The position numbers were made by a program, and so were the translations under genes. A stretch of 7,647 bases of DNA, from IMG/VR virus record IMGVR_UViG_2671180755_000005; one strand, given 5' to 3'. The notes beneath the pieces were generated by a model that did not search any database, had not been told where the DNA came from, and worked only from the letters and a program-made list of their open reading frames with translations. Origin of the DNA: a virus (taxonomy: Duplodnaviria > Heunggongvirae > Uroviricota > Caudoviricetes). Position 1 is the first letter of the stretch, and each line of letters opens with the position of its first letter. Below are positions 1 through 7,647 of the stretch, piece after piece.

Positions 1-181
1 TTTTGCTTCTGGTATACGTCATCGCGGTGAACGTACCGTCCTGGTTGGGGAACACGCCACATACCAGAGATTCGTTGTTGCCAAGATTGAGCGTATCCAT
101 GTTGACCTCATTTCCCCTTAACGCCGGGGTAGCGGAACAAAAACCTGCTGCATAGTTATTAAAGTTGAACCCTGCCGTCAT
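1..181 (-). CDS. Partial hypothetical protein, first gene leftward of the immunity region (N-terminus only, runs off the left edge)
   Basis: Minus-strand ATG (reverse complement of cat at 179-181) preceded by GAGG about 9 nt upstream. The frame stays open to position 1 (about 60 codons, MTAGFNFNNYAAGFCSATPALRGNEVNMDTLNLGNNESLVCGVFPNQDGTFTAMTYTRSK). It sits where an N-like gene would be but has no Arg-rich motif. Not in the ORF track because it is incomplete. Confidence 0.3.
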   Translation of the reverse strand, partial: MTAGFNFNNYAAGFCSATPALRGNEVNMDTLNLGNNESLVCGVFPNQDGTFTAMTYTRSK

Positions 182-279
182 GTTCTTACGCCTCGGGCTG
201 GCTACTTAACCCCTGACCACTGCCTGGTAACTCGAAGTATTGCCCTGCATTCTGTGGGGCGGGGTGAGGGAATGAATGA

Positions 280-326
280 AGTTTAGAAAAACGAACATTT
301 AAGGTCAATGTTTTTTTATCAAAACA
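280..326 (-). promoter_or_regulatory. Candidate OL/PL: perfect 18-bp palindrome TGTTTT-tttatc-AAAACA (309-326) next to a leftward promoter-like -35 TTGACC (308-303) and -10 TAAACT (285-280)
   Basis: The same TGTTTT-N6-AAAACA palindrome recurs at 1031-1048 beside the repressor gene start. The -35 and -10 hexamers read on the minus strand with a 17-bp spacer. Confidence 0.45.
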
Positions 327-392
327 TTTTAAGCAGGCAGCTGTTACGCCATCACTACGATGGCATACAGTTAATCAAATAGATGAGGTTGG

Positions 393-1031
393 TTAAATAT
401 CTTGTTGAATTTTAAAGCATACTCCCAATATGCAAGATAGATCATCCAGCATAATTGAAGGGTAGCGAGGATTCGTGGGGACTAAAAGAATATCCGGCCC
501 TTCTATCTCCAGTTTGCGAATGACAGGCGTTGTGGTCCCTTTGGGTAAGGCAAGGACAATATTTCCTGGTTGTACGATTCGATCGGGATCAACAAAAACT
601 GTTGAACCATTTGGGATGGAAACTCCACCACCAGATGTCGACATACTGTCACTCTCTAGAACAACAGCAAAGGTATTGGCCGGGATTTCTCCGACAAGCT
701 GCACACAAGAGGTTATTGAGGAATTTTTCATATAATCACTCCAGCTTGCTGCCTGCTGAAGTGATAGTAGCGGAACCGTTTTTATCGGCGGTAAAGATAG
801 ATCAAGCGAATCACCTGTATTTAACTCTCCTCCATTAAGAAGCCAATTTTCGTTTACTTTCAATATCTTTGCCAGTGAACTTATGTAACGCGAGGACGGC
901 GCTCCTCCACCGTTCATCCATTGACTTACGGAGCCTTTTGATGCGCCAGTGGCATTGACAAGGTCTTTGCCTTTCAAGTTTAGCGCATGCATACGTTGGG
1001 TTATGCGTTCAGATATTGTTTGCTTGTTCAT
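393..1031 (-). CDS. cI: cI-like prophage repressor (N-terminal HTH, C-terminal S24 LexA-type autopeptidase domain)
   Basis: Complete 212-aa ORF. N-terminal HTH-like segment (LKGKDLVNATGASKGSVSQW), C-terminal S24 features including a Ser motif (ESDSMS) and a downstream Lys (VIRKLE). Divergent from the cro-like gene across an operator-bearing intergenic region. The ATG has no SD and abuts the operator, consistent with a leaderless PRM-type transcript. Confidence 0.9.
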   Translation of the reverse strand: MNKQTISERITQRMHALNLKGKDLVNATGASKGSVSQWMNGGGAPSSRYISSLAKILKVNENWLLNGGELNTGDSLDLSLPPIKTVPLLSLQQAASWSDYMKNSSITSCVQLVGEIPANTFAVVLESDSMSTSGGGVSIPNGSTVFVDPDRIVQPGNIVLALPKGTTTPVIRKLEIEGPDILLVPTNPRYPSIMLDDLSCILGVCFKIQQDI

Positions 1032-1110
1032 GTTTTGATTTTAAAACACAGATGGTTTTGTTTCTTGACTTTCTTTGGTTTTGATTATTAAACTTTTGGC
1101 GTTCAGTTTT
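1031..1110. promoter_or_regulatory. OR-like divergent control region: palindromic operator TGTTTT-gatttt-AAAACA (1031-1048), GGTTTTG half-site-like repeats (1054-1060, 1078-1084), candidate PR -35 TTGACT (1065-1070) with -10 TATTAA (1086-1091), candidate PRM -10 TAAAAT (minus strand, 1043-1038)
   Basis: 80-bp AT-rich spacer between divergent repressor and cro-like genes. The palindrome matches the one at 309-326. Promoter hexamers were read by eye; the PR spacer of 15 bp is suboptimal, so exact hexamers are uncertain. Confidence 0.5.
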
Positions 1111-1122
1111 ATGGAGCGACTC

Positions 1123-1365
1123 ATGAAAAAATCAGAAGTATTAGGCTATTTTGGCGGAGTTGTTAAAACAGCCGCCGCTCTAGGAACGTCAAAAACCACA
1201 GTCAGCATGTGGGGGGAAGACGTTCCGTGGAAATGGGCGTTGCTAATTCAGGCAGTCACTGCCGGGGCGCTCAAATATGAGTTACACATACCGACGGTTG
1301 TCATTCCCGATTCTGATCATAATCCGCCTTCTAACCAAGGGGGGATTCATGAAAATCAAGCATGA
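1123..1365 (+). CDS. cro: Cro-like HTH regulator (YdaS-like)
   Basis: ATG at 1123 with GGAG 6 nt upstream, 80 aa (MKKSEVLGYFGGVVKTAAALGTSKTTVSMWGEDV...). First rightward gene after the operator region. The upstream ATGs at 1075 and 1111 in the ORF track lack an SD and fall inside the promoter and operator. Confidence 0.8.
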   Translation: MKKSEVLGYFGGVVKTAAALGTSKTTVSMWGEDVPWKWALLIQAVTAGALKYELHIPTVVIPDSDHNPPSNQGGIHENQA

Positions 1366-1774
1366 ACACATCCGCATGGCGATGAATGCCTGGGCGCGTC
1401 CTGATGGCGAAAAAGTTCCGGCAGCTGGAATAACCCAGGCTTATTTTGAGTTGGGTATGACGTTTCCTGAACTGTACGACGACAGCCATCCGGAAGCCCT
1501 GGCTCGCAATACCCAGAAAATTTTCCGCTGGATAGAGAAAGACACCCCTGATGCAGTTGAAAAAATGCAGGCTCTGTTACCGGCGATCGAAAAGGCAATG
1601 CCGCCTCTGCTGGTGGCCCGTATGCGCAGTCACAGCTCTGAATATTACCGTGAGATCGTCGAACGGAGGGATCGGCTGGTGAAAGATGTGGATGATTTTG
1701 TCGCAGCGGCGATCGCCTGGGGCACCCTGACTAACAGTGGGGGTCAGCCTGGTAATGCTGTTGTCGTGCATTGA
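1349..1774 (+). CDS. YdaT-family protein (DUF1019), putative CII-like early regulator
   Basis: ATG at 1349 preceded by CCAAGGGGGG, 141 aa, overlapping the cro-like 3' end by 17 nt. Position and size match the ydaS-ydaT pair of Rac-type prophages (recalled, not searched). Confidence 0.75.
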   Translation: MKIKHEHIRMAMNAWARPDGEKVPAAGITQAYFELGMTFPELYDDSHPEALARNTQKIFRWIEKDTPDAVEKMQALLPAIEKAMPPLLVARMRSHSSEYYREIVERRDRLVKDVDDFVAAAIAWGTLTNSGGQPGNAVVVH

Positions 1775-1842
1775 CCAACAATATTCATGCCGGATTTCTT
1801 CCGGATGTTCGAGGGTAAAGTTCGGTATCAGAAGAGGTGAGT

Positions 1843-2886
1843 ATGGCTAATGCCTGGCTCAGATTGTGGCATGACATGCCAAATGACCCCAAGTGGCGAA
1901 CGATTGCCAGGGTATCAGGACAGCCAATCGCAACAGTGATGGCAGTGTATATCCATCTTCTGGTGAGCGCGTCACGAAATGTCACGACATGTCACGGCGT
2001 GTCACTACGTGGTCACATTGATGTCACGACGGAAGATTTAGCAAGTGCGCTTGATGTGACGGAAGACGTAATTGATTCAATTTTGCATGCAATGCAGGGG
2101 CGGGTTCTGGATGGTGACCTTATTTCCGGATGGGAAAAACGTCAGGTGCTGAAAGAGGACAATGGTAACGTTTCGCAAACGGCAAAATCCCCGGCAGAGC
2201 GCAAGAGAGCGCAGCGGGAGCGGGAAAAGCTGCGGAAACATAATGCTGATTGTCACGATGAGTCACGACGTGTCACGCATCTGTCACGACAAGTCACGAC
2301 AGATAAAGATACAGATAAAGATACAGATACAGAATTAAACCCCACACATAACGCGCGCGAGAGTATTCCGACCAGTGAGTCGAATGGTGCGCCGTTGCAG
2401 ACAGCCGAACCTGAATACCTGGACGGCCTGAGCGAACCGATCGGGAAATTTTCGATGACTACTGTCTGGCAGCCGTCGCCGGATTTTCGACAACGGGCAG
2501 CAGTGTGGGGTATGGCTCTGCCTGAGCCGGAATTTACACCTGCTGAGCTTGCCGCATTCCGGGATTACTGGATGGCGGAGGGGAAGGTTTTCACGCAGGT
2601 TCAGTGGGAGCAGAAATTTGCCCGCCACGTGCAGCACGTCAGGGCACAGGTAAAACCAGTCAGCAAGGGGGGAAGCCATGCAGCATCAGGTGGCACGGCA
2701 TCACGGGCAGTTCAGGAAATCCGGGCTGCACGCGAACAGTGGGAACGTGACAACGGATTTATCAGCAACGGAAACGGCCTGGAAGCTGTGGGTGCTCATG
2801 GGGGAGGTGTATTCGAACCGCTGGACTCAGAAGAACGGGGCCGCACCTTCGAAGCTCTGGATTGCCCAGATTGGTGCGATGACTGA
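1843..2886 (+). CDS. Replication initiator / replisome organiser (lambda O-like role) with internal iterons and a DnaT-like C-terminal domain
   Basis: ATG at 1843 with GAGG 5 nt upstream. The N-terminal domain is encoded across the iteron array. The C-terminal segment IGKFSMTTVWQPSPDFRQRAAVWGMALPEPEFTPAELAAFRDYWMAEGKVFTQVQWEQKFARHV closely resembles the C-terminal domain of E. coli DnaT as I recall it. Confidence 0.85.
   Translation: MANAWLRLWHDMPNDPKWRTIARVSGQPIATVMAVYIHLLVSASRNVTTCHGVSLRGHIDVTTEDLASALDVTEDVIDSILHAMQGRVLDGDLISGWEKRQVLKEDNGNVSQTAKSPAERKRAQREREKLRKHNADCHDESRRVTHLSRQVTTDKDTDKDTDTELNPTHNARESIPTSESNGAPLQTAEPEYLDGLSEPIGKFSMTTVWQPSPDFRQRAAVWGMALPEPEFTPAELAAFRDYWMAEGKVFTQVQWEQKFARHVQHVRAQVKPVSKGGSHAASGGTASRAVQEIRAAREQWERDNGFISNGNGLEAVGAHGGGVFEPLDSEERGRTFEALDCPDWCDD
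1968..2030 (+). repeat. Iteron array 1: six copies of the GTCAC(G) core phased at 10-11 bp
   Basis: GTCACG at 1971, 1981, 1991 and 2023; GTCACT at 2001; GTCACA at 2012. One helical turn apart, inside the O-like gene. Confidence 0.7.
2251..2337 (+). repeat. Iteron array 2 (five GTCACG copies, 2252-2298) followed by an AT-rich tandem repeat (GATAAAGATACA twice plus GATACAG, 2302-2332): candidate replication origin
   Basis: GTCACG at 2252, 2262, 2272, 2283 and 2293 with about 10-bp phasing, then an AT-rich repeat encoding DKDTDKDTDT. This mirrors the lambda ori layout of iterons plus an AT-rich region inside gene O. Confidence 0.7.
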
Positions 2887-3340
2887 ACAGCAAATCCGTC
2901 TGGTGTGCCGTCAGTGCATGGACCGCTGCCGGGCGGGTGAAACGTGGCCCCCGGACCTGGCTGAGTTTGTTGCGCTGATTTCGGAGAGTGGGGCAAATCC
3001 ATTTGGTCTTACGGTGGATGCCGTGATGGAAGAGTACCGGCGCTGGCGCAATGAATCCTGGCGATACGACGGGAGTGATAAATACCCGTGGCCACAGCCT
3101 GTGCTGTACCACATCTGCCTCGAAATGCGTACCAGAGGGATTGAGCGCCAGATGACGCAAGGTGAGTTAAAACGACTTGCGGAACGGCAACTGACGAAAT
3201 GGGCAAAGCATGTTGGTAACGGGATGAGTGTTCCGCCAGTGCGACGACAACTGGAAGGGGCGAAACACCCGCAAGGGCCAACGCCAATTGAACGGCTGAA
3301 ACAGGAATACGAACGCCGGAAGGCAGCTGGTTTTATTTGA
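2678..3340 (+). CDS. Lambda P-like replication protein (helicase loader)
   Basis: 220-aa ORF. Recalled similarity to lambda P: ETWPPDLAEFVALI versus RPFLPSPGQFVAWC, KYPWPQPVLYHICLEMRTRGIERQMTQGELKRLAERQL versus SYPWKSNAHYWLVTNLYQNMRANALTDAELRRKAADEL. ATG at 2678 has the same CAAGGGGGG SD-like motif as the ydaT-like gene. Alternative in-frame starts at 2798 and 2879 have weaker SDs. Confidence 0.75.
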   Translation: MQHQVARHHGQFRKSGLHANSGNVTTDLSATETAWKLWVLMGEVYSNRWTQKNGAAPSKLWIAQIGAMTEQQIRLVCRQCMDRCRAGETWPPDLAEFVALISESGANPFGLTVDAVMEEYRRWRNESWRYDGSDKYPWPQPVLYHICLEMRTRGIERQMTQGELKRLAERQLTKWAKHVGNGMSVPPVRRQLEGAKHPQGPTPIERLKQEYERRKAAGFI

Positions 3341-3373
3341 ATCTGAGAAACGATTTTGTCGGAGGAAATATTA

Positions 3374-4090
3374 ATGGAAACCGTATTTGACGCACTGAAA
3401 GCACTGAAAAAAGCCTCTTCACAGGTAGTGGCATCGCGCCTTGGAATCAGCCGCGAAGATGCTGTCAACGAACTGTGGAAACTGAAGCGCCGTGGTGAAG
3501 CGGATAACAAGGGGTCGATGTGGTGGCTGACTCAGACTGGTGAAAGTGAACCAGTGTCACCGGTACCGAAAGTGACAGCGCAAATGCTGACTGAGGCGAT
3601 TGAACATCATGGCCCACAAACGGCGGATGAGCTGGCACTGATGTTCGGGATTACCTCCCGCCGGGCGAATTCATCACTGGCCATGGCAATCAGCAAAGGG
3701 CGTCTGATTCGCGTGAATCAGGGCGGTAAATTTCGGTACTGCATACCGGGCGCTGATTTACCGGCAGAGCCGAAAGCCGCATCCATAACGGAAACGGATG
3801 GTAAAGCCTTTCCTCAGCCAGCAGGTGTTGCGTTACCAGTCGGGGAAGCGGAAACACAGGAAGAAATAAAAACTGAAAGTGTGGCGGTCACAGTGCAGTC
3901 ACAGCCGTCGTTCACCAGAAAGCATCCGGATGGTCTGATTTTACCATCGCTGCATGTGGCTAACCGCGAGCTGCGCCGGGCAAAAGGTCAGGTTCAGAAG
4001 TGGGAGCGAGTCTGCGCCGCGCTGCGGGAGCTGAACAAGTGCCGGGATATTCTCCGGGATATTACCGCCACCAGAGAACAGCAGCGGTGA
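3374..4090 (+). CDS. Hypothetical protein with two N-terminal winged-helix-like repeats and a basic, coiled-coil-like C-terminus
   Basis: ATG at 3374 with GGAGG 8 nt upstream; the ORF-track start at 3356 is a TTG with no SD. 238 aa. The two repeat segments begin around residues 1 and 70. Occupies the position that ren holds in lambda. Confidence 0.8.
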
Positions 4091-4122
4091 GTGGGTGGAA
4101 GACGTGGTGCCGGGCGGAAATC

Positions 4123-4404
4123 ATGATACTCCGGCAGTGTGCGGGAACGATGAAGGTAAAAAGCGTTGGCGCACTTATCGGACGAACTGAAGCGGCAGTG
4201 AGAACGAAGGCACGGGAGCTGGGCATCAGCATGATGTTACGTGGTGATTTTCACCCGTCGGCAAAATATTCTCAGCGTGATATTGAGCTGGCGCGGCAAC
4301 TGCATCAGAGAGGCATGCAAAGAAGGGAAATTGCCAGAAAATTAGGCATGCCGCTGCGCATAGTGAATAACTACGTTTATTTCGACAGGAGGGTGTCTGC
4401 GTGA
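4123..4404 (+). CDS. Small hypothetical protein with two HTH-like segments
   Basis: Open frame 4000-4404. ATG at 4123 chosen as start. An alternative GTG at 4087 overlaps the upstream stop as GTGA, suggesting coupling. Neither has a clear SD, so the start is uncertain. HTH-like segments: GALIGRTEAAVRTKARELGIS and MQRREIARKLGMPLRIV. Confidence 0.6.
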   Translation: MILRQCAGTMKVKSVGALIGRTEAAVRTKARELGISMMLRGDFHPSAKYSQRDIELARQLHQRGMQRREIARKLGMPLRIVNNYVYFDRRVSA

Positions 4405-4628
4405 AAATCCTGTATCAGGATTACGGCCCGGTGGGGCAGGTGGTTATCAGCAGTACTGTAATGGAGTTTCGGAAGCATAACCGTGTGGTGGATGCTGTGC
4501 TGTTAACCTGTCCGGGGATATCGGCGAGTCGTGCAGGTGTGTTTATTATGAAGACGAAATTATATGGCAGTAAGGCGTGGATAAAGAAGGCGTATCGTGT
4601 AGCGTTGCAGGAGGTTAACAGTGAGTGA
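4401..4628 (+). CDS. Small hypothetical protein (75 aa)
   Basis: GTG at 4401 with AGGAGG 8 nt upstream. Start overlaps the upstream stop as GTGA (4401-4404). Confidence 0.65.
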   Translation: MKILYQDYGPVGQVVISSTVMEFRKHNRVVDAVLLTCPGISASRAGVFIMKTKLYGSKAWIKKAYRVALQEVNSE

Positions 4629-4932
4629 AATTAAAGAAATGCCGGTAGTTCGTGACGGATATGGCTACTGGACACATCCTGAATATGAAAAATTCTGTGA
4701 TGGTCGGGAATATATTTCAACGGAAGAGTTTAACGCCTGGATGGAGGAAAATAATCTTCAATACGTCCTCTGCTTCAGAGATGAAGGATGTGCTGACCTT
4801 GATGCGTGTGATGCTGATATTTCTGCATGGGAACCGGAACGACCAGAGGGCGATGGCTGGTTTATTGGTTCCATTCATGATACGGAAGATGGCCCGGTTT
4901 GTGTCTGGTTGCGAAATAAGGCTGAAGCATAA
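4621..4932 (+). CDS. Acidic, Cys-containing hypothetical protein (103 aa)
   Basis: GTG at 4621 with AGGAGG 7 nt upstream, overlapping the upstream gene by 8 nt. About 25 Asp/Glu against about 8 Lys/Arg, plus five Cys. Confidence 0.7.
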   Translation: MSEIKEMPVVRDGYGYWTHPEYEKFCDGREYISTEEFNAWMEENNLQYVLCFRDEGCADLDACDADISAWEPERPEGDGWFIGSIHDTEDGPVCVWLRNKAEA

Positions 4933-5036
4933 AGGCGATAAACCAACTAACAACTAAATACTGAAGATTTAAATCAGAAACGATTTTTATTAAATCCTTA
5001 ACCGGAGGGATTCCTGCACCCTCAGAACATCAGGAG

Positions 5037-5054
5037 GCCGCCCGAAAGGGCGGT
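5037..5054 (+). other. GNRA-tetraloop hairpin (CCGCCC-GAAA-GGGCGG) between an AGGAGG motif (5032-5037) and the ATG at 5060
   Basis: 6-7 bp GC stem with GAAA loop. No U-tract follows on either strand, so not a canonical intrinsic terminator. Confidence 0.4.
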
Positions 5055-5059
5055 AAGAA

Positions 5060-5278
5060 ATGAAACATTATTTAGAAAAAAATTACCCACGAAAGAGCAG
5101 AACAACAGAGTTTCTGTTTTTCATTCTGTTTATAGTGTTGATGATACCGATATCCCCGCTATTACTGGTCTGGATAATTGGAAGGACATTTGAACCAGTT
5201 ATTGAGCTATATACCGATGTGACATGGGAATCATTCAGCGCACTGCACAATAAAATTAATCCGTATAAGGAAAACTGA
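5060..5278 (+). CDS. Small membrane protein (72 aa, one predicted TM helix), AT-rich accessory gene
   Basis: Complete ORF with hydrophobic segment FLFFILFIVLMIPISPLLLVWIIG. Its AT content is clearly higher than the flanking genes. Stop TGA at 5276-5278 sits next to the ATG of the following gene. Confidence 0.55.
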   Translation: MKHYLEKNYPRKSRTTEFLFFILFIVLMIPISPLLLVWIIGRTFEPVIELYTDVTWESFSALHNKINPYKEN

Positions 5279-5279
5279 T

Positions 5280-5837
5280 ATGAGCACTATTACCAGAGAA
5301 CGCGCGGAGATTAAATCATACATCACAGGCTTCCTGAGCGACTCGGCGCACGATAACAAGTCTTCAGACAGCCTGCTGGCTAATGTGTTTCGTATCGCGC
5401 TGGCATCACTGGAAGCAGAGCCGATAGCAATGGTAGTGCCTGATGAAATGGATTTGCTTACCTGCCATCTCGACGGTGTAACTAAAACATATGCTGATGG
5501 CTGGAACGCCTGCCGCGTCGCCATGCTTCAGGCCGGAAACTTTCGGGAAAATAAGAATTCGTCAACCAACAATTTTCGGGAAATCTCGGAAACGTCAACC
5601 AGATCTCCGATAACTCTGGATGGCTGGATAAGCTGTACTGAGCGAATGCCTGAAAAGAGCCAGAACGTGCTTATTTCGATGAATATCGATAGCGAGGCTG
5701 GGCCATTAATATATTCCGCACGCTATCTCGGAGGCACGTTCCGGCGCGGAGGTATAGCAGTTAGTCCGGGTAATGATCTTAGGCAAGCAACCCACTGGAT
5801 GTCGCTACCAGAACCGCCGCAGGAGGTGAATCAATGA
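5280..5837 (+). CDS. DUF551-like phage protein
   Basis: 185-aa ORF with AAGGAAAA upstream of ATG 5280. C-terminal DGWISCTERMPE ... THWMSLPEPPQ matches the DUF551 signature as I recall it. Confidence 0.75.
   Translation: MSTITRERAEIKSYITGFLSDSAHDNKSSDSLLANVFRIALASLEAEPIAMVVPDEMDLLTCHLDGVTKTYADGWNACRVAMLQAGNFRENKNSSTNNFREISETSTRSPITLDGWISCTERMPEKSQNVLISMNIDSEAGPLIYSARYLGGTFRRGGIAVSPGNDLRQATHWMSLPEPPQEVNQ
5538..5600 (+). repeat. Imperfect 31-bp tandem direct repeat inside the DUF551-like gene
   Basis: AACTTTCGGGAAAATAAGAATTCGTCAACCA (5538-5568) versus AATTTTCGGGAAATCTCGGAAACGTCAACCA (5570-5600), 23 of 31 identical, encoding NFRENKNSSTN / NFREISETSTR. Confidence 0.6.
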
Positions 5838-5917
5838 CCTGGCCTGAAGCATTCACAACGGTAGGAATTGCGATGGCGGTGGCGCTGGTGGTGTATTCGA
5901 TTTGCCGCTGGGGATAA
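5834..5917 (+). CDS. Candidate 27-aa hydrophobic small protein (MTWPEAFTTVGIAMAVALVVYSICRWG)
   Basis: ATG at 5834 with AGGAGGTG 7 nt upstream, forming an ATGA overlap with the DUF551-like stop. Single TM-like segment. Below the ORF-track size cutoff. Confidence 0.35.
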   Translation: MTWPEAFTTVGIAMAVALVVYSICRWG

Positions 5918-5924
5918 AAACGGT

Positions 5925-5952
5925 TTGCGGGAAAAGGATAGTTAAGTAGAAT
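5925..5952 (+). promoter_or_regulatory. Candidate promoter of the hok-like mRNA (-35 TTGCGG 5925-5930, -10 TAGAAT 5947-5952)
   Basis: -10 is a 5/6 match to TATAAT with a 16-bp spacer. The predicted start around 5958-5960 coincides with the 5' element GCGGGTGCTTGAGG. Confidence 0.4.
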
Positions 5953-6070
5953 TGCTGCGGGTGCTTGAGGCTATCTGCCTCGGGCATGAACACCAACGGC
6001 AGATAGAGAAAAGCCCCAGTTAACATTACGCGTCCTGCAAGACGCTTAACATTAATCTGAGGCTCAATCC

Positions 6071-6202
6071 ATGCTGAACACATGTAGGTTAGCCTCTTAC
6101 GTGCCGAAAGGAATGGTAACGAGGAAAGACCTCTGCGAGGTGCGAATCCGAACCGGTCAGACGGAGGTCGCTGTCTTCGTAGACTACGAATCTGAGAAGT
6201 AA
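6071..6202 (+). pseudogene. hok: hok/gef-family type I toxin reading frame with in-frame loss of the transmembrane segment
   Basis: 43-codon ORF MLNTCRLASYVPKG-M-VTRKDLCEVRIRTGQTEVAVFVDYESEK. The tail matches the Gef/HokC periplasmic tail (recalled as ...VTRKDLCEVHIRTGQTEVAVFTAYESE) and the MLNTC start matches the MokC-type leader frame, but the roughly 23-codon hydrophobic segment is missing. Conserved 5' (5957-5970) and 3' (6252-6266) complementary RNA elements flank it. Confidence 0.6.
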
Positions 6203-6321
6203 GAGACCAGGCGGGGGAGTAATCTCCCGCCACCTCTGATGTGTCAGGCATCCTCAACGCACCCGCGCTTTACCATACTGAAAATGCTGTTTGAATGTTC
6301 ATCTCTGAAAGAGGACTATGA

Positions 6322-6666
6322 ATGAAAAAGGTATTGATTGCAGCACTTATTTCCGGTGTGTCTTTTGGCGCTTTTGCACAGCAGGGTGGTTTCCAGGGGC
6401 CAGAAGCAGAGCGTTCAACAGTAGCGCAGGCAAAAGAACTGAAGGATGATGCATGGGTTATCCTTGAAGGGAGCATCGTTAAAAAAGTGGGTGATGAACG
6501 TTATGAGTTTCGTGACAATAGCGGGACAATTGTCACGGATATTGATGACAGCGTATGGGCCGGGCAGAATGTTTCTCCGAAAGACAAAGTAAGAATTGAG
6601 GGTGAAATTGATAAAGACCTGAGGAGTGTTGAAGTTGATGTAAAGGCACTGAAATTATTAAAGTAA
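6322..6666 (+). CDS. YgiW/YdeI (BOF) family periplasmic OB-fold protein, prophage accessory gene
   Basis: 114-aa ORF with signal peptide MKKVLIAALISGVSFGAFA, AAAGAGGA SD 7 nt upstream, and family-typical YEFRDNSGTI...VRIEGEIDKD segment. Own terminator downstream. Confidence 0.9.
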   Translation: MKKVLIAALISGVSFGAFAQQGGFQGPEAERSTVAQAKELKDDAWVILEGSIVKKVGDERYEFRDNSGTIVTDIDDSVWAGQNVSPKDKVRIEGEIDKDLRSVEVDVKALKLLK

Positions 6667-6683
6667 CCGCCCCTGCTTGTTAA

Positions 6684-6711
6684 GCCCGTCTTACTGACGG
6701 GTTTTCTGTTT
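6684..6711 (+). terminator. Rho-independent terminator after the YgiW-like gene
   Basis: Stem CCCGTC (6685-6690) / GACGGG (6696-6701), loop TTACT, followed by TTTTCTGTTT (6702-6711). Confidence 0.7.
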
Positions 6712-6787
6712 GTACATTCCGGCGTATTGCCTTACAATTCGCGCAGTCAGCCTGAACAACTGACACCTGCTGTCACCGGAGAATCCG

Positions 6788-7060
6788 ATGACACAACACA
6801 TAAAATCCCACAATTCTGAAGCCGACCCGGAAATTAAGCAGGGGAGGCGTTTTCGTGCGCCTCAGTATGGCTGGTTTCACTATCTGTTCTGTACGATCGA
6901 TGAGGCAGATATGCTTCAAGAGGCGTATCTGCGTCGCGGTGTCCGTGTGGAGCGGAGTCTGAACGCTGATCGTCTGACCTGGACCGTTTCTGTATATCTT
7001 CCTGTTCGTGCACATCTGCCACGGACACATGCCTGCTACCGTCAGCGCGTCTGGAGGTAA
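6788..7060 (+). CDS. Hypothetical protein (90 aa)
   Basis: ATG at 6788 with GGAG 7 nt upstream. Stop TAA at 7058-7060 is immediately followed by the start of the next gene. Confidence 0.55.
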   Translation: MTQHIKSHNSEADPEIKQGRRFRAPQYGWFHYLFCTIDEADMLQEAYLRRGVRVERSLNADRLTWTVSVYLPVRAHLPRTHACYRQRVWR

Positions 7061-7061
7061 T

Positions 7062-7647
7062 GTGCGGGTATTACTTCGACCTGTTCTGGTTCCGGAACTC
7101 GGGCTGGTGGTCCTTAAGCCCGGTCGTGAATCATTGCCAGTTTTTCATCGCGGCAGGGTGCTGGTGGAGCCGGAACCGAAAAACATGCGGGCGCTGCCAT
7201 CTGGAGCGGTTCCTGCTGTTCGCCAGCCGCTGGCGGAAGATAAATCACTGCTGCCATTTTTCAGCGATGAGCGGGTGATTCGTGCAGCTGGCGGCGCTGG
7301 TGCACTGTCTGACTGGTTATTACGTCACGTGAAATCCTGCCAGTGGCCACACGGCGATTATCATCACAGCGAAACCGTTATTCACAGTTACGGTGCTGGC
7401 GCAATGGTGTTGTGCTGGCACTGCGACAACCAGCTGCGCGACCAGACCTCCGAATCACTTGAGCAACTTACTCAACAAAATCTGACAGCCTGGATGATTG
7501 ACGTCATACGCCATGTAATGAATGGCACGCAGGAGCGGGAATTATCGCTGGCTGAATTATCCTGGTGGGCAGTCTGCAATCAGGTGGTGGACGCATTACC
7601 TGAGGCAGTATCGCGTCGCTCTCTGGGATTACCGGCGGAAAAAATCC
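7062..7647 (+). CDS. DUF968-like (YdfU-like) Cys/His-rich phage protein, partial (runs off the right edge)
   Basis: Frame open from 6978 to the window end. GTG at 7062 preceded by GGAGG (7053-7057); alternative ATG at 7029. Contains CQWPHGDYHH and CWHCDN motifs recalled from Qin-prophage YdfU-type proteins. The listed ORF 7060-7278 is in another frame and Cys/Trp-rich, so it looks spurious. Confidence 0.7.
   Translation, partial: MRVLLRPVLVPELGLVVLKPGRESLPVFHRGRVLVEPEPKNMRALPSGAVPAVRQPLAEDKSLLPFFSDERVIRAAGGAGALSDWLLRHVKSCQWPHGDYHHSETVIHSYGAGAMVLCWHCDNQLRDQTSESLEQLTQQNLTAWMIDVIRHVMNGTQERELSLAELSWWAVCNQVVDALPEAVSRRSLGLPAEKI

Follow-up and report, generated by a model that had tools for sequence, protein, structure and literature searches.

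A probable P22/lambda-type immunity cassette with paired 18-bp palindromes in a Qin/Dic-like prophage of Escherichia coli

Genes and features of the immunity region

The window (the whole stretch of DNA analysed, 7647 bases) comes from a lambdoid prophage of the Qin/Dic-like type, of which it is the immunity region, and is 100% identical to E. coli O157:H7. Pfam assignments identified genes for a CI/C2-like repressor (helix-turn-helix and S24 domains), a P22-type Cro and the CII-like YdaT, and the region is the on/off control of a lambda/P22-type prophage in an ordinary arrangement. The cassette was found in 1057 of 5426 complete E. coli genomes (approximately one fifth), O157:H7 among them; in the genome of the latter, the DicF RNA and dicB lie downstream of the PL-like promoter. 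The features are as follows (coordinates, strand, description).

267-1343, no strand: immunity cassette (PL/OL, repressor, OR/PRM/PR, cro), moved as a unit among related phages
280-308, minus: PL-like leftward promoter, -35 TTGACC (308-303), 17-nt spacer, -10 TAAACT (285-280)
280-297, minus: candidate OL1, a degenerate operator (TGTTCGTTTTTCTAAACT) that covers the -10 and spacer of PL
309-326, no strand: left perfect palindrome TGTTTTTTTATCAAAACA, OL2-like, adjoining the PL -35 on its upstream side
341-370, minus: GC-rich hairpin with the core GCCATC-ACTAC-GATGGC (348-364), located after the repressor stop and before the left operator
393-1031, minus: repressor gene, 212 aa, N-terminal HTH_3 and C-terminal Peptidase_S24 (Pfam), ATG 1031-1029
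1031-1048, no strand: right perfect palindrome TGTTTTGATTTTAAAACA, OR3-like, covering the putative PRM -10 and start point
1038-1043, minus: putative PRM -10 TAAAAT, 6 nt upstream of the ATG
1054-1071, no strand: OR2-like site GGTTTTGTTTCTTGACTT, good left half-site only, overlapping the PR -35
1065-1094, plus: PR, -35 TTGACT (1065-1070), 18-nt spacer, -10 TAAACT (1089-1094)
1077-1094, no strand: imperfect OR1-like operator (GGTTTTGATTATTAAACT) that covers the -10 and spacer of PR
1123-1365, plus: cro-like gene, 80 aa, P22_Cro family (Pfam, 1e-15), Shine-Dalgarno (SD) GGAG 1113-1116
1342-1359, no strand: probable binding site of YdaT (CII-like), GGGATTCATGAAAATCAA, where cro and ydaT meet, 2 mismatches to TTGATT-N6-AATCAA
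1349-1774, plus: ydaT-like gene (CII functional analogue), Pfam YdaT_toxin

The closest characterised proteins are those of phage P22, with the repressor sharing 28% identity with C2 over its full length, from residue 1, and the cro-like product 47% with P22 Cro. The repressor also matches the structures of the lambda CI, 434 and P22 repressors. Its reading frame has an in-frame stop at 1043-1041, and all four polymorphic sites in codons 3-13 are third positions, leaving residues 3-13 invariant. The Ser (ESDSMS) and Lys (IRKL) of the dyad which, in lambdoid repressors, carries out RecA-stimulated self-cleavage (SOS induction) are present; an Ala-Ala (QQAASW), invariant in the relatives and Ala-Val in the more distant locus L144, aligns with the Ala-Gly of P22 C2 and lambda CI. 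Because it replaces the Ala-Gly cleavage bond, SOS inducibility is uncertain.

A whole-protein search for repressor homologues (E<=1e-10) returned close relatives only, and a search with the N-terminal 75 aa gave four near-identical fragments and nothing else. Among species-representative genomes, the only hits were three irrelevant S24 fragments from Mycobacterium and Alicyclobacillus. In phage genomes, tblastn found no relatives between 95% and about 30% identity and thus no graded series. The IMG/VR loci were all at least 99% identical and were used for the polymorphism map only. Most relatives are nearly identical; the evidence from covariation comes from a few diverged loci, a point against the operator reading.

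The palindromes, their conservation and the exchange of cassettes

The motif TGTTTTNNNNNNAAAACA (TGTTTT-N6-AAAACA) matches the window in exactly two places, 309-326 and 1031-1048; the expected number is 0, and no match arose in any of 200 dinucleotide shuffles. The earlier note had reported both, with the same arms; the arms are indeed identical and the 6-bp centres differ (TTTATC and GATTTT, respectively). A longer shared unit, the 9-mer KGTTTTGWT, occurs in four copies against 0.43 expected, at 1031, 1054 and 1077 on the plus strand and at 326-318 on the minus strand, and all four GTTTTG hexamers of the window fall within the two regulatory regions. The operator half-site would be TGTTTTGAT, with TGTTT-N8-AAACA as the core. 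Two GGTTTTG repeats proposed earlier as half-site-like elements could be placed at 1054-1060, as given, and at 1077-1083, one base from the reported 1078-1084; both fit as left half-sites of two further 18-bp operators at 23-bp spacing. The right palindrome, described as abutting the repressor ATG, adjoins it so closely that one base is shared, T1031 lying opposite the A of the start codon (CAT, 1029-1031).

Comparison by blastn with Tritos, 689R5 and Evi, phages with the same backbone and other repressors, showed homology only at 1-266 and 1344-1995. The boundaries at 266/267 and 1343/1344 mark out an exchangeable cassette with both palindromes and both promoters inside. Each of the four heteroimmune cassettes on this backbone carries its own repeated motif on both sides: GTTTTG (four copies) here, ATCTAAA (four) in 689R5, GTTTAGT (four) in Evi and an AGTACAT-type motif in Tritos. 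The motif of Evi is the footprinted consensus of CP-933P, GTTTAGTAA, and the Evi repressor starts with MQKKE, like PaaR2. The ydaT gene lies outside the cassette and is common to the heteroimmune phages at 84% DNA identity.

The earlier note had suggested a search of other prophages for the same palindrome beside related repressors. Where the repressors are 83-89% identical it was kept, with constant palindrome cores and variable flanks, and it recurs in L144, whose repressor is 44% identical and has the same SKGSVSQW recognition helix. The left palindrome is a conserved island between variable flanks (298-303 and 327-333); in the right palindrome, position 1036 alone varies among the relatives. 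The site at 1054-1071 is invariant in 59 haplotypes and the PRM -10 TAAAAT in all relatives; 1054-1096 is nearly invariant as a whole block, in which promoter and operator constraint are inseparable. One relative has T at 1077, which makes the left arm of the OR1-like site perfect. Conservation of the candidate OL1 is weak, with positions 293 and 297 varying.

In L144, all four motif matches with up to 2 mismatches occupy the OR3, OR1, OL1 and OL2 positions, and the OR2 position (+23) holds the half-site TGTTTTGAT. Its OL1 position has a near-perfect site, TGTTTTGATATATAAACT, the counterpart of the OR1-like 1077-1094 is GGTTTTGTTGTTTAAACT, and that of the left palindrome lies 5 bp upstream of the L144 -35; the spacing between OL1 and OL2 differs by 5 bp from that in the window. 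Both L144 and another relative, L147, have a matching 18-mer which likewise ends on the A of the repressor ATG. Two further loci with repressors of 32-34% identity and a similar helix (L148 and L150) have other palindromes and are uninformative.

Promoters, candidate operators and the proposed switch

Within the 91-bp spacer between the repressor and cro genes, three sites follow one another at an exact period of 23 bp (1031, 1054 and 1077). The third, 1077-1094, departs from the 6-N6-6 pattern at 3 positions and from the 5-N8-5 pattern at 2, and is a repeat 88% identical to 1032-1047. PR scored 9/12 in the consensus scan, as did the PL-like promoter; the putative PRM was missed because of its poor -35 (AAGAAA). 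A promoter at the place equivalent to PL is present in the cassettes of 689R5, Evi and L144, and the one in the window is predicted to drive the ydfA-like/dicF/dicB operon. The candidate OL1 has 2 mismatches to TGTTT-N8-AAACA and is 79% complementary to 307-325. No third PL site was seen by eye at the 23-bp period (286-303, 263-280). With its centre near -45 of PL, the left palindrome need not be repressive by its position alone. Judged from these positions, the right perfect palindrome would be proximal to the repressor promoter and OR3-like, PR would be covered by the half-site and the imperfect site, and the two perfect palindromes appear not to be the main promoter-occluding operators.

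Folding of 296-395 on the minus strand (-22.2 kcal/mol, z = -3.55) revealed the GC-rich hairpin at 341-370, whose stem is kept and whose loop varies among the relatives. It was missed by the terminator scan because it has no T-run; analogous hairpins follow the repressor genes of L144 and P22, and it probably forms the 3' end of the repressor mRNA or stabilises it. Intrinsic terminators at 309-326 or 1031-1048 were rejected, as the scan called none there and the stems consist of A/T only.

Sequence features, conservation and co-variation with the cassette were observed directly; we infer which protein binds, in what order the sites fill, whether they cooperate and where the transcript starts. 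With good confidence, 267-1343 can be taken as a P22/lambda-type immunity cassette, the 18-bp sites of which would be operators of the 212-aa repressor and, by analogy, also of Cro. The repressor would bind them as a dimer via its N-terminal helix-turn-helix, and the divergently encoded P22-type Cro, by the same analogy, would recognise these operators too. Repressor on 1077-1094 and 1054-1071 would turn off transcription of cro, ydaT and replication genes, and binding at the OR2-like and OR1-like sites would probably be cooperative, since the 1054 site is only a half-site. Occupancy of 1031-1048 would provide negative autoregulation at high repressor levels and would allow Cro to shut off repressor synthesis, and 309-326 together with 280-297 would silence the leftward ydfA-dicF-dicB operon.

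The two best sites lie off the PR and PL cores and the sites on the cores are weak, which counts against this explanation. An alternative, which we consider unlikely, is that the perfect palindromes serve chiefly as Cro sites or as autoregulatory or looping sites, and that PR and PL are repressed via the weaker ones. As a Cro site, 1031-1048 would bind Cro with high affinity and switch PRM off; for looping, repressor oligomers would pair 309-326 with 1031-1048 over 722 bp and place the repressor gene inside the loop, like lambda OL3-OR3. Lambda Cro prefers OR3, and lambda OL3 and OR3 cooperate via a loop. The strongest matches are proximal to PRM and upstream of the PL -35, away from the lytic promoter cores, as either variant would have it, and YdaS, the Cro analogue of CP-933P, occupies PRM before its own promoter, for which it needs a higher concentration (PMC8630535). 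L144, however, has its best half-sites at OL1, OL2 and OR2 and a mismatch in its OR3-like site, so that the pattern of a perfect site beside the repressor gene is not conserved; the 5-bp difference in OL1-OL2 spacing also argues against this alternative, and likeness to a consensus of two or three sites is no measure of affinity.

The loss of Ala-Gly with Ser and Lys kept, along with the position of the best operators beside the repressor's own gene, allows a further, rather improbable proposal, in which the switch would not be induced by RecA-dependent cleavage. It would respond instead to an antirepressor (as in Qin and Gifsy) or to slow or alternative-site cleavage, with the palindromes clamping the repressor gene in a 722-bp loop. 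If true, this would mean a tightly autoregulated prophage controlling one dicF/dicB copy of O157:H7.

It is very improbable that the palindromes are sites of the CII-like regulator YdaT encoded downstream. The YdaT of CP-933P recognises an inverted repeat, TTGATT-N6-AATCAA, which also has a 6-bp centre, and its footprinted OM site is at a location equivalent to 1342-1359 (PMC9986795). TTGATT does occur inside 1031-1048 and 1077-1094; however, the palindromes are more than 3 mismatches from the YdaT pattern, with only a shifted match at 1075-1092, and the best YdaT-type match is the one at 1342-1359, which probably stands outside the CI/Cro operator set. The position of ydaT outside the cassette, and its presence in phages with other immunities which have no GTTTTG motif, also speak against this, and the identification of 309-326 and 1031-1048 as YdaT operators was rejected for the mismatched pattern and the absence of ydaT from the cassette. 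Least credible of all is that the palindromes have no role in DNA binding, being AT-rich repeats that arose by chance or RNA hairpins such as a repressor terminator at 309-326, for although both are AT-rich, lie in AT-rich intergenic DNA and 309-326 as RNA can form an 8-bp A/U stem, they exceed the expected count, stay constant while their flanks vary, reappear beside a repressor of 44% identity and are followed by no T-run, and the stable hairpin of the region is the separate GC stem at 348-364.

Relation to characterised switches

The preferred reading, of 18-bp operators in a P22/lambda-type cassette, adds nothing new in concept to the lambda/P22 paradigm. In P22 immC, too, the operators are 18 bp long, OR3 adjoins the c2 ATG and the three OR sites follow one another at about 23-24 bp; OL lies a few tens of bp beyond the end of the repressor gene, with a hairpin before it. 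The OL/OR arrangement claimed in the earlier note is consistent with this layout, with the cassette boundaries, with the conservation and with the L144 counterparts. Differences from P22 are the operator sequence (half-site TGTTTTGAT here), only two recognisable PL sites here, Ala-Ala instead of Ala-Gly, YdaT instead of C1 as the CII analogue and a PL flanked here by no N/gene 24-type gene. Moreover, PR is 11 bp further from the repressor ATG, so that, unlike in P22, the OR1-like and OR2-like sites cover its -10/spacer and -35.

Like the window, lambda has repressor and cro genes in divergent orientation, three operators repeated every 23-24 bp and a repressor ATG without SD, and CI resembles the repressor in its structure, with a helix-turn-helix and an S24-like C-terminal domain. 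In contrast, its helix-turn-helix and Cro are unrelated in sequence, CI has the Ala-Gly bond, and rexAB and N separate OL from OR over a distance of 2.4 kb; in the window OL follows the repressor gene directly and the distance is 722 bp. The dicA-dicC-dicBp region of Qin in K-12 has, like the window, a leftward ydfA-(ydfB/C)-dicF-dicB-ydfD operon under a PL-like promoter beside the repressor gene, and in the near-identical phage vB_EcoS-640R1 the Cro-like gene carries the annotation DicC. Operators were reported in the dicA-dicC and dicA-dicBp intervals, and DicA has 135 aa, has no S24 domain and is controlled by an antirepressor (bioRxiv 10.1101/2023.04.14.536235). Unlike DicA, the repressor described here is full length and has the catalytic Ser and Lys, and the immunity specificities differ.

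A sister heteroimmune cassette on the same backbone is that of CP-933P of E. coli O157:H7 (PaaR2/YdaS/YdaT), carried also by phage Evi, whose flanks are homologous to the window. Its switch (Jurenas et al. 2021, PMC8630535; Prolic-Kalinsek et al. 2023, PMC9986795) resembles the one described here in the short divergent intergenic region (97 bp versus 91 bp), evenly spaced 18-bp palindromes, some of them with one half-site only, repeats also at PL, a -10 located 6 nt from the repressor ATG and a YdaT site at the cro/ydaT junction. It differs in having a small PaaR2 with a toxin-antitoxin pair downstream instead of an HTH+S24 protein, in the half-site GTTTAGTAA and in four sites instead of three. 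Its leaderless repressor gene has been proven, and EMSA, footprint and 5' RACE data exist for it.

The start of the repressor gene agrees with the earlier description of an ATG without SD: there is no GGAG, GAGG or AGGA in the 30 nt upstream. The minus-strand TAAAAT was also found as described, the sequence reading TAAAAT-CAAAAC-ATG. Similar geometries are present in Evi (GATAAT-TACCAC-ATG), L144 (AATAAT, 6 nt, ATG) and L147 (TAGTAT, 7 nt, ATG), and the annotated 5' end of P22 PRM lies 4 nt ahead of the c2 ATG. In lambda, whose PRM transcript is leaderless, the -10 hexamer is also 6 nt from the ATG (TAGATT-TAACGT-ATG). For the CP-933P cassette, 5' RACE puts the start of the repressor transcript at the start codon (PMC8630535). 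Because of the lack of an SD, the geometry of TAAAAT and ATG, and the sister cassette, it is plausible, and the likeliest case, that the maintenance transcript would start with the A of the ATG (1031) and be translated without a leader. A second transcript with a long leader, from a PRE-type promoter activated by YdaT, would be compatible with a leaderless PRM transcript.

The half-site TGTTTTGAT may define a sequence-based immunity type for prophage typing, and the operator sequence may help to predict cross-immunity between co-resident prophages. In O157:H7, where the PL-like promoter heads an operon with the DicF small RNA and the division inhibitor DicB, it also offers a handle on the silencing of this dicF/dicB copy. 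A full-text literature search found, within its reach, no paper for four palindrome strings, and the operator DNA specificity of the cassette was absent from the papers it could reach.

In RefSeq records the annotated repressor consists of its C-terminal 112 aa only; this is consistent with an SD-less start overlooked by gene finders and points to a systematic annotation error. The phage records 640R1 and 813R8 are named in the text of a paper on phages of sequenced clinical isolates.

Operator-like palindromes and promoters

The repressor/cro region and its surroundings contain the following genes.

Genes of the window
393-1031, minus strand: repressor, 212 aa, with N-terminal HTH_3 and C-terminal Peptidase_S24 domains
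1123-1365, plus strand: cro-like gene, P22_Cro family
1349-1774, plus strand: ydaT-like gene, YdaT family, CII analogue of Rac and CP-933P-type prophages
Downstream of the ydaT-like gene: DnaT-like, P-like and DUF1627 genes
Left end of the window, leftward: DUF1391 (ydfA-like) gene

The repressor aligns from residue 1 with P22 C2 (28% identity), and its structure matches are lambda CI, 434 and P22 repressor; Cro is 47% identical to P22 Cro. The earlier note had described TGTTTT-N6-AAAACA palindromes on both sides of the repressor gene, and this was borne out: the 7647 bases of the window contain exactly two matches, 309-326 (TGTTTTTTTATCAAAACA) and 1031-1048 (TGTTTTGATTTTAAAACA), and 200 dinucleotide-preserving shuffles gave none. 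The first base of the right palindrome is shared with the repressor start codon (CAT, 1029-1031), and the left palindrome adjoins the -35 of a PL-like leftward promoter on its upstream side. This promoter (TTGACC-17-TAAACT, 308-280, minus strand) and the rightward promoter PR (TTGACT-18-TAAACT, 1065-1094, plus strand) were found by consensus scan.

The putative operator sites have a 9-bp half-site, TGTTTTGAT, in common. KGTTTTGWT occurs four times in the window (0.43 expected), at 1031, 1054 and 1077 with an exact 23-bp period and inverted at 326-318, and all four GTTTTG hexamers of the window belong to these copies. Two GGTTTTG repeats had also been proposed as half-sites; the one at 1054-1060 is correctly placed, and the second lies at 1077-1083, one base to the left of 1078-1084.

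Candidate operator sites
1031-1048: OR3-like, perfect arms; covers the putative -10 and start of the repressor maintenance promoter (PRM)
1054-1071: OR2-like, left half-site only; covers the PR -35
1077-1094: OR1-like, 2-3 mismatches; covers the PR spacer and -10
309-326: OL2-like, perfect arms; just upstream of the PL -35
280-297: OL1 candidate, 2 mismatches; covers the PL spacer and -10

This is the layout of P22. In the annotated genome of that phage, OR1-3 start immediately next to the c2 ATG, the c2 stop is followed by a hairpin and, at a distance of 38 bp, by OL1-3, and 4 nt separate the PRM 5' end from the c2 ATG. The distance between PR and the repressor ATG is 11 bp greater in the window than in P22. 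In the window, the OL1 candidate is a weak site with variable outer positions, and the metagenomic contig L144 has a near-perfect site at the same position.

An exchangeable immunity cassette

Phages Tritos, 689R5 and Evi are homologous to window positions 1-266 and 1344-1995 but have different repressor/cro pairs, which delimits the exchangeable immunity cassette to 267-1343. Its left edge is about 13 bp past the PL -10, its right edge is at the end of cro, and both palindromes fall within it. In each of the four cassettes, a different short motif is repeated on either side of the repressor gene: GTTTTG in the window (four copies), ATCTAAA in 689R5 (four copies), GTTTAGT in Evi (four copies) and AGTACAT-type palindromes on both sides in Tritos. 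The Evi motif equals the footprinted operator consensus of the O157:H7 prophage CP-933P, GTTTAGTAA (PMC8630535), and the Evi repressor begins with MQKKE, as does the sequenced N-terminus of the CP-933P repressor PaaR2 (PMC8630535).

In a phylogenetic footprint of the close loci L012-L015 (repressors 83-89% identical) and 59 distinct haplotypes overall, the palindromes were conservation islands between variable flanks (298-303, 327-333, 1050-1053 and 1097-1101); apart from a few rare variants, their arms change only at the innermost positions (1036, 321). The effective core of the putative operators is TGTTT-N8-AAACA. The repressor of L144 is 44% identical overall and has the same SKGSVSQW recognition helix and a related Cro; all four core matches of this contig (≤2 mismatches) are at operator positions: one has the A of the repressor ATG as its last base, one is over the PR -10, and two are at PL, inside the spacer that separates its -35 from its -10 and just upstream of the -35. 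Its middle OR position holds a perfect half-site, with spacings of 23 and 22 bp. In the more distant L147 (repressor 39% identical), AGTTTAGTATGCTAAACA ends on the A of the ATG. The two PL operators of L144 (1122-1139 and 1156-1173) are exact reverse complements (AGTTTATATATCAAAACA and TGTTTTGATATATAAACT) flanking the -35 TTGACA; their start-to-start spacing is 34 bp vs 29 bp in the window, a difference of half a helical turn.

Cassette boundaries, covariation, footprint and L144 all support the OL/OR reading proposed earlier, with the refinement that the best sites flank the repressor gene instead of covering the lytic promoters. The serious alternative is therefore that their main role may be in the shut-off of PRM by Cro, in autoregulation or in looping between OL and OR; the pattern of site strengths differs in L144, however, and this argues against a conserved special role. 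Binding of YdaT to the palindromes is excluded in practice, as ydaT lies outside the cassette and the best match to the YdaT motif is elsewhere, and a terminator role is unsupported, the stable hairpin of the interval being a separate GC stem at 348-364.

The motif of CP-933P YdaT is TTGATT-N6-AATCAA, with a footprinted OM site (PMC9986795). Its best match in the window, GGGATTCATGAAAATCAA at 1342-1359 (two mismatches), falls where cro ends and ydaT starts, as does the OM site in CP-933P; it straddles the mosaic boundary at 1344, so that the left arm is specific to the cassette and the right arm belongs to shared DNA. The GC hairpin (341-370, core 348-364, GCCATC-ACTAC-GATGGC) is located between the stop codon of the repressor gene and the left operator and has no T-run. 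Its stem is kept among relatives while loop bases vary, and analogous hairpins are found 3' of the repressor genes in L144 and P22.

Repressor start and transcript

The start at ATG 1031 is sound because an in-frame stop (1043-1041) makes it the sole start including residues 2-13, this stretch can be aligned with the P22 C2, L144 and L147 N-termini and is invariant among relatives, and each of the four DNA sites that are polymorphic within codons 3-13 is a third position. As noted earlier, no Shine-Dalgarno-like purine run was found upstream of this ATG, and a minus-strand -10-like TAAAAT lies 6 nt from it (TGTTT-TAAAAT-CAAAAC-ATG). L144 (AATAAT-6-ATG) and L147 (TAGTAT-7-ATG) have the same arrangement, and lambda PRM has the same -10-to-ATG geometry. 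The putative PRM has a poor -35, as expected of an activator-dependent maintenance promoter, and was not called by the promoter scan. The geometry is also that of the Evi/CP-933P cassette (GATAAT-TACCAC-ATG), and the CP-933P repressor mRNA was proved leaderless by 5' RACE, N-terminal sequencing and mass spectrometry (PMC8630535). By analogy, the repressor transcript is likely to be leaderless; an additional transcript with a long leader, made from a PRE-type promoter that depends on YdaT, would be compatible with it.

In O157:H7 strains TR01, EC7518 and CB7453, the RefSeq/PGAP annotation is limited to a 112-aa 'LexA family protein' that corresponds to the C-terminal S24 part (393-731), with the HTH domain left unannotated, and the phage 640R1 record starts the repressor at Met14. 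Such short annotations fit an SD-less or leaderless start missed by gene callers.

At residues ~92-97 (QQAASW), the repressor has Ala-Ala where P22 C2 (SAGQW) and lambda CI (QAGMF) have the Ala-Gly self-cleavage bond. The Ala-Ala is invariant in all close relatives and is Ala-Val in L144; both catalytic residues, Ser (ESDSMS) and Lys (IRKL), are retained. RecA may induce this repressor only slowly or not at all.

Immunity specificity and prophage context

A full-text literature search for the operator sequences found no paper containing them, and in its architecture the region agrees fully with P22, lambda and CP-933P; together, these point to a new immunity specificity within a well-known kind of switch. 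Among close phage records, CP025907.1 has no annotation of the region and the others bear generic names (repressor protein cI, protein DicC). Though ordinary, the finding is cleanly defined.

The segment 267-1343 is present in 1057 of 5426 complete E. coli genomes and matches a defective O157:H7 prophage (TR01, Xuzhou21 and others) at 100% identity; in O157:H7, the leftward operon runs on into DicF RNA and dicB. The window therefore belongs to a Qin/Dic-like lambdoid prophage, its leftward promoter being the counterpart of dicBp/PL, and, since DicF RNA and dicB are in an operon headed by a PL-like promoter, the immunity region presumably governs one of the copies of dicF/dicB that O157:H7 carries. 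In the TR01 locus (L008), DicF RNA is at 4432-4483 (Rfam, 75 bits), ~1.3 kb left of window position 1. The left arm of this prophage (L008 1-3800, left of the window) is degraded, with a truncated and frameshifted integrase, a truncated recE and insertions of the IS66 and IS256 families; despite this, the immunity cassette is intact and 100% conserved among O157:H7 strains. For the leftward DUF1391 gene, PGAP places the start at the ATG at 100 and the longest ORF starts at 181 (region 98-181); since the Pfam match to the long form starts at its residue 29, the shorter gene, with a ~170-nt leader from PL, is favoured.

Follow-up and report, generated by a model that had tools for sequence, protein, structure and literature searches.

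A probable prophage replication origin with two arrays of 10-bp iterons inside the gene of its own initiator

We have analyzed a stretch of caudoviricete DNA of 7647 nt, termed here the window, that contains a replication initiator gene at 1843–2886 on the + strand. The gene encodes a protein of 347 amino acids, and is identified by its open reading frame, PHROG, Pfam and RefSeq. It lies directly after cI, cro and a cII-like gene (YdaT), and directly before a gene for a lambda-P-like helicase loader (2879–3340, + strand), as in lambda. The start of the loader gene overlaps the stop codon of the initiator, and its product is recognized by Phage_lambda_P (3e-15), PHROG 109 and RefSeq. The RefSeq name of the initiator is 'DnaT-like ssDNA-binding domain-containing protein', while members of its cluster carry the name 'phage replisome organizer'. 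The PHROG matches comprise families 1408 and 3729 (replication initiation) together with 10469 and 4880 (replisome organizer/DnaD-like), the latter pair at 6e-9 and 6e-6.

The initial annotation had described this gene as O-like, which holds by analogy but not by homology. Scanned against Pfam, the 347-aa product gave no match to Phage_rep_O, the N-terminal domain of lambda O, and the sole match was to DnaT (PF17948, aa 203–269, 3e-17). In this protein a basic, disordered linker joins a winged-helix, replisome-organizer-like N-domain to a C-domain of the DnaT-like ssDNA-binding type. The N-domain (aa 1–~100, encoded by 1843–2145 on the + strand) is the presumed iteron-binding module. AlphaFold2 predicts helices at aa 2–14, 16–25, 29–45, 63–70 and 74–84 followed by a beta wing, with pLDDT > 90 at aa 11–40 and 61–90, 66–70 in the loop of aa 43–62, and < 50 across the linker at aa 141–197. 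TIGR01714 matches this domain weakly over positions 1–118 of 119 (E = 0.0036), its 17.5 bits being below the cut-off of 49.8, and PF09681 gives 12.8 bits, below its curated cut-off of 23.3. Since both scores fall below the curated replisome-organizer cut-offs, homology to characterized origin binders is only remote; the profile matches indicate that the N-domain is a distant relative of the replisome organizers and not a member by curated criteria. Searches of the PDB by sequence and profile with the N-domain gave no match, and Foldseek returned only non-significant winged-helix matches (CRP, MarR/MepR and a plasmid RepA N-terminal domain).

The C-domain (aa ~199–270, encoded by 2437–2652 on the + strand) is supported by Pfam, PDB and Foldseek. 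It matches PDB entries 6aep and 4ou6 at 1e-20 to 2e-19, and the Foldseek comparison with 4ou6 (DnaT84-153 with dT10) gives a TM score of 0.92 at 57% identity. This ssDNA-binding domain is all that the initiator has in common with E. coli DnaT (primosomal protein I), which is unrelated to its N-terminal two thirds; the whole initiator scores 94.5 bits against the DnaT equivalog NF002770, under the cut-off of 201.

Two arrays of iterons lie within the initiator gene, all of them on the + strand and 10–11 bp apart. Array 1 (1971–2028) contains six copies of GTCAC(G), starting at 1971, 1981, 1991, 2001, 2012 and 2023, and array 2 (2252–2298) contains five copies of GTCACG, starting at 2252, 2262, 2272, 2283 and 2293. 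The total of eleven, divided six and five, is that reported in the initial annotation. Array 1 is ~230 bp upstream of array 2, and the DNA between them is ordinary coding sequence with a GC content of 0.42–0.68. Tandem Repeats Finder reports a period of 10 at 1971–2016 and at 2252–2300. Counting both strands of the window there are 14 copies of GTCACG against an expected 3.25 ± 2.0, a number reached in none of 200 shuffles, and nine of the 14 are on the + strand within the 328 nt from 1971 to 2298. A single inverted core (GTGACG on the + strand, and CGTCAC on the − strand) occurs at 2056–2061, 33 bp past array 1; this copy was absent from the initial list. Array 1 encodes the loop of aa 43–62, between the helix of aa 29–45 and that of aa 63–70, and array 2 encodes aa 137–152, part of the disordered linker. 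Scans of 900–3400 for promoters and terminators gave none above the shuffled expectation, and Rfam assigned no RNA family to the region.

Directly after array 2 lies an A-rich tract with a purine strand bias (2299–2345, + strand), which is a candidate DNA-unwinding element. Tandem Repeats Finder resolves 2299–2333 into 2.9 copies of a 12-bp unit, ACAGATAAAGAT, with 95% matches, confirming the repeat initially noted there, and this is followed by ACAGAATTAAA. The 12-bp GATA repeat has a 6-bp sub-unit, and the tract encodes a linker of sequence DKDTDKDTDTE. The repeats of the locus had all been described as in frame; this is correct for the GATA repeat (DKDT), but not for the 10/11-bp iterons, which occupy all three frames. 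The GC content of 2300–2349 is 0.32 with an AT skew of +0.53, and the tract has the lowest GC of the gene. It is also the least stable 40-mer of the initiator gene (z = 3.0), and the second least stable of the whole window. Nearly every relative has a comparable tract after array 2, even where the gene is 60–68% GC. Homology breakpoints fall in the tract, which is exactly where the exchangeable N- and C-terminal modules join.

The iterons of array 1 start at codon positions 2, 0, 1, 2, 1 and 0, and those of array 2 at 1, 2, 0, 2 and 0. Units of 10/11 bp run out of frame, so that a single DNA word is translated as S-R, V-T or C/G-H. Since the 10-bp period places the motif in all three frames, the iterons are DNA elements rather than peptide repeats. 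Synonymous sites were compared in 25 genes with a mean amino-acid identity of ~62%, using conserved amino acids with at least four codons. The majority-codon fraction was 0.90 in the arrays as opposed to 0.44 outside them (Mann-Whitney p = 4e-6). Codons of Ser (6-fold), Val, Thr and Gly (4-fold) were 92–100% identical in the arrays, compared with 24–68% outside. Beyond the arrays the sole fully frozen 4-fold codon is that of V72, which falls in the inverted copy at 2056–2061 and is GTG in 20 of the 20 genes of the GTCACG class with Val there. Judged from these sequence comparisons, the arrays are under selection as DNA.

The layout was examined in 66 homologous genes from proteobacteria, acidobacteria and phages, representing > 60 species, scoring a gene when both zones contained at least two copies of the same top hexamer. 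Both zones have the same top hexamer in 49 of the 66, at equivalent positions, and the comparison with related prophages that had been proposed at the outset thus bears out the two arrays. When the top hexamers of zones 1 and 2 were picked separately they agreed in 34 of 63 loci; shuffling zone 2 gave a mean agreement of 3.2 and a maximum of 9. Successive cores are separated by 10 bp in 165 cases across the family and by 11 bp in 39. The core itself differs between lineages, being GTCACG, GTAACG, CGAACGC, GCAACG, GTGACG or GGAACG, and for the first five of these both arrays exist and carry the one variant. The cores of the two arrays therefore switch together.

Array 1 occupies an identical codon position in alpha-, beta- and gamma-proteobacteria and in acidobacteria. 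Most relatives have four copies in this array, a difference of 21 bp (7 aa) from the six of the window. It is missing in six lineages (L006, L124, L139, L142, L143 and L147) and is found elsewhere in L141 and L149, the latter with its core on the opposite strand. Since array 1 is missing or displaced in some lineages, it cannot be universally essential. Array 2 is almost universal among the relatives and immediately precedes the purine tract. The distance between the arrays varies from 117 to 319 bp. Helical phasing between them is no more than suggestive, and confounded by shared ancestry: the Rayleigh R is 0.45–0.54 at a period of 10.0–10.2 bp, with p ~0.01–0.03 uncorrected for the period scan or kinship, and there is no significant phasing at 10.5 bp. 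Cyanophage relatives (30–37% identity) have no convincing arrays, Cy-LDV1 having only three copies of CGGAAACA, so the architecture stops short of the most distant homologues.

The core variant tracks the lineage of the N-domain and nothing else. Because motif class follows protein phylogeny, the covariation of core and protein is not independent of shared ancestry. Outside the loop encoded by array 1, the only positions that discriminate between the classes are an insertion at aa 108–116 and Q124/W, and the putative recognition helix showed no clear class-specific residues. Both lie in a basic segment (aa 104–134) past the wing, and their class signal is inseparable from phylogeny. The loop of aa 43–62 directly precedes the helix-turn-helix of the N-domain, and its sequence changes with the core (SRNVTRGH, SNATERGRTQ and TATQGNADATRGN). 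If this loop contacted DNA, a change of iteron would automatically rewrite part of the recognition surface and so couple the site to its reader. We consider this highly improbable; were it true, origins could acquire new specificities by an inherent mechanism, and the retention of array 1 within the coding sequence of the binding domain across phyla would be accounted for.

We conclude that the locus is probably a prophage replication origin located inside the gene of its own initiator, with array 2 and the purine tract as its core and array 1 as an accessory element. The initial annotation had proposed an origin with 10-bp iterons at this place, and the proposal gains strong support from the two arrays with their joint switching of core, the frozen synonymous sites, and an AT-rich purine tract that persists after array 2 even in GC-rich genes. 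The arrays have at least three direct repeats at about one per helical turn that are selected as DNA, as expected for iteron origins in general, and in forming two conserved clusters of the same specificity in 49 of 66 loci they resemble bipartite origins. In the mechanism that we infer, the N-terminal winged-helix domain would bind the 10-bp-phased direct iterons, one per helical turn and on one face of the DNA. The core origin would comprise array 2 (2252–2298) and the adjoining tract (2299–2345), and oligomers of the initiator on array 2 would destabilize the tract. The DnaT-like C-domain may then hold the exposed single strand, recruit the lambda-P-like loader, or both, and the loader would deliver host DnaB. 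Array 1 would supply the same initiator with further, accessory sites; most likely it would act jointly with array 2 in a higher-order complex, wrapped or looped, or else tune initiation.

Several other explanations of the repeats should be weighed against this. They could have been selected as peptide motifs such as SRNVT, with the DNA periodicity a by-product. Indeed SRNVT-like peptides are encoded in both arrays and conserved within the GTCACG class. Yet the same hexamer falls in all three frames, codons in the arrays are nearly invariant, and a change of core turns SRNVTRGH wholly into SNATERGRTQ. Both encoded peptides lie in low-pLDDT or disordered regions, and the core of array 1 in L149 is on the opposite strand. 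The explanation is scarcely credible, and the reading frames and synonymous sites together effectively refute it. Alternatively the arrays might be sites for another factor, either a host protein or a phage regulator such as the repressor. The lack of obvious class-specific residues in the putative recognition helix would be consistent with this, but related elements have different cores, and the core invariably accompanies the N-domain, the only part of the protein found with the arrays in every case. Around one and the same GTCACG core there is variation in repressors, C-domains, loaders and hosts. The repressors are unlike among E. coli, Aeromonas and Pseudomonas phages that have this core in common. 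The C-domains vary, DnaT being found in only 10 of 62 family members, and so do the downstream genes, which in 59 relatives encode lambda-P-like proteins (13), DnaB helicase (8), Toprim primase-helicase (6), IstB/DnaC-like proteins (4) or a G39P-like protein (1). Hosts with the GTCACG core include Escherichia, Aeromonas, Pseudomonas, Bordetella, Stenotrophomonas and others. Moreover the cI-cro operator region of the window has no GTCACG clusters. Binding by some other factor is thus most improbable.

A further reading is that the repeats are mainly prone to slippage or recombination, serving as a contingency switch or a joint for module shuffling and taking no part in initiation. In two independent contigs the initiator gene is frameshifted by a duplicated 10-bp iteron, which leaves a truncated allele with the N-domain only; the number of GATA hexamers ranges from 4 to 10 among close relatives, and the tract marks the exact joint of the modules. 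However, this leaves unexplained the exact preservation of the core bases, the joint switching of cores and the fixed positions across phyla. We regard it as very unlikely, and slippage and shuffling are better seen as side effects of an origin built of repeats. A different division of labor is possible, though on balance doubtful, whereby the origin consists of array 2 and the tract only, and array 1, with no place in the initiation complex, serves regulation as an operator-like set of sites for the initiator. It could then act in autoregulation or as a transcriptional roadblock within its own gene, in titration of the initiator, or in copy control of the handcuffing type; in plasmid P1 the incA and incC arrays flank repA and exert handcuffing-type copy control. 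Such a role would be consistent with the absence or displacement of array 1 in several lineages where array 2 and the tract are nearly universal, with the variable distance and weak phasing between the arrays, and with the location of both within the transcribed initiator/loader operon. On the other hand, a fixed codon position and frozen synonymous sites across phyla would not be expected of a dispensable regulator. In addition, the distal iterons of Stx phages are weakly bound by O and are nevertheless required for replication (PMC7466680). Sequence comparison is compatible with either reading of array 1, of which an accessory role in the origin is the one we prefer.

An origin of iterons and an AT-rich tract inside the initiator gene is established for lambda and the Stx phages, where the iterons form a single array, four in lambda and six in the Stx phages with the distal ones being extra (PMC7466680). 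The present locus likewise has iterons and an AT-rich tract in the initiator gene and a P-type loader gene directly downstream. As in lambda, the putative origin lies centrally in the initiator gene, where the presumed origin-binding N-part meets the presumed loader-recruiting C-part; the AT-rich tract, which in lambda is unwound, follows the iterons on one side. Lambda iterons are dyad-symmetric sites of ~19 bp, and in hybrid O proteins of lambdoid phages the N-terminal specificity and the C-terminal partner are recombinable. By contrast, the locus has two arrays of direct 10/11-bp units with a 6-bp core, one array being within the coding sequence of the binding domain, and its initiator is not an O homologue and has a DnaT-like C-domain.

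The closest systems also include oriL of the Bacillus phage SPP1, with which the origins of lactococcal phage replisome organizers are grouped. SPP1 oriL lies in gene 38 and comprises direct repeats (AB boxes) and an AT-rich DUE (PMC5737612, PMC6316719). The initiator G38P is a replisome organizer that lacks an AAA+ domain, with loader and helicase encoded downstream (PMC5737612, PMC6316719), and our locus similarly has repeats and a candidate DUE in the gene, with a loader immediately downstream. The relative P0110 has a C-terminus of PF09524, the family assigned to G38P (PMC5737612). SPP1 differs in having a second binding region, oriR, kilobases away and outside the initiator gene; the present locus, moreover, belongs to Gram-negative hosts and has a different iteron unit and core. 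Array 2 and the tract may thus be read as analogous to lambda ori or SPP1 oriL.

Origins of E. coli PICIs always have two sets of iterons, with an AT-rich melting region between them (PMC6092414). Here the putative melting tract comes after array 2 and not between the arrays. Two clusters of short sites for one initiator are also found in P4 (ori and crr) and in the oriC of B. subtilis and H. pylori, where they flank dnaA. Both clusters contribute in P4 and in bipartite oriC, where the initiator probably bridges them, and they are non-coding and 1–4.5 kb apart. YdaU of the Rac prophage of K-12 (DUF1376 N-domain) was considered as a member of the same system and rejected; what it has in common is limited to the GATA tract and the DnaT domain, and it is without the N-domain of the initiator and without iterons.

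Of 5426 complete E. coli genomes, 2128 (~40%) contain the 1843–2345 segment, in up to five copies per genome and in three in O157:H7 strains, and the N-domain family comprises ~1400 clusters at 50% identity. Replication genes of the ydaUVW type have been listed as of undetermined function (PMC11014345). A literature search, in which older subscription literature was thinly covered, returned no description of this origin or of a two-array layout. If our interpretation is correct, it would provide a precise origin map for a major class of prophages of enterobacteria and Pseudomonas, including those of EHEC. In EHEC, prophage replication affects the dosage of virulence genes. At least five natural specificity classes would be predicted (GTCACG, GTAACG, CGAACGC, GCAACG and GTGACG), which would be useful for studying the co-evolution of initiator and iterons, and cross-talk or exclusion among co-resident prophages. 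The locus would be a compact case in which one coding sequence holds two superimposed layers of information across three reading frames, and in which an A-rich unwinding tract would double as a flexible protein linker and as a recombination joint for the exchange of modules.

Two clusters of a short direct repeat lie within the initiator gene of the prophage (1843-2886, +). GTCACG occurs 14 times in the window against an expectation of 3.25, a number reached in none of 200 shuffles, and nine of these copies fall on the plus strand between 1971 and 2298. The 5-mer GTCAC is present in one orientation throughout, with six copies at 1971-2028 (array 1) and five at 2252-2298 (array 2), in steps of 10 or 11 bp. 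Array 2 is followed at 2299-2333 by 2.9 copies of a 12-bp unit, ACAGATAAAGAT, part of an A-rich, purine-biased tract (the GATA tract, 2299-2345, +). The arrays and the tandem repeat are as described, with correct coordinates, in the initial annotation. That annotation also held the repeats to be in frame, which is true of the GATA repeat (6/12 bp, encoding DKDT) and of no other. Because the iterons have a period of 10-11 bp, successive copies start at different codon positions (2,0,1,2,1,0 in array 1 and 1,2,0,2,0 in array 2); the word is read as Ser-Arg, Val-Thr or Cys/Gly-His depending on frame, and no periodic peptide results. Two short arms, ATCTGTCACGAC / GTCACGACAGAT, form an inverted repeat at the boundary of array 2 and the tract (2279-2304); 2 nt separate them, and 10 of their 12 positions are complementary.

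Conservation of the arrays could in principle reflect the DNA or the peptide that it encodes. We examined synonymous sites in 25 genes that have GTCACG as the core hexamer of their iterons (the GTCACG class), taken from different species and averaging 62% amino-acid identity, scoring at conserved residues having at least four codons the fraction of genes with the majority codon. This fraction was 0.90 in array-encoded segments (n = 12) vs 0.44 elsewhere (n = 42; Mann-Whitney p = 4e-6). Within the arrays of these genes Ser is TCA in 92-100%, Val GTC in 100%, Thr ACG in 76-100% and Gly GGT in 100%, and conserved nucleotide runs coincide with the iteron cores (1969-1975, 1978-1986, 2011-2017, 2022-2028, 2252-2257, 2284-2288 and 2293-2297). 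One more frozen codon, Val72 GTG (20/20 genes), marks an inverted core, GTGACG, at 2056-2061. The encoded peptide tracks the DNA core: GTCACG-class genes specify SRNVTRGH, CGAACGC-class genes SNATERGRTQ. Since synonymous sites are frozen and the peptide follows the DNA, the explanation of the arrays as a peptide repeat was rejected.

Relatives were drawn from phage records, IMG/VR and one genome per species; the last of these yielded 63 loci, spread over gamma-, beta- and alpha-proteobacteria, acidobacteria and further groups. Almost all homologous genes have an iteron-like word as the top hexamer of their first 620 nt, and its copies cluster twice, near +120 to +180 and again near +350 to +450. 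In 49/66 loci one and the same top hexamer has at least two copies in each zone. When top hexamers were picked independently per zone they agreed in 34/63 loci, compared with a mean of 3.2 (maximum 9) on shuffling zone 2. Across relatives, successive cores are spaced by 10 bp 165 times and by 11 bp 39 times. GTCACG is the core of most lineages, including Escherichia, Aeromonas, Pseudomonas, Bordetella and Stenotrophomonas; other cores are GTAACG, CGAACGC, GCAACG (Ralstonia phage Firinga), GTGACG and GGAACG. Where a genome has both arrays, these have one core variant in common, without exception. In a Lysobacter sp. locus (L149) the array 1 core, GCGTCAC, lies on the strand opposite to the array 2 core, GTGACGC, which fits recognition of duplex DNA, not of RNA or peptide.

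Within the L149 gene the arrays are found at nt ~90-125 and ~380-450; array 1 occupies a different loop, before helix 29-45, with a 9-bp in-frame period (VTS VTS VTN VTV). Loci from a Serratia MAG (L134) and Pantoea sp. (L146) join the same N-domain to a C-terminal part that differs and is longer (396 and 434 aa); about 325-375 nt into these genes, ACTACGTA-type repeats encoding YVYYV... replace the usual arrays.

The window corresponds to the immunity and replication region of a prophage of Rac/lambdoid type, matched at 100% identity by prophages of E. coli O157:H7. First in order is an S24/HTH repressor (393-1031, minus strand); after it come a P22-Cro-like gene, a YdaT (cII-like) gene, the initiator gene with both arrays, a lambda-P-like gene (2879-3340), and DUF1627 and further genes. 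The repressor ORF encodes 212 aa with HTH and S24 peptidase domains; at the equivalent site of O157:H7 strain TR01 (L152, 4051-4389) RefSeq annotates only a 113-aa 'LexA family protein'. A hok/sok-type toxin-antitoxin module is found at 5959-6128 (+) and ORF 6071-6202 (+), where Rfam sok (RF01794, 100.6 bits) overlaps a 43-aa Hok/Gef ORF; RefSeq has a Hok/Gef family protein at the equivalent place.

The initiator gene had been called O-like. Its 347-aa product has no match to Phage_rep_O, and so is not a homologue of lambda O. The sole Pfam domain is DnaT ssDNA-binding (aa 203-269); DnaT chains in the PDB match at E = 1e-20, and Foldseek against the DnaT84-153/dT10 complex gave TM 0.92 with 57% identity. 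For the N-terminal 150 aa there are strong matches to PHROG replication-initiator families, and further matches at 6e-6 to 6e-9 to the families 'replisome organizer' and 'DnaD-like loader'. The N-terminal part covers the curated models TIGR01714 and PF09681 over their full length with scores below cut-off, and cluster members go by the name 'phage replisome organizer' at NCBI. The AlphaFold2 model, based on 63 sequences, has a confident winged-helix domain (aa 1-100) with a dip in confidence at aa 41-60, a disordered segment (aa 141-197) and a DnaT fold (aa ~198-270). Array 1 codes exactly for the low-confidence loop (aa 43-62), and array 2 with the GATA repeat for the first part of the disordered linker (aa 137-164).

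We looked for the protein that reads the repeats among the features found with them. The DnaT domain is present in only 10/62 relatives, the C-terminal domains being variable. Downstream genes vary too: 13 loci have a lambda-P-like gene, 8 a DnaB helicase gene, 6 one for a Toprim primase-helicase, 4 a DnaC/IstB-like gene and 1 a G39P-like gene. Repressors and hosts likewise vary among loci with one core. As no other partner consistently co-occurs with the repeats, the N-terminal winged-helix domain is by elimination their putative reader. A comparison of the core classes singled out no clear specificity residues; outside the array-encoded loop, class-specific positions occur only in the basic stretch that follows the wing (aa 108-124), where the signal is inseparable from phylogeny.

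The tract adjoining array 2 has the lowest GC content in the gene (0.32 at 2300-2349, 50-nt window), with a strong excess of A over T. No 40-mer of the gene is less stable than 2300-2340 (z = 3.0), which ranks second in instability across the whole 7.6-kb window. Purine tracts of the same kind (AGATAAAGATAAAG, AGATACAGATAC, AGAGAAGAG) come after array 2 in nearly all relatives, including those whose gene GC is 60-68%. A homology breakpoint falls exactly at the tract. Phage 813R8 matches the window up to it, having the same N-domain and arrays and an unrelated C-domain, while ydaU of Rac-SA53 matches from the tract on, having a DUF1376 N-domain, the same DnaT C-domain and no GTCAC repeats. Among E. 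coli relatives at least 91% identical (L009-L088) the number of hexamers in the tract (window 2299-2333) varies from 4 to 10, so that the DKDT linker behaves as an in-frame microsatellite. The tract thus acts as module joint and as flexible acidic/basic linker, besides being a candidate unwinding element.

The Rac-SA53 ydaU gene (L003, 2520-3590) shares a ATAAAGATACAGATA tract with the window gene, and just upstream of it (especially 2940-3030) has repeats of its own, GTTCAAACA / GTTTGAACA and CAAACAC. These might be the iterons of Rac-type YdaU, perhaps oriJ. Two IMG/VR E. coli prophage contigs (L030 and L046) carry a 10-bp iteron duplication (ACAAGTCACG; compare window 2283-2298); array 2 has six copies, the frame is shifted, and a stop after ...QVTTSHDR, just past the array, leaves an N-domain-only protein of ~157 aa. 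Database entries of 150-165 aa are many (e.g., P0008, 160 aa, 222 member sequences), and may be the same allele type. Such alleles could be prophage genes that are inactive, or could encode iteron binders with dominant-negative action.

An origin within the initiator gene, comprising iterons and an AT-rich tract, is a textbook element type. From their anatomy, which is that of the classical iteron origin known for lambda/Stx and SPP1, array 2 and the tract are taken as the core origin, at the domain junction of the initiator gene. Judged from sequence, the repeats would be bound, the tract unwound and replication begun from this site. This arrangement is already established, both in lambda and Stx phages (PMC7466680) and in SPP1, whose oriL lies within gene 38 (PMC5737612, PMC6316719). 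In PICI origins the AT-rich region is flanked by two iteron sets (PMC6092414), whereas here the tract lies outside the array pair.

Array 1, on the sequence comparisons, is a second set of sites with the specificity of array 2, kept by selection in about three-quarters of relatives. Some lineages lack it or have it elsewhere (L006, L124, L139, L142, L143, L147, L141 and L149), and it is therefore accessory. It may cooperate physically with array 2 by looping or wrapping, as in bipartite origins, or may serve in control. The inter-array distance ranges from 117 to 319 bp across loci. Helical phasing between the arrays is suggestive only: periods of 10.0-10.2 bp give p ~0.01-0.03, a period of 10.5 bp is not significant, and the loci are non-independent.

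We found no description of a two-array origin in the literature searched, where older work is thinly covered and an earlier mention is possible. New relative to the literature found are the very short direct units of 10 bp, the conserved second array, which lies within the binding-domain coding sequence and is read in three frames, the range of core variants found in nature, and the near-universal GATA-type tract as a module-exchange joint.

The N-domain is widespread, forming ~1400 clusters at 50% identity. Of 5426 complete E. coli genomes, 2128 contain the segment 1843-2345, and a single genome can have as many as 5 copies; the O157:H7 strains listed have it at 3 places per genome. With several copies per genome, co-resident prophages have one iteron specificity in common, and this could permit cross-activation or interference between them.

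Follow-up and report, generated by a model that had tools for sequence, protein, structure and literature searches.

A 209-nt out-of-frame overlap between O-like and P-like replication genes of an Escherichia coli O157 prophage is probably dual coding

The O-like and P-like replication genes of a prophage of E. coli O157 share 209 nt (2678-2886), read in different frames, and the comparison with related loci indicates that both genes are probably real across the overlap and that P starts at the ATG at 2678. The window, i.e. the whole stretch of viral DNA that was analyzed (7,647 nt), carries the O-like ORF at 1843-2886 and the P-like ORF at 2678-3340, both on the plus strand; the sequence and its ORF list bear out the out-of-frame overlap described in an earlier reading of this DNA (hereafter, the sequence-only reading), in which the last ~70 codons of O and the first ~70 codons of P are written in the same 209 bases. 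O codons lead P codons by one base (O1=P3, O2=P1, O3=P2). The O frame runs without a stop from 1819, with GTG 1837 and ATG 1843 in frame, to the TGA at 2884-2886, and the P frame is open from 2654 to the stop at 3338-3340, coding for 220 aa from ATG 2678-2680. According to the explanation we favor, O and P would both be translated across 2678-2886, with P being initiated from its own strong Shine-Dalgarno (SD) sequence and an ATG that fall within the codons for the Gly-Gly linker of O, 209 nt before the end of O. In the first half of the overlap the conserved C-terminal helix of O would lie over a disordered N-terminus of P resembling domain I of lambda P, and in the second half the first domain-II helices of P would lie over the low-complexity, acidic end of O.

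The O-like gene was assigned as a replication initiator from the ORF list, Pfam and PHROG, where the protein matches replication-initiation families. It codes for 347 aa from ATG 1843, and RefSeq annotates O at the equivalent of 1843-2886 in a strain with just 3 mismatches over 5900 nt. Towards its C-terminus there is a DnaT-like single-stranded DNA-binding domain (Pfam PF17948, 62.6 bits, E=2.9e-17) at 2449-2649 on the plus strand, corresponding to residues 205-271 when the ORF is numbered from 1837; positions 82-156 of the 179 in the NCBIfam DnaT model are also matched. As the sequence-only reading had remarked, the frame runs well past this homology, the domain ending at 2649 and the stop being at 2884-2886, and a tail of ~78 aa follows the domain. 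O peptides beyond residue ~285 include DNGFISNGNGLEAVGAHGGGVFEPLDSEER and TFEALDCPDWCDD. About ten GTCACG-type iterons with 10-nt spacing, identified by repeat search in two clusters within the initiator gene (1971-2030 and 2252-2300), mark the presumptive origin. The layout is that of lambdoid initiators, the gene being directly upstream of that of the loader and holding the origin iterons in its own coding sequence. A Pfam search for Phage_rep_O, the N-terminal domain of lambda O, gave no match in O, the DnaT domain being the only one found. To judge from its domains and gene position, O is an analogue of lambda O that lies outside the lambda O family. Used alone as a homology query, the 78-aa tail returned eight close E. 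coli fragments and nothing else, which was uninformative, and single comparisons of the tail with lambda O and with K-12 YdaU revealed no similarity (best E values of 1.3 and 0.61, respectively).

The P-like protein was above threshold for the Pfam family Phage_lambda_P (PF06992; 58.1 bits, cut-off 26) and matched phrog_109, 'P-like helicase loader' (E=1.9e-62), with residues 18-220 on profile positions 22-236 of 236. By family match it would be a loader of the lambda P type, with DnaB loading and recruitment by the cognate initiator as predicted functions. No NCBIfam model matched P, and the different start choices made in RefSeq are not explained there. The start at 2678 had been proposed to fit the length and motif spacing of lambda P, and this agrees with the profile match to lambda P in the PDB, where W61 of P is aligned with W70 of lambda P (220 vs 233 aa), as well as with Foldseek, in which the best matches of the P model were the lambda P chains of the DnaB-lambda P complex 9oa1 (probability 1.0, 196-215 columns). 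In the AF2 model, of moderate confidence (mean pLDDT 66.9), residues 1-27 are disordered (pLDDT <50) and a helix spans residues 30-53. In lambda P, domain I (1-29) is disordered and domain II (about 30-119) is compact (PMC12661323), and the modelled architecture of P is colinear with that of lambda P: a disordered N-terminus followed by a compact domain II, a domain III and a C-terminal segment. P homologues of 216-223 aa are present in many genera. The proposed extent of P, 2678-3340 (220 aa), is based on this colinearity, on the homologues and PHROG 109, and on a conserved ATG and SD.

A search of 5426 complete E. coli genomes found related DNA in 2535 of them. Every initiator-linked relative compared (36/36, belonging to >15 enterobacterial genera) has the two frames open, with overlaps of 149-224 nt; the O-like proteins all run this distance past the P start and none ends near 2670. 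Conservation of the arrangement rules out an altered 3' end of O, one of the options raised by the sequence-only reading. Distant relatives were sampled individually, L060 and L061 being set aside as too short and too GC-rich, and in five distant loci with P relatives at 30-42% identity the overlaps were 149-281 nt, with O always in frame P+2. When P codons were resampled synonymously, the O frame stayed open with a probability of 0.059 in the window, the median for the 33 non-redundant loci being 0.038, and with O-synonymous resampling the corresponding median for the P frame was 0.27; because of their phylogenetic relatedness the loci do not constitute independent trials, and these per-locus values are not simply multiplied. 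With all 33 loci open in both frames, chance openness was rejected. Related as the loci are, at sites synonymous for P and nonsynonymous for O pairwise p between them was about 0.7 (~70% of comparisons differ). In two orphan P genes without an initiator the O frame has 2 and 6 stops, and the N-terminal motif of P is retained.

Polymorphism at the E. coli level points in the same direction. Among 12 E. coli/E. albertii alleles, 27 of 203 columns were polymorphic in the overlap vs 153 of 661 in the flanks (p=0.002), about half the density, and in the same set the position O2=P1 varied in 1/68 vs 28/220 cases (p=0.005). Doubly nonsynonymous differences were absent among seven alleles (the window, L001, L002 and L004-L007). 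Such a deficit supports a putative dual constraint. The evidence for translation of the overlap is comparative throughout, and it makes genuine dual coding, as opposed to an artefact, the probable explanation; of the options considered in the sequence-only reading, a real O tail of ~70 aa over a real P N-terminus is the one that the conserved frames and start support.

The two halves of the overlap differ in which protein appears to be constrained. Codon-position conservation across relatives, a check that had been suggested beforehand, showed no clear codon periodicity in P codons 1-10, O-frame periodicity at 2708-2767 (P codons 11-30), where O3 was the most variable position (0.56-0.61), and P-frame periodicity from about 2798. 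Part 1 (2678-2779, plus strand) encodes the conserved tail helix of O, TASRAVQEIRAAREQWERDNG, and residues 1-34 of P, poorly conserved and predicted to be disordered. OLGenie-like ratios in this part were 0.62-0.74 for O and 0.67-0.82 for P (codons 2-34), against 0.93 for the non-coding +1-frame baseline, suggesting modest selection on P residues 2-34. In part 2 (2780-2886, plus strand) the P frame carries the first helices of its domain-II-like region, which are conserved (AWKLWVLMGEVYSNRWTQKNG...LWIAQIG), and the O frame the Gly/acidic C-terminal end of O. Here pNN/pSN in the P frame was 0.32-0.42, the same as in the P-only region, and the O-frame ratio was 0.91-1.03 vs a baseline of 1.24-1.31, with overlapping confidence intervals. 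Selection at the amino acid level on the last ~35 residues of O would be weak, and this stretch may matter solely as an open frame.

These data leave some room, though we consider it rather unlikely, for a reading that keeps both genes and the P start at 2678 but denies the O tail any function as protein beyond about 2780, either because O ribosomes read on to the first stop that P permits or because they control expression by translating through. Selection on O in part 2 is indistinguishable from neutral within the confidence limits, conserved P codons largely fix which residues O has there, and the O stop is variable, preceding the WPPD motif by anything between 25 and 97 nt among loci, a 72-nt spread relative to P. 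However, part 2 is stop-free in all loci: a T at P3 before AA, AG or GA, which would create an O stop, was found in 0/223 cases in the P-conserved half, compared to 265/1135 (23%) in comparable contexts of the P-only part. P3 polymorphism among E. coli alleles was also lower in part 2 than in P-only sequence (26% vs 44%), a weak difference (p=0.08). As for the version based on expression control, folds of 2630-2730 and 2580-2900 were no better than shuffles (z of -0.43 and +0.53), and no stable mRNA structure at the P ribosome-binding site pointed to a coupling mechanism.

With respect to where P starts, the three candidate ATG codons differ in conservation and in the sequence preceding them. 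The strong SD reported before ATG 2678 is AAGGGGGGAAG, at 2665-2675 on the plus strand, inside the Gly-Gly linker codons of O, with a duplex energy with the 16S 3' end of -11.0 kcal/mol. The equivalent ATG is present in all 36 loci and a GGAGG-type SD almost everywhere (median -10.7 kcal/mol), within the top ~1% of background positions, whose median is -3.1 kcal/mol. These results, along with the homologues, favor a true P length of about 220 aa.

Initiation only at ATG 2798-2800 (M41), which would give 180 aa and an 89-nt overlap and leave codons 1-40 of the long frame untranslated, is improbable in our estimation, though the sequence-only reading had listed it as an option; M41 is probably an internal methionine and possibly an additional, secondary start. 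It is the RefSeq P start in Salmonella, Citrobacter and Klebsiella (180-181 aa), it is nearly invariant in the protein alignment, with ATG in 34 of 36 loci, it follows a decent SD in a few of them (-9.3 to -9.8 kcal/mol), and P residues 1-34 are poorly conserved. Against this, the codon is CTG in L024 and L026, and its median SD of -6.3 kcal/mol is weaker than that at the universally conserved far ATG. Ahead of M41 there is an AWxLW motif that even the orphan P genes, which lack an O frame, retain; the frame is always open, and the ratio for P codons 2-34 given above lies below its baseline. M41 is also in the middle of the predicted helix 30-53, and all members of the family, including lambda P, have 35-60 residues before that helix. 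Peptides specific to P include SGLHANSGNVTTDLSATETAWK, from residues 1-40, and LWVLMGEVYSNR.

The start used by RefSeq/PGAP in E. coli, ATG 2879-2881 (plus strand), would yield a product of 153 aa translationally coupled to O through an 8-nt ATGACTGA overlap, the open P frame upstream being incidental. PGAP chose it in every E. coli genome examined (the 153-aa form is annotated at each of the 11 E. coli loci inspected), and the ATGA-type junction resembles the 4-nt junction of lambda O/P. Nevertheless, we regard this model as very improbable. The P relatives do not consistently start at this position: ATG is absent in 10 of the 36 loci, being replaced by TTG, TTC, CTG, TGC, TGT or CTC, and the median SD of -3.7 kcal/mol is near background. 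With the ATG missing in those loci and the O stop shifting by 72 nt relative to P, a termination-reinitiation arrangement does not fit either. The sequence upstream shows strong conservation, with P residues 35-67 among the best conserved in the family, P-type periodicity and the low pNN/pSN of part 2. Alignments of distant homologues begin at residue ~20-36, and the later start would remove the equivalent of lambda P residues 1-76 together with two predicted helices (30-53 and the next). The RefSeq P of 153 aa is probably truncated.

A programmed frameshift, by which O ribosomes would shift +1 near the internal SD/G-run to give an O-P fusion, was rejected, since no slippery heptamer is conserved across loci, and has scarcely any probability left: the SD-like run GGGGGG, read in the O frame immediately ahead of the point where the P frame opens, is found in few alleles, most loci having GGAGGT, and although O (at 1-347) and P (at 279-482) both match phrog_15931, of 482 positions, as would be expected if some of its entries were O-P fusions, and isolated fusion proteins such as P0106 exist, the fusion entries are singletons that sequencing errors or pseudogenes could account for. 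For P synthesis, a conserved ATG at the proper distance from its SD suffices, and a frameshift is not needed.

If, as we favor, both proteins are made across the overlap, the O tail could act as a loader-specific adaptor inherited together with its loader. The unit formed by the tail and P is found downstream of at least four initiator types (DnaT-domain, Phage_rep_O, HTH_36/DnaD_N and DUF1376), in L022 with Phage_rep_O combined with a tail of the window type, and the tail alignment reveals an O-tail motif common to all of them. We infer an adaptor because the tail is the sole part common to otherwise unrelated initiators upstream of this P family. The older genetic literature on lambda places the O-P contact in the C-terminal part of O and the N-terminal part of P. 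Since the adaptor and the N-terminus of the loader would share one stretch of DNA, an exchange of initiator or origin specificities by recombination could not split the loader from its matching adaptor. We propose this function and the co-inheritance only tentatively. Somewhat more speculatively still, the overlap might be a co-encoded interaction cassette, in which the O tail docks and the P N-terminus receives it, forming one indivisible recombination unit of ~200 bp, transferable as a whole to initiator/origin modules of unrelated kinds; the architecture would then mark a large, ancient P-like clade (149-281 nt, one phase), lambda (4 nt, the other phase) representing an alternative clade.

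The overlap module can be viewed as a variant of lambda O/P. It shares with lambda the gene order (a cro-like gene, a gene in the cII position, initiator and loader), the iterons inside the initiator gene, and a P protein that belongs to PF06992, is colinear with lambda P and has lambda P chains as its best structural matches. In lambda, however, the overlap is 4 nt, consistent with the few nucleotides assumed by the sequence-only reading, and O is in frame P+1, as also in L057 and L058, of the lambda clade, while in the window it is 209 nt and P+2; moreover, nothing corresponding to the tail was detected in lambda O, and the C-terminal domain of the window O is DnaT-like and not lambda-O-like. 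A second parallel is DopC/DopE (Brezellec et al., 2017; PMC5509034), where a P-like protein accompanies an O-like protein that has been domesticated and has a DnaT motif at its C-terminus. The pairing of a DnaT-motif initiator-like protein with a PF06992 loader-like protein is the same as here, but DopC/DopE are chromosomal and domesticated, with no iterons reported and gene overlap unmentioned in that paper (PMC5509034). The Rac prophage of K-12 has similar racR/ydaS/ydaT-like genes upstream of ydaU/ydaV, and YdaU is a DUF1376 initiator whose N-terminus is 56% identical to that of the tail-bearing initiator of L027; in contrast, its loader YdaV is of the DnaC/IstB type, ydaU and ydaV are 6 nt apart, and YdaU has no tail.

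Other long same-strand overlaps of phages and bacteria resemble this one in having two open, conserved frames, fewer variable sites, and the weakly constrained disordered segment of each protein opposite the constrained segment of its partner. They differ in that the partners here are consecutive, functionally interacting replication proteins and not a host gene with a novel overprinted ORF. Most annotated long overlaps in bacterial genomes are start-site errors; here, on the contrary, annotation would remove a probably real overlap, since the current shortening of the loader gene in RefSeq hides it from the reference annotation. The case would provide a clean, deeply conserved long same-strand overlap in a dsDNA prophage, of a kind often dismissed as start-site errors. 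Constructs or structures derived from the short versions of P would be missing the N-terminal segment, along with part of the domain from which, in lambda P, the loader spiral on DnaB is built. If the adaptor idea holds, mosaic lambdoid phages may swap origin specificities yet keep initiator-loader compatibility, because the adaptor tail could not be recombined away from its loader.

As a separate observation on annotation, two O genes flagged by PGAP as 'frameshifted' pseudogenes (L005 and L050) carry their break >570 nt upstream, neither in the overlap nor in the G-run.

The overlap between the O-like replication initiator gene (1843-2886, plus strand) and the P-like helicase loader gene (2678-3340, plus strand) is, on comparative evidence, a real dual-coding junction of ancient origin. 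It is located in the replication/immunity region of a lambdoid prophage of Escherichia coli O157:H7; strain 493/89 shows 100% identity to the window over 1800-3400 and 3 mismatches in 5900 nt. The gene order is S24/HTH repressor (minus strand), P22-Cro-like gene, YdaT-like gene, O-like initiator with a DnaT-like domain, P-like helicase loader and DUF1627 gene. As described in the sequence-only reading, the P frame has an ATG at 2678 with a Shine-Dalgarno (SD) sequence, AAGGGGGGAAG, just upstream, and the O frame continues beyond the DnaT domain, which ends at 2649, to the TGA at 2884-2886. The out-of-frame overlap is therefore 209 nt; the small overlap attributed to lambda is indeed of only 4 nt. 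P codons begin one base after O codons (O1=P3, O2=P1, O3=P2). This arrangement varies the known O/P module and is not a new kind of system. No earlier description of this overlap was found in the literature searched, where the nearest reports deal with DopC/DopE and with structures of lambda P.

Conservation was analyzed in 37 loci from one-genome-per-species contigs, covering Escherichia, Citrobacter, Enterobacter, Klebsiella, Salmonella, Pectobacterium, Serratia, Erwinia, Yersinia, Rahnella and Rouxiella, among other genera. In every locus with an upstream initiator the O frame passes the conserved P-frame ATG, by 149-224 nt, and stops 25-97 nt upstream of the WPPD motif, so that O does not end near 2670 in these relatives. 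Both frames are open in 33/33 non-redundant loci. After synonymous resampling of the P protein, the median per-locus probability of an open O frame was 0.038; for the P frame, after resampling of the O protein, the median was 0.27. The context that creates a stop in O (T at P3 followed by an AA/AG/GA codon) was found in 0/223 cases in the P-conserved half of the overlap, versus 265/1135 in P-only sequence. In five far more distant P relatives (30-42% identity) the upstream frame also enters P, by 149-281 nt and always in phase P+2. Two Erwinia loci, one adjoining ttcA and the other a PTS transporter gene, carry orphan P genes with no initiator; their O frames have 2 and 6 stops, and they still keep the P N-terminal motif (AWRLWDLM/VWQLWDTM) and an upstream ATG. 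These orphan ORFs are intact (L032, 2426-3052, 208 aa; L041, 2474-3043, 189 aa) and may represent either remnants of prophages or loaders that have been domesticated. In Leclercia adecarboxylata NCTC13032 (L040) the P frame reads into the O-frame tail at around 2688-2760 (…AWHLWQVMGGNILEPVDAEEWGRTFGALDSPDRFDD), which indicates a 1-nt frameshift within the overlap, due to a pseudogene or a sequencing error. The possibility that the O pseudogenes in L005 and L050 break in the overlap was discarded, their frameshifts being far upstream of it.

Codon-position variability across relatives, one of the checks proposed in the initial reading, changes frame inside the overlap: the most variable position is O3 over 2708-2767 (mean pairwise variability 0.56-0.61) and P3 from about 2798 on, as in the remainder of P. 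In P codons 2-34, OLGenie-like ratios were 0.62-0.74 for O and 0.67-0.82 for P, against a baseline of 0.93 in the non-coding +1 frame within O-only sequence. In P codons 35-68, P showed the values of the P-only region (0.32-0.42), and O gave 0.91-1.03, where the non-coding baseline was 1.24-1.31 and the confidence intervals overlapped. In a set of 12 alleles from E. coli and E. albertii, 87-99.9% identical, the overlap had fewer polymorphic columns (27/203) than the flanks (153/661; p=0.002), and the O2/P1 position was polymorphic in 1/68 cases versus 28/220 (p=0.005). Polymorphism affected 27% of O3 columns in 2678-2779 versus 49% in O-only sequence, and 26% of P3 columns in 2780-2886 versus 44% in P-only sequence. 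When seven alleles (the window, L001, L002 and L004-L007) were compared in pairs, the overlap contained no doubly nonsynonymous differences. From periodicity, ratios and allele polymorphism together, the P frame clearly codes from about 2780, if not earlier, and the O frame as far as about 2780, if not further. Each frame also stays open, and seems mildly constrained, across the territory of the other.

The start of P is truly contested among databases, since RefSeq, GenBank and other gene callers differ. PGAP/RefSeq annotates O at 1843-2886 and P at 2879-3340 (153 aa, 8-nt overlap) in 11/11 E. coli loci inspected, and GenBank phage records use this start or one still further downstream; in other genera RefSeq uses the equivalent of M41, the internal ATG at 2798 (180-181 aa). 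Lengths of 216-223 aa come from other gene callers and from some NCBI records. The equivalent of the 2678 ATG is present in all loci, with a GGAGG-type SD (median duplex energy -10.7 kcal/mol, which only ~1% of background positions reach). Read in the O frame, this SD and ATG give the motif GG..[HNYD][AVE]. No significant mRNA structure was found around the P ribosome binding site. The 2678 start also fits lambda P: W61 aligns with lambda W70 in a profile match to the PDB structure, and the best structural matches of an AF2 model of moderate confidence (pLDDT 66.9) are the lambda P chains of the DnaB-lambda P complex (196-215 columns). A start at 2798 has a median SD of -6.3, its codon is CTG in two loci, and M41 falls within a helix (residues 30-53) that follows a disordered segment (residues 1-27) in the model. 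Distant homologues align from P residue ~20-36 and have their own N-terminal extensions of 20-60 residues. As for 2879, its median SD of -3.7 compares with a background median of -3.1, the ATG is missing in 10/36 loci, and residues 35-67, upstream of this start, are among the best conserved of the family. In lambda P, domain I (1-29) is disordered and domain II (about 30-119) compact (PMC12661323), and starting at 2879 would remove domain I and about half of domain II. For E. coli, the P start given by RefSeq is most probably incorrect. Frameshifting between O and P was rejected, no conserved slippery site supporting it.

Of the alternatives offered in the sequence-only reading, the first, a real O tail of roughly 70 aa encoded over the P N-terminus, is the one supported. 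The tail follows the pattern GG..HA...ASRAVQQIRAAREQWER...G.GG.L.EPLD.EE[RW]... and is common to otherwise wholly different initiators, among them DnaT-domain types, Phage_rep_O (L022), HTH_36/DnaD_N (L023), DUF1376 (L024, L027 and, in E. coli, L048), as well as several that match no Pfam family. Between them, homology restarts exactly at the P SD. YdaU of the K-12 Rac prophage, whose DUF1376 N-terminus shares 56% identity with the L027 one, has a DnaC/IstB-type partner loader and neither tail nor overlap, and lambda O also lacks the tail. From this distribution we infer that the tail may be a P-specific adaptor, in which case the overlap would join adaptor and loader into one recombination unit; the overlap would be of greater interest if this co-encoded-interface hypothesis were true. 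The last ~35 O residues are mostly fixed by conserved P codons (for example, P MGEIYSNRW imposes [HD]GG[ND]L.E[PS]L in O), and it is uncertain whether they have a function of their own.

Upstream in O, a 12-nt tandem repeat, ACAGATAAAGAT (2299-2335), encodes DKDTDKDTDTE; a similar TDTDTD linker exists in L027 and YdaU. Nucleotide homology to many other prophages with different O N-termini begins at this repeat (query 504-537, window 2303-2336), which suggests that a recombination junction lies here, with an origin-specific half on one side and a loader-specific half on the other. GTCACG repeats with 10-nt spacing form two clusters inside O (1971-2030 and 2252-2300), probably origin iterons in two arrays about 270 nt apart.

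P-like loaders show two junction types (L057, L058 and L045, which is lambda itself, versus L051-L056). In the lambda-like 'FPA' clade, to which lambda, L057 and L058 belong, the initiator is in frame P+1 and overlaps the loader by 4 nt (ATGA/GTGA), unlike in the 'W..LW..IY..RW..KNG' clade and its relatives, with overlaps of 149-281 nt and the initiator in frame P+2. Both proteins match a single PHROG of 482 positions, phrog_15931 (O at 1-347, P at 279-482). This family seems to combine entries for O, P and/or O-P fusions, for which the overlap may be responsible; singleton fusions that also exist are P0106 (DUF1376+P) and P0032 (P+DUF1627).

Elsewhere in the window, the repressor ORF (393-1031, minus strand; 212 aa) has an N-terminal HTH_3 match and, at the C-terminus, a Peptidase_S24 domain. 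In a near-identical strain the RefSeq gene is confined to 393-731 (113 aa, 'LexA family protein'), which may be another start-site truncation with loss of the DNA-binding domain. The Cro-like (RefSeq equivalent 1123-1365) and YdaT-like (1349-1774) genes overlap by 17 nt (1349-1365) in RefSeq, and the overlap would be 89 nt with the longest YdaT-frame ORF, starting at 1277. Finally, this region of PP818812.1 (Actinobacillus phage vB_Apl-pPE4) shares 87% DNA identity with the E. coli prophage; because this is unexpected for a Pasteurellaceae host, its host assignment or sample purity may be questionable.

Follow-up and report, generated by a model that had tools for sequence, protein, structure and literature searches.

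A conserved, strongly acidic domain of temperate phages and F-like plasmids: a possible decoy for host DNA-handling proteins

A strongly acidic gene in a lambdoid prophage

The window, by which we mean the whole stretch of DNA analysed here (7,647 nucleotides from the virus record IMGVR_UViG_2671180755_000005), contains the immunity, replication and nin-like region of a Rac/Stx-type lambdoid prophage. It begins with an S24-peptidase repressor gene on the minus strand, followed by cro-like and cII-like genes and by genes for a DnaT-domain initiator and a lambda-P-like loader. Next come genes for a DUF1627 protein, an HTH protein, a member of phrog_1001, the acidic protein that is the subject of this report, a DUF4014 protein and a DUF551 protein. 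A hok/sok locus and a gene for a BOF/YgiW-family protein complete the order. The acidic gene belongs to an overlapping trio with the following features.

4123 to 4404, plus strand: gene for an HTH DNA-binding protein, first of the coupled trio (HTH matches, phrog_323, RefSeq start)
4401 to 4628, plus strand: upstream coupled gene, 75 aa, pI 9.8, phrog_1001, function unknown
4609 to 4615, plus strand: strong Shine-Dalgarno sequence AGGAGGT, 5 nt before the GTG of the acidic gene, read from the sequence
4621 to 4628, plus strand: 8-nt overlap GTGAGTGA between the start of the acidic gene and the stop of the upstream gene (TGA, 4626 to 4628), giving translational coupling
4621 to 4932, plus strand: acidic protein coding sequence, GTG start, TAA stop, 103 aa, a stand-alone PHROG 1372/20322 domain

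For the HTH gene we adopted the RefSeq start at 4123; the longest open reading frame begins at 4000. The start of the phrog_1001 gene overlaps the HTH stop at 4401-4404, the acidic gene overlaps phrog_1001 in turn, and a gap of 127 nt follows. The acidic gene is therefore the last member of a coupled cassette, as the initial annotation had it. We looked for an intrinsic terminator 3' of the acidic gene and found none.

Two elements further downstream deserve mention in their own right. A GC-rich stem with a GAAA tetraloop (5037-5054, within 5032-5062; -16.4 kcal/mol, z = -4.3) stands between an AGGAGG sequence (5032-5037) and the start codon of the DUF4014 gene (ATG, 5060). Since no T-run comes after it, the stem is no terminator; it may draw a distant Shine-Dalgarno sequence near the start codon, or stabilise or process the mRNA. 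The hok/sok locus (5959-6283; Rfam sok match 5959-6128; open reading frame 6071-6202) has a junction at about 6111-6114, where 2 bp stand for 83 bp of E. coli O157:H7 TR01. Because this replacement deletes the start codon and the N-terminal transmembrane segment, the Hok toxin of the window is probably inactive.

When is the acidic gene expressed? Because it sits between the P-like replication gene and the Q-like region, the equivalent of the lambda nin region, synteny with lambda would place it in the delayed-early rightward operon between P and Q. The description of the region as early-expressed holds in the broad sense, but the gene would not be among the first to be transcribed.

The reading frame at 4621-4932 is a real gene under selection, because its dN/dS against the homologs in Rac-SA53 and D6 is only 0.12-0.15, the mark of purifying selection. 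This ratio and the conservation of the sequence rule out a non-functional open reading frame. In RefSeq the identical coding sequence from E. coli O157:H7 is entered as WP_001289673.1, a hypothetical protein. About 500 complete E. coli genomes, many of them from Shiga-toxin producers, contain the same DNA, and a single genome often has it in several prophages. The two-gene stretch 4401-4932 is present at a median of 2 and a maximum of 5 places per carrying E. coli genome, with six places on plasmids; its multiplicity reflects the several related lambdoid prophages of Shiga-toxin-producing strains. A search of the literature for the protein, its locus tags or its PHROG identifiers found no mention.

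Family, signature motifs and predicted fold

By its profile matches, the acidic protein is not an orphan but a full-length member of PHROG 1372/20322 (phrog_1372, E = 4.1e-56 over residues 1-102; phrog_20322, E = 6.5e-09), families to which no function is assigned. Searches of Pfam (E <= 0.1), NCBIfam and PADLOC gave no match. Confident homology to a family with an unrelated role had been named in advance as evidence against DNA mimicry, and the only families found are these PHROGs of unknown function.

How large is the family? A word-indexed search yielded 228 close homologs in Enterobacterales, every one of them named 'hypothetical' or 'prophage protein'. When 1.84 billion representatives were searched with a profile, 732 matched at E <= 1e-3 (50% identity level), and among these the unit of about 100 aa behaves as a domain. 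Among 148 scored representatives, 56 consist of the module alone, 40 begin with it and continue in a C-terminal extension, 35 end with it after an N-terminal extension, and 1 has it internally; the other 16 are fragments. In one protein, P0136 (305 aa), the module occurs twice in tandem, and a helical extension of about 35 aa follows each copy; this duplication may hint at a dimer as the functional unit.

Four segments of the gene encode the conserved features of the family.

4651 to 4680, plus strand: N-terminal signature R-D-x-x-G-x-W-T-H-P, codons 11-20 (alignments A1 and A3 and the broad module alignment)
4720 to 4776, plus strand: helix 2, TEEFNAWMEE, and beta-strand 1, codons 34-52 (AF2 helix 34-43, strand 46-52, pLDDT 86-89)
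4777 to 4857, plus strand: acidic loop, codons 53-79, with 10 of the 25 acidic residues
4858 to 4917, plus strand: C-terminal beta-hairpin GWF-x-x-SIHDTEDGPVC-x-W-x-R, codons 80-99 (AF2 strands 80-88 and 91-99)

Within the N-terminal signature, G15 and H19 are invariant and P20 nearly so, distant relatives included. Helix 2 carries the invariant W40 and four Glu residues, and the acidic loop terminates in a conserved W-x-P-x-x-P-x-G-x-G. The hairpin is the most conserved block of the family, with F81, H86, E89, G91, C94 and W96 invariant in A1, and it served as our search pattern. (Homologous loci were retrieved with alignment A1 instead of the more divergent A3.) Both signatures, R-D..G.W.HP and W.P..P.G.GWF..SIHDTEDGPVC.W.R, are present in full in the window protein. 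At least 90% of distant members keep W70, P72, P75, W80, G91, W96 and P20; C26 and C94 vary in this group. Strict conservation thus falls on Trp, His, Gly and Pro, together with Cys in A1, and not on carboxylates.

AF2 predicts a compact, Trp-rich alpha/beta core in which two helices pack on a three-stranded sheet. This fold, compared with solved structures, has no match and therefore none among known DNA mimics.

Two apparent relationships were set aside. The only PDB sequence matches are to Strep-tag II (WTHPEYEK against WSHPQFEK). The likeness lies at residues 17-24 (4669-4692), which include the invariant W-T-H-P; it is almost certainly fortuitous, but matches of this kind to tagged recombinant proteins could mislead automated annotation. 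The C-terminal hairpin looks by eye like a relative of DUF551, a domain encoded two genes downstream of the acidic gene. We rejected this kinship when hhalign of A1 against the DUF551 of the window returned a probability of 0.1, a weak test because the template is a single sequence.

The conserved residues raise the question of whether the protein is a small ligand-binding, metal-binding or catalytic domain whose acidity is secondary. H19, H86, D87, E89, D90, D12 and five Trp residues would then form a binding site whose ligand might be a metal or a nucleotide signal. Polar and aromatic conservation does far exceed the needs of a charge decoy, and some of the fusion partners described below (Tad2-like, DHHA1 and 3'-5' exoribonuclease-like) act on or sequester nucleotides. 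We nevertheless judge this explanation improbable. A strongly anionic protein binds anionic nucleotides poorly, distant members do not conserve C26 and C94 and so lack a fixed Cys/His metal site, the fusions to Tad2 and DHH are single cases, and the protein resembles no enzyme or sponge fold.

Negative charge is a conserved property of the module

The protein has a net charge of -17 and a pI of 4.12. The initial annotation had counted about 25 acidic residues against about 8 basic ones in an open reading frame of 103 residues; the exact composition, 10 Asp and 15 Glu against 3 Lys and 5 Arg, bears this out, and the acidic cluster that it singled out, DEGCADLDACDADISAWEPERPEGD, lies at residues 54-78. 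Of the 12 plausible genes in the window this one is by far the most acidic.

The charge extends through the family. Close homologs have net charges of -10 to -20 and pI values of 4.05-4.6. For 132 distant modules the median is -13.7 per 100 aa, whereas the proteins to which they are fused have a median of -3.1, and none of 176 neighbouring open reading frames at 48 homologous loci reaches the -16.5 per 100 aa of the window protein. Acidity is a selected property of the module, not of the proteins to which it is fused.

Only some 7-8 acidic positions are conserved individually: D12, E30, D54, one or two in the loop, and D87, E89 and D90 at the turn of the hairpin. The charge beyond these positions is compositional and concentrated in the loop, a pattern to be expected if selection acts on bulk charge. 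About half of the net charge (median -7) falls in the region equivalent to residues 53-79. The 53-69 part of this region ranges from 9 to 27 residues across relatives and is about 30% acidic; residues 51-70 have a pLDDT of 62-64 in the AF2 model.

This layout bears on the idea that the protein is a classical, rigid mimic of the Ocr/ArdA type, a dimer whose carboxylates adopt the phosphate spacing of B-DNA and block type I restriction-modification. Its charge density is of the same order as that of Ocr, and the tandem duplication in P0136 is compatible with a functional dimer. Genomic associations described below point the same way, namely fusion of the module to Lar, an alleviator of type I restriction, and the occupation of the lambda ral slot by a homolog in mEp213. 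Against this, the protein has no homology to any known mimic, and 10 of its 25 acidic residues lie in loop 53-79, which is in part poorly predicted and variable. We give this rigid form of mimicry little probability.

Distribution in phages

The family is carried by temperate phages of Gamma- and Betaproteobacteria and by plasmids. With tblastn we found it in 83 phage records with very different backbones, among them lambdoid phages, the P1-like D6, the N15-like PY54, Burkholderia phages phiE125 and phi1026b, and phages of Pseudomonas, Vibrio, Erwinia and Klebsiella. Its presence is patchy among closely related phages, and in every phage context that we examined the gene lies in a variable early accessory cluster.

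The positions differ from phage to phage. In the window, in O157 and in Rac-SA53 the gene occupies a nin-like region. In mEp213, gp45 lies in the pL operon between N and cIII, which is the slot of ral in lambda, and abc2 is found in the same operon; just downstream of N, gp45 is the exception to the nin-like position between P and Q that the gene has in the window and in O157. ORF48 of PY54 clusters with a Lar-like gene, two exonucleases, a Dam methylase and DinI. The D6 homolog adjoins a ppp phosphatase gene and Ead/Ea22 genes. In phiPSA1 the homolog lies 0.4 kb downstream of a DNA methyltransferase gene, and in Vibrio XM1 it is found near genes for RdgC, a 3'-5' exoribonuclease, RusA and Dam; in these two phages a DNA methyltransferase gene is thus within 0.4-2.5 kb.

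Some details of these loci are of separate interest. Directly upstream of the Rac-SA53 homolog, rac22, is rac21 (5753-6007 of its locus, L001; 84 aa), which ends in ...SFCPFCGESL...; in sequence this terminus is a zinc-ribbon-like motif reminiscent of Lar-type proteins. The leftward operon of mEp213 contains two N or N-like antiterminator genes 1.2 kb apart (1953-2285 and 3438-3710 of L006), and the acidic homolog is just downstream of the second.

Distribution on plasmids

Plasmids carry the family as well, with 2,042 records found. Conjugative plasmids account for 1,761 of these and Klebsiella plasmids for 1,499; most are conjugative Klebsiella IncF plasmids. In Klebsiella IncFII plasmids the order is traI, traX, finO, a PIN-domain gene, a hypothetical gene, a DUF2726 gene, the homolog, a gene for a PLD-family nuclease, and repA. 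Here the homolog overlaps the stop of the DUF2726 gene and is coupled to it. Other IncF plasmids have the homolog between traW and traU. We looked for an ArdA-like site in the leading region and rejected it: the homolog is within the tra operon or at its distal end.

In pWRC12_P1 (Klebsiella IncFII, 6984-9946 of L010) the genes just before repA form a nuclease-rich accessory cluster at the distal end of tra, and two further loci, L011 and L015, are alike. Such a cluster might serve these resistance plasmids as an islet of defence or counter-defence. DUF2726 is presumably nuclease-like.

Could the acidic protein be an immunity protein or antitoxin-like inhibitor that restrains a nuclease of its own element, in the manner of barstar or the colicin immunity proteins? 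The IncFII arrangement invites this reading, given that the homolog overlaps the DUF2726 stop and precedes the PLD-family nuclease gene, with the PIN-domain gene nearby. The pairing with DUF2726 and PLD genes is confined to one plasmid lineage, however; the phages examined and the traW-traU slot have no adjacent nuclease, and the upstream genes are unrelated to one another. We consider this explanation very unlikely.

Neighbours and fusion partners

Does the module travel with a partner? In the window its neighbour is the small basic phrog_1001 protein, and we asked whether the pair is conserved by comparing the upstream genes in seven backbones (the window, Rac-SA53, D6, mEp213, PY54, Vibrio XM1 and IncF plasmids). 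These genes are mutually unrelated, so the cassette of small basic and acidic protein is not a conserved unit, and the phrog_1001 gene is a local neighbour only, not the conserved partner of the family. A Pfam survey of 142 flanking open reading frames in 48 species found no dominant neighbour. Its matches were TraU (5), ERF (2) and Exc (2), with single cases of Dam, C5-methylase, DndB, PDDEXK, N peptide and Ead/Ea22.

Fusions were surveyed among 72 long representatives. The module is joined to Lar_restr_allev in 3 cases from three divergent clusters (P0146, P0222 and P0237) and to an Rv2179c-like 3'-5' exonuclease in 2 cases, represented by RefSeq proteins on 10-12 contigs. Single fusions involve RdgC, a Tad2-like domain, DHHA1, the TrwB DNA-binding domain and a winged helix, and several other partners are PHROGs of unknown function. 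Cluster look-up showed that the fusions to the exonuclease and to the unnamed domain described below recur, RefSeq proteins on long contigs included, and that the Tad2 and DHH fusions are singletons on short contigs. Genes for the partner types are also often found beside the module in its operons, so some fusions may record adjacency alone.

The commonest partner is an unnamed domain ending in LVKAGALILAEIERLDR, with the pattern WPW..WKP..RR.LVKAGALILAEIERLDR. We suspected a MazG-like or DUF550-like identity and rejected it, having found no match in Pfam, NCBIfam or the PDB. The domain has about 95 aa (residues 1-95 of P0171) and the signature ERxRQ...W(T)xEHDD...WPW...WKP...RRxLVKAGALILAEIERLDR. 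It also occurs in P0154, P0172, P0214, P0225 and P0227, and C-terminally in P0218 and P0231; because the three databases hold no match, it is a second orphan domain of mobile elements. Another observation concerns the Pseudomonadaceae 3'-5' exonucleases of clusters P0202 and P0209 (90% identity), which measure 191 aa without the module and 297-298 aa with it. This split in length suggests recent gain or loss of the module.

The partners suggest a role quite apart from anti-defence: the protein may serve the DNA replication, recombination or transfer machinery of its own element as an accessory or adaptor subunit. SSB and T7 gp2.5 have acidic tails that recruit or regulate enzymes that process ssDNA, and the module could act as these tails do. 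Its fusions and neighbours are mostly enzymes of DNA ends and ssDNA (3'-5' exonuclease, RdgC, DHH/DHHA1, ERF and a RusA-like resolvase). In the window the gene is just downstream of those for the DnaT-domain initiator and the P-like helicase loader, and on plasmids it lies in the operon that drives ssDNA transfer, by traU or downstream of traI. Against this, no enzyme family is a constant partner, and the module mostly stands alone (56/132 scored representatives). It is also patchy among closely related phages, a distribution typical of accessory genes and not of core machinery. On balance an adaptor role seems to us somewhat unlikely.

A polyanionic decoy as the best explanation

Which function accounts best for a portable, conserved, polyanionic domain of about 100 aa in the variable early or transfer operons of temperate phages and F-like conjugative plasmids? 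We tentatively propose that the protein is a stoichiometric polyanionic decoy or inhibitor that acts on a host DNA-handling protein. Its binding, its target and its benefit in counter-defence are what we infer from the family, its charge, predicted fold, distribution and fusions.

The mechanism would run as follows. The compact Trp-rich alpha/beta core, whose flexible acidic loop differs in length among relatives and is joined by other acidic patches, would dock on the host protein, with the R-D..G.W.HP and SIHDTEDGP motifs giving specificity. The acidic loop and surface would then fill the nucleic-acid-binding site of that protein by stoichiometric binding. Candidate targets are a restriction enzyme, another nuclease or a recombination enzyme acting on the DNA of the element, which would thereby be protected or helped to establish itself.

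Several observations favour such a decoy, among them an acidity that is conserved and specific to the module. Because no partner gene is fixed, the module fits a self-sufficient effector directed at a host target, and it has spread widely across unrelated mobile-element backbones. Its associations are of the right kind: the Lar and exonuclease fusions, the single fusions to Tad2-like, RdgC and DHHA1 domains, the ral slot in mEp213, the PY54 cluster, the methyltransferases near the phiPSA1 and XM1 homologs, and the DUF2726/PLD context on IncFII plasmids.

Other observations count against it. Strict conservation of Trp, His, Gly, Pro and Cys would be just as compatible with a site for a ligand or metal, or with no more than a hydrophobic core. 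The fold matches no known inhibitor or mimic. The gene is delayed-early, in the nin region, in this prophage, and on plasmids it belongs to the tra operon or its distal end and not to the leading region. Finally, the Tad2 and DHH fusions are singletons on short contigs, and because fusion partners are often operon neighbours too, some fusions may reflect no more than adjacency.

What, then, becomes of the original suggestion, made from composition alone, that the protein is a DNA mimic or anti-restriction factor? Evidence beyond composition now points to counter-defence, or to inhibition of a host enzyme, through the conserved charge, the Lar fusions, the ral slot, and the Lar-like, methyltransferase and exonuclease neighbours. 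Mimicry itself is a candidate mode of action, and its classical form is weakened by the missing homology to mimics, by a charge borne on a loop, by invariant residues other than carboxylates and by the tra-operon site on plasmids.

A more specific version of the proposal is that the module represents an inhibitor domain of a new fold that had escaped recognition, and that phages and F-like plasmids deploy it as a portable polyanionic decoy, alone or joined to Lar, exonucleases or other effectors, against a conserved host enzyme of DNA-targeting defence or repair. We offer this version with considerable doubt.

If the decoy hypothesis is correct, a new fold joins the small set of nucleic-acid-mimic inhibitors, and a 'hypothetical' gene of about 500 complete E. 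coli genomes and about 2,000 plasmids acquires a name. Carried by hundreds of E. coli prophages and found in more than 2,000 plasmid records, the module would rank with the most widely distributed of the uncharacterised counter-defence modules of Enterobacterales, and its portability would provide a handle for finding further anti-defence domains through guilt by association. A factor that helps plasmids and prophages to become established in new hosts also bears on the spread of resistance and virulence genes. Even without a decoy role, this is a large and strongly conserved family, absent from Pfam, with a clear signature and no structural relatives, and it deserves a family definition and a structure. 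The gene itself is a common 'hypothetical', but experiments on it are well motivated by the size of the family, its strong signature, the lack of any Pfam or PDB entry, the Lar fusions and the thousands of conjugative plasmids that carry it.

Comparison with known systems

Among established DNA mimics, of which the EVADES catalogue contains 11 with anti-defence function, Ocr and ArdA offer the closest comparison. In Ocr, 34 of the 116 residues are acidic and 6 basic (PMC3439906); in ArdA, a rigid surface displays the carboxylates in a helical pattern whose positions are conserved (PMC2731889). The window protein resembles both in being a small mobile-element protein with a large excess of Asp and Glu, in the charge bias of its whole family, and in its association with restriction evasion through Lar fusions and nearby methyltransferases. 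It differs from both in sequence and in fold. Its charge density is lower than that of Ocr (-16.5 against about -24 per 100 aa), and the charge resides largely in a variable, low-confidence loop and not in a rigid helical array. Nor does the gene lie in the earliest-expressed position or, on plasmids, in the leading region, where genes of the ArdA type are located. Of the features of the Ocr/ArdA class it thus has the conserved charge, but neither the homology nor the first-expressed or leading-region location. To file it as a DNA mimic is unwarranted, though its mode of action may be similar.

Lar of the Rac prophage and Ral of lambda share its genomic niche, as seen in the mEp213 ral slot, the Lar-like neighbour in PY54 and the Lar fusions in three clusters. 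Lar, however, belongs to the small zinc-ribbon proteins, and PF14354 (Lar_restr_allev) does not match the window protein. Any function in common would stem from association, not homology.

A third comparison is with small acidic inhibitors of DNA enzymes that carry flexible or short acidic elements: T7 gp5.9 and lambda Gam act against RecBCD, T4 Arn against McrBC, and DinI and PsiB against RecA. The window protein is likewise small, acidic and encoded in an early mobile-element region, and by analogy it could plausibly occupy a DNA-binding site. DinI itself is encoded in the PY54 cluster and abc2 in the mEp213 operon. The difference is that searches detected no homology of the window protein to any solved structure. 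It is, so far as its predicted model allows us to say, a small acidic accessory protein of a mobile element, of a known sort but built on a fold that has no solved relative.

Follow-up and report, generated by a model that had tools for sequence, protein, structure and literature searches.

How can translation start at the ATG at position 5060 of this DNA, when the strong SD in front of it lies 22 nt upstream and a G+C hairpin fills most of the interval? A sequence-only reading had pointed out this arrangement, and both of its parts were found as described: AGGAGG at 5032-5037 is separated from the ATG by 22 nt (5038-5059), and a hairpin on a GAAA loop, CCGCCC-GAAA-GGGCGG, occupies 5038-5053. 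The same reading had called AGGAGG the only strong SD, which holds near the start and not within the spacer as a whole, where GGAGGG at 5004-5009 is also SD-like. Between hairpin and start no usable SD was found, UAAGAA being the entire gap. The window, by which we mean the whole stretch of 7,647 nucleotides analysed, belongs to an E. coli lambdoid prophage and represents its early-right (nin-type) region. The features that concern us are the following.

4621..4932, + strand: upstream gene, 103 aa, phrog_1372, no Pfam match
4933..4988, + strand: AT- and CA-rich spacer, part of the upstream module and outside the conserved element, holding the palindrome GATTTAAATC
4989..5029, + strand: 5′ half of the conserved linker, holding TAATCCTTAACC, the SD-like orphan GGAGGG (5004-5009) and, at 5019-5023, CCCTC, which resembles an anti-SD
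5030..5037, + strand: SD motif CAGGAGG at the left edge of the conserved core, its GAGG invariant in 12/12 core haplotypes
5038..5053, + strand: RNA hairpin with the GNRA tetraloop GAAA (5044-5047) on a 6-bp G+C stem (5038-5043 / 5048-5053)
5054..5059, + strand: A-rich gap UAAGAA, 6 nt from hairpin to start, opening with a stop codon in the frame of the gene
5060..5278, + strand: DUF4014 gene, 72 aa, full-length match to Pfam PF13198, stop TGA at 5276-5278
5280..5837, + strand: DUF551-domain gene, its ATG 1 nt past the DUF4014 stop

The DUF4014 gene and its surroundings

The gene at 4621..4932 ends a series of overlapping, translationally coupled early-right genes, and the 127-nt gap that closes this long series (4933-5059) is the sole sizeable intergenic gap in the operon. 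In phage Rac-SA53 a homologue of this gene, rac22, is followed by the same spacer. Because positions 4933-4988 vary among copies of the element described below, yet are common to Rac-SA53 along with the upstream gene, we assigned them to the upstream module. On the other side, the distance of 1 nt between the DUF4014 stop and the next ATG indicates that the DUF551 gene is probably translationally coupled to DUF4014; its SD, AAGGA (5267-5271), lies inside the last codons of DUF4014. A scan of the whole window against Rfam 15 (E ≤ 1) returned sok (5959-6128) and one chance match only.

The 72-aa ORF is a real gene. Its residues 1-72 aligned with positions 1-72 of the PF13198 profile at E = 1e-24 and 87.2 bits (cut-off 23.2), and phrog_1832 matched it at E = 1e-44. 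A small membrane protein had been proposed from the letters, and the product is indeed predicted to span the membrane once; the positive-inside rule predicts a cytoplasmic N-terminus and a C-terminus outside. In the AlphaFold model (mean pLDDT 79) two helices are formed, at 14-28 and 31-66. Regarding function, no match was obtained in PADLOC or NCBIfam, nor to PDB sequences or BFVD folds. Databases name the family 'sugar/O-polysaccharide acetyltransferase inhibitor' and 'released from the phage upon host infection'; neither name could be traced to any paper, and DUF4014 and 'acetyltransferase inhibitor' went unmentioned in a literature search. Among 185,579 species representatives, DUF4014 was present in E. 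coli and S. flexneri only.

The block 4933-5280 had been described as more AT-rich than its flanks and, on this ground, as separately acquired cargo. The first statement is correct for the gene, whose GC content is 35.6% where the window as a whole has 50.2% (0.5th percentile among 219-nt windows), and the 348-nt block is essentially the AT-richest part of the window (0.4th percentile), but the spacer by itself, at 42.5% GC, reaches merely the 15th percentile. The GC deficit of the gene resides in codon positions 1 and 2 (0.37 and 0.30), and its AT-richness comes mainly from amino-acid composition. At the third position, DUF4014 (0.397) is not below its neighbours (0.356 for the upstream gene, 0.371 for cI and 0.374 for a YgiW-family gene), thus foreign origin is not demonstrated by composition alone. 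The notion of acquired cargo nevertheless survives in spirit, though on other grounds and between other limits: many lambdoid prophages carry DUF4014 as a mosaic cassette, in ea-type (early-left accessory) as well as nin-type regions, and its homology borders fall at 5030 or 4989 on the left and at 5282-5288 on the right, where 76 aligned segments end. Less remained of the 10-bp palindrome to which attention had been drawn. GATTTAAATC is really located at 4966-4975, one base off from the reported 4967-4976, and the window contains eight such palindromes against 7.2 ± 2.7 in composition-preserving shuffles. We rejected it as a site, given this chance-level count and its position outside the conserved element, in sequence left of 4989 that is variable among copies.

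Could the hairpin simply be an intrinsic terminator or attenuator that parts DUF4014 from the upstream genes, the block then being a moron? A G+C-rich stem-loop in an intergenic gap, with an AT-rich gene next to it, would fit such a role. The U-tract is lacking, however, on both strands (+ strand UAAGAAAUGAAA, − strand CCUCCUGAUG): in the intrinsic-terminator test the hairpin was present and the U-tract absent, UAAGAAAUG coming after the stem on the + strand and CCUCCUGAUG on the −. Consensus scanning of 4300-6000 gave 0 terminators and no nearby + strand promoter, and promoter-like sites were not found in 4933-5059 either. Moreover, the start codon lies 6 nt past the stem and the gene stops 1 nt from the next ATG. 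The sequence already contradicts a terminator, which we consider highly improbable. A classical moron was set aside for similar reasons, its own promoter and terminator not being found and the stop lying 1 nt before the ATG at 5280.

A 67-nt linker shared by lambdoid prophages

Positions 4989-5055 are one copy of a conserved intergenic linker of 67 nt in lambdoid prophages of E. coli, Shigella and Salmonella. Its 3′ core (5030-5054) consists of a strong SD joined to a very stable GNRA hairpin, and column identity over the linker was 94-96% in alignments A1 and A3. Of 5426 complete E. coli genomes, 2338 (~43%) contain the element, at 3275 places and with at most four copies per genome; many of these genomes match the window at 4989-5055 alone, with 97% identity and no annotated feature beneath. 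The exact SD plus hairpin was found in more than 120 IMG/VR contigs. A blastn search of the phage collection retrieved the element in 19 records, HK620 not among them, and it was annotated in none. It is absent from K-12 Rac, gave no match in Rfam 15, and the literal hairpin sequence had no occurrence in a literature search. The Pas sRNA, described in a preprint, was considered as its identity and discarded, as other loci are concerned there.

The element is always oriented like the gene that follows. Downstream of it at least four protein families with no relation to one another were seen, upstream at least five unrelated contexts, and it recurs where blocks of coupled genes border each other. 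In one of these contexts, found in other prophages (context B), the first 25 nt of the linker constitute the ribosome-binding site of a 70-aa ORF. A mini-ORF through the hairpin (MSGGRPKGR) was rejected, as it exists in context B only and is missing from the window. Homology sets in at 5030-5031, with (T)CAGGAGG, in four upstream contexts and at 5033, with GGAGG, in the Salmonella copies; the latter have the full upstream half in common with the others but read CTGGAGG at the SD motif. Accordingly, aligned segments start at 4989 (65 segments) or 5030 (67) and end at 5054-5062 (89). Single prophages were also encountered in which two copies lie 1064 bp apart. In E. coli OkiPb01710 (L209), several changes affect the 5′ half of the linker and none the SD-hairpin core. 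Three helices tested for this 5′ half (4989-5029) are mutually exclusive and none was retained: AAUCCUU/AGGGAUU and GAGGG/CCCUC are broken by variants, without covariation, and the SD-masking helix UCCU/AGGA given by RNAalifold likewise shows no covariation.

Since the element stands between heterologous genes in many prophages, with no more than four copies per genome, it is also a conserved boundary sequence. In this second role it would serve homologous recombination, by which accessory-gene cassettes could be swapped with their expression signals intact. The breakpoints at its edges are observed directly, while the recombination mechanism is what we infer from them. A bolder extension would make of the 67-nt element a dedicated cassette-exchange system with a self-contained translation start, in which the SD and an insulating GNRA hairpin would allow the insertion and expression of any small gene whatever its sequence context, copies of which drive gene capture, deletion and exchange in the manner of PeSL mini-circles or integron attC, and whose genes might be co-regulated by a trans factor recognising the hairpin. 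We regard this extension as speculative and unlikely.

The hairpin between SD and start codon

The arrangement had led to the suggestion that folding could bring SD and start into normal spacing. We therefore examine what is predicted for the RNA. Folding of 5025-5070 gave -16.4 kcal/mol (z = -4.3), and 0/200 shuffles were as stable. The hairpin alone amounts to -12.4 kcal/mol (16 nt), or to -14.4 (18 nt) when an optional seventh pair, G5037-U5054, is included; its pair probabilities are 0.99-1.0 and its forced opening would cost 14.8 kcal/mol. An SD-like GGCGGU (5049-5054) is sequestered in the stem. Within the window itself, a partial pairing of the SD core with CCUC at 5020-5023 is also predicted (unpaired probabilities of 0.02-0.2), an observation that counts against a split ribosome-binding site.

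The distance between hairpin and start codon follows a rule. It is 6 nt in 80/80 DUF4014 copies, 7 nt in a family of 60 aa (42 copies) and 9 nt in a third family (18 copies), while 8 or 10 nt were met in single cases. These gaps of 6-10 nt, which represent six of the seven junction classes, contain no SD. An 11-nt gap is seen in one family only, and there an own GGAG is present; the fact that this family keeps the element together with its own SD past the hairpin means that the upstream SD is not always needed. DUF4014 copies devoid of the hairpin carry GGAG, 6 nt, and then ATG or GTG, that is, the effective spacing of the window.

We favour, with somewhat better than even confidence, a split ribosome-binding site like those of T4 genes 38 and 25, which doubles as a mosaic boundary sequence. 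On the early-right mRNA the hairpin would essentially always be folded. If it is permanently folded, it would loop out 16 nt of the 22-nt interval separating AGGAGG from AUG, so that the two would effectively be 6 nt apart, and a 30S subunit on the SD could then set AUG 5060 in the P site. The element would in this way act as an independent translation restart for any gene that follows, here DUF4014 with DUF551 coupled behind. The suggestion that translation may depend on RNA structure is supported on the comparative side, by the conserved unit, the spacing rule and the hairpin-less GGAG copies; compensatory changes do not add to it, and we infer the dependence from these comparisons.

Variation in the stem was analysed over its six core pairs in 12 core haplotypes. 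Among the variant cells, 8 were one-sided changes preserving a G-U pair, 2 were broken and 0 compensatory; shuffle controls for stem covariation were uninformative. In the 5′ arm, each of the five C's appears as U in some copy with the G-U pair kept, as against a single G-to-A change in the 3′ arm, and the loop varies to GGAA only, so that GNRA is retained. This strand asymmetry points to a constraint on the sense RNA. Two stem-weakening variants, CGGCCC (three phages) and GGAUGG (one context), have no visible compensation, and ten look-ups of divergent homologues for covariation similarly yielded one-sided stem changes only. A search of 1.4 Mb of DNA from related prophages revealed no case in which a hairpin of another sequence stands between SD and start; we are dealing with one sequence family, not with a general design.

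As copies are 94-97% identical, conservation may reflect recent recombinational spread instead of selection. The element could then be a linker acting at the DNA level only, recently spread, whose RNA hairpin has no function of its own. High identity between heterologous flanks with breakpoints at the edges, the pairs of copies within single prophages and the missing compensatory covariation would all be accounted for, and boundary sequences of this kind were proposed for lambdoid phages (Susskind & Botstein 1978; Clark et al. 2001, both as cited in PMC3029335). What a mere linker would not lead one to expect is the strict orientation to the downstream gene together with the spacing rule, an SD-hairpin core better conserved than the 5′ half (for example in OkiPb01710), strand-asymmetric substitutions and a loop variant that is still GNRA. 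We therefore judge this explanation decidedly unlikely.

Another role at the RNA level was weighed against the split ribosome-binding site, namely that the hairpin is mainly an element of mRNA stability or processing, either a barrier that shields the upstream block from 3′-to-5′ exonucleases or a 5′ protection after a cut by RNase E within the AU-rich spacer, the adjacent SD being incidental. The hairpin would then determine how strongly the blocks of the early operon are expressed relative to one another. Stable intercistronic hairpins are known to protect upstream mRNA in E. coli operons, as REP elements do in malE-malF, which counts in favour of such a role. It also agrees with a very stable G+C GNRA hairpin, without U-tract, in the operon's only sizeable gap, with AU-rich single-stranded sequence just 5′ of the hairpin, with recurrence at the borders of coupled-gene blocks and with the one family in which a second SD follows the hairpin. 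Left unexplained are the onset of homology at the SD with its invariant GAGG and the SD-free gap of 6-10 nt in six of seven junction classes; in context B, furthermore, the upstream gene stops 4 nt before the SD, hence no cleavable spacer exists there. Taken together this makes a stability element unlikely. An RNase III site at the hairpin was dismissed by reasoning, a stem of 6-7 bp being too short.

The repetition of the same hairpin at the ribosome-binding sites of several unrelated genes, at most four per genome, is also the layout of a regulon operator. The hairpin could accordingly be bound by a trans-acting RNA-binding protein (a phage repressor, an N-like antiterminator or host CsrA on two GGA motifs) co-regulating the genes that bear the element. 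The GNRA-type loop and its G+C stem recall the lambda boxB hairpin, GCCCU-GAAAA-AGGGC; two GGA motifs are indeed present at 5005-5007 and 5033-5035, 28 nt apart. On the other hand, the boxA-like sequence (CGCTCTT) is not adjacent, the copies lie deep within operons and not just past pL or pR, the hairpin includes neither SD nor AUG, no candidate for the binding protein regularly accompanies it, neighbour genes varying between copies, and Rfam gave no match. An operator seems quite improbable to us. A nut site in particular was excluded: no boxA is adjacent, and the element is found ~4 kb inside the operon, as well as in ea-type regions, in several copies.

Few split ribosome-binding sites are known so far, each specific to one gene and all in T4-type phages. 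If the split ribosome-binding site is the true reading, a portable SD-hairpin before unrelated genes, in ~43% of complete E. coli genomes, would make it a general, context-independent expression signal, and would provide an annotation rule for starts seemingly without SD. The element is besides an unusually clear instance of the long-debated short boundary sequences at lambdoid mosaic joints, and permits direct tests of whether recombination at expression signals drives the shuffling of accessory genes in Shiga-toxin and other prophages. On the practical side, the hairpin would represent a natural compact RBS insulator.

Comparison with known systems

The closest parallel to our preferred reading is offered by T4 genes 38 and 25, where structure reduces the spacing from 22 to 5 nt and from 27 to 11 nt, respectively, and where destabilising mutations lower initiation (Nivinskas et al. 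1999; Malys & Nivinskas 2009, as reviewed in PMC3014915). Here, as there, a strong SD is too distant (22 nt in this locus and in gene 38, more than about 15 nt being unworkable), the hairpin is placed wholly between SD and AUG with an effective 6 nt that falls within about 5-11 nt, and in the window no alternative SD exists at normal distance, one family elsewhere having GGAG. However, each T4 structure is bound to one junction, whereas one SD-hairpin unit here precedes at least four gene families at a mosaic joint. The T4 cases were also proven by mutagenesis and probing, while the present element is known from its sequence; sequence similarity between the two is nil.

The PeSL of T4-type phages combine an early promoter with a transcription-terminating stem-loop (Arbiol et al. 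2010, PMC2839356). Like them, the element is a short conserved regulatory sequence with a stem-loop, repeated between small non-essential genes in plastic regions, and appears to mediate modular shuffling through recombination between copies. Unlike them, it has neither a sigma-70 early promoter nor a U-tract, and carries a translation signal instead.

That short boundary sequences underlie lambdoid mosaicism was proposed by Susskind & Botstein (1978) and by Clark et al. (2001), as cited in PMC3029335; according to the same source, a search for them fails at most mosaic joints. The element shares with such linkers a short homology at gene boundaries, heterologous modules on either side and breakpoints at the edges. 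In contrast to most mosaic joints, it is a clear and very widespread example with an internal expression signal.

Morons of lambdoid phages, reportedly described by Juhala et al. in 2000, have their own promoter and their own terminator. DUF4014 is comparable in being a small accessory gene, present or absent at a given place among phages, and AT-rich, though with a GC3 in the range of its neighbours; it differs in being expressed as part of the early operon, with probable coupling to the gene that follows. Finally, extra-stable tetraloop hairpins in phage intercistronic regions and REP-type stabilisers are said to have been reported by Tuerk et al. in 1988 and Newbury et al. in 1987. The element likewise presents a C(GNRA)G on a G+C stem in an intercistronic position. 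Yet those hairpins either influence how stable the mRNA is or have been given no role, whereas this one has its set place between SD and start codon, at a constrained distance.

The DUF4014 gene and its surroundings

The window comes from an E. coli lambdoid prophage, of which it covers the immunity, replication and nin-type region; it has matches at 100% identity in chromosomes of O157:H7 and further Shiga-toxin-producing E. coli. The order of its features is as follows.

393-1031, minus strand: cI-like repressor
ending at 4932, plus strand: long series of overlapping genes
between 4932 and 5060: intergenic gap of 127 nt
5060-5278, plus strand: 72-aa ORF, RefSeq 'DUF4014 family protein'
downstream of DUF4014: DUF551 gene, its ATG 1 nt past the DUF4014 stop
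beyond the DUF551 gene: hok/sok locus, then a YgiW-family gene

RefSeq annotates no feature in the 127-nt gap. Directly past the upstream gene's stop lies a CA-rich tract (AAACCAACTAACAACTAAATACT, 4940-4962), common to phage Rac-SA53. In the hok/sok locus (5959-6283; sok Rfam match 5959-6128, 100.6 bits), hok is truncated: compared with the copy in O157:H7, it has lost 83 nt (window 6113/6114 = 6412/6496 of the related locus L001). Its start codon and membrane segment are thereby lost, and only ORF 6071-6202 remains, with the C-terminal end ...CEVRIRTGQTEVAVFVDYESEK.

The 5060-5278 product has a full-length match to Pfam DUF4014 (E = 1e-24) and also matches phrog_1832 (E = 1e-44). Nearly all homologues are 72 aa long, and the motif LHNKxNPYK at their C-terminus is invariant. 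The AlphaFold model (mean pLDDT 79) has two helices, at 14-28 and 31-66, and residues 17-41 form a hydrophobic stretch. From the net charges of the basic N-terminal tail (about +3) and the acidic C-terminal part (about -2) we infer, by the positive-inside rule, a single-pass membrane protein oriented N-in, C-out. Searches for defence, NCBIfam, PDB and viral-fold matches were negative, and no paper was found as the source of two names that databases give it, 'acetyltransferase inhibitor' and 'released from the phage upon host infection'. Its distribution is narrow: E. coli and S. flexneri are the only carriers among 185,579 species representatives, and Salmonella copies exist beyond that set.

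The sequence-only reading had described 4933-5280 as an AT-rich inserted block. This holds for the gene (35.6% GC vs 50.2% for the window, 0.5th percentile) and for the 348-nt block, about the most AT-rich stretch in the window, but not for the spacer by itself, which is unremarkable (15th percentile). GC is low at codon positions 1 (0.37) and 2 (0.30), whereas GC3 (0.397) is not below that of several neighbouring genes; the composition thus stems largely from a membrane protein rich in Ile, Leu, Phe, Lys and Asn. A 10-bp palindrome claimed for the spacer, actually at 4966-4975, was rejected as a feature since such palindromes are at chance level in the window (8 observed vs 7.2 +/- 2.7 expected). 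The inserted-block reading needs other borders and an argument other than composition.

A portable element at mosaic joints

The Shine-Dalgarno sequence (SD) AGGAGG (5032-5037) is separated by 22 nt from the ATG at 5060, and the hairpin CCGCCC-GAAA-GGGCGG (5038-5053) sits between them, with G5037-U5054 as an optional closing pair; SD, hairpin and start lie where the sequence-only reading had put them. Folding of 5025-5070 confirmed the hairpin (-16.4 kcal/mol, z = -4.3, 0 of 200 shuffles equally stable). In a 151-nt context all stem pairs have probabilities of 0.99-1.0, and opening the 16 hairpin nt costs 14.8 kcal/mol.

For 80 viral contigs picked by protein alone, we compared what lies upstream of DUF4014. 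Most copies carry CAGGAGGCCGCCCGAAAGGGCGG, then 6 nt, then ATG, and two very different upstream sequences precede this shared SD-hairpin. Searched alone, the SD-hairpin matched at least 120 viral contigs; among the matches listed, it always has one orientation to the downstream gene, and precedes at least four unrelated families, plus several single cases:

DUF4014
60-aa MRKFKIIIETG family
135-277-aa TELTKE family
171-174-aa MEITKERLL family

Further look-ups brought the upstream contexts to at least five unrelated ones, in four of which homology starts at (T)CAGGAGG; the Salmonella copies share the whole upstream half and their SD reads CTGGAGG.

A 71-nt query (4989-5059) against 5426 complete E. 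coli genomes found 2338 positive, with 3275 places, up to 4 per genome, nearly all at 95-100% identity and almost none overlapping an annotated feature. In many genomes, the sole match to a 1.7-kb query was window 4989-5055. This 67-nt element has no Rfam match and is without annotation in 19 phage records; its sequence occurs in none of the papers searched. Lambdoid boundary sequences are described in Clark et al. 2001, and this one may be among them. Actinobacillus phage vB_Apl-pPE4 (PP818812.1), labelled as an Actinobacillus pleuropneumoniae phage, carries an E. coli-type linker (97% identity, 11348-11414) and a DUF4014 gene (12350-12567, 84.5%); its host label or assembly may be wrong.

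Across about 200 related loci, segment starts accumulate at 4989 and 5030, and ends at 5054-5062 and 5282-5288; as the loci were selected for DUF4014 or the hairpin, these positions are informative and their frequencies are not. Together with the stand-alone matches, the clustering defines three units.

upstream gene and 4933-4988: upstream module, common to phage Rac-SA53
4989-5055: 67-nt linker, whose 3' core (5030-5054) is also found alone
DUF4014 cassette, ending just within the start of the next gene

Homology of the cassette to other prophages stops at 5282-5288, next to an SD and start: the final DUF4014 codons TAT AAG GAA AAC TGA T ATG (within 5264-5288) include AAGGA (5267-5271) and adjoin the DUF551 start. 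The right border is thus also an expression signal, and this overlap may partly constrain the invariant C-terminal NPYKEN. Another joint just within the DUF4014 coding sequence is suggested by comparison of copies, as the window reads MKHYLEKN (5060-5083) where the family majority has MTTLFRKE/K, and 14 aligned segments begin only at 5065.

Some prophages carry two linker copies 1064 bp apart, each heading a block of coupled small genes. There, a 70-aa ORF has AATCCTTAACyGGAGG, in the 5' part of the linker, as its ribosome-binding site and stops 4 nt ahead of the SD-hairpin. Where such an ORF precedes the SD-hairpin (e.g. 1460-1500 of locus L043), a 9-codon mini-ORF (ATG TCA GGA GGC CGC CCG AAA GGG CGG TAA) spans SD and hairpin, its ATG overlapping the upstream stop (TAATG) and its end 3 nt before the DUF4014 ATG; its translation would melt the hairpin. 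At the position of this ATG the window reads ACA. Many loci (L043-L062, L067 and others, ~1497-1580) carry frameshifted DUF4014 pseudogenes (MVTLFRKNIRERVEQQNFCFSFCLS*), the gene having decayed while the SD-hairpin upstream stays intact. In two Logan assemblies (L221/L222; SRR14403610, SRR1569647), DUF4014 follows a degenerate hairpin (3' arm GGAUGG) with SD AAGAGG and adjoins a gene with an Activator-TraM domain, which suggests a plasmid or conjugative element, not a prophage.

A candidate split ribosome-binding site

The best available explanation, which we consider probable with some reserve, is that SD, hairpin and start form a split ribosome-binding site. The hairpin-to-start gap is 6 nt before DUF4014 (80 copies), 7 nt in 42 copies and 9 nt in 18, with single cases of 8 or 10 nt; no class has an SD within this 6-10 nt gap, and the only family with an 11-nt gap carries its own GGAG. 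If the element had no part in initiation, most genes would be expected to have space for a normal SD ahead of them, so this spacing rule supports the split site. The rival reading, a role in mRNA stability or processing, is a minor possibility. Hairpin-less DUF4014 copies (e.g. 933W L0067), beside the preceding gene's stop, have GGAG exactly 6 nt from ATG/GTG, a natural control that also favours the split site. A terminator or moron is contradicted by the lack of a U-tract and of any promoter found, and is very improbable.

Stem variation was compared among 12 core haplotypes, including the 5'-arm forms CCGCCU, CCGUCU, CUGCUC and UCGUCC. Each of the five C's of the 5' arm occurs as U in some copy, always keeping a G-U pair; for the five 3'-arm G's, a single G-to-A change was recorded. 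Since C-to-U in the 5' arm and G-to-A in the 3' arm represent one type of mutation that differs only in the DNA strand affected, their inequality suggests that selection acts on the sense RNA. The reading as a DNA-only recombination linker is unlikely. Of the variant cells in the six core pairs, 8 are still paired and 2 broken; by a rough estimate, a random substitution in a G-C pair would keep pairing in 25-33% of cases. Events are possibly non-independent and formal shuffle controls uninformative, which leaves the bias suggestive only. The sole loop variant, GGAA (two contexts), is still GNRA. A further rival, in which the hairpin is an operator for an RNA-binding protein, is quite improbable.

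Several observations count against the split site or are not accounted for by it: one gene family is independent of the upstream SD, the stem is weakened in two variants that show no compensating change, the SD core, as placed in the window, has a predicted pairing with CCUC (5020-5023), and many DUF4014 genes that follow an intact SD-hairpin are frameshifted. High identity among copies could reflect recent spread, not constraint. The 5' half of the linker (4989-5029) almost equals the core in conservation, and the variants support none of the three helices considered for it. In it lie an orphan SD-like GGAGGG (5004-5009), which no ORF follows, and anti-SD-like UCCU (4995-4998) and CCCUC (5019-5023) that could mask the real SD. 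Structure-dependent translation, as proposed from the sequence, gains from the spacing rule, the natural control and the stem bias, but no compensatory change was seen among the 12 haplotypes and the case stays suggestive.

In such a split site, a self-contained SD, a locked G+C hairpin and an A-rich gap would leave the initiation region unpaired whichever gene had joined, and this context-independent start would fit a signal located at recombination joints. It would restart translation beyond the sole long untranslated gap of the operon. The near-identical repeats would supply 25-67 nt of homology for cassette exchange, deletion and capture, a role proposed for lambdoid boundary sequences (as cited in PMC3029335) and documented for the PeSL cassettes that T4-type phages carry (PMC2839356).

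The arrangement resembles the split sites of T4 genes 38 and 25, where a hairpin between SD and AUG cuts the spacing from 22 to 5 nt and from 27 to 11 nt, and hairpin-weakening mutations reduce initiation (PMC3014915); here 22 nt would become 6 nt. The proposed mechanism is of a known kind; what appears new is that a single portable unit of this sort occurs ahead of unrelated genes and at the joints of the mosaic.

Follow-up and report, generated by a model that had tools for sequence, protein, structure and literature searches.

The inner-membrane proteins of Escherichia coli that are 50 aa or shorter include KdpF (29 aa), MgtS (31 aa), YohP (27 aa), AcrZ (49 aa) and PmrR (29 aa), as gathered in the Hemm/Storz catalogue. 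In lambda and Stx phages, the exo-xis/ea accessory genes (ea22, ea8.5, orf60a, orf61, and orf63) form a compartment and early expression class of their own, the characterised products are soluble, and a survey that modelled exo-xis proteins mentioned no transmembrane ORF. The conserved intergenic smORFs of the Entero67K study (PMC11188072) span 15-70 codons, are mostly hydrophobic or transmembrane and under purifying selection, and about 13% of them begin within 10 nt of an upstream stop codon. The 27-codon ORF described here specifies a peptide of an already known class, that of small membrane proteins and conserved enterobacterial smORFs, and is the same class of object as the Entero67K smORFs, but it overlaps its upstream gene by 4 nt and resides in prophages; the peptide was not found in the text or supplements searched of that study. 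Like the exo-xis genes, the small ORF belongs to the early accessory compartment, but its product is predicted to be transmembrane and it is unannotated in those records.

As judged from its sequence and that of its relatives, the ORF is very probably a real gene that most annotation has overlooked. The explanation that best fits the data as a whole, and which we consider likely, is a protein-coding, translationally coupled, early-expressed, single-pass inner-membrane micropeptide. The window in which it was found (the whole stretch of DNA analysed, 7,647 nt) covers the immunity, replication and nin regions of an E. coli O157:H7 lambdoid prophage, and is essentially identical to the corresponding sequence of strain 146N4. 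Genes follow in the order cI-like repressor (minus strand), cro-like, YdaT-like, DnaT-like/O, P, DUF1627, several small genes, DUF4014, DUF551, hok, a BOF/YgiW-like gene and DUF968. The RefSeq record of 146N4 has no feature annotated between the DUF551 stop and hok, the interval that contains the small ORF. The features of this part of the window are as follows.

5280..5837, plus strand: DUF551/Ea22-like mosaic gene, 185 aa (Pfam PF04448, 72.5 bits, E=5e-20)
5821..5828, plus strand: Shine-Dalgarno (SD) sequence AGGAGGTG for the small ORF, within the last codons of the DUF551 gene
5834..5917, plus strand: small ORF of 27 codons, predicted single-pass membrane micropeptide MTWPEAFTTVGIAMAVALVVYSICRWG (from the sequence and the ORF list)
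5925..5952, plus strand: inferred hok promoter, with -35 TTGCGG (5925-5930), 16-nt spacer and -10 TAGAAT (5947-5952), from homology to hokW/sokW of phage 933W and the position of the Rfam match
5959..6128, plus strand: hok mRNA leader/sok antisense region, an independent module (Rfam RF01794, 100.6 bits, E=1.5e-22)
6071..6202, plus strand: mok-hok remnant, a 43-aa ORF (from comparison with 933W and O157:H7 146N4)

The ORF had been noticed in a first-pass annotation of the window, which described a hydrophobic 27-codon frame with an SD sequence 7 nt upstream of its ATG and an ATGA junction with a DUF551-like gene. The sequence and the ORF list agree, placing the start codon ATG at 5834-5836 and the stop codon TAA at 5915-5917. 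The spacing of 7 nt is that of the GGAGG core (5 nt for the full AGGAGGTG octamer), and the upstream stop codon, TGA at 5835-5837, overlaps the ATG as ATGA. The upstream product is a true DUF551 protein by its Pfam match, and RefSeq protein WP_000104474.1 has the same coordinates as this gene in a near-identical locus. The frame of the small ORF is shut upstream by a TAG at 5780-5782, with no ATG, GTG or TTG between that codon and 5834, so that 5834 is the sole canonical start and a longer form is impossible here.

A single TM-like helix had also been proposed, and the 19-residue core (residues 6-24) has a mean Kyte-Doolittle hydropathy of 2.1, in the TM-like range; across all variant classes the mean for the core is 2.0-3.0. 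Diverged classes keep this core between W3-P4 and R25-W26. Intact variants, such as MSWPEAFAIVGVAISIALIIFSICRWG and MTWPDAFAIVGVAMSIALIVFAICRWG, share the N-terminus M-x-W-P-[ED]-A, G11, small residues at positions 13, 15 and 17, and the C-terminus [YF]-x-[IL]-[CF]-R-W-G. The most conserved core positions are small residues with i/i+4 spacing (G11/A15 and A13/A17). The peptide has the features expected of a small membrane protein, namely no more than 50 codons with a start codon and SD, one hydrophobic segment of membrane-spanning length, and a coding signature. It resembles the small membrane proteins of E. coli in its length range, its single hydrophobic helix with aromatic or charged caps, its own SD and its neglect by gene finders, but shares no sequence relationship with them and differs in being phage-borne, mobile, and ATGA-coupled to a variable gene, with up to seven copies in a genome.

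The 84-nt unit was present in 1,630 of 5,426 complete E. coli genomes (~30%), at 3,102 places and with a maximum of seven copies per genome. An identical or related 27-codon ORF occurs in 933W, VT2-Sakai, VT1-Sakai, ArgO145, PhiR12, PhiR5 and other phages, and in POCJ13 the ORF has a stop codon at W3. It is also carried by P1-like phage-plasmids of Escherichia, Salmonella, Klebsiella and Shigella; 264 P1-like plasmids matched, some of them partially, a 181-nt query made of the SJ46 form and the start of the next gene. A scan of one genome per species returned Escherichia/Shigella only, plus short, probably contaminant, contigs, the search patterns being strict enough that the ORF may also occur in other taxa. 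Searches by tblastn with the SJ46 and POCJ13-type peptides gave no matches, probably because of low-complexity masking.

The small ORF occupies the 3' end, or a place close to it, in co-directional early accessory operons, those of the nin region here and of the exo-xis or b region in other phages. The genes that precede the unit are of at least four kinds. Ea22-like mosaics do so with one of two unrelated ends, a DUF551 domain ('...HWMPLPEPPQEVNQ') or a domain finishing in '...NGLISVEDILR'; elsewhere it is a zinc-ribbon/coiled-coil gene resembling L0139 or, in P1-like elements, still other genes. What follows it is just as varied. Some copies stand before the hok promoter or GC-rich hairpins, others face a convergent gene (KilA-N) or gene pair (ParDE), and in P1-like plasmids and in exo-xis regions immediately ahead of xis-int the next gene can be as close as 3-8 nt. 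In VT1-Sakai and the PhiR12/PhiR5 phages, for example, the small ORF comes directly after Ea22-like genes and just 5' of xis-int. BLAST matches often begin at position 55 of the query, which is the ATG, and finish at 138/139, which is the stop; the P1-like plasmid matches likewise begin at the ATG. Among 92 distinct contexts the ORF has 27 codons in 90, 24 in one and 29 in one. The SJ46 form of the peptide has 24 aa and lacks R25.

In 96 of 108 contexts the ATG overlaps, as ATGA, the stop codon of a preceding ORF no shorter than 40 aa, and an SD-like tetramer (GGAG, GAGG or AGGA) stands at -18 to -5 in 90 of the 92 distinct contexts, unrelated upstream genes included. The coupling to a DUF551-like gene proposed at the outset thus holds for the ATGA junction of this locus, where the DUF551 gene would be the translational-coupling partner, but is not specific to DUF551, as the same arrangement is seen with Ea22-like or other preceding genes. 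Phage 933W has an extra gene, L0139, between DUF551 and the small ORF, with AGGTGAA(C/T) at both junctions, which shows cassette exchange at such gene ends. The DUF4014 membrane protein was considered as an obligate partner and rejected; its gene is found within 1.5 kb upstream in 46 of 67 loci of the window class, but is missing from the 933W, VT1-Sakai, PhiR12, POCJ13 and P1-like contexts.

Conservation of the frame and SD in related prophages, and the pattern of substitutions, had been named in the first-pass annotation as the points on which a coding function would turn. Frame, length, start, stop and SD are kept across diverged prophages, and this conservation makes the ORF more than a chance frame. 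The changes are biased towards synonymous and conservative hydrophobic ones, which favours coding. A first set of 80 related loci, ranked by peptide identity, varied purely synonymously, and was left out of the selection test because choosing loci in this way introduces ascertainment bias. The sample was re-drawn by exact match to the downstream hok promoter, blind to the small ORF, and about 100 of the 118 loci so obtained carried it, while ~18 did not. From these, 96 ungapped copies representing 34 haplotypes were joined in a minimum-spanning tree, which gave 40 synonymous, 33 non-synonymous and 3 stop events, distributed 16/16/44 over the three codon positions. The synonymous fraction was 0.53, against an expectation of ~0.28 (binomial p=4e-6), and frequent polymorphisms were mostly synonymous, with non-synonymous ones mostly rare.

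Between the diverged classes (window, 933W, VT1-Sakai, PhiR12 and P1-like), which share 44-78% aa identity and differ at 13-30% of nucleotides, Nei-Gojobori dN/dS values were 0.18-0.61. Neutral evolution was simulated with the observed number of differences, scoring the retention of start, stop, open frame and an equally hydrophobic core; the chances of retention were 0.04, 0.005, 0.001 and 0.04 for the four intact diverged classes, and 0.0001 for POCJ13, with its W3 stop read as Trp. On these sequence comparisons the protein-level constraint is moderate, not strong (omega ~0.2-0.6). Roughly 6 of ~100 hok-linked copies are broken, either through deletion of a single nt or through a change of the W3 codon, TGG, to a stop (TAG or TGA), and together with the W3 stop in POCJ13 this indicates that the small ORF is dispensable. 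Such decay is, in our judgement, unsurprising in an accessory gene that resident prophages can do without; ~94% of copies are intact, those of defective prophages included.

Both other plus-strand frames contain stops over the unit. A long ORF on the minus strand (134 aa, 5853-6257; 249 aa in 933W) was rejected as the source of the signal, since its third positions coincide with the second codon positions of the plus-strand frame, and no more than 14 of 52 variants would be synonymous in it. The minus-strand frame that shares wobble positions with the small ORF gave a similar synonymous count, as it must. That frame has no start codon in the unit and would enter non-homologous flanks on both sides, and it was excluded solely on these two grounds.

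If the ORF is coding, its product could be a membrane toxin rather than a regulator, that is, a host-killing peptide of type I toxin-like character which, early in lytic growth, depolarises or perturbs the inner membrane by self-association and needs no specific partner. The small single-TM toxins DinQ, TisB, Ibs and those of the Hok type have a face of small residues, and the peptide recalls them in size, single TM helix and small-residue face. Its place in a phage early operon, alongside other host-shutoff genes, is also what such a toxin would have, and the nonsense alleles that turn up now and then in prophages would be consistent with leaky expression being costly. The strong, exposed SD and direct coupling, however, are at odds with the tightly repressed translation of type I toxins, and so many intact copies, also in defective prophages, do not suit a lethal product. 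A crude scan found no minus-strand promoter-like site over 5834-5917, and no Rfam family covers the small ORF, the sole match starting at 5959; the SD is unstructured, and the RNA fold of the region is no better than that of shuffled controls (z=-1.0). Pfam HOK_GEF (PF01848) gave no match to four peptide variants at E<=10, and no other toxin family was matched. On balance, a toxin appears rather unlikely.

Comparison with other families was similarly unproductive. No match above cut-off was obtained in Pfam, NCBIfam or PHROG, only sub-threshold hydrophobic ones, the best being phrog_4612 (E=0.009-0.02), DUF7512 (E=0.0065; 16.5 vs 27 bits) and DUF883_C (E=0.04). The NCBIfam model for KdpF (TIGR02115), whose cut-off is 26.85 bits, scored 14.7 bits, and the match spanned just 12 residues. 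Among holin and lysis families the only match was phrog_785, at E=0.1 and for the artefactually extended form alone; moreover, the small ORF is found in early operons beside replication, ea and nin genes, whereas holins belong to the late lysis cassette.

A second alternative is that the 84 nt are non-coding, either a recombination linker or 'boundary' of mosaic modules, or a transcription or RNA element, that happens to be open in one frame. The unit does sit exactly at mosaic junctions, the ends of genes repeatedly carry short conserved junction sequences, AGGTGAATCAATGA among them, and the sequence is GC-rich, so several frames are without stops. A linker would not, however, need a fixed length of 27 codons or an SD embedded in unrelated upstream genes, nor would it explain why variation is concentrated at third codon positions of the plus-strand frame, or why classes as far apart as those compared above keep start, stop, length and hydrophobicity. 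An RNA element is also opposed by the lack of detectable structure. We consider a non-coding role improbable, and continue to favour the coding, membrane-peptide interpretation.

The association with hok required separate scrutiny. The first-pass annotation had placed the end of the ORF just before a candidate hok-like promoter, and homology to 933W bears this out, with the -35 (TTGCGG) beginning 7 nt past the small ORF stop; a generic promoter scan made no call at 5925-5952. The hok region and the 933W mokW/hokW/sokW locus share 96-97% identity; in the window a net in-frame deletion of 81 nt has removed the hok SD, start codon and TM helix, and what remains matches Pfam HOK_GEF at 51.6 bits over profile positions 18-42 only. 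As the inferred promoter begins beyond the small ORF stop, the ORF is outside the hok transcript. The peptide is like Hok/Gef in being a small, single-TM product of the same prophages and often an immediate neighbour, and unlike it in having no HOK_GEF match, mok-like leader, antisense RNA or fold-back mRNA, and in the strength and exposure of its SD.

It might nonetheless be supposed that the small ORF is a component of hok/sok, as an upstream regulatory ORF or a Hok-modulating peptide such as an immunity factor, given that ~100 of the 118 hok-promoter-anchored loci have the ORF directly 5' at a fixed 7 nt and that hok comes next in 41 of the 92 distinct contexts. Against this, more than half of the contexts have no hok, its place being taken by a hairpin, a convergent gene or a next gene that is coupled, some 18 hok loci have the same promoter without the ORF, the ORF lies outside the Rfam element and 5' of the hok transcription start, and in the window it is intact even though the hok start and TM helix have been deleted. 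The ORF is thus not part of hok/sok, a functional link to hok is unlikely, and a role as regulator or immunity factor of Hok is very improbable indeed.

Least credible of all is that the ORF is the remnant, or the frameshift-accessed C-terminal tail, of a larger protein, such as the 45-aa and 52-aa versions that PGAP begins inside the DUF551 gene, or an upstream protein to which recoding adds a TM anchor. The frame does stay open some way upstream in DUF551 contexts, but the extension is confined to some of these; the TAG at 5780-5782 shuts it in the window, no extension exists after genes of the '...VEDILR', L0139-like and P1-like kinds, which supply SD and ATG all the same, and the stop position is the same whatever comes next.

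For the favoured interpretation, a coding and membrane-inserted peptide, the following course of events may be proposed. After induction or infection, the small ORF would be transcribed with the upstream delayed-early genes and translated from its own GGAGG, helped by termination-reinitiation at the ATGA overlap. The 27-residue product would then enter the inner membrane as one helix, with caps formed by the interfacial W3-P4-E5 at one end and Y21...R25-W26 at the other. By the positive-inside rule, R25 would favour an N-out/C-in topology, a call that is weakened by the SJ46 form, from which this residue is missing. The conserved small residues at i/i+4 suggest helix-helix packing, and early in lytic development the G11/A15-A13/A17 face may pack on another TM helix, belonging either to a second copy of the peptide or to a membrane protein of host or phage. 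The peptide would act neither as an enzyme nor as a DNA-binding factor; by analogy with the small membrane proteins of E. coli, its likely action would be to bind a larger membrane protein via TM contacts. More speculatively, the peptide might be a phage-encoded regulator of a specific host inner-membrane protein, working through this face in the first minutes of lytic growth, although we hold this specific role to be doubtful. Such a regulator could affect the lysis-lysogeny outcome, superinfection exclusion or host physiology, and the exo-xis/nin accessory regions of Stx phages would then have a component that has so far escaped notice.

Should the peptide indeed be produced, RefSeq annotation, Pfam, NCBIfam and PHROGs all lack a gene that ~30% of complete E. 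coli genomes possess and that Stx1 and Stx2 phages and P1-like phage-plasmids are among those to carry. The exo-xis, nin and b regions, which are known to alter the choice of Stx phages between lysis and lysogeny, have gene lists that are regarded as complete; a phenotype attributed to deletion of an 'ea22' or 'DUF551' segment could be due in part to the small ORF. The biology of small TM peptides is of a familiar kind, and the value of the present finding lies in annotation and in the dissection of Stx-phage accessory regions.

Prodigal has a minimum gene length of 90 nt, and an ORF of 84 nt falls below it. An intergenic Ribo-seq survey of EHEC applied a cut-off of at least 30 aa, which excludes ORFs of 27 aa. 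Full-text literature searches did not find the peptide strings, nor was the peptide in the supplements of this EHEC small-gene study or of the Enterobacteriaceae microproteome study, and the literature and supplements searched yielded no ribosome-profiling or proteomic record of it. The earlier description of the ORF as unannotated is correct for the RefSeq/PGAP and phage records inspected, but does not extend to all of GenBank, where the identical 27-aa peptide is deposited (AOM45384.1, ASL59396.1) under names that include 'hypothetical protein FORC28_2400' and 'bacteriophage protein [E. coli O111:H11 CVM9545]', and the variant MSWPEALTTVGIAMAVALVVYSICRWG appears as 'putative prophage protein [E. 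coli 042]'. PGAP itself sometimes calls the 45-aa or 52-aa form, starting in an alternative frame of the DUF551 3' end, and the 45-aa extended version is artefactual. At contig edges, fragments such as GGESMTWPEAF... are labelled by PGAP 'DUF551 domain-containing protein, partial', and these fragments, together with the 45-aa form, are the annotations to be mended.

The gene order between the DUF551 gene and the small ORF differs between the window and Stx phage 933W, in which an additional gene, L0139, lies between the two (positions 1520-1945 of the 933W locus, compared with window 5815-5840). Its product is a CxxC/coiled-coil protein, and its true start in 933W is probably the ATG at 1543. 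AGGTGAA(C/T) is present at both junctions flanking the L0139 position, so that window and 933W can be read as one array minus or plus an L0139 cassette; it looks as if the window has the same array without the cassette, or 933W the array with it added.

Three further features surround or overlap the small ORF:

Features of the window near the small ORF
5060-5278: gene for a DUF4014 membrane protein of 72 aa
6071-6202, plus strand: hok with a deletion, a 43-aa mok-frame ORF remaining (by comparison with 933W hokW and strain 146N4)
5853-6257, minus strand: 134-aa ORF, crossing hok/sok in antisense orientation and reaching into the small ORF

Compared with 933W hokW, and with the otherwise near-identical locus of O157:H7 strain 146N4, hok of the window shows a net, in-frame deletion of 81 nt, with the junction near 6108-6114, through which the SD, start codon and TM helix have been lost. 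None of the complete E. coli genomes of the collection matched this junction in a single piece, the best matches all being split in two pieces and 81 nt longer. The minus-strand ORF, which has a 249 aa counterpart in 933W, is probably a GC-rich antisense artefact, and the substitution pattern gave no support for its frame. In 46 of 67 window-class loci (from loci L019-L098), the DUF4014 gene was found 400-1,400 nt 5' of the small ORF; it was absent from the 933W, VT1-Sakai, PhiR12, POCJ13, and P1-like contexts. The association is one of synteny, and the two genes are not obligatory partners.

Disrupted copies of the small ORF also occur. Independent nonsense mutations of codon 3 (W3; TGG to TAG or TGA) were detected in otherwise intact copies from Shigella phage POCJ13 (locus positions 1201-1284) and several IMG/VR loci. 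Other lesions were 1-nt deletions in codon 2. Since a single change turns TGG into either of two stop codons, the repeated hits at codon 3 may need no further explanation.

In NCBI records (P0012, P0017, P0039, P0040; P0036-P0038, P0042), pieces of the small-ORF frame, such as GGESMTWPEAFTTVGIAMAVALVVYSICRWG, are labelled 'DUF551 domain-containing protein, partial', and N-terminally extended versions of 45/52 aa (METVTLDAATRTAAGGESMSWPEA...) have also been called. These are frame or start mis-annotations, which arise because the 3' end of DUF551 overlaps the small ORF.

The E. coli phage segment with the small ORF was also seen on short contigs (369-1,780 nt; L013, L014, L015) of assemblies labelled Segatella copri MAG, Acinetobacter idrijaensis, and Xanthomonas pisi, most likely through contamination or mis-binning. 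In the large phage records NC_025830.1 (Av-05, 120.9 kb), ON075799.1 (TH18, 133.9 kb), and OK181858/OK181861, of neither lambdoid nor P1-like size, the small ORF adjoins an 'EaA protein' gene; either these records are chimeric, or the phages may have gained the cassette.

Follow-up and report, generated by a model that had tools for sequence, protein, structure and literature searches.

The missing membrane segment of a hokW/sokW-type locus in an Escherichia coli O157 lambdoid prophage is most probably an assembly gap

By its sequence, the stretch 5925-6270 of the 7,647-nt DNA analysed here in full (hereafter the window) is a type I toxin-antitoxin locus of the hokW/sokW type, carried by an Sp11-like lambdoid prophage of E. 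coli O157:H7/NM. As written in the window, its toxin frame lacks the membrane-spanning segment. We estimate a probability of about 0.93 that this missing segment is an unassembled two-N gap in a short-read draft, with the locus of the real genome being of the intact hokW/sokW type. The locus is thus most probably intact in the isolate itself, as judged from comparison with the deposited record and with related copies.

An exact match to the YgiW-like protein of the window was found in a single contig, LGBA01000127.1 of the draft assembly GCA_001281775.1, and the window corresponds to this entire contig. The public record has NN at 6112-6113, where the window text has AA, and reads ...GCCGAAAGGNNTGGTAACG... 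around the gap; further excerpts of the same stretch are gccgaaaggNNtggtaacg and gtgccgaaaggNNtggtaacgagg. Comparison of the window with positions 3322-7647 of the record (4326 bases) revealed N,N versus A,A at 6112-6113 as the sole differences. Because NN stands in the deposited record and AA in the window only, the junction is an unresolved join of two assembled pieces, the left one ending in ...GCCGAAAGG and the right one starting with TGGTAACG..., and positions 6112-6113 are a strandless assembly-gap placeholder that stands for 83 nt. From the comparison with the record, N seems to have been written as A during preparation of the window. Besides the gap, the window differs from the best complete genome at three positions; these remaining differences, one of which lies at 6624, are C, T and G, none of them A, so that further N-to-A sites in the window are unlikely. 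Contig LGBA01000127.1 is reported in 2 samples.

Alignment with the O157:H7 copy and with 933W showed that intact copies carry 83 nt (CAAGGAG...GACGGCAC) in place of the AA of the window, a net difference of 81 nt. The window is identical to the O157:H7 copy on either side of 6112-6113, and hundreds of complete O157 genomes have both gap flanks unchanged and carry the 83 nt between them. The 83 nt contain the presumed sok -35 (TTGCCT, - strand), the hok Shine-Dalgarno sequence (SD) AAGGAG, the hok ATG and Hok residues 1 to 22, which form the transmembrane helix.

These alignments do not agree with the first-pass annotation, which had described a clean in-frame deletion of about 69 bp leaving an SD and an ATG directly before VTRK. 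What the alignment shows is 83 nt replaced by 2 nt, and those two are NN in the record. The GAAAGG taken for an SD is upstream mok sequence, and the ATG at 6113-6115 consists of an A plus a TG across the junction; the native hok SD and ATG both lie inside the missing stretch and not before VTRK. The ATG at 6113-6115, the SD-ATG-VTRK appearance and the in-frame continuity all result from the substitution of A for N. The window text does give a toxin frame without a hydrophobic segment, but the N-terminal part of the toxin falls in the NN gap and is unreadable in the contig.

Searches for the junction itself came back empty. No match was found to a 42-mer spanning it (6093-6134) in 5426 complete E. 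coli genomes or in phage records, nor to a 29-mer in GTDB genomes or JGI metagenomes. The product of the 43-aa ORF has no exact entry on record, and no truncated Hok was present among the matches of this ORF in 5.8 billion proteins, where all 120 of the 120 best protein relatives were 62-73 aa long with a full PF01848 domain. The Mok forms among these relatives are 70 aa long, and are named MokC/HokC in some sources. Likewise, for the 134-aa antisense ORF at 5853-6257, the same 5.8 billion proteins included no antisense product spanning the junction. The proposal of a detoxified hok locus kept in the prophage is therefore not supported, given that its junction is absent from all collections searched and is NN in the source record.

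The isolate behind GCA_001281775.1 is an E. coli O157:H7/NM strain from the study of Ferdous et al. 2015, sequenced from Nextera XT libraries as MiSeq 2x250 reads and assembled de novo with CLC Genomics Workbench 7.0.3 using a word size picked for maximal N50 (PMC4609726). The 83-mer was found in 4694 of the 5426 complete E. coli genomes, mostly under the annotation hokD, and occurs at 5-6 sites in several of the O157-type (STEC) genomes among the top matches and at up to 9 sites per genome. Using the O157:H7 genome PV15-279 as a proxy for the paralogs of the isolate itself, we observed that the Sp11-like and hokD-like copies of this one genome have a block of 138 nt in common without a single mismatch. 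Of this block, the contig holds the first 27 nt (6085-6111) and the last 28 nt (6114-6141), and the middle 83 nt are absent.

At a repeat longer than the word size, a de Bruijn assembler lets the unique flanks reach about k-1 nt into the repeat, while the inside of the repeat ends up as a short node of its own and is discarded, and read pairs re-join the flanks with N's, as is the behaviour of CLC. Overhangs of 27 and 28 nt on a 138-nt repeat fit such a breakage. The CLC assembler would have broken at the exact repeat common to the hok paralogs, keeping about k-1 nt on each side and discarding the repeat interior. The two pieces would then have been re-joined by read pairs as NN without the 83 nt ever being assembled, and display of NN as AA would have fabricated both the ATG and the in-frame junction.

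The assignment to the hok/gef family was upheld by Rfam RF01794, Pfam HOK_GEF and annotated hokW homologues, all of which agree. RF01794 matched 5959-6128 on the + strand with 100.6 bits (gathering score 59, E = 1.5e-22), aligning every helix but the last, which extends into the gap; the same model gave 113.5 bits on intact copies. The family, named 'sok antitoxin', matches the sense strand of the hok mRNA from the tac element through the hok start codon. Since the match lies on the + strand, RF01794 models the 5' part of the hok mRNA (tac/ucb stem, Sok-target hairpin, SDmok/dcb stem and hok start) and not solely Sok. Its name and strand are easily misread, as the 71-nt SokW gene sits on the opposite strand within 5959-6128.

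The ORF at 6071-6202 encodes 43 aa as described in the first-pass annotation, starting with MLNTC and ending in a Hok/Gef-like C-terminal tail. It matched HOK_GEF with 51.6 bits (E = 6.8e-14) over profile positions 18-42 of 42, the N-terminal part lying in the NN gap, whereas copies with identical flanks matched positions 1-42 with 81 bits. Furthermore, maximal Kyte-Doolittle hydropathy over 15 residues was 0.37 in the window ORF, which has the gap inside it, versus 3.29 in intact Hok. By BLAST, the locus is present in 4735 of 5426 complete E. coli genomes, where it is annotated 'Hok/Gef family protein', and also in Stx phages.

The named RNA elements of a hok mRNA were confirmed at the coordinates first proposed for them, the exception to a complete set being the sok promoter, whose -35 straddles the gap edge. 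On the + strand, a TAGAAT at 5947-5952, 6-7 nt before the start of the Rfam model at 5959, is the probable -10 of the hok mRNA promoter, a function suggested by its position and conservation: the Sp11-like, 933W and hokD-like copies all have it unchanged but diverge farther upstream. The tac element at the 5' end of the mRNA (GCGGGTGCTTGAGG, 5957-5970) and the fold-back inhibition element fbi (CCTCAACGCACCCGC, 6252-6266) are complementary over 14 and 15 nt, respectively, with one bulged base, as found in an inverted-repeat search in which one segment paired 8/8. In agreement with this, the minimum free energy (MFE) structure of the 5959-6270 RNA joins the 5' and 3' ends at -130.2 kcal/mol (z = -5.9), and 0 of 100 shuffled sequences were as stable. 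Both the window RNA (z = -5.9) and the intact RNA (z = -6.3) have tac paired with fbi in their MFE and centroid structures.

Downstream of tac, the 9-bp repeat CTATCTGCC (5971-5979) / GGCAGATAG (5998-6006) is the core of a 20-nt inverted repeat. It is enclosed by the tac/ucb stem (GGGUGCUU / AAGCCCC) of a 5' hairpin at 5959-6018 (+ strand) that follows the RF01794 consensus over model positions 1-59. The ucb element, at about 6011-6018 (+ strand), pairs with tac in the 3'-processed RNA; in the full-length MFE structures of window and intact RNA, GCCCCAG is instead paired with the mok SD CUGAGGC, in agreement with the published model (PMC9841398). The mok start and leader occupy 6059-6111 of the + strand, with the SD GAGG at 6059-6062, the ATG at 6071-6073 and the dcb element GCCTC at 6092-6096. 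The leader, MLNTCRLASYVPKG, matches that of annotated MokW without a difference, and the pairing of SDmok with dcb is included in the RF01794 consensus structure. Beyond the gap, 6114-6202 of the + strand holds the 3' part of the hok/mok frame, from the last two bases of codon 23 through codons 24-51 (VTRKDLCEVRIRTGQTEVAVFVDYESEK) to the TAA stop at 6200-6202. Two further + strand elements are paired in the MFE structures of both window and intact RNA, namely a GC-rich hairpin formed by an inverted repeat 3' of the hok stop (6210-6231) and a 3' element (6239-6251) complementary to the mok start region at 6071-6083.

The antisense antitoxin RNA gene sokW was placed at 6009-6079 of the - strand by transferring the misc_RNA annotation of 933W sokW through alignment. 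The predicted SokW is 71 nt long, with a long terminal hairpin of -30 kcal/mol (z = -5.0). Its promoter -10, TAACCT, lies at 6086-6091 (- strand), 7 nt upstream of the annotated sokW 5' end, and the promoter-less construct of Takada et al. 2021 (primers YO-421/YO-422) replaces exactly the TAGGTTA at the sokW -10 (PMC8621323). The presumed -35, TTGCCT in intact copies, spans the gap edge, and the ATTCCT seen in the window comes solely from N shown as A. Generic sigma-70 promoter and terminator scans of 5850-6400 gave no prediction at threshold, so that the promoters are placed here by homology and by the published mutagenesis of the sokW -10.

A real, private loss-of-function deletion that removed the hok SD, start and transmembrane region, leaving a pseudogene for which the assembler missed two bases at the junction, is an improbable alternative to the assembly gap. 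The size of the gap speaks for it, as the scaffolder estimated merely 2 nt, which for a true distance of 83 nt is a sizeable error and counts against the gap reading. The same contig also has another private change, 6624 G (S101R), absent from the 5426 complete genomes. Inactivated chromosomal hok loci, moreover, are reportedly well known in E. coli K-12 from the 1999 work of Pedersen and Gerdes. However, a private junction would consist of unique k-mers trivially spanned by 250-nt reads, leaving no reason for N's, and the missing piece is the interior of a multi-copy exact repeat with overhangs of 27 and 28 nt that look like k-1. Furthermore, a comparable junction occurs in no other sequence of any collection searched. 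We consider it slightly less probable still, and very unlikely, that the isolate truly lacks the sok -35, the SD and start of hok and the transmembrane helix with all mRNA folding elements kept, in which case a non-toxic hok RNA could still bind Sok from 5-6 paralogous loci. If the deletion were real, the toxin would certainly be dead, since the toxicity of R1 Hok is already abolished by altered start codons and by single substitutions in the transmembrane segment.

Three points on the origin of the junction follow. A private deletion would agree with the empty junction searches, but the NN in the record explains that emptiness better. An in-silico or engineered edit, suggested by a codon-aware look (GGC to GGA, CTG to ATG), is rejected in view of the source contig. 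If slippage between the direct repeats GGCA at either end had caused a deletion, 80 nt would be lost and GGCAC left, from which the window differs.

Far less probable than a simple deletion is a detoxified hok maintained for an RNA function, whether as a Sok sponge, as a regulatory RNA or for a soluble 43-aa Mok-Hok' peptide. In its favour, tac, ucb, sokT, SDmok, dcb and fbi do all lie outside the missing stretch, with an RNA that still folds back. Nevertheless, the junction, the ATG and the frame continuity are products of N-to-A substitution, the allele is a singleton with no evidence of retention or selection, and its flanks are base-for-base identical to those of intact copies. Such an allele would also have lost its sok -35, a misfit with a preserved regulatory module. 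Finally, a chance resemblance to hok is dismissed by the E values (Rfam, 1.5e-22; Pfam, 6.8e-14) and by flanks 97-100% identical to annotated hokW and Hok/Gef loci.

The closest known system is hokW/mokW/sokW of the Stx2 phage 933W and of Sakai Sp5, with about 97% nucleotide identity across the locus. The mok/hok coding sequence there is identical to that of the window outside the gap, the positions of tac, fbi and sok are shared, and the locus is likewise flanked by a DUF551 gene on its upstream side and a YgiW-like gene on its downstream side. The present copy differs from 933W at four positions within 5925-6270 and belongs to an Sp11-like, non-Stx lambdoid prophage, unlike the Stx2 phage 933W. 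Copies of the hokD (relF) type from Qin-like prophages share the identical 138-nt block, which comprises the sok promoter, the hok SD and start and the transmembrane-coding part, and their tac/ucb/sokT region is nearly identical to that of the Sp11-like copy. Within one O157:H7 genome, the hokD-like copy (NZ_AP018488.1, 1163334-1164016) and the Sp11-like copy are thus nearly identical from the -10 through the transmembrane-coding part; they differ in the mok start region (ATGAACGGCAAATC vs ATGCTGAACACATG), and the hokD-like copy has several substitutions in the Hok C terminus and other upstream and downstream flanks. Given this near-identity, the several paralogs encode almost identical Sok RNAs, and these RNAs are likely to cross-talk, as judged from the alignments.

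More distant is hokC (gef)/mokC/sokC of K-12, which likewise has an in-frame Mok leader with an MLNTC start and a Hok/Gef C-terminal tail. In contrast to the prophage copies, it is a chromosomal non-prophage locus, and its sequence would be that of a paralog of lower identity. The hok/sok (parB) system of plasmid R1 follows the same regulatory logic and serves post-segregational killing by the plasmid, not a prophage; HokW is 44% identical to R1 Hok (PMC8621323).

The logic of hok/sok, with tac/fbi, ucb, dcb, mok-coupled translation and antisense Sok, is established for the family (PMC9841398), and the computed structures fit its operation in this copy, for which we infer it. The stable full-length hok mRNA would be inactive through tac/fbi pairing, with ucb covering the mok SD. 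Slow 3' trimming would then refold the mRNA so that the tac/ucb and SDmok/dcb stems form, and translation of mok, which hok translation requires, would drive synthesis of the 51-aa membrane toxin Hok. Short-lived SokW would pair over the mok start, and RNase III would cleave the duplex. For Sp5 hokW/sokW, toxicity, neutralisation by sokW and partial dependence on RNase III and Hfq have been shown, and so has a contribution to the lysis of cells and the release of phage following mitomycin C (PMC8621323).

The window as a whole represents the part of an Sp11-like O157:H7 lambdoid prophage that serves immunity, replication and accessory functions, with genes for a cI-like repressor, Cro, YdaT, DnaT-like and P replication proteins, DUF1627, DUF551, Hok, a YgiW-like BOF protein and DUF968. 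As proposed, the hok locus lies in the accessory block of the prophage, directly upstream of the YgiW-like (BOF) gene. In this latter gene (6322-6666), a G for C at 6624 changes the protein by S101R, and a 51-mer around the position had no match in the 5426 complete E. coli genomes; the G may reflect either a true private SNP or an error of the consensus, the prophage region being multi-copy.

On the upstream side, the hok promoter adjoins an unannotated 27-aa hydrophobic ORF at 5834-5917 (+ strand; MTWPEAFTTVGIAMAVALVVYSICRWG), with a maximal hydropathy of 2.46 and an ATG overlapping the DUF551 stop (ATGA). This ORF had no Pfam match; it is kept with few substitutions in 933W, while unrelated sequence stands upstream of the hokD-like copy instead, and its product may be a small membrane protein. 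A further observation concerns the repressor gene at 393-1031 (- strand). In FDAARGOS_293, the closest complete genome, which has no differences from the window across this stretch, RefSeq calls only 393-731, 112 aa, as a 'LexA family protein'. The ORF reaching to 1031 encodes 212 aa with HTH_3 and Peptidase_S24 domains, like a complete cI-type repressor, and the RefSeq start codon is probably mis-called.

A two-N scaffold gap shown as A's can thus give rise to a convincing "clean in-frame deletion" and a new start codon in a gene with a multi-copy repeat at its core. Windows taken from draft assemblies ought to retain their N's, since N written as A can fabricate codons and junctions, and private indels in repeated prophage genes call for a comparison with the deposited record and with the reads ahead of any interpretation. 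As for the biology, hok/sok loci of O157 lambdoid prophages are already known, having been annotated since the 933W genome and characterised experimentally, and the biological weight of one more copy of this known type is small.

Follow-up and report, generated by a model that had tools for sequence, protein, structure and literature searches.

How would a lambdoid prophage express a small secreted protein of a stress tolerance family that lies next to a toxin-antitoxin locus, and is its gene an autonomous unit or part of its neighbor? The question arises from a 7,647-nucleotide stretch of viral DNA (the window) in which a preliminary description, made from the letters alone, had picked out a BOF/YgiW-family secreted OB-fold protein as a self-contained prophage cargo gene with its own SD, signal peptide and intrinsic terminator. 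The window belongs to a lambdoid prophage of Escherichia coli O157:H7 (146N4 and many other strains), which it matches at 100% identity apart from one 81-bp gap, and comprises the immunity, replication and nin region of a prophage resembling Sp11 of strain Sakai, in which the gene is ECs2197. The replication and nin regions match Sp11 despite a differing repressor (window 393-1031, minus strand, a 212-aa LexA/S24-like protein; Sakai Sp11 has a 112-aa repressor there, L003 1053-1391), a case of ordinary lambdoid mosaicism.

The interval 6271-6711 holds one ORF, at 6322-6666 on the plus strand, which encodes 114 aa: a signal peptide of residues 1-19 (6322-6378) and a mature OB-fold protein of 95 aa. 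An SD, AGAGGA, stands at 6310-6315, 6 nt 5′ of the ATG. The signal peptide, assigned by sequence rules, consists of an n-region MKK (+2), a 13-residue hydrophobic h-region VLIAALISGVSFG with a mean Kyte-Doolittle value of 2.23, and a c-region ending in AFA|Q20; in alignment, Q20 coincides with residue 1 of the mature YgiW construct 1NNX. The preliminary description had named both the SD and the signal peptide correctly, as it had the location of the gene, which has the hok locus on one side and further early genes on the other (first a 90-aa ORF, then DUF968/ydfU). A lipoprotein was considered and rejected: the protein contains no Cys and hence no lipobox, and Cys12 of variant BOF proteins is not in a lipobox context.

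Membership of the 6322-6666 product in the BOF family is solid. The family HMM search, which had been named beforehand as the check on this part of the preliminary description, returned matches above the curated cut-offs: Pfam BOF (PF04076) at E 2e-33 and 115 bits (cut-off 25.8) over profile positions 10-102 of 103, NCBIfam NF033674 (NirD/YgiW/YdeI family stress tolerance protein) at 136.9 bits (cut-off 35) and, as a narrow pass, the YgiW/YdeI subfamily model TIGR00156 at 112.2 bits (cut-off 108.15). The only solved structure related by sequence is 1NNX, E. coli YgiW (E 4e-29). In an AlphaFold2 model based on 30 homologues, the protein folds into five strands and short helices, with pLDDT 91-98 over residues 31-114; Foldseek places 1NNX at the top of its matches (TM 0.92 normalised to the target, 53% identity), followed by the generic OB folds RPA, Ten1 and Stn1.

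The protein shares with E. coli YgiW (1NNX) and Salmonella VisP the family, the fold, a cleavable signal peptide and GGFxGP at the mature N-terminus, but YgiW/VisP orthology is not supported because the genomic context differs: chromosomal ygiW/visP adjoins qseBC and is regulated by it, whereas the gene studied here lies in a prophage, behind hok. The hok-linked proteins, 53-55% identical to 1NNX, form a separate clade of 114-115 aa whose nearest chromosomal relatives (Citrobacter, Enterobacter, Cronobacter, Pantoea and Salmonella) are 55-68% identical and 126-134 aa long. The clade lacks the 13-20-residue N-terminal linker of these relatives, which carries a second GF/GGF motif (a GF...GGF repeat), so that the prophage protein has one GGF motif versus two in its closest chromosomal relatives; against YgiW, which we take to be 130 aa long, it is 16 residues shorter. 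All hok-linked BOF proteins have KDL where 1NNX and all chromosomal relatives compared have KDW. A contig search with the protein gave, among the matches listed, relatives of at most 51% identity (Rahnella, Ewingella and others) and is uninformative on how far the hok-linked clade extends. YdeI/OmdA of Salmonella and E. coli is likewise a periplasmic BOF-family protein and is linked to antimicrobial-peptide resistance, but orthology with YdeI was rejected, the equivalog model NF007471 giving 64.8 bits against a cut-off of 179.

The gene is not new: existing records annotate it, and it belongs as an ordinary member to an established family. Its product is 98% identical to L0136 of phage 933W, orf73/ECs1244 of VT2-Sakai (Sp5) and ECs2197 of Sakai prophage Sp11; the 933W record calls L0136 "similar to hypothetical YgiW and YdeI proteins", and the RefSeq name for the 933W and Sakai homologues is "YgiW/YdeI family stress tolerance OB fold protein". 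Of 5426 complete E. coli genomes, 549 (~10%) carry it, nearly always at 99% identity or above, and 548 complete genomes of the species contain the segment that holds it at high coverage. Its carriers are Stx2a-converting phages and related O157 prophages; among deposited phage genomes, essentially only Stx-converting phages have it (45 records). We found no functional study of the gene in the literature. Searches on the locus tags ECs1244, ECs2197, L0136 and Z1444 gave nothing relevant, those combining ygiW, Stx and phage returned only a GWAS paper and a QseBC review, and a Stx-lysogen RNA-seq paper (PMC6580645) mentions neither hok nor the BOF gene.

The answer to how the gene might be expressed lies, we believe, in the locus upstream. 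A probable hok promoter at 5924-5952 (plus strand; -35 TTTGCG, 17-nt spacer, -10 TAGAAT at 5947-5952; predicted start ~5959) is the best sigma-70-like match on the plus strand within 5880-6316 (8/12), is kept in all variants of the module and lies just 5′ of the start of the Rfam hok/sok model. That model, RF01794, matches the hok mRNA leader and sok region at 5959-6128 (plus strand; 100.6 bits against a gathering threshold of 59, E 1.5e-22); no Rfam family besides sok matched, and in the 933W record the homologous stretch carries the annotations sokW, mokW and hokW. Then follows a remnant mok/hok reading frame of 43 aa (6071-6202, plus strand), interrupted at ~6114/6115 by the 81-bp deletion. 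Alignment with 933W and four other hok loci indicates that the deletion, 27 codons long and in frame for mok, has cost hok its SD, ATG and membrane helix; it also alters the sok -35 on the minus strand from TTGCCT to ATTCCT. As read from its sequence, the hok locus of the window is a dead remnant. The 30-mer across the deletion junction does not occur in the other fetched loci, and complete E. coli genomes align in two pieces across the deletion in all of the best-ranked matches listed; the deletion may be a natural strain-specific allele or something else. Downstream, the region 6245-6266 (plus strand; CAGGCATCCTCAACGCACCCGC), in which GCACCCGC is complementary to GCGGGTGC at 5958-5965, holds a motif conserved in more than 120 viral hok loci, and by analogy with published hok biology it is assigned the role of the fbi (fold-back inhibition) element.

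Between this element and the BOF start codon we find no recognizable signal that would start or stop transcription. The sigma-70 scan of the promoter tool found no promoter between the hok stop (6202) and the BOF start, a relaxed hexamer scan of the same interval gave at best 7/12 matches with poor -10 hexamers, none of the spacer candidates is kept across the three module variants, and visual inspection of 6203-6321 for motifs of sigma-E, PhoP, CpxR or the extended -10 type revealed nothing convincing or conserved. Consensus scans do miss activator-dependent and alternative-sigma promoters; for sigma-70, the scans agree with the preliminary description, which had seen no promoter by eye. In the region 6203-6350, the leader folds no better than its shuffles (z = -0.6), and a partial pairing between leader and SD is possible but not significant. 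Beyond the gene, a strong intrinsic terminator occupies 6682-6714 (plus strand), beginning sixteen bases past the stop codon with a GC-rich 9-bp stem at 6682-6704 (AAGCCCGTC-TTACT-GACGGGTTT) followed by TCTGTTTGT; its predicted fold of -18.8 kcal/mol (z = -2.7) is equaled by 0 of 200 shuffles, and it is the sole terminator-like site on the plus strand within 5800-7100. It would close a joint hok-BOF unit. The strongest sigma-70-like match of the region, TTAACA-18-AATAAT (10/12), lies on the minus strand at 6683-6654, pointing antisense into the 3′ end of the gene; it is perhaps due to chance, and its -35 reads TTAGCA in 933W.

Comparison with other hok loci shows how this arrangement differs from the usual one. 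Scanning IMG/VR for exact copies of the hok fbi motif yielded 120 loci, 118 of them with enough flank, and in 97 of the 118 an intrinsic terminator (CCCGCTTCGGCGGG plus a T run; canonical sequence CCCGCTTCGGCGGGTTTTT) follows within 60 nt 3′ of fbi. Another 13 without the BOF gene retain, in all but one case, a degenerate or interrupted copy of the hok hairpin, while the eight BOF-linked loci show no trace of this hairpin after fbi. Homology of the window to canonical hok loci ends at ~6274 (...CACCCGCGCTTTACC) and resumes at the hairpin 3′ of the BOF gene, and this hairpin with its downstream flank (TTACAATTCGCGC...GTCAGCCTGAACAACTG) aligns with the hok terminator and flank of BOF-less prophages. 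In canonical prophage hok/sok loci (hokD of Qin and those of PPompW and vB_EcoS-689R5), promoter, sok, mok/hok and fbi are ~95% identical to the window and occupy the same nin slot, but the terminator comes right after fbi and the cargo, rem or a 130-aa ORF, beyond it; in the window, the cargo stands before the terminator. The inserted cassette begins with the BOF leader (6275-6321, plus strand; 47 nt), which starts where canonical hok homology ends and includes the SD at 6310-6315.

The linkage is also fixed. The BOF ATG lies 53-55 nt after the fbi motif in all 46 viral contigs with enough upstream sequence; in none of these 46 loci does a canonical terminator separate fbi from the gene, and in 45 one follows it. 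The order hok-fbi-BOF recurs in another prophage with an 82%-identical variant (L005), and hok-BOF with an 81%-identical protein at a non-prophage chromosomal site in assemblies labeled E. coli (L006-L009; L006 3379-4345), between a cytochrome-c peroxidase/cytochrome b562 gene pair and mrp-metG, with no phage genes within 4 kb on either side. Against complete E. coli genomes, the best match of L006 is only 87% (O121/P0005 type, 15 genomes), and the islet therefore comes from a lineage not represented among them. As far as these alignments tell, the hok-BOF arrangement predates the phage lineage of the window. The intrinsic terminator that the preliminary description took for the gene's own is strong and present at 6682-6714, but it stands where relatives have the hok terminator, with which it aligns. 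The claim of a self-contained gene finds no support, given the want of a recognizable promoter, the fbi fusion in 46 of 46 loci and the missing hok terminator in front. What is modestly new is that the BOF gene sits within the hok unit, where a terminator would usually stand.

That the gene is prophage cargo, as the preliminary description also had it, agrees with its contexts. A block at 5819-6713, made up of a 27-aa membrane ORF, sok/mok/hok, the BOF gene and the terminator, is 97% identical between the window prophage and 933W/VT2-Sakai, and the same hok-BOF-terminator block surrounds 933W L0136, Sp5 ECs1244 and Sp11 ECs2197; its surroundings differ. In the window, with the 81-bp deletion in hok, the gene sits in the nin region between the hok locus and the 90-aa ORF, ahead of DUF968/ydfU, rusA and Q. 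The 933W copy of the block adjoins attR instead, where it follows Ant, DksA-like and DUF551 genes and is convergent with the tail genes; in Sp5, too, the block neighbors attR, behind Ant/DksA-like genes. Both downstream contexts recur among the 47 viral contigs that carry the gene, in 35 and 11 of them. Conversely, many related prophages, among them L013, L021, L022, L025 and L043, have in the same nin slot hok, fbi and terminator directly followed by the 90-aa gene, without BOF. Sequence comparison thus supports the gene being accessory cargo, an insertion relative to close relatives, and since it separates genes that are adjacent in them it qualifies as a moron on comparative grounds. Classical morons bring their own promoter and terminator. 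Like the lambda-type morons bor and lom, the BOF gene is an extra envelope-protein gene missing from close phage relatives and plausibly expressed from the prophage; unlike them, it has no promoter of its own that we could find and apparently shares its terminator with hok. Other lambdoid phages (L010 2480-3170; L011 2188-2936) carry small genes of a different kind past the hok terminator (rem; a 130-aa ORF); rem is behind hok in PPompW, as it presumably is in Qin of K-12, and a 130-aa ORF is behind hok in vB_EcoS-689R5. Cargo thus appears to settle behind hok repeatedly.

Because the terminator expected after hok is missing and no promoter takes its place, we propose that the BOF gene is co-transcribed with hok, most likely as the distal cistron of an extended hok mRNA. 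A cassette of ~400 bp (leader plus ORF, 6275-6681) would have been inserted between fbi and the terminator of a hok/sok type I toxin-antitoxin unit. Transcription would start at the hok promoter (~5959), read through the BOF gene and end at 6682-6714, to give an mRNA of ~755 nt in the window and ~835 nt with an intact hok; a hairpin at 6210-6231 in the hok 3′ UTR, or Rho, could partly stop this read-through. We found no transcript data for the BOF gene. The hok promoter itself has been shown to be active in the lysogenic state: hokW mRNA was seen by northern blot in uninduced MG1655-Sp5 lysogens, and hokW-sokW of Sp5 works as a type I toxin-antitoxin system, helping phage to be released after mitomycin C treatment (PMC8621323). 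The blots are presented without sizes, and the gene downstream of hok goes unmentioned (PMC8621323). That this promoter also drives the BOF gene is what we infer. Since it is independent of phage induction, BOF protein could be made in the lysogen, and phage early transcription could contribute to its expression after induction. If the gene is read from the hok promoter, deletions of hokW-sokW carry possible polar effects on it, and the hokW-sokW::km deletion (PMC8621323) may therefore be polar on BOF.

The protein appears to be of use in its own right. Three variants of the module, differing at 18-23% of residues, have pairwise dN/dS values of 0.17-0.24, and BOF is therefore under purifying selection; in the window, its ORF, SD, signal peptide and terminator are intact despite the deleted hok, which argues that the value of the protein is independent of Hok. 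With its signal peptide, it would be exported to the periplasm, where, by analogy with its chromosomal relatives, it probably serves envelope stress tolerance. Salmonella VisP (YgiW) binds peptidoglycan and inhibits LpxO, YdeI/OmdA contributes to antimicrobial-peptide resistance, and mutation of ygiW reportedly makes E. coli sensitive to peroxide and cadmium (all as cited in PMC5636140 and PMC11950266). LpxO, the one defined target of VisP, is absent from E. coli (PMC5636140). The comparisons above establish the family and fold of the protein, its export-signal features, the architecture of the insertion, the strict linkage to hok and the purifying selection; co-transcription with hok, expression in lysogens and a role in stress tolerance are less certain. 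Taken as a whole, the reading of a Sec-exported periplasmic BOF protein, encoded by a cargo cassette within the hok unit, read from the hok promoter and active in envelope stress, is the one we favor, with some confidence.

Other readings of the same locus deserve consideration. The gene could be a truly self-contained moron after all, with a weak, activator-dependent or alternative-sigma promoter of its own hidden in the hok 3′ UTR or the leader (6203-6315) and induced by envelope stress independently of hok. Chromosomal members of the family are indeed under two-component control (QseBC for visP, VC1638-39 for vca0732; PMC5636140), promoters of this kind often have no consensus -35, and two weak candidates exist, TCCTCA-17-CATACT (6251-6279) and TTACCA-18-AATGTT (6270-6299). 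Yet no candidate exceeds 7/12 or is conserved in the three variants, the leader offers just 47 nt, and the fixed fbi fusion and the loss of the hok terminator in every copy would be needless for an independent unit; we regard an own promoter as possible but rather unlikely. At the other extreme, the gene might be a neutral passenger that hitch-hikes with hok to no function. No phenotype has been reported for it, and an association of "ygiW_2" with HUS (PMC11950266) is explicable by linkage to the Stx2a prophage, but dN/dS values of 0.17-0.24 across the variants, the intact ORF, SD, signal peptide and terminator in 46 viral contigs and the presence of the segment in 548 complete E. coli genomes make this a reading to which we give hardly any credence.

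The protein might instead serve the phage, being made mainly by early read-through after induction and working with Hok in the envelope, on lysis timing or release, or binding outer-membrane proteins at their periplasmic face to block superinfection. In the window, the gene has the orientation of the early operon, and in 933W it follows the Ant/DksA-like cluster next to attR; its linkage to hok is strict, and hokW-sokW, whose ::km deletion is possibly polar on BOF, promotes Sp5 release (PMC8621323). YdeI/OmdA, moreover, interacts with the porin OmpD (title of Pilonieta et al., cited in PMC5636140). However, the ORF remains intact under purifying selection where hok is deleted, as in the window, and the module persists at the L006-L009 chromosomal site without phage genes, both of which point to a benefit that depends on neither Hok nor the phage; nor is there evidence of any BOF protein blocking phage entry. 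We judge this reading improbable. A further version of our own proposal would give the arrangement a regulatory meaning: the cassette would turn a type I toxin-antitoxin transcript into an expression platform, with BOF made from a 3′-extended, long-lived hok mRNA at a level set by the hok promoter, with activation of hok by 3′-end trimming delayed or coupled to the decay of the BOF message, and with the protein perhaps acting together with Hok. We hold this to be a long shot; if true, part of the phage-release phenotype of hokW-sokW and of the HUS association of "ygiW_2" with a mokC-like gene belongs to the BOF gene.

Returning to the reading that we favor, BOF protein made in lysogens from the hok promoter would be a simple candidate for an envelope-stress factor that EHEC owes to a prophage. 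An Irish case-control GWAS of 2025 associated "ygiW_2" and "group_5720" (mokC-like) with HUS and treated them as possibly interacting; its further hits ydfU_1, ybcQ_1 and stx2B are prophage genes (PMC11950266). In the window, ydfU and the Q antiterminator gene share a neighborhood with the hok-BOF block. The "ygiW_2" and mokC-like hits are adjacent parts of one physical block and very probably of one transcription unit. The types of gene behind ygiW_2, group_5720, ydfU_1 and ybcQ_1 occur together at 5959-7647 of the window, so that they probably represent one linked signal, not interacting genes; as hits within one prophage block, they are most economically explained by linkage to the Stx2a-type prophage.

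The borders of the block offer two further observations. Upstream, a 27-aa ORF (MTWPEAFTTVGIAMAVALVVYSICRWG; 5834-5917, plus strand) shares bases with the stop codon of DUF551, has the look of a single membrane helix and is also present in 933W; L005 and L006 have a different, 34-aa hydrophobic ORF in its place upstream of the hok promoter. Downstream, a promoter-like site, TGTACA-16-TACAAT (6711-6738, plus strand), directly follows the terminator ahead of the 90-aa gene (6788-7060); its TTTACAATTCGCGC motif is kept in prophages without the BOF gene, which suggests that transcription may restart past the hok unit at this site.
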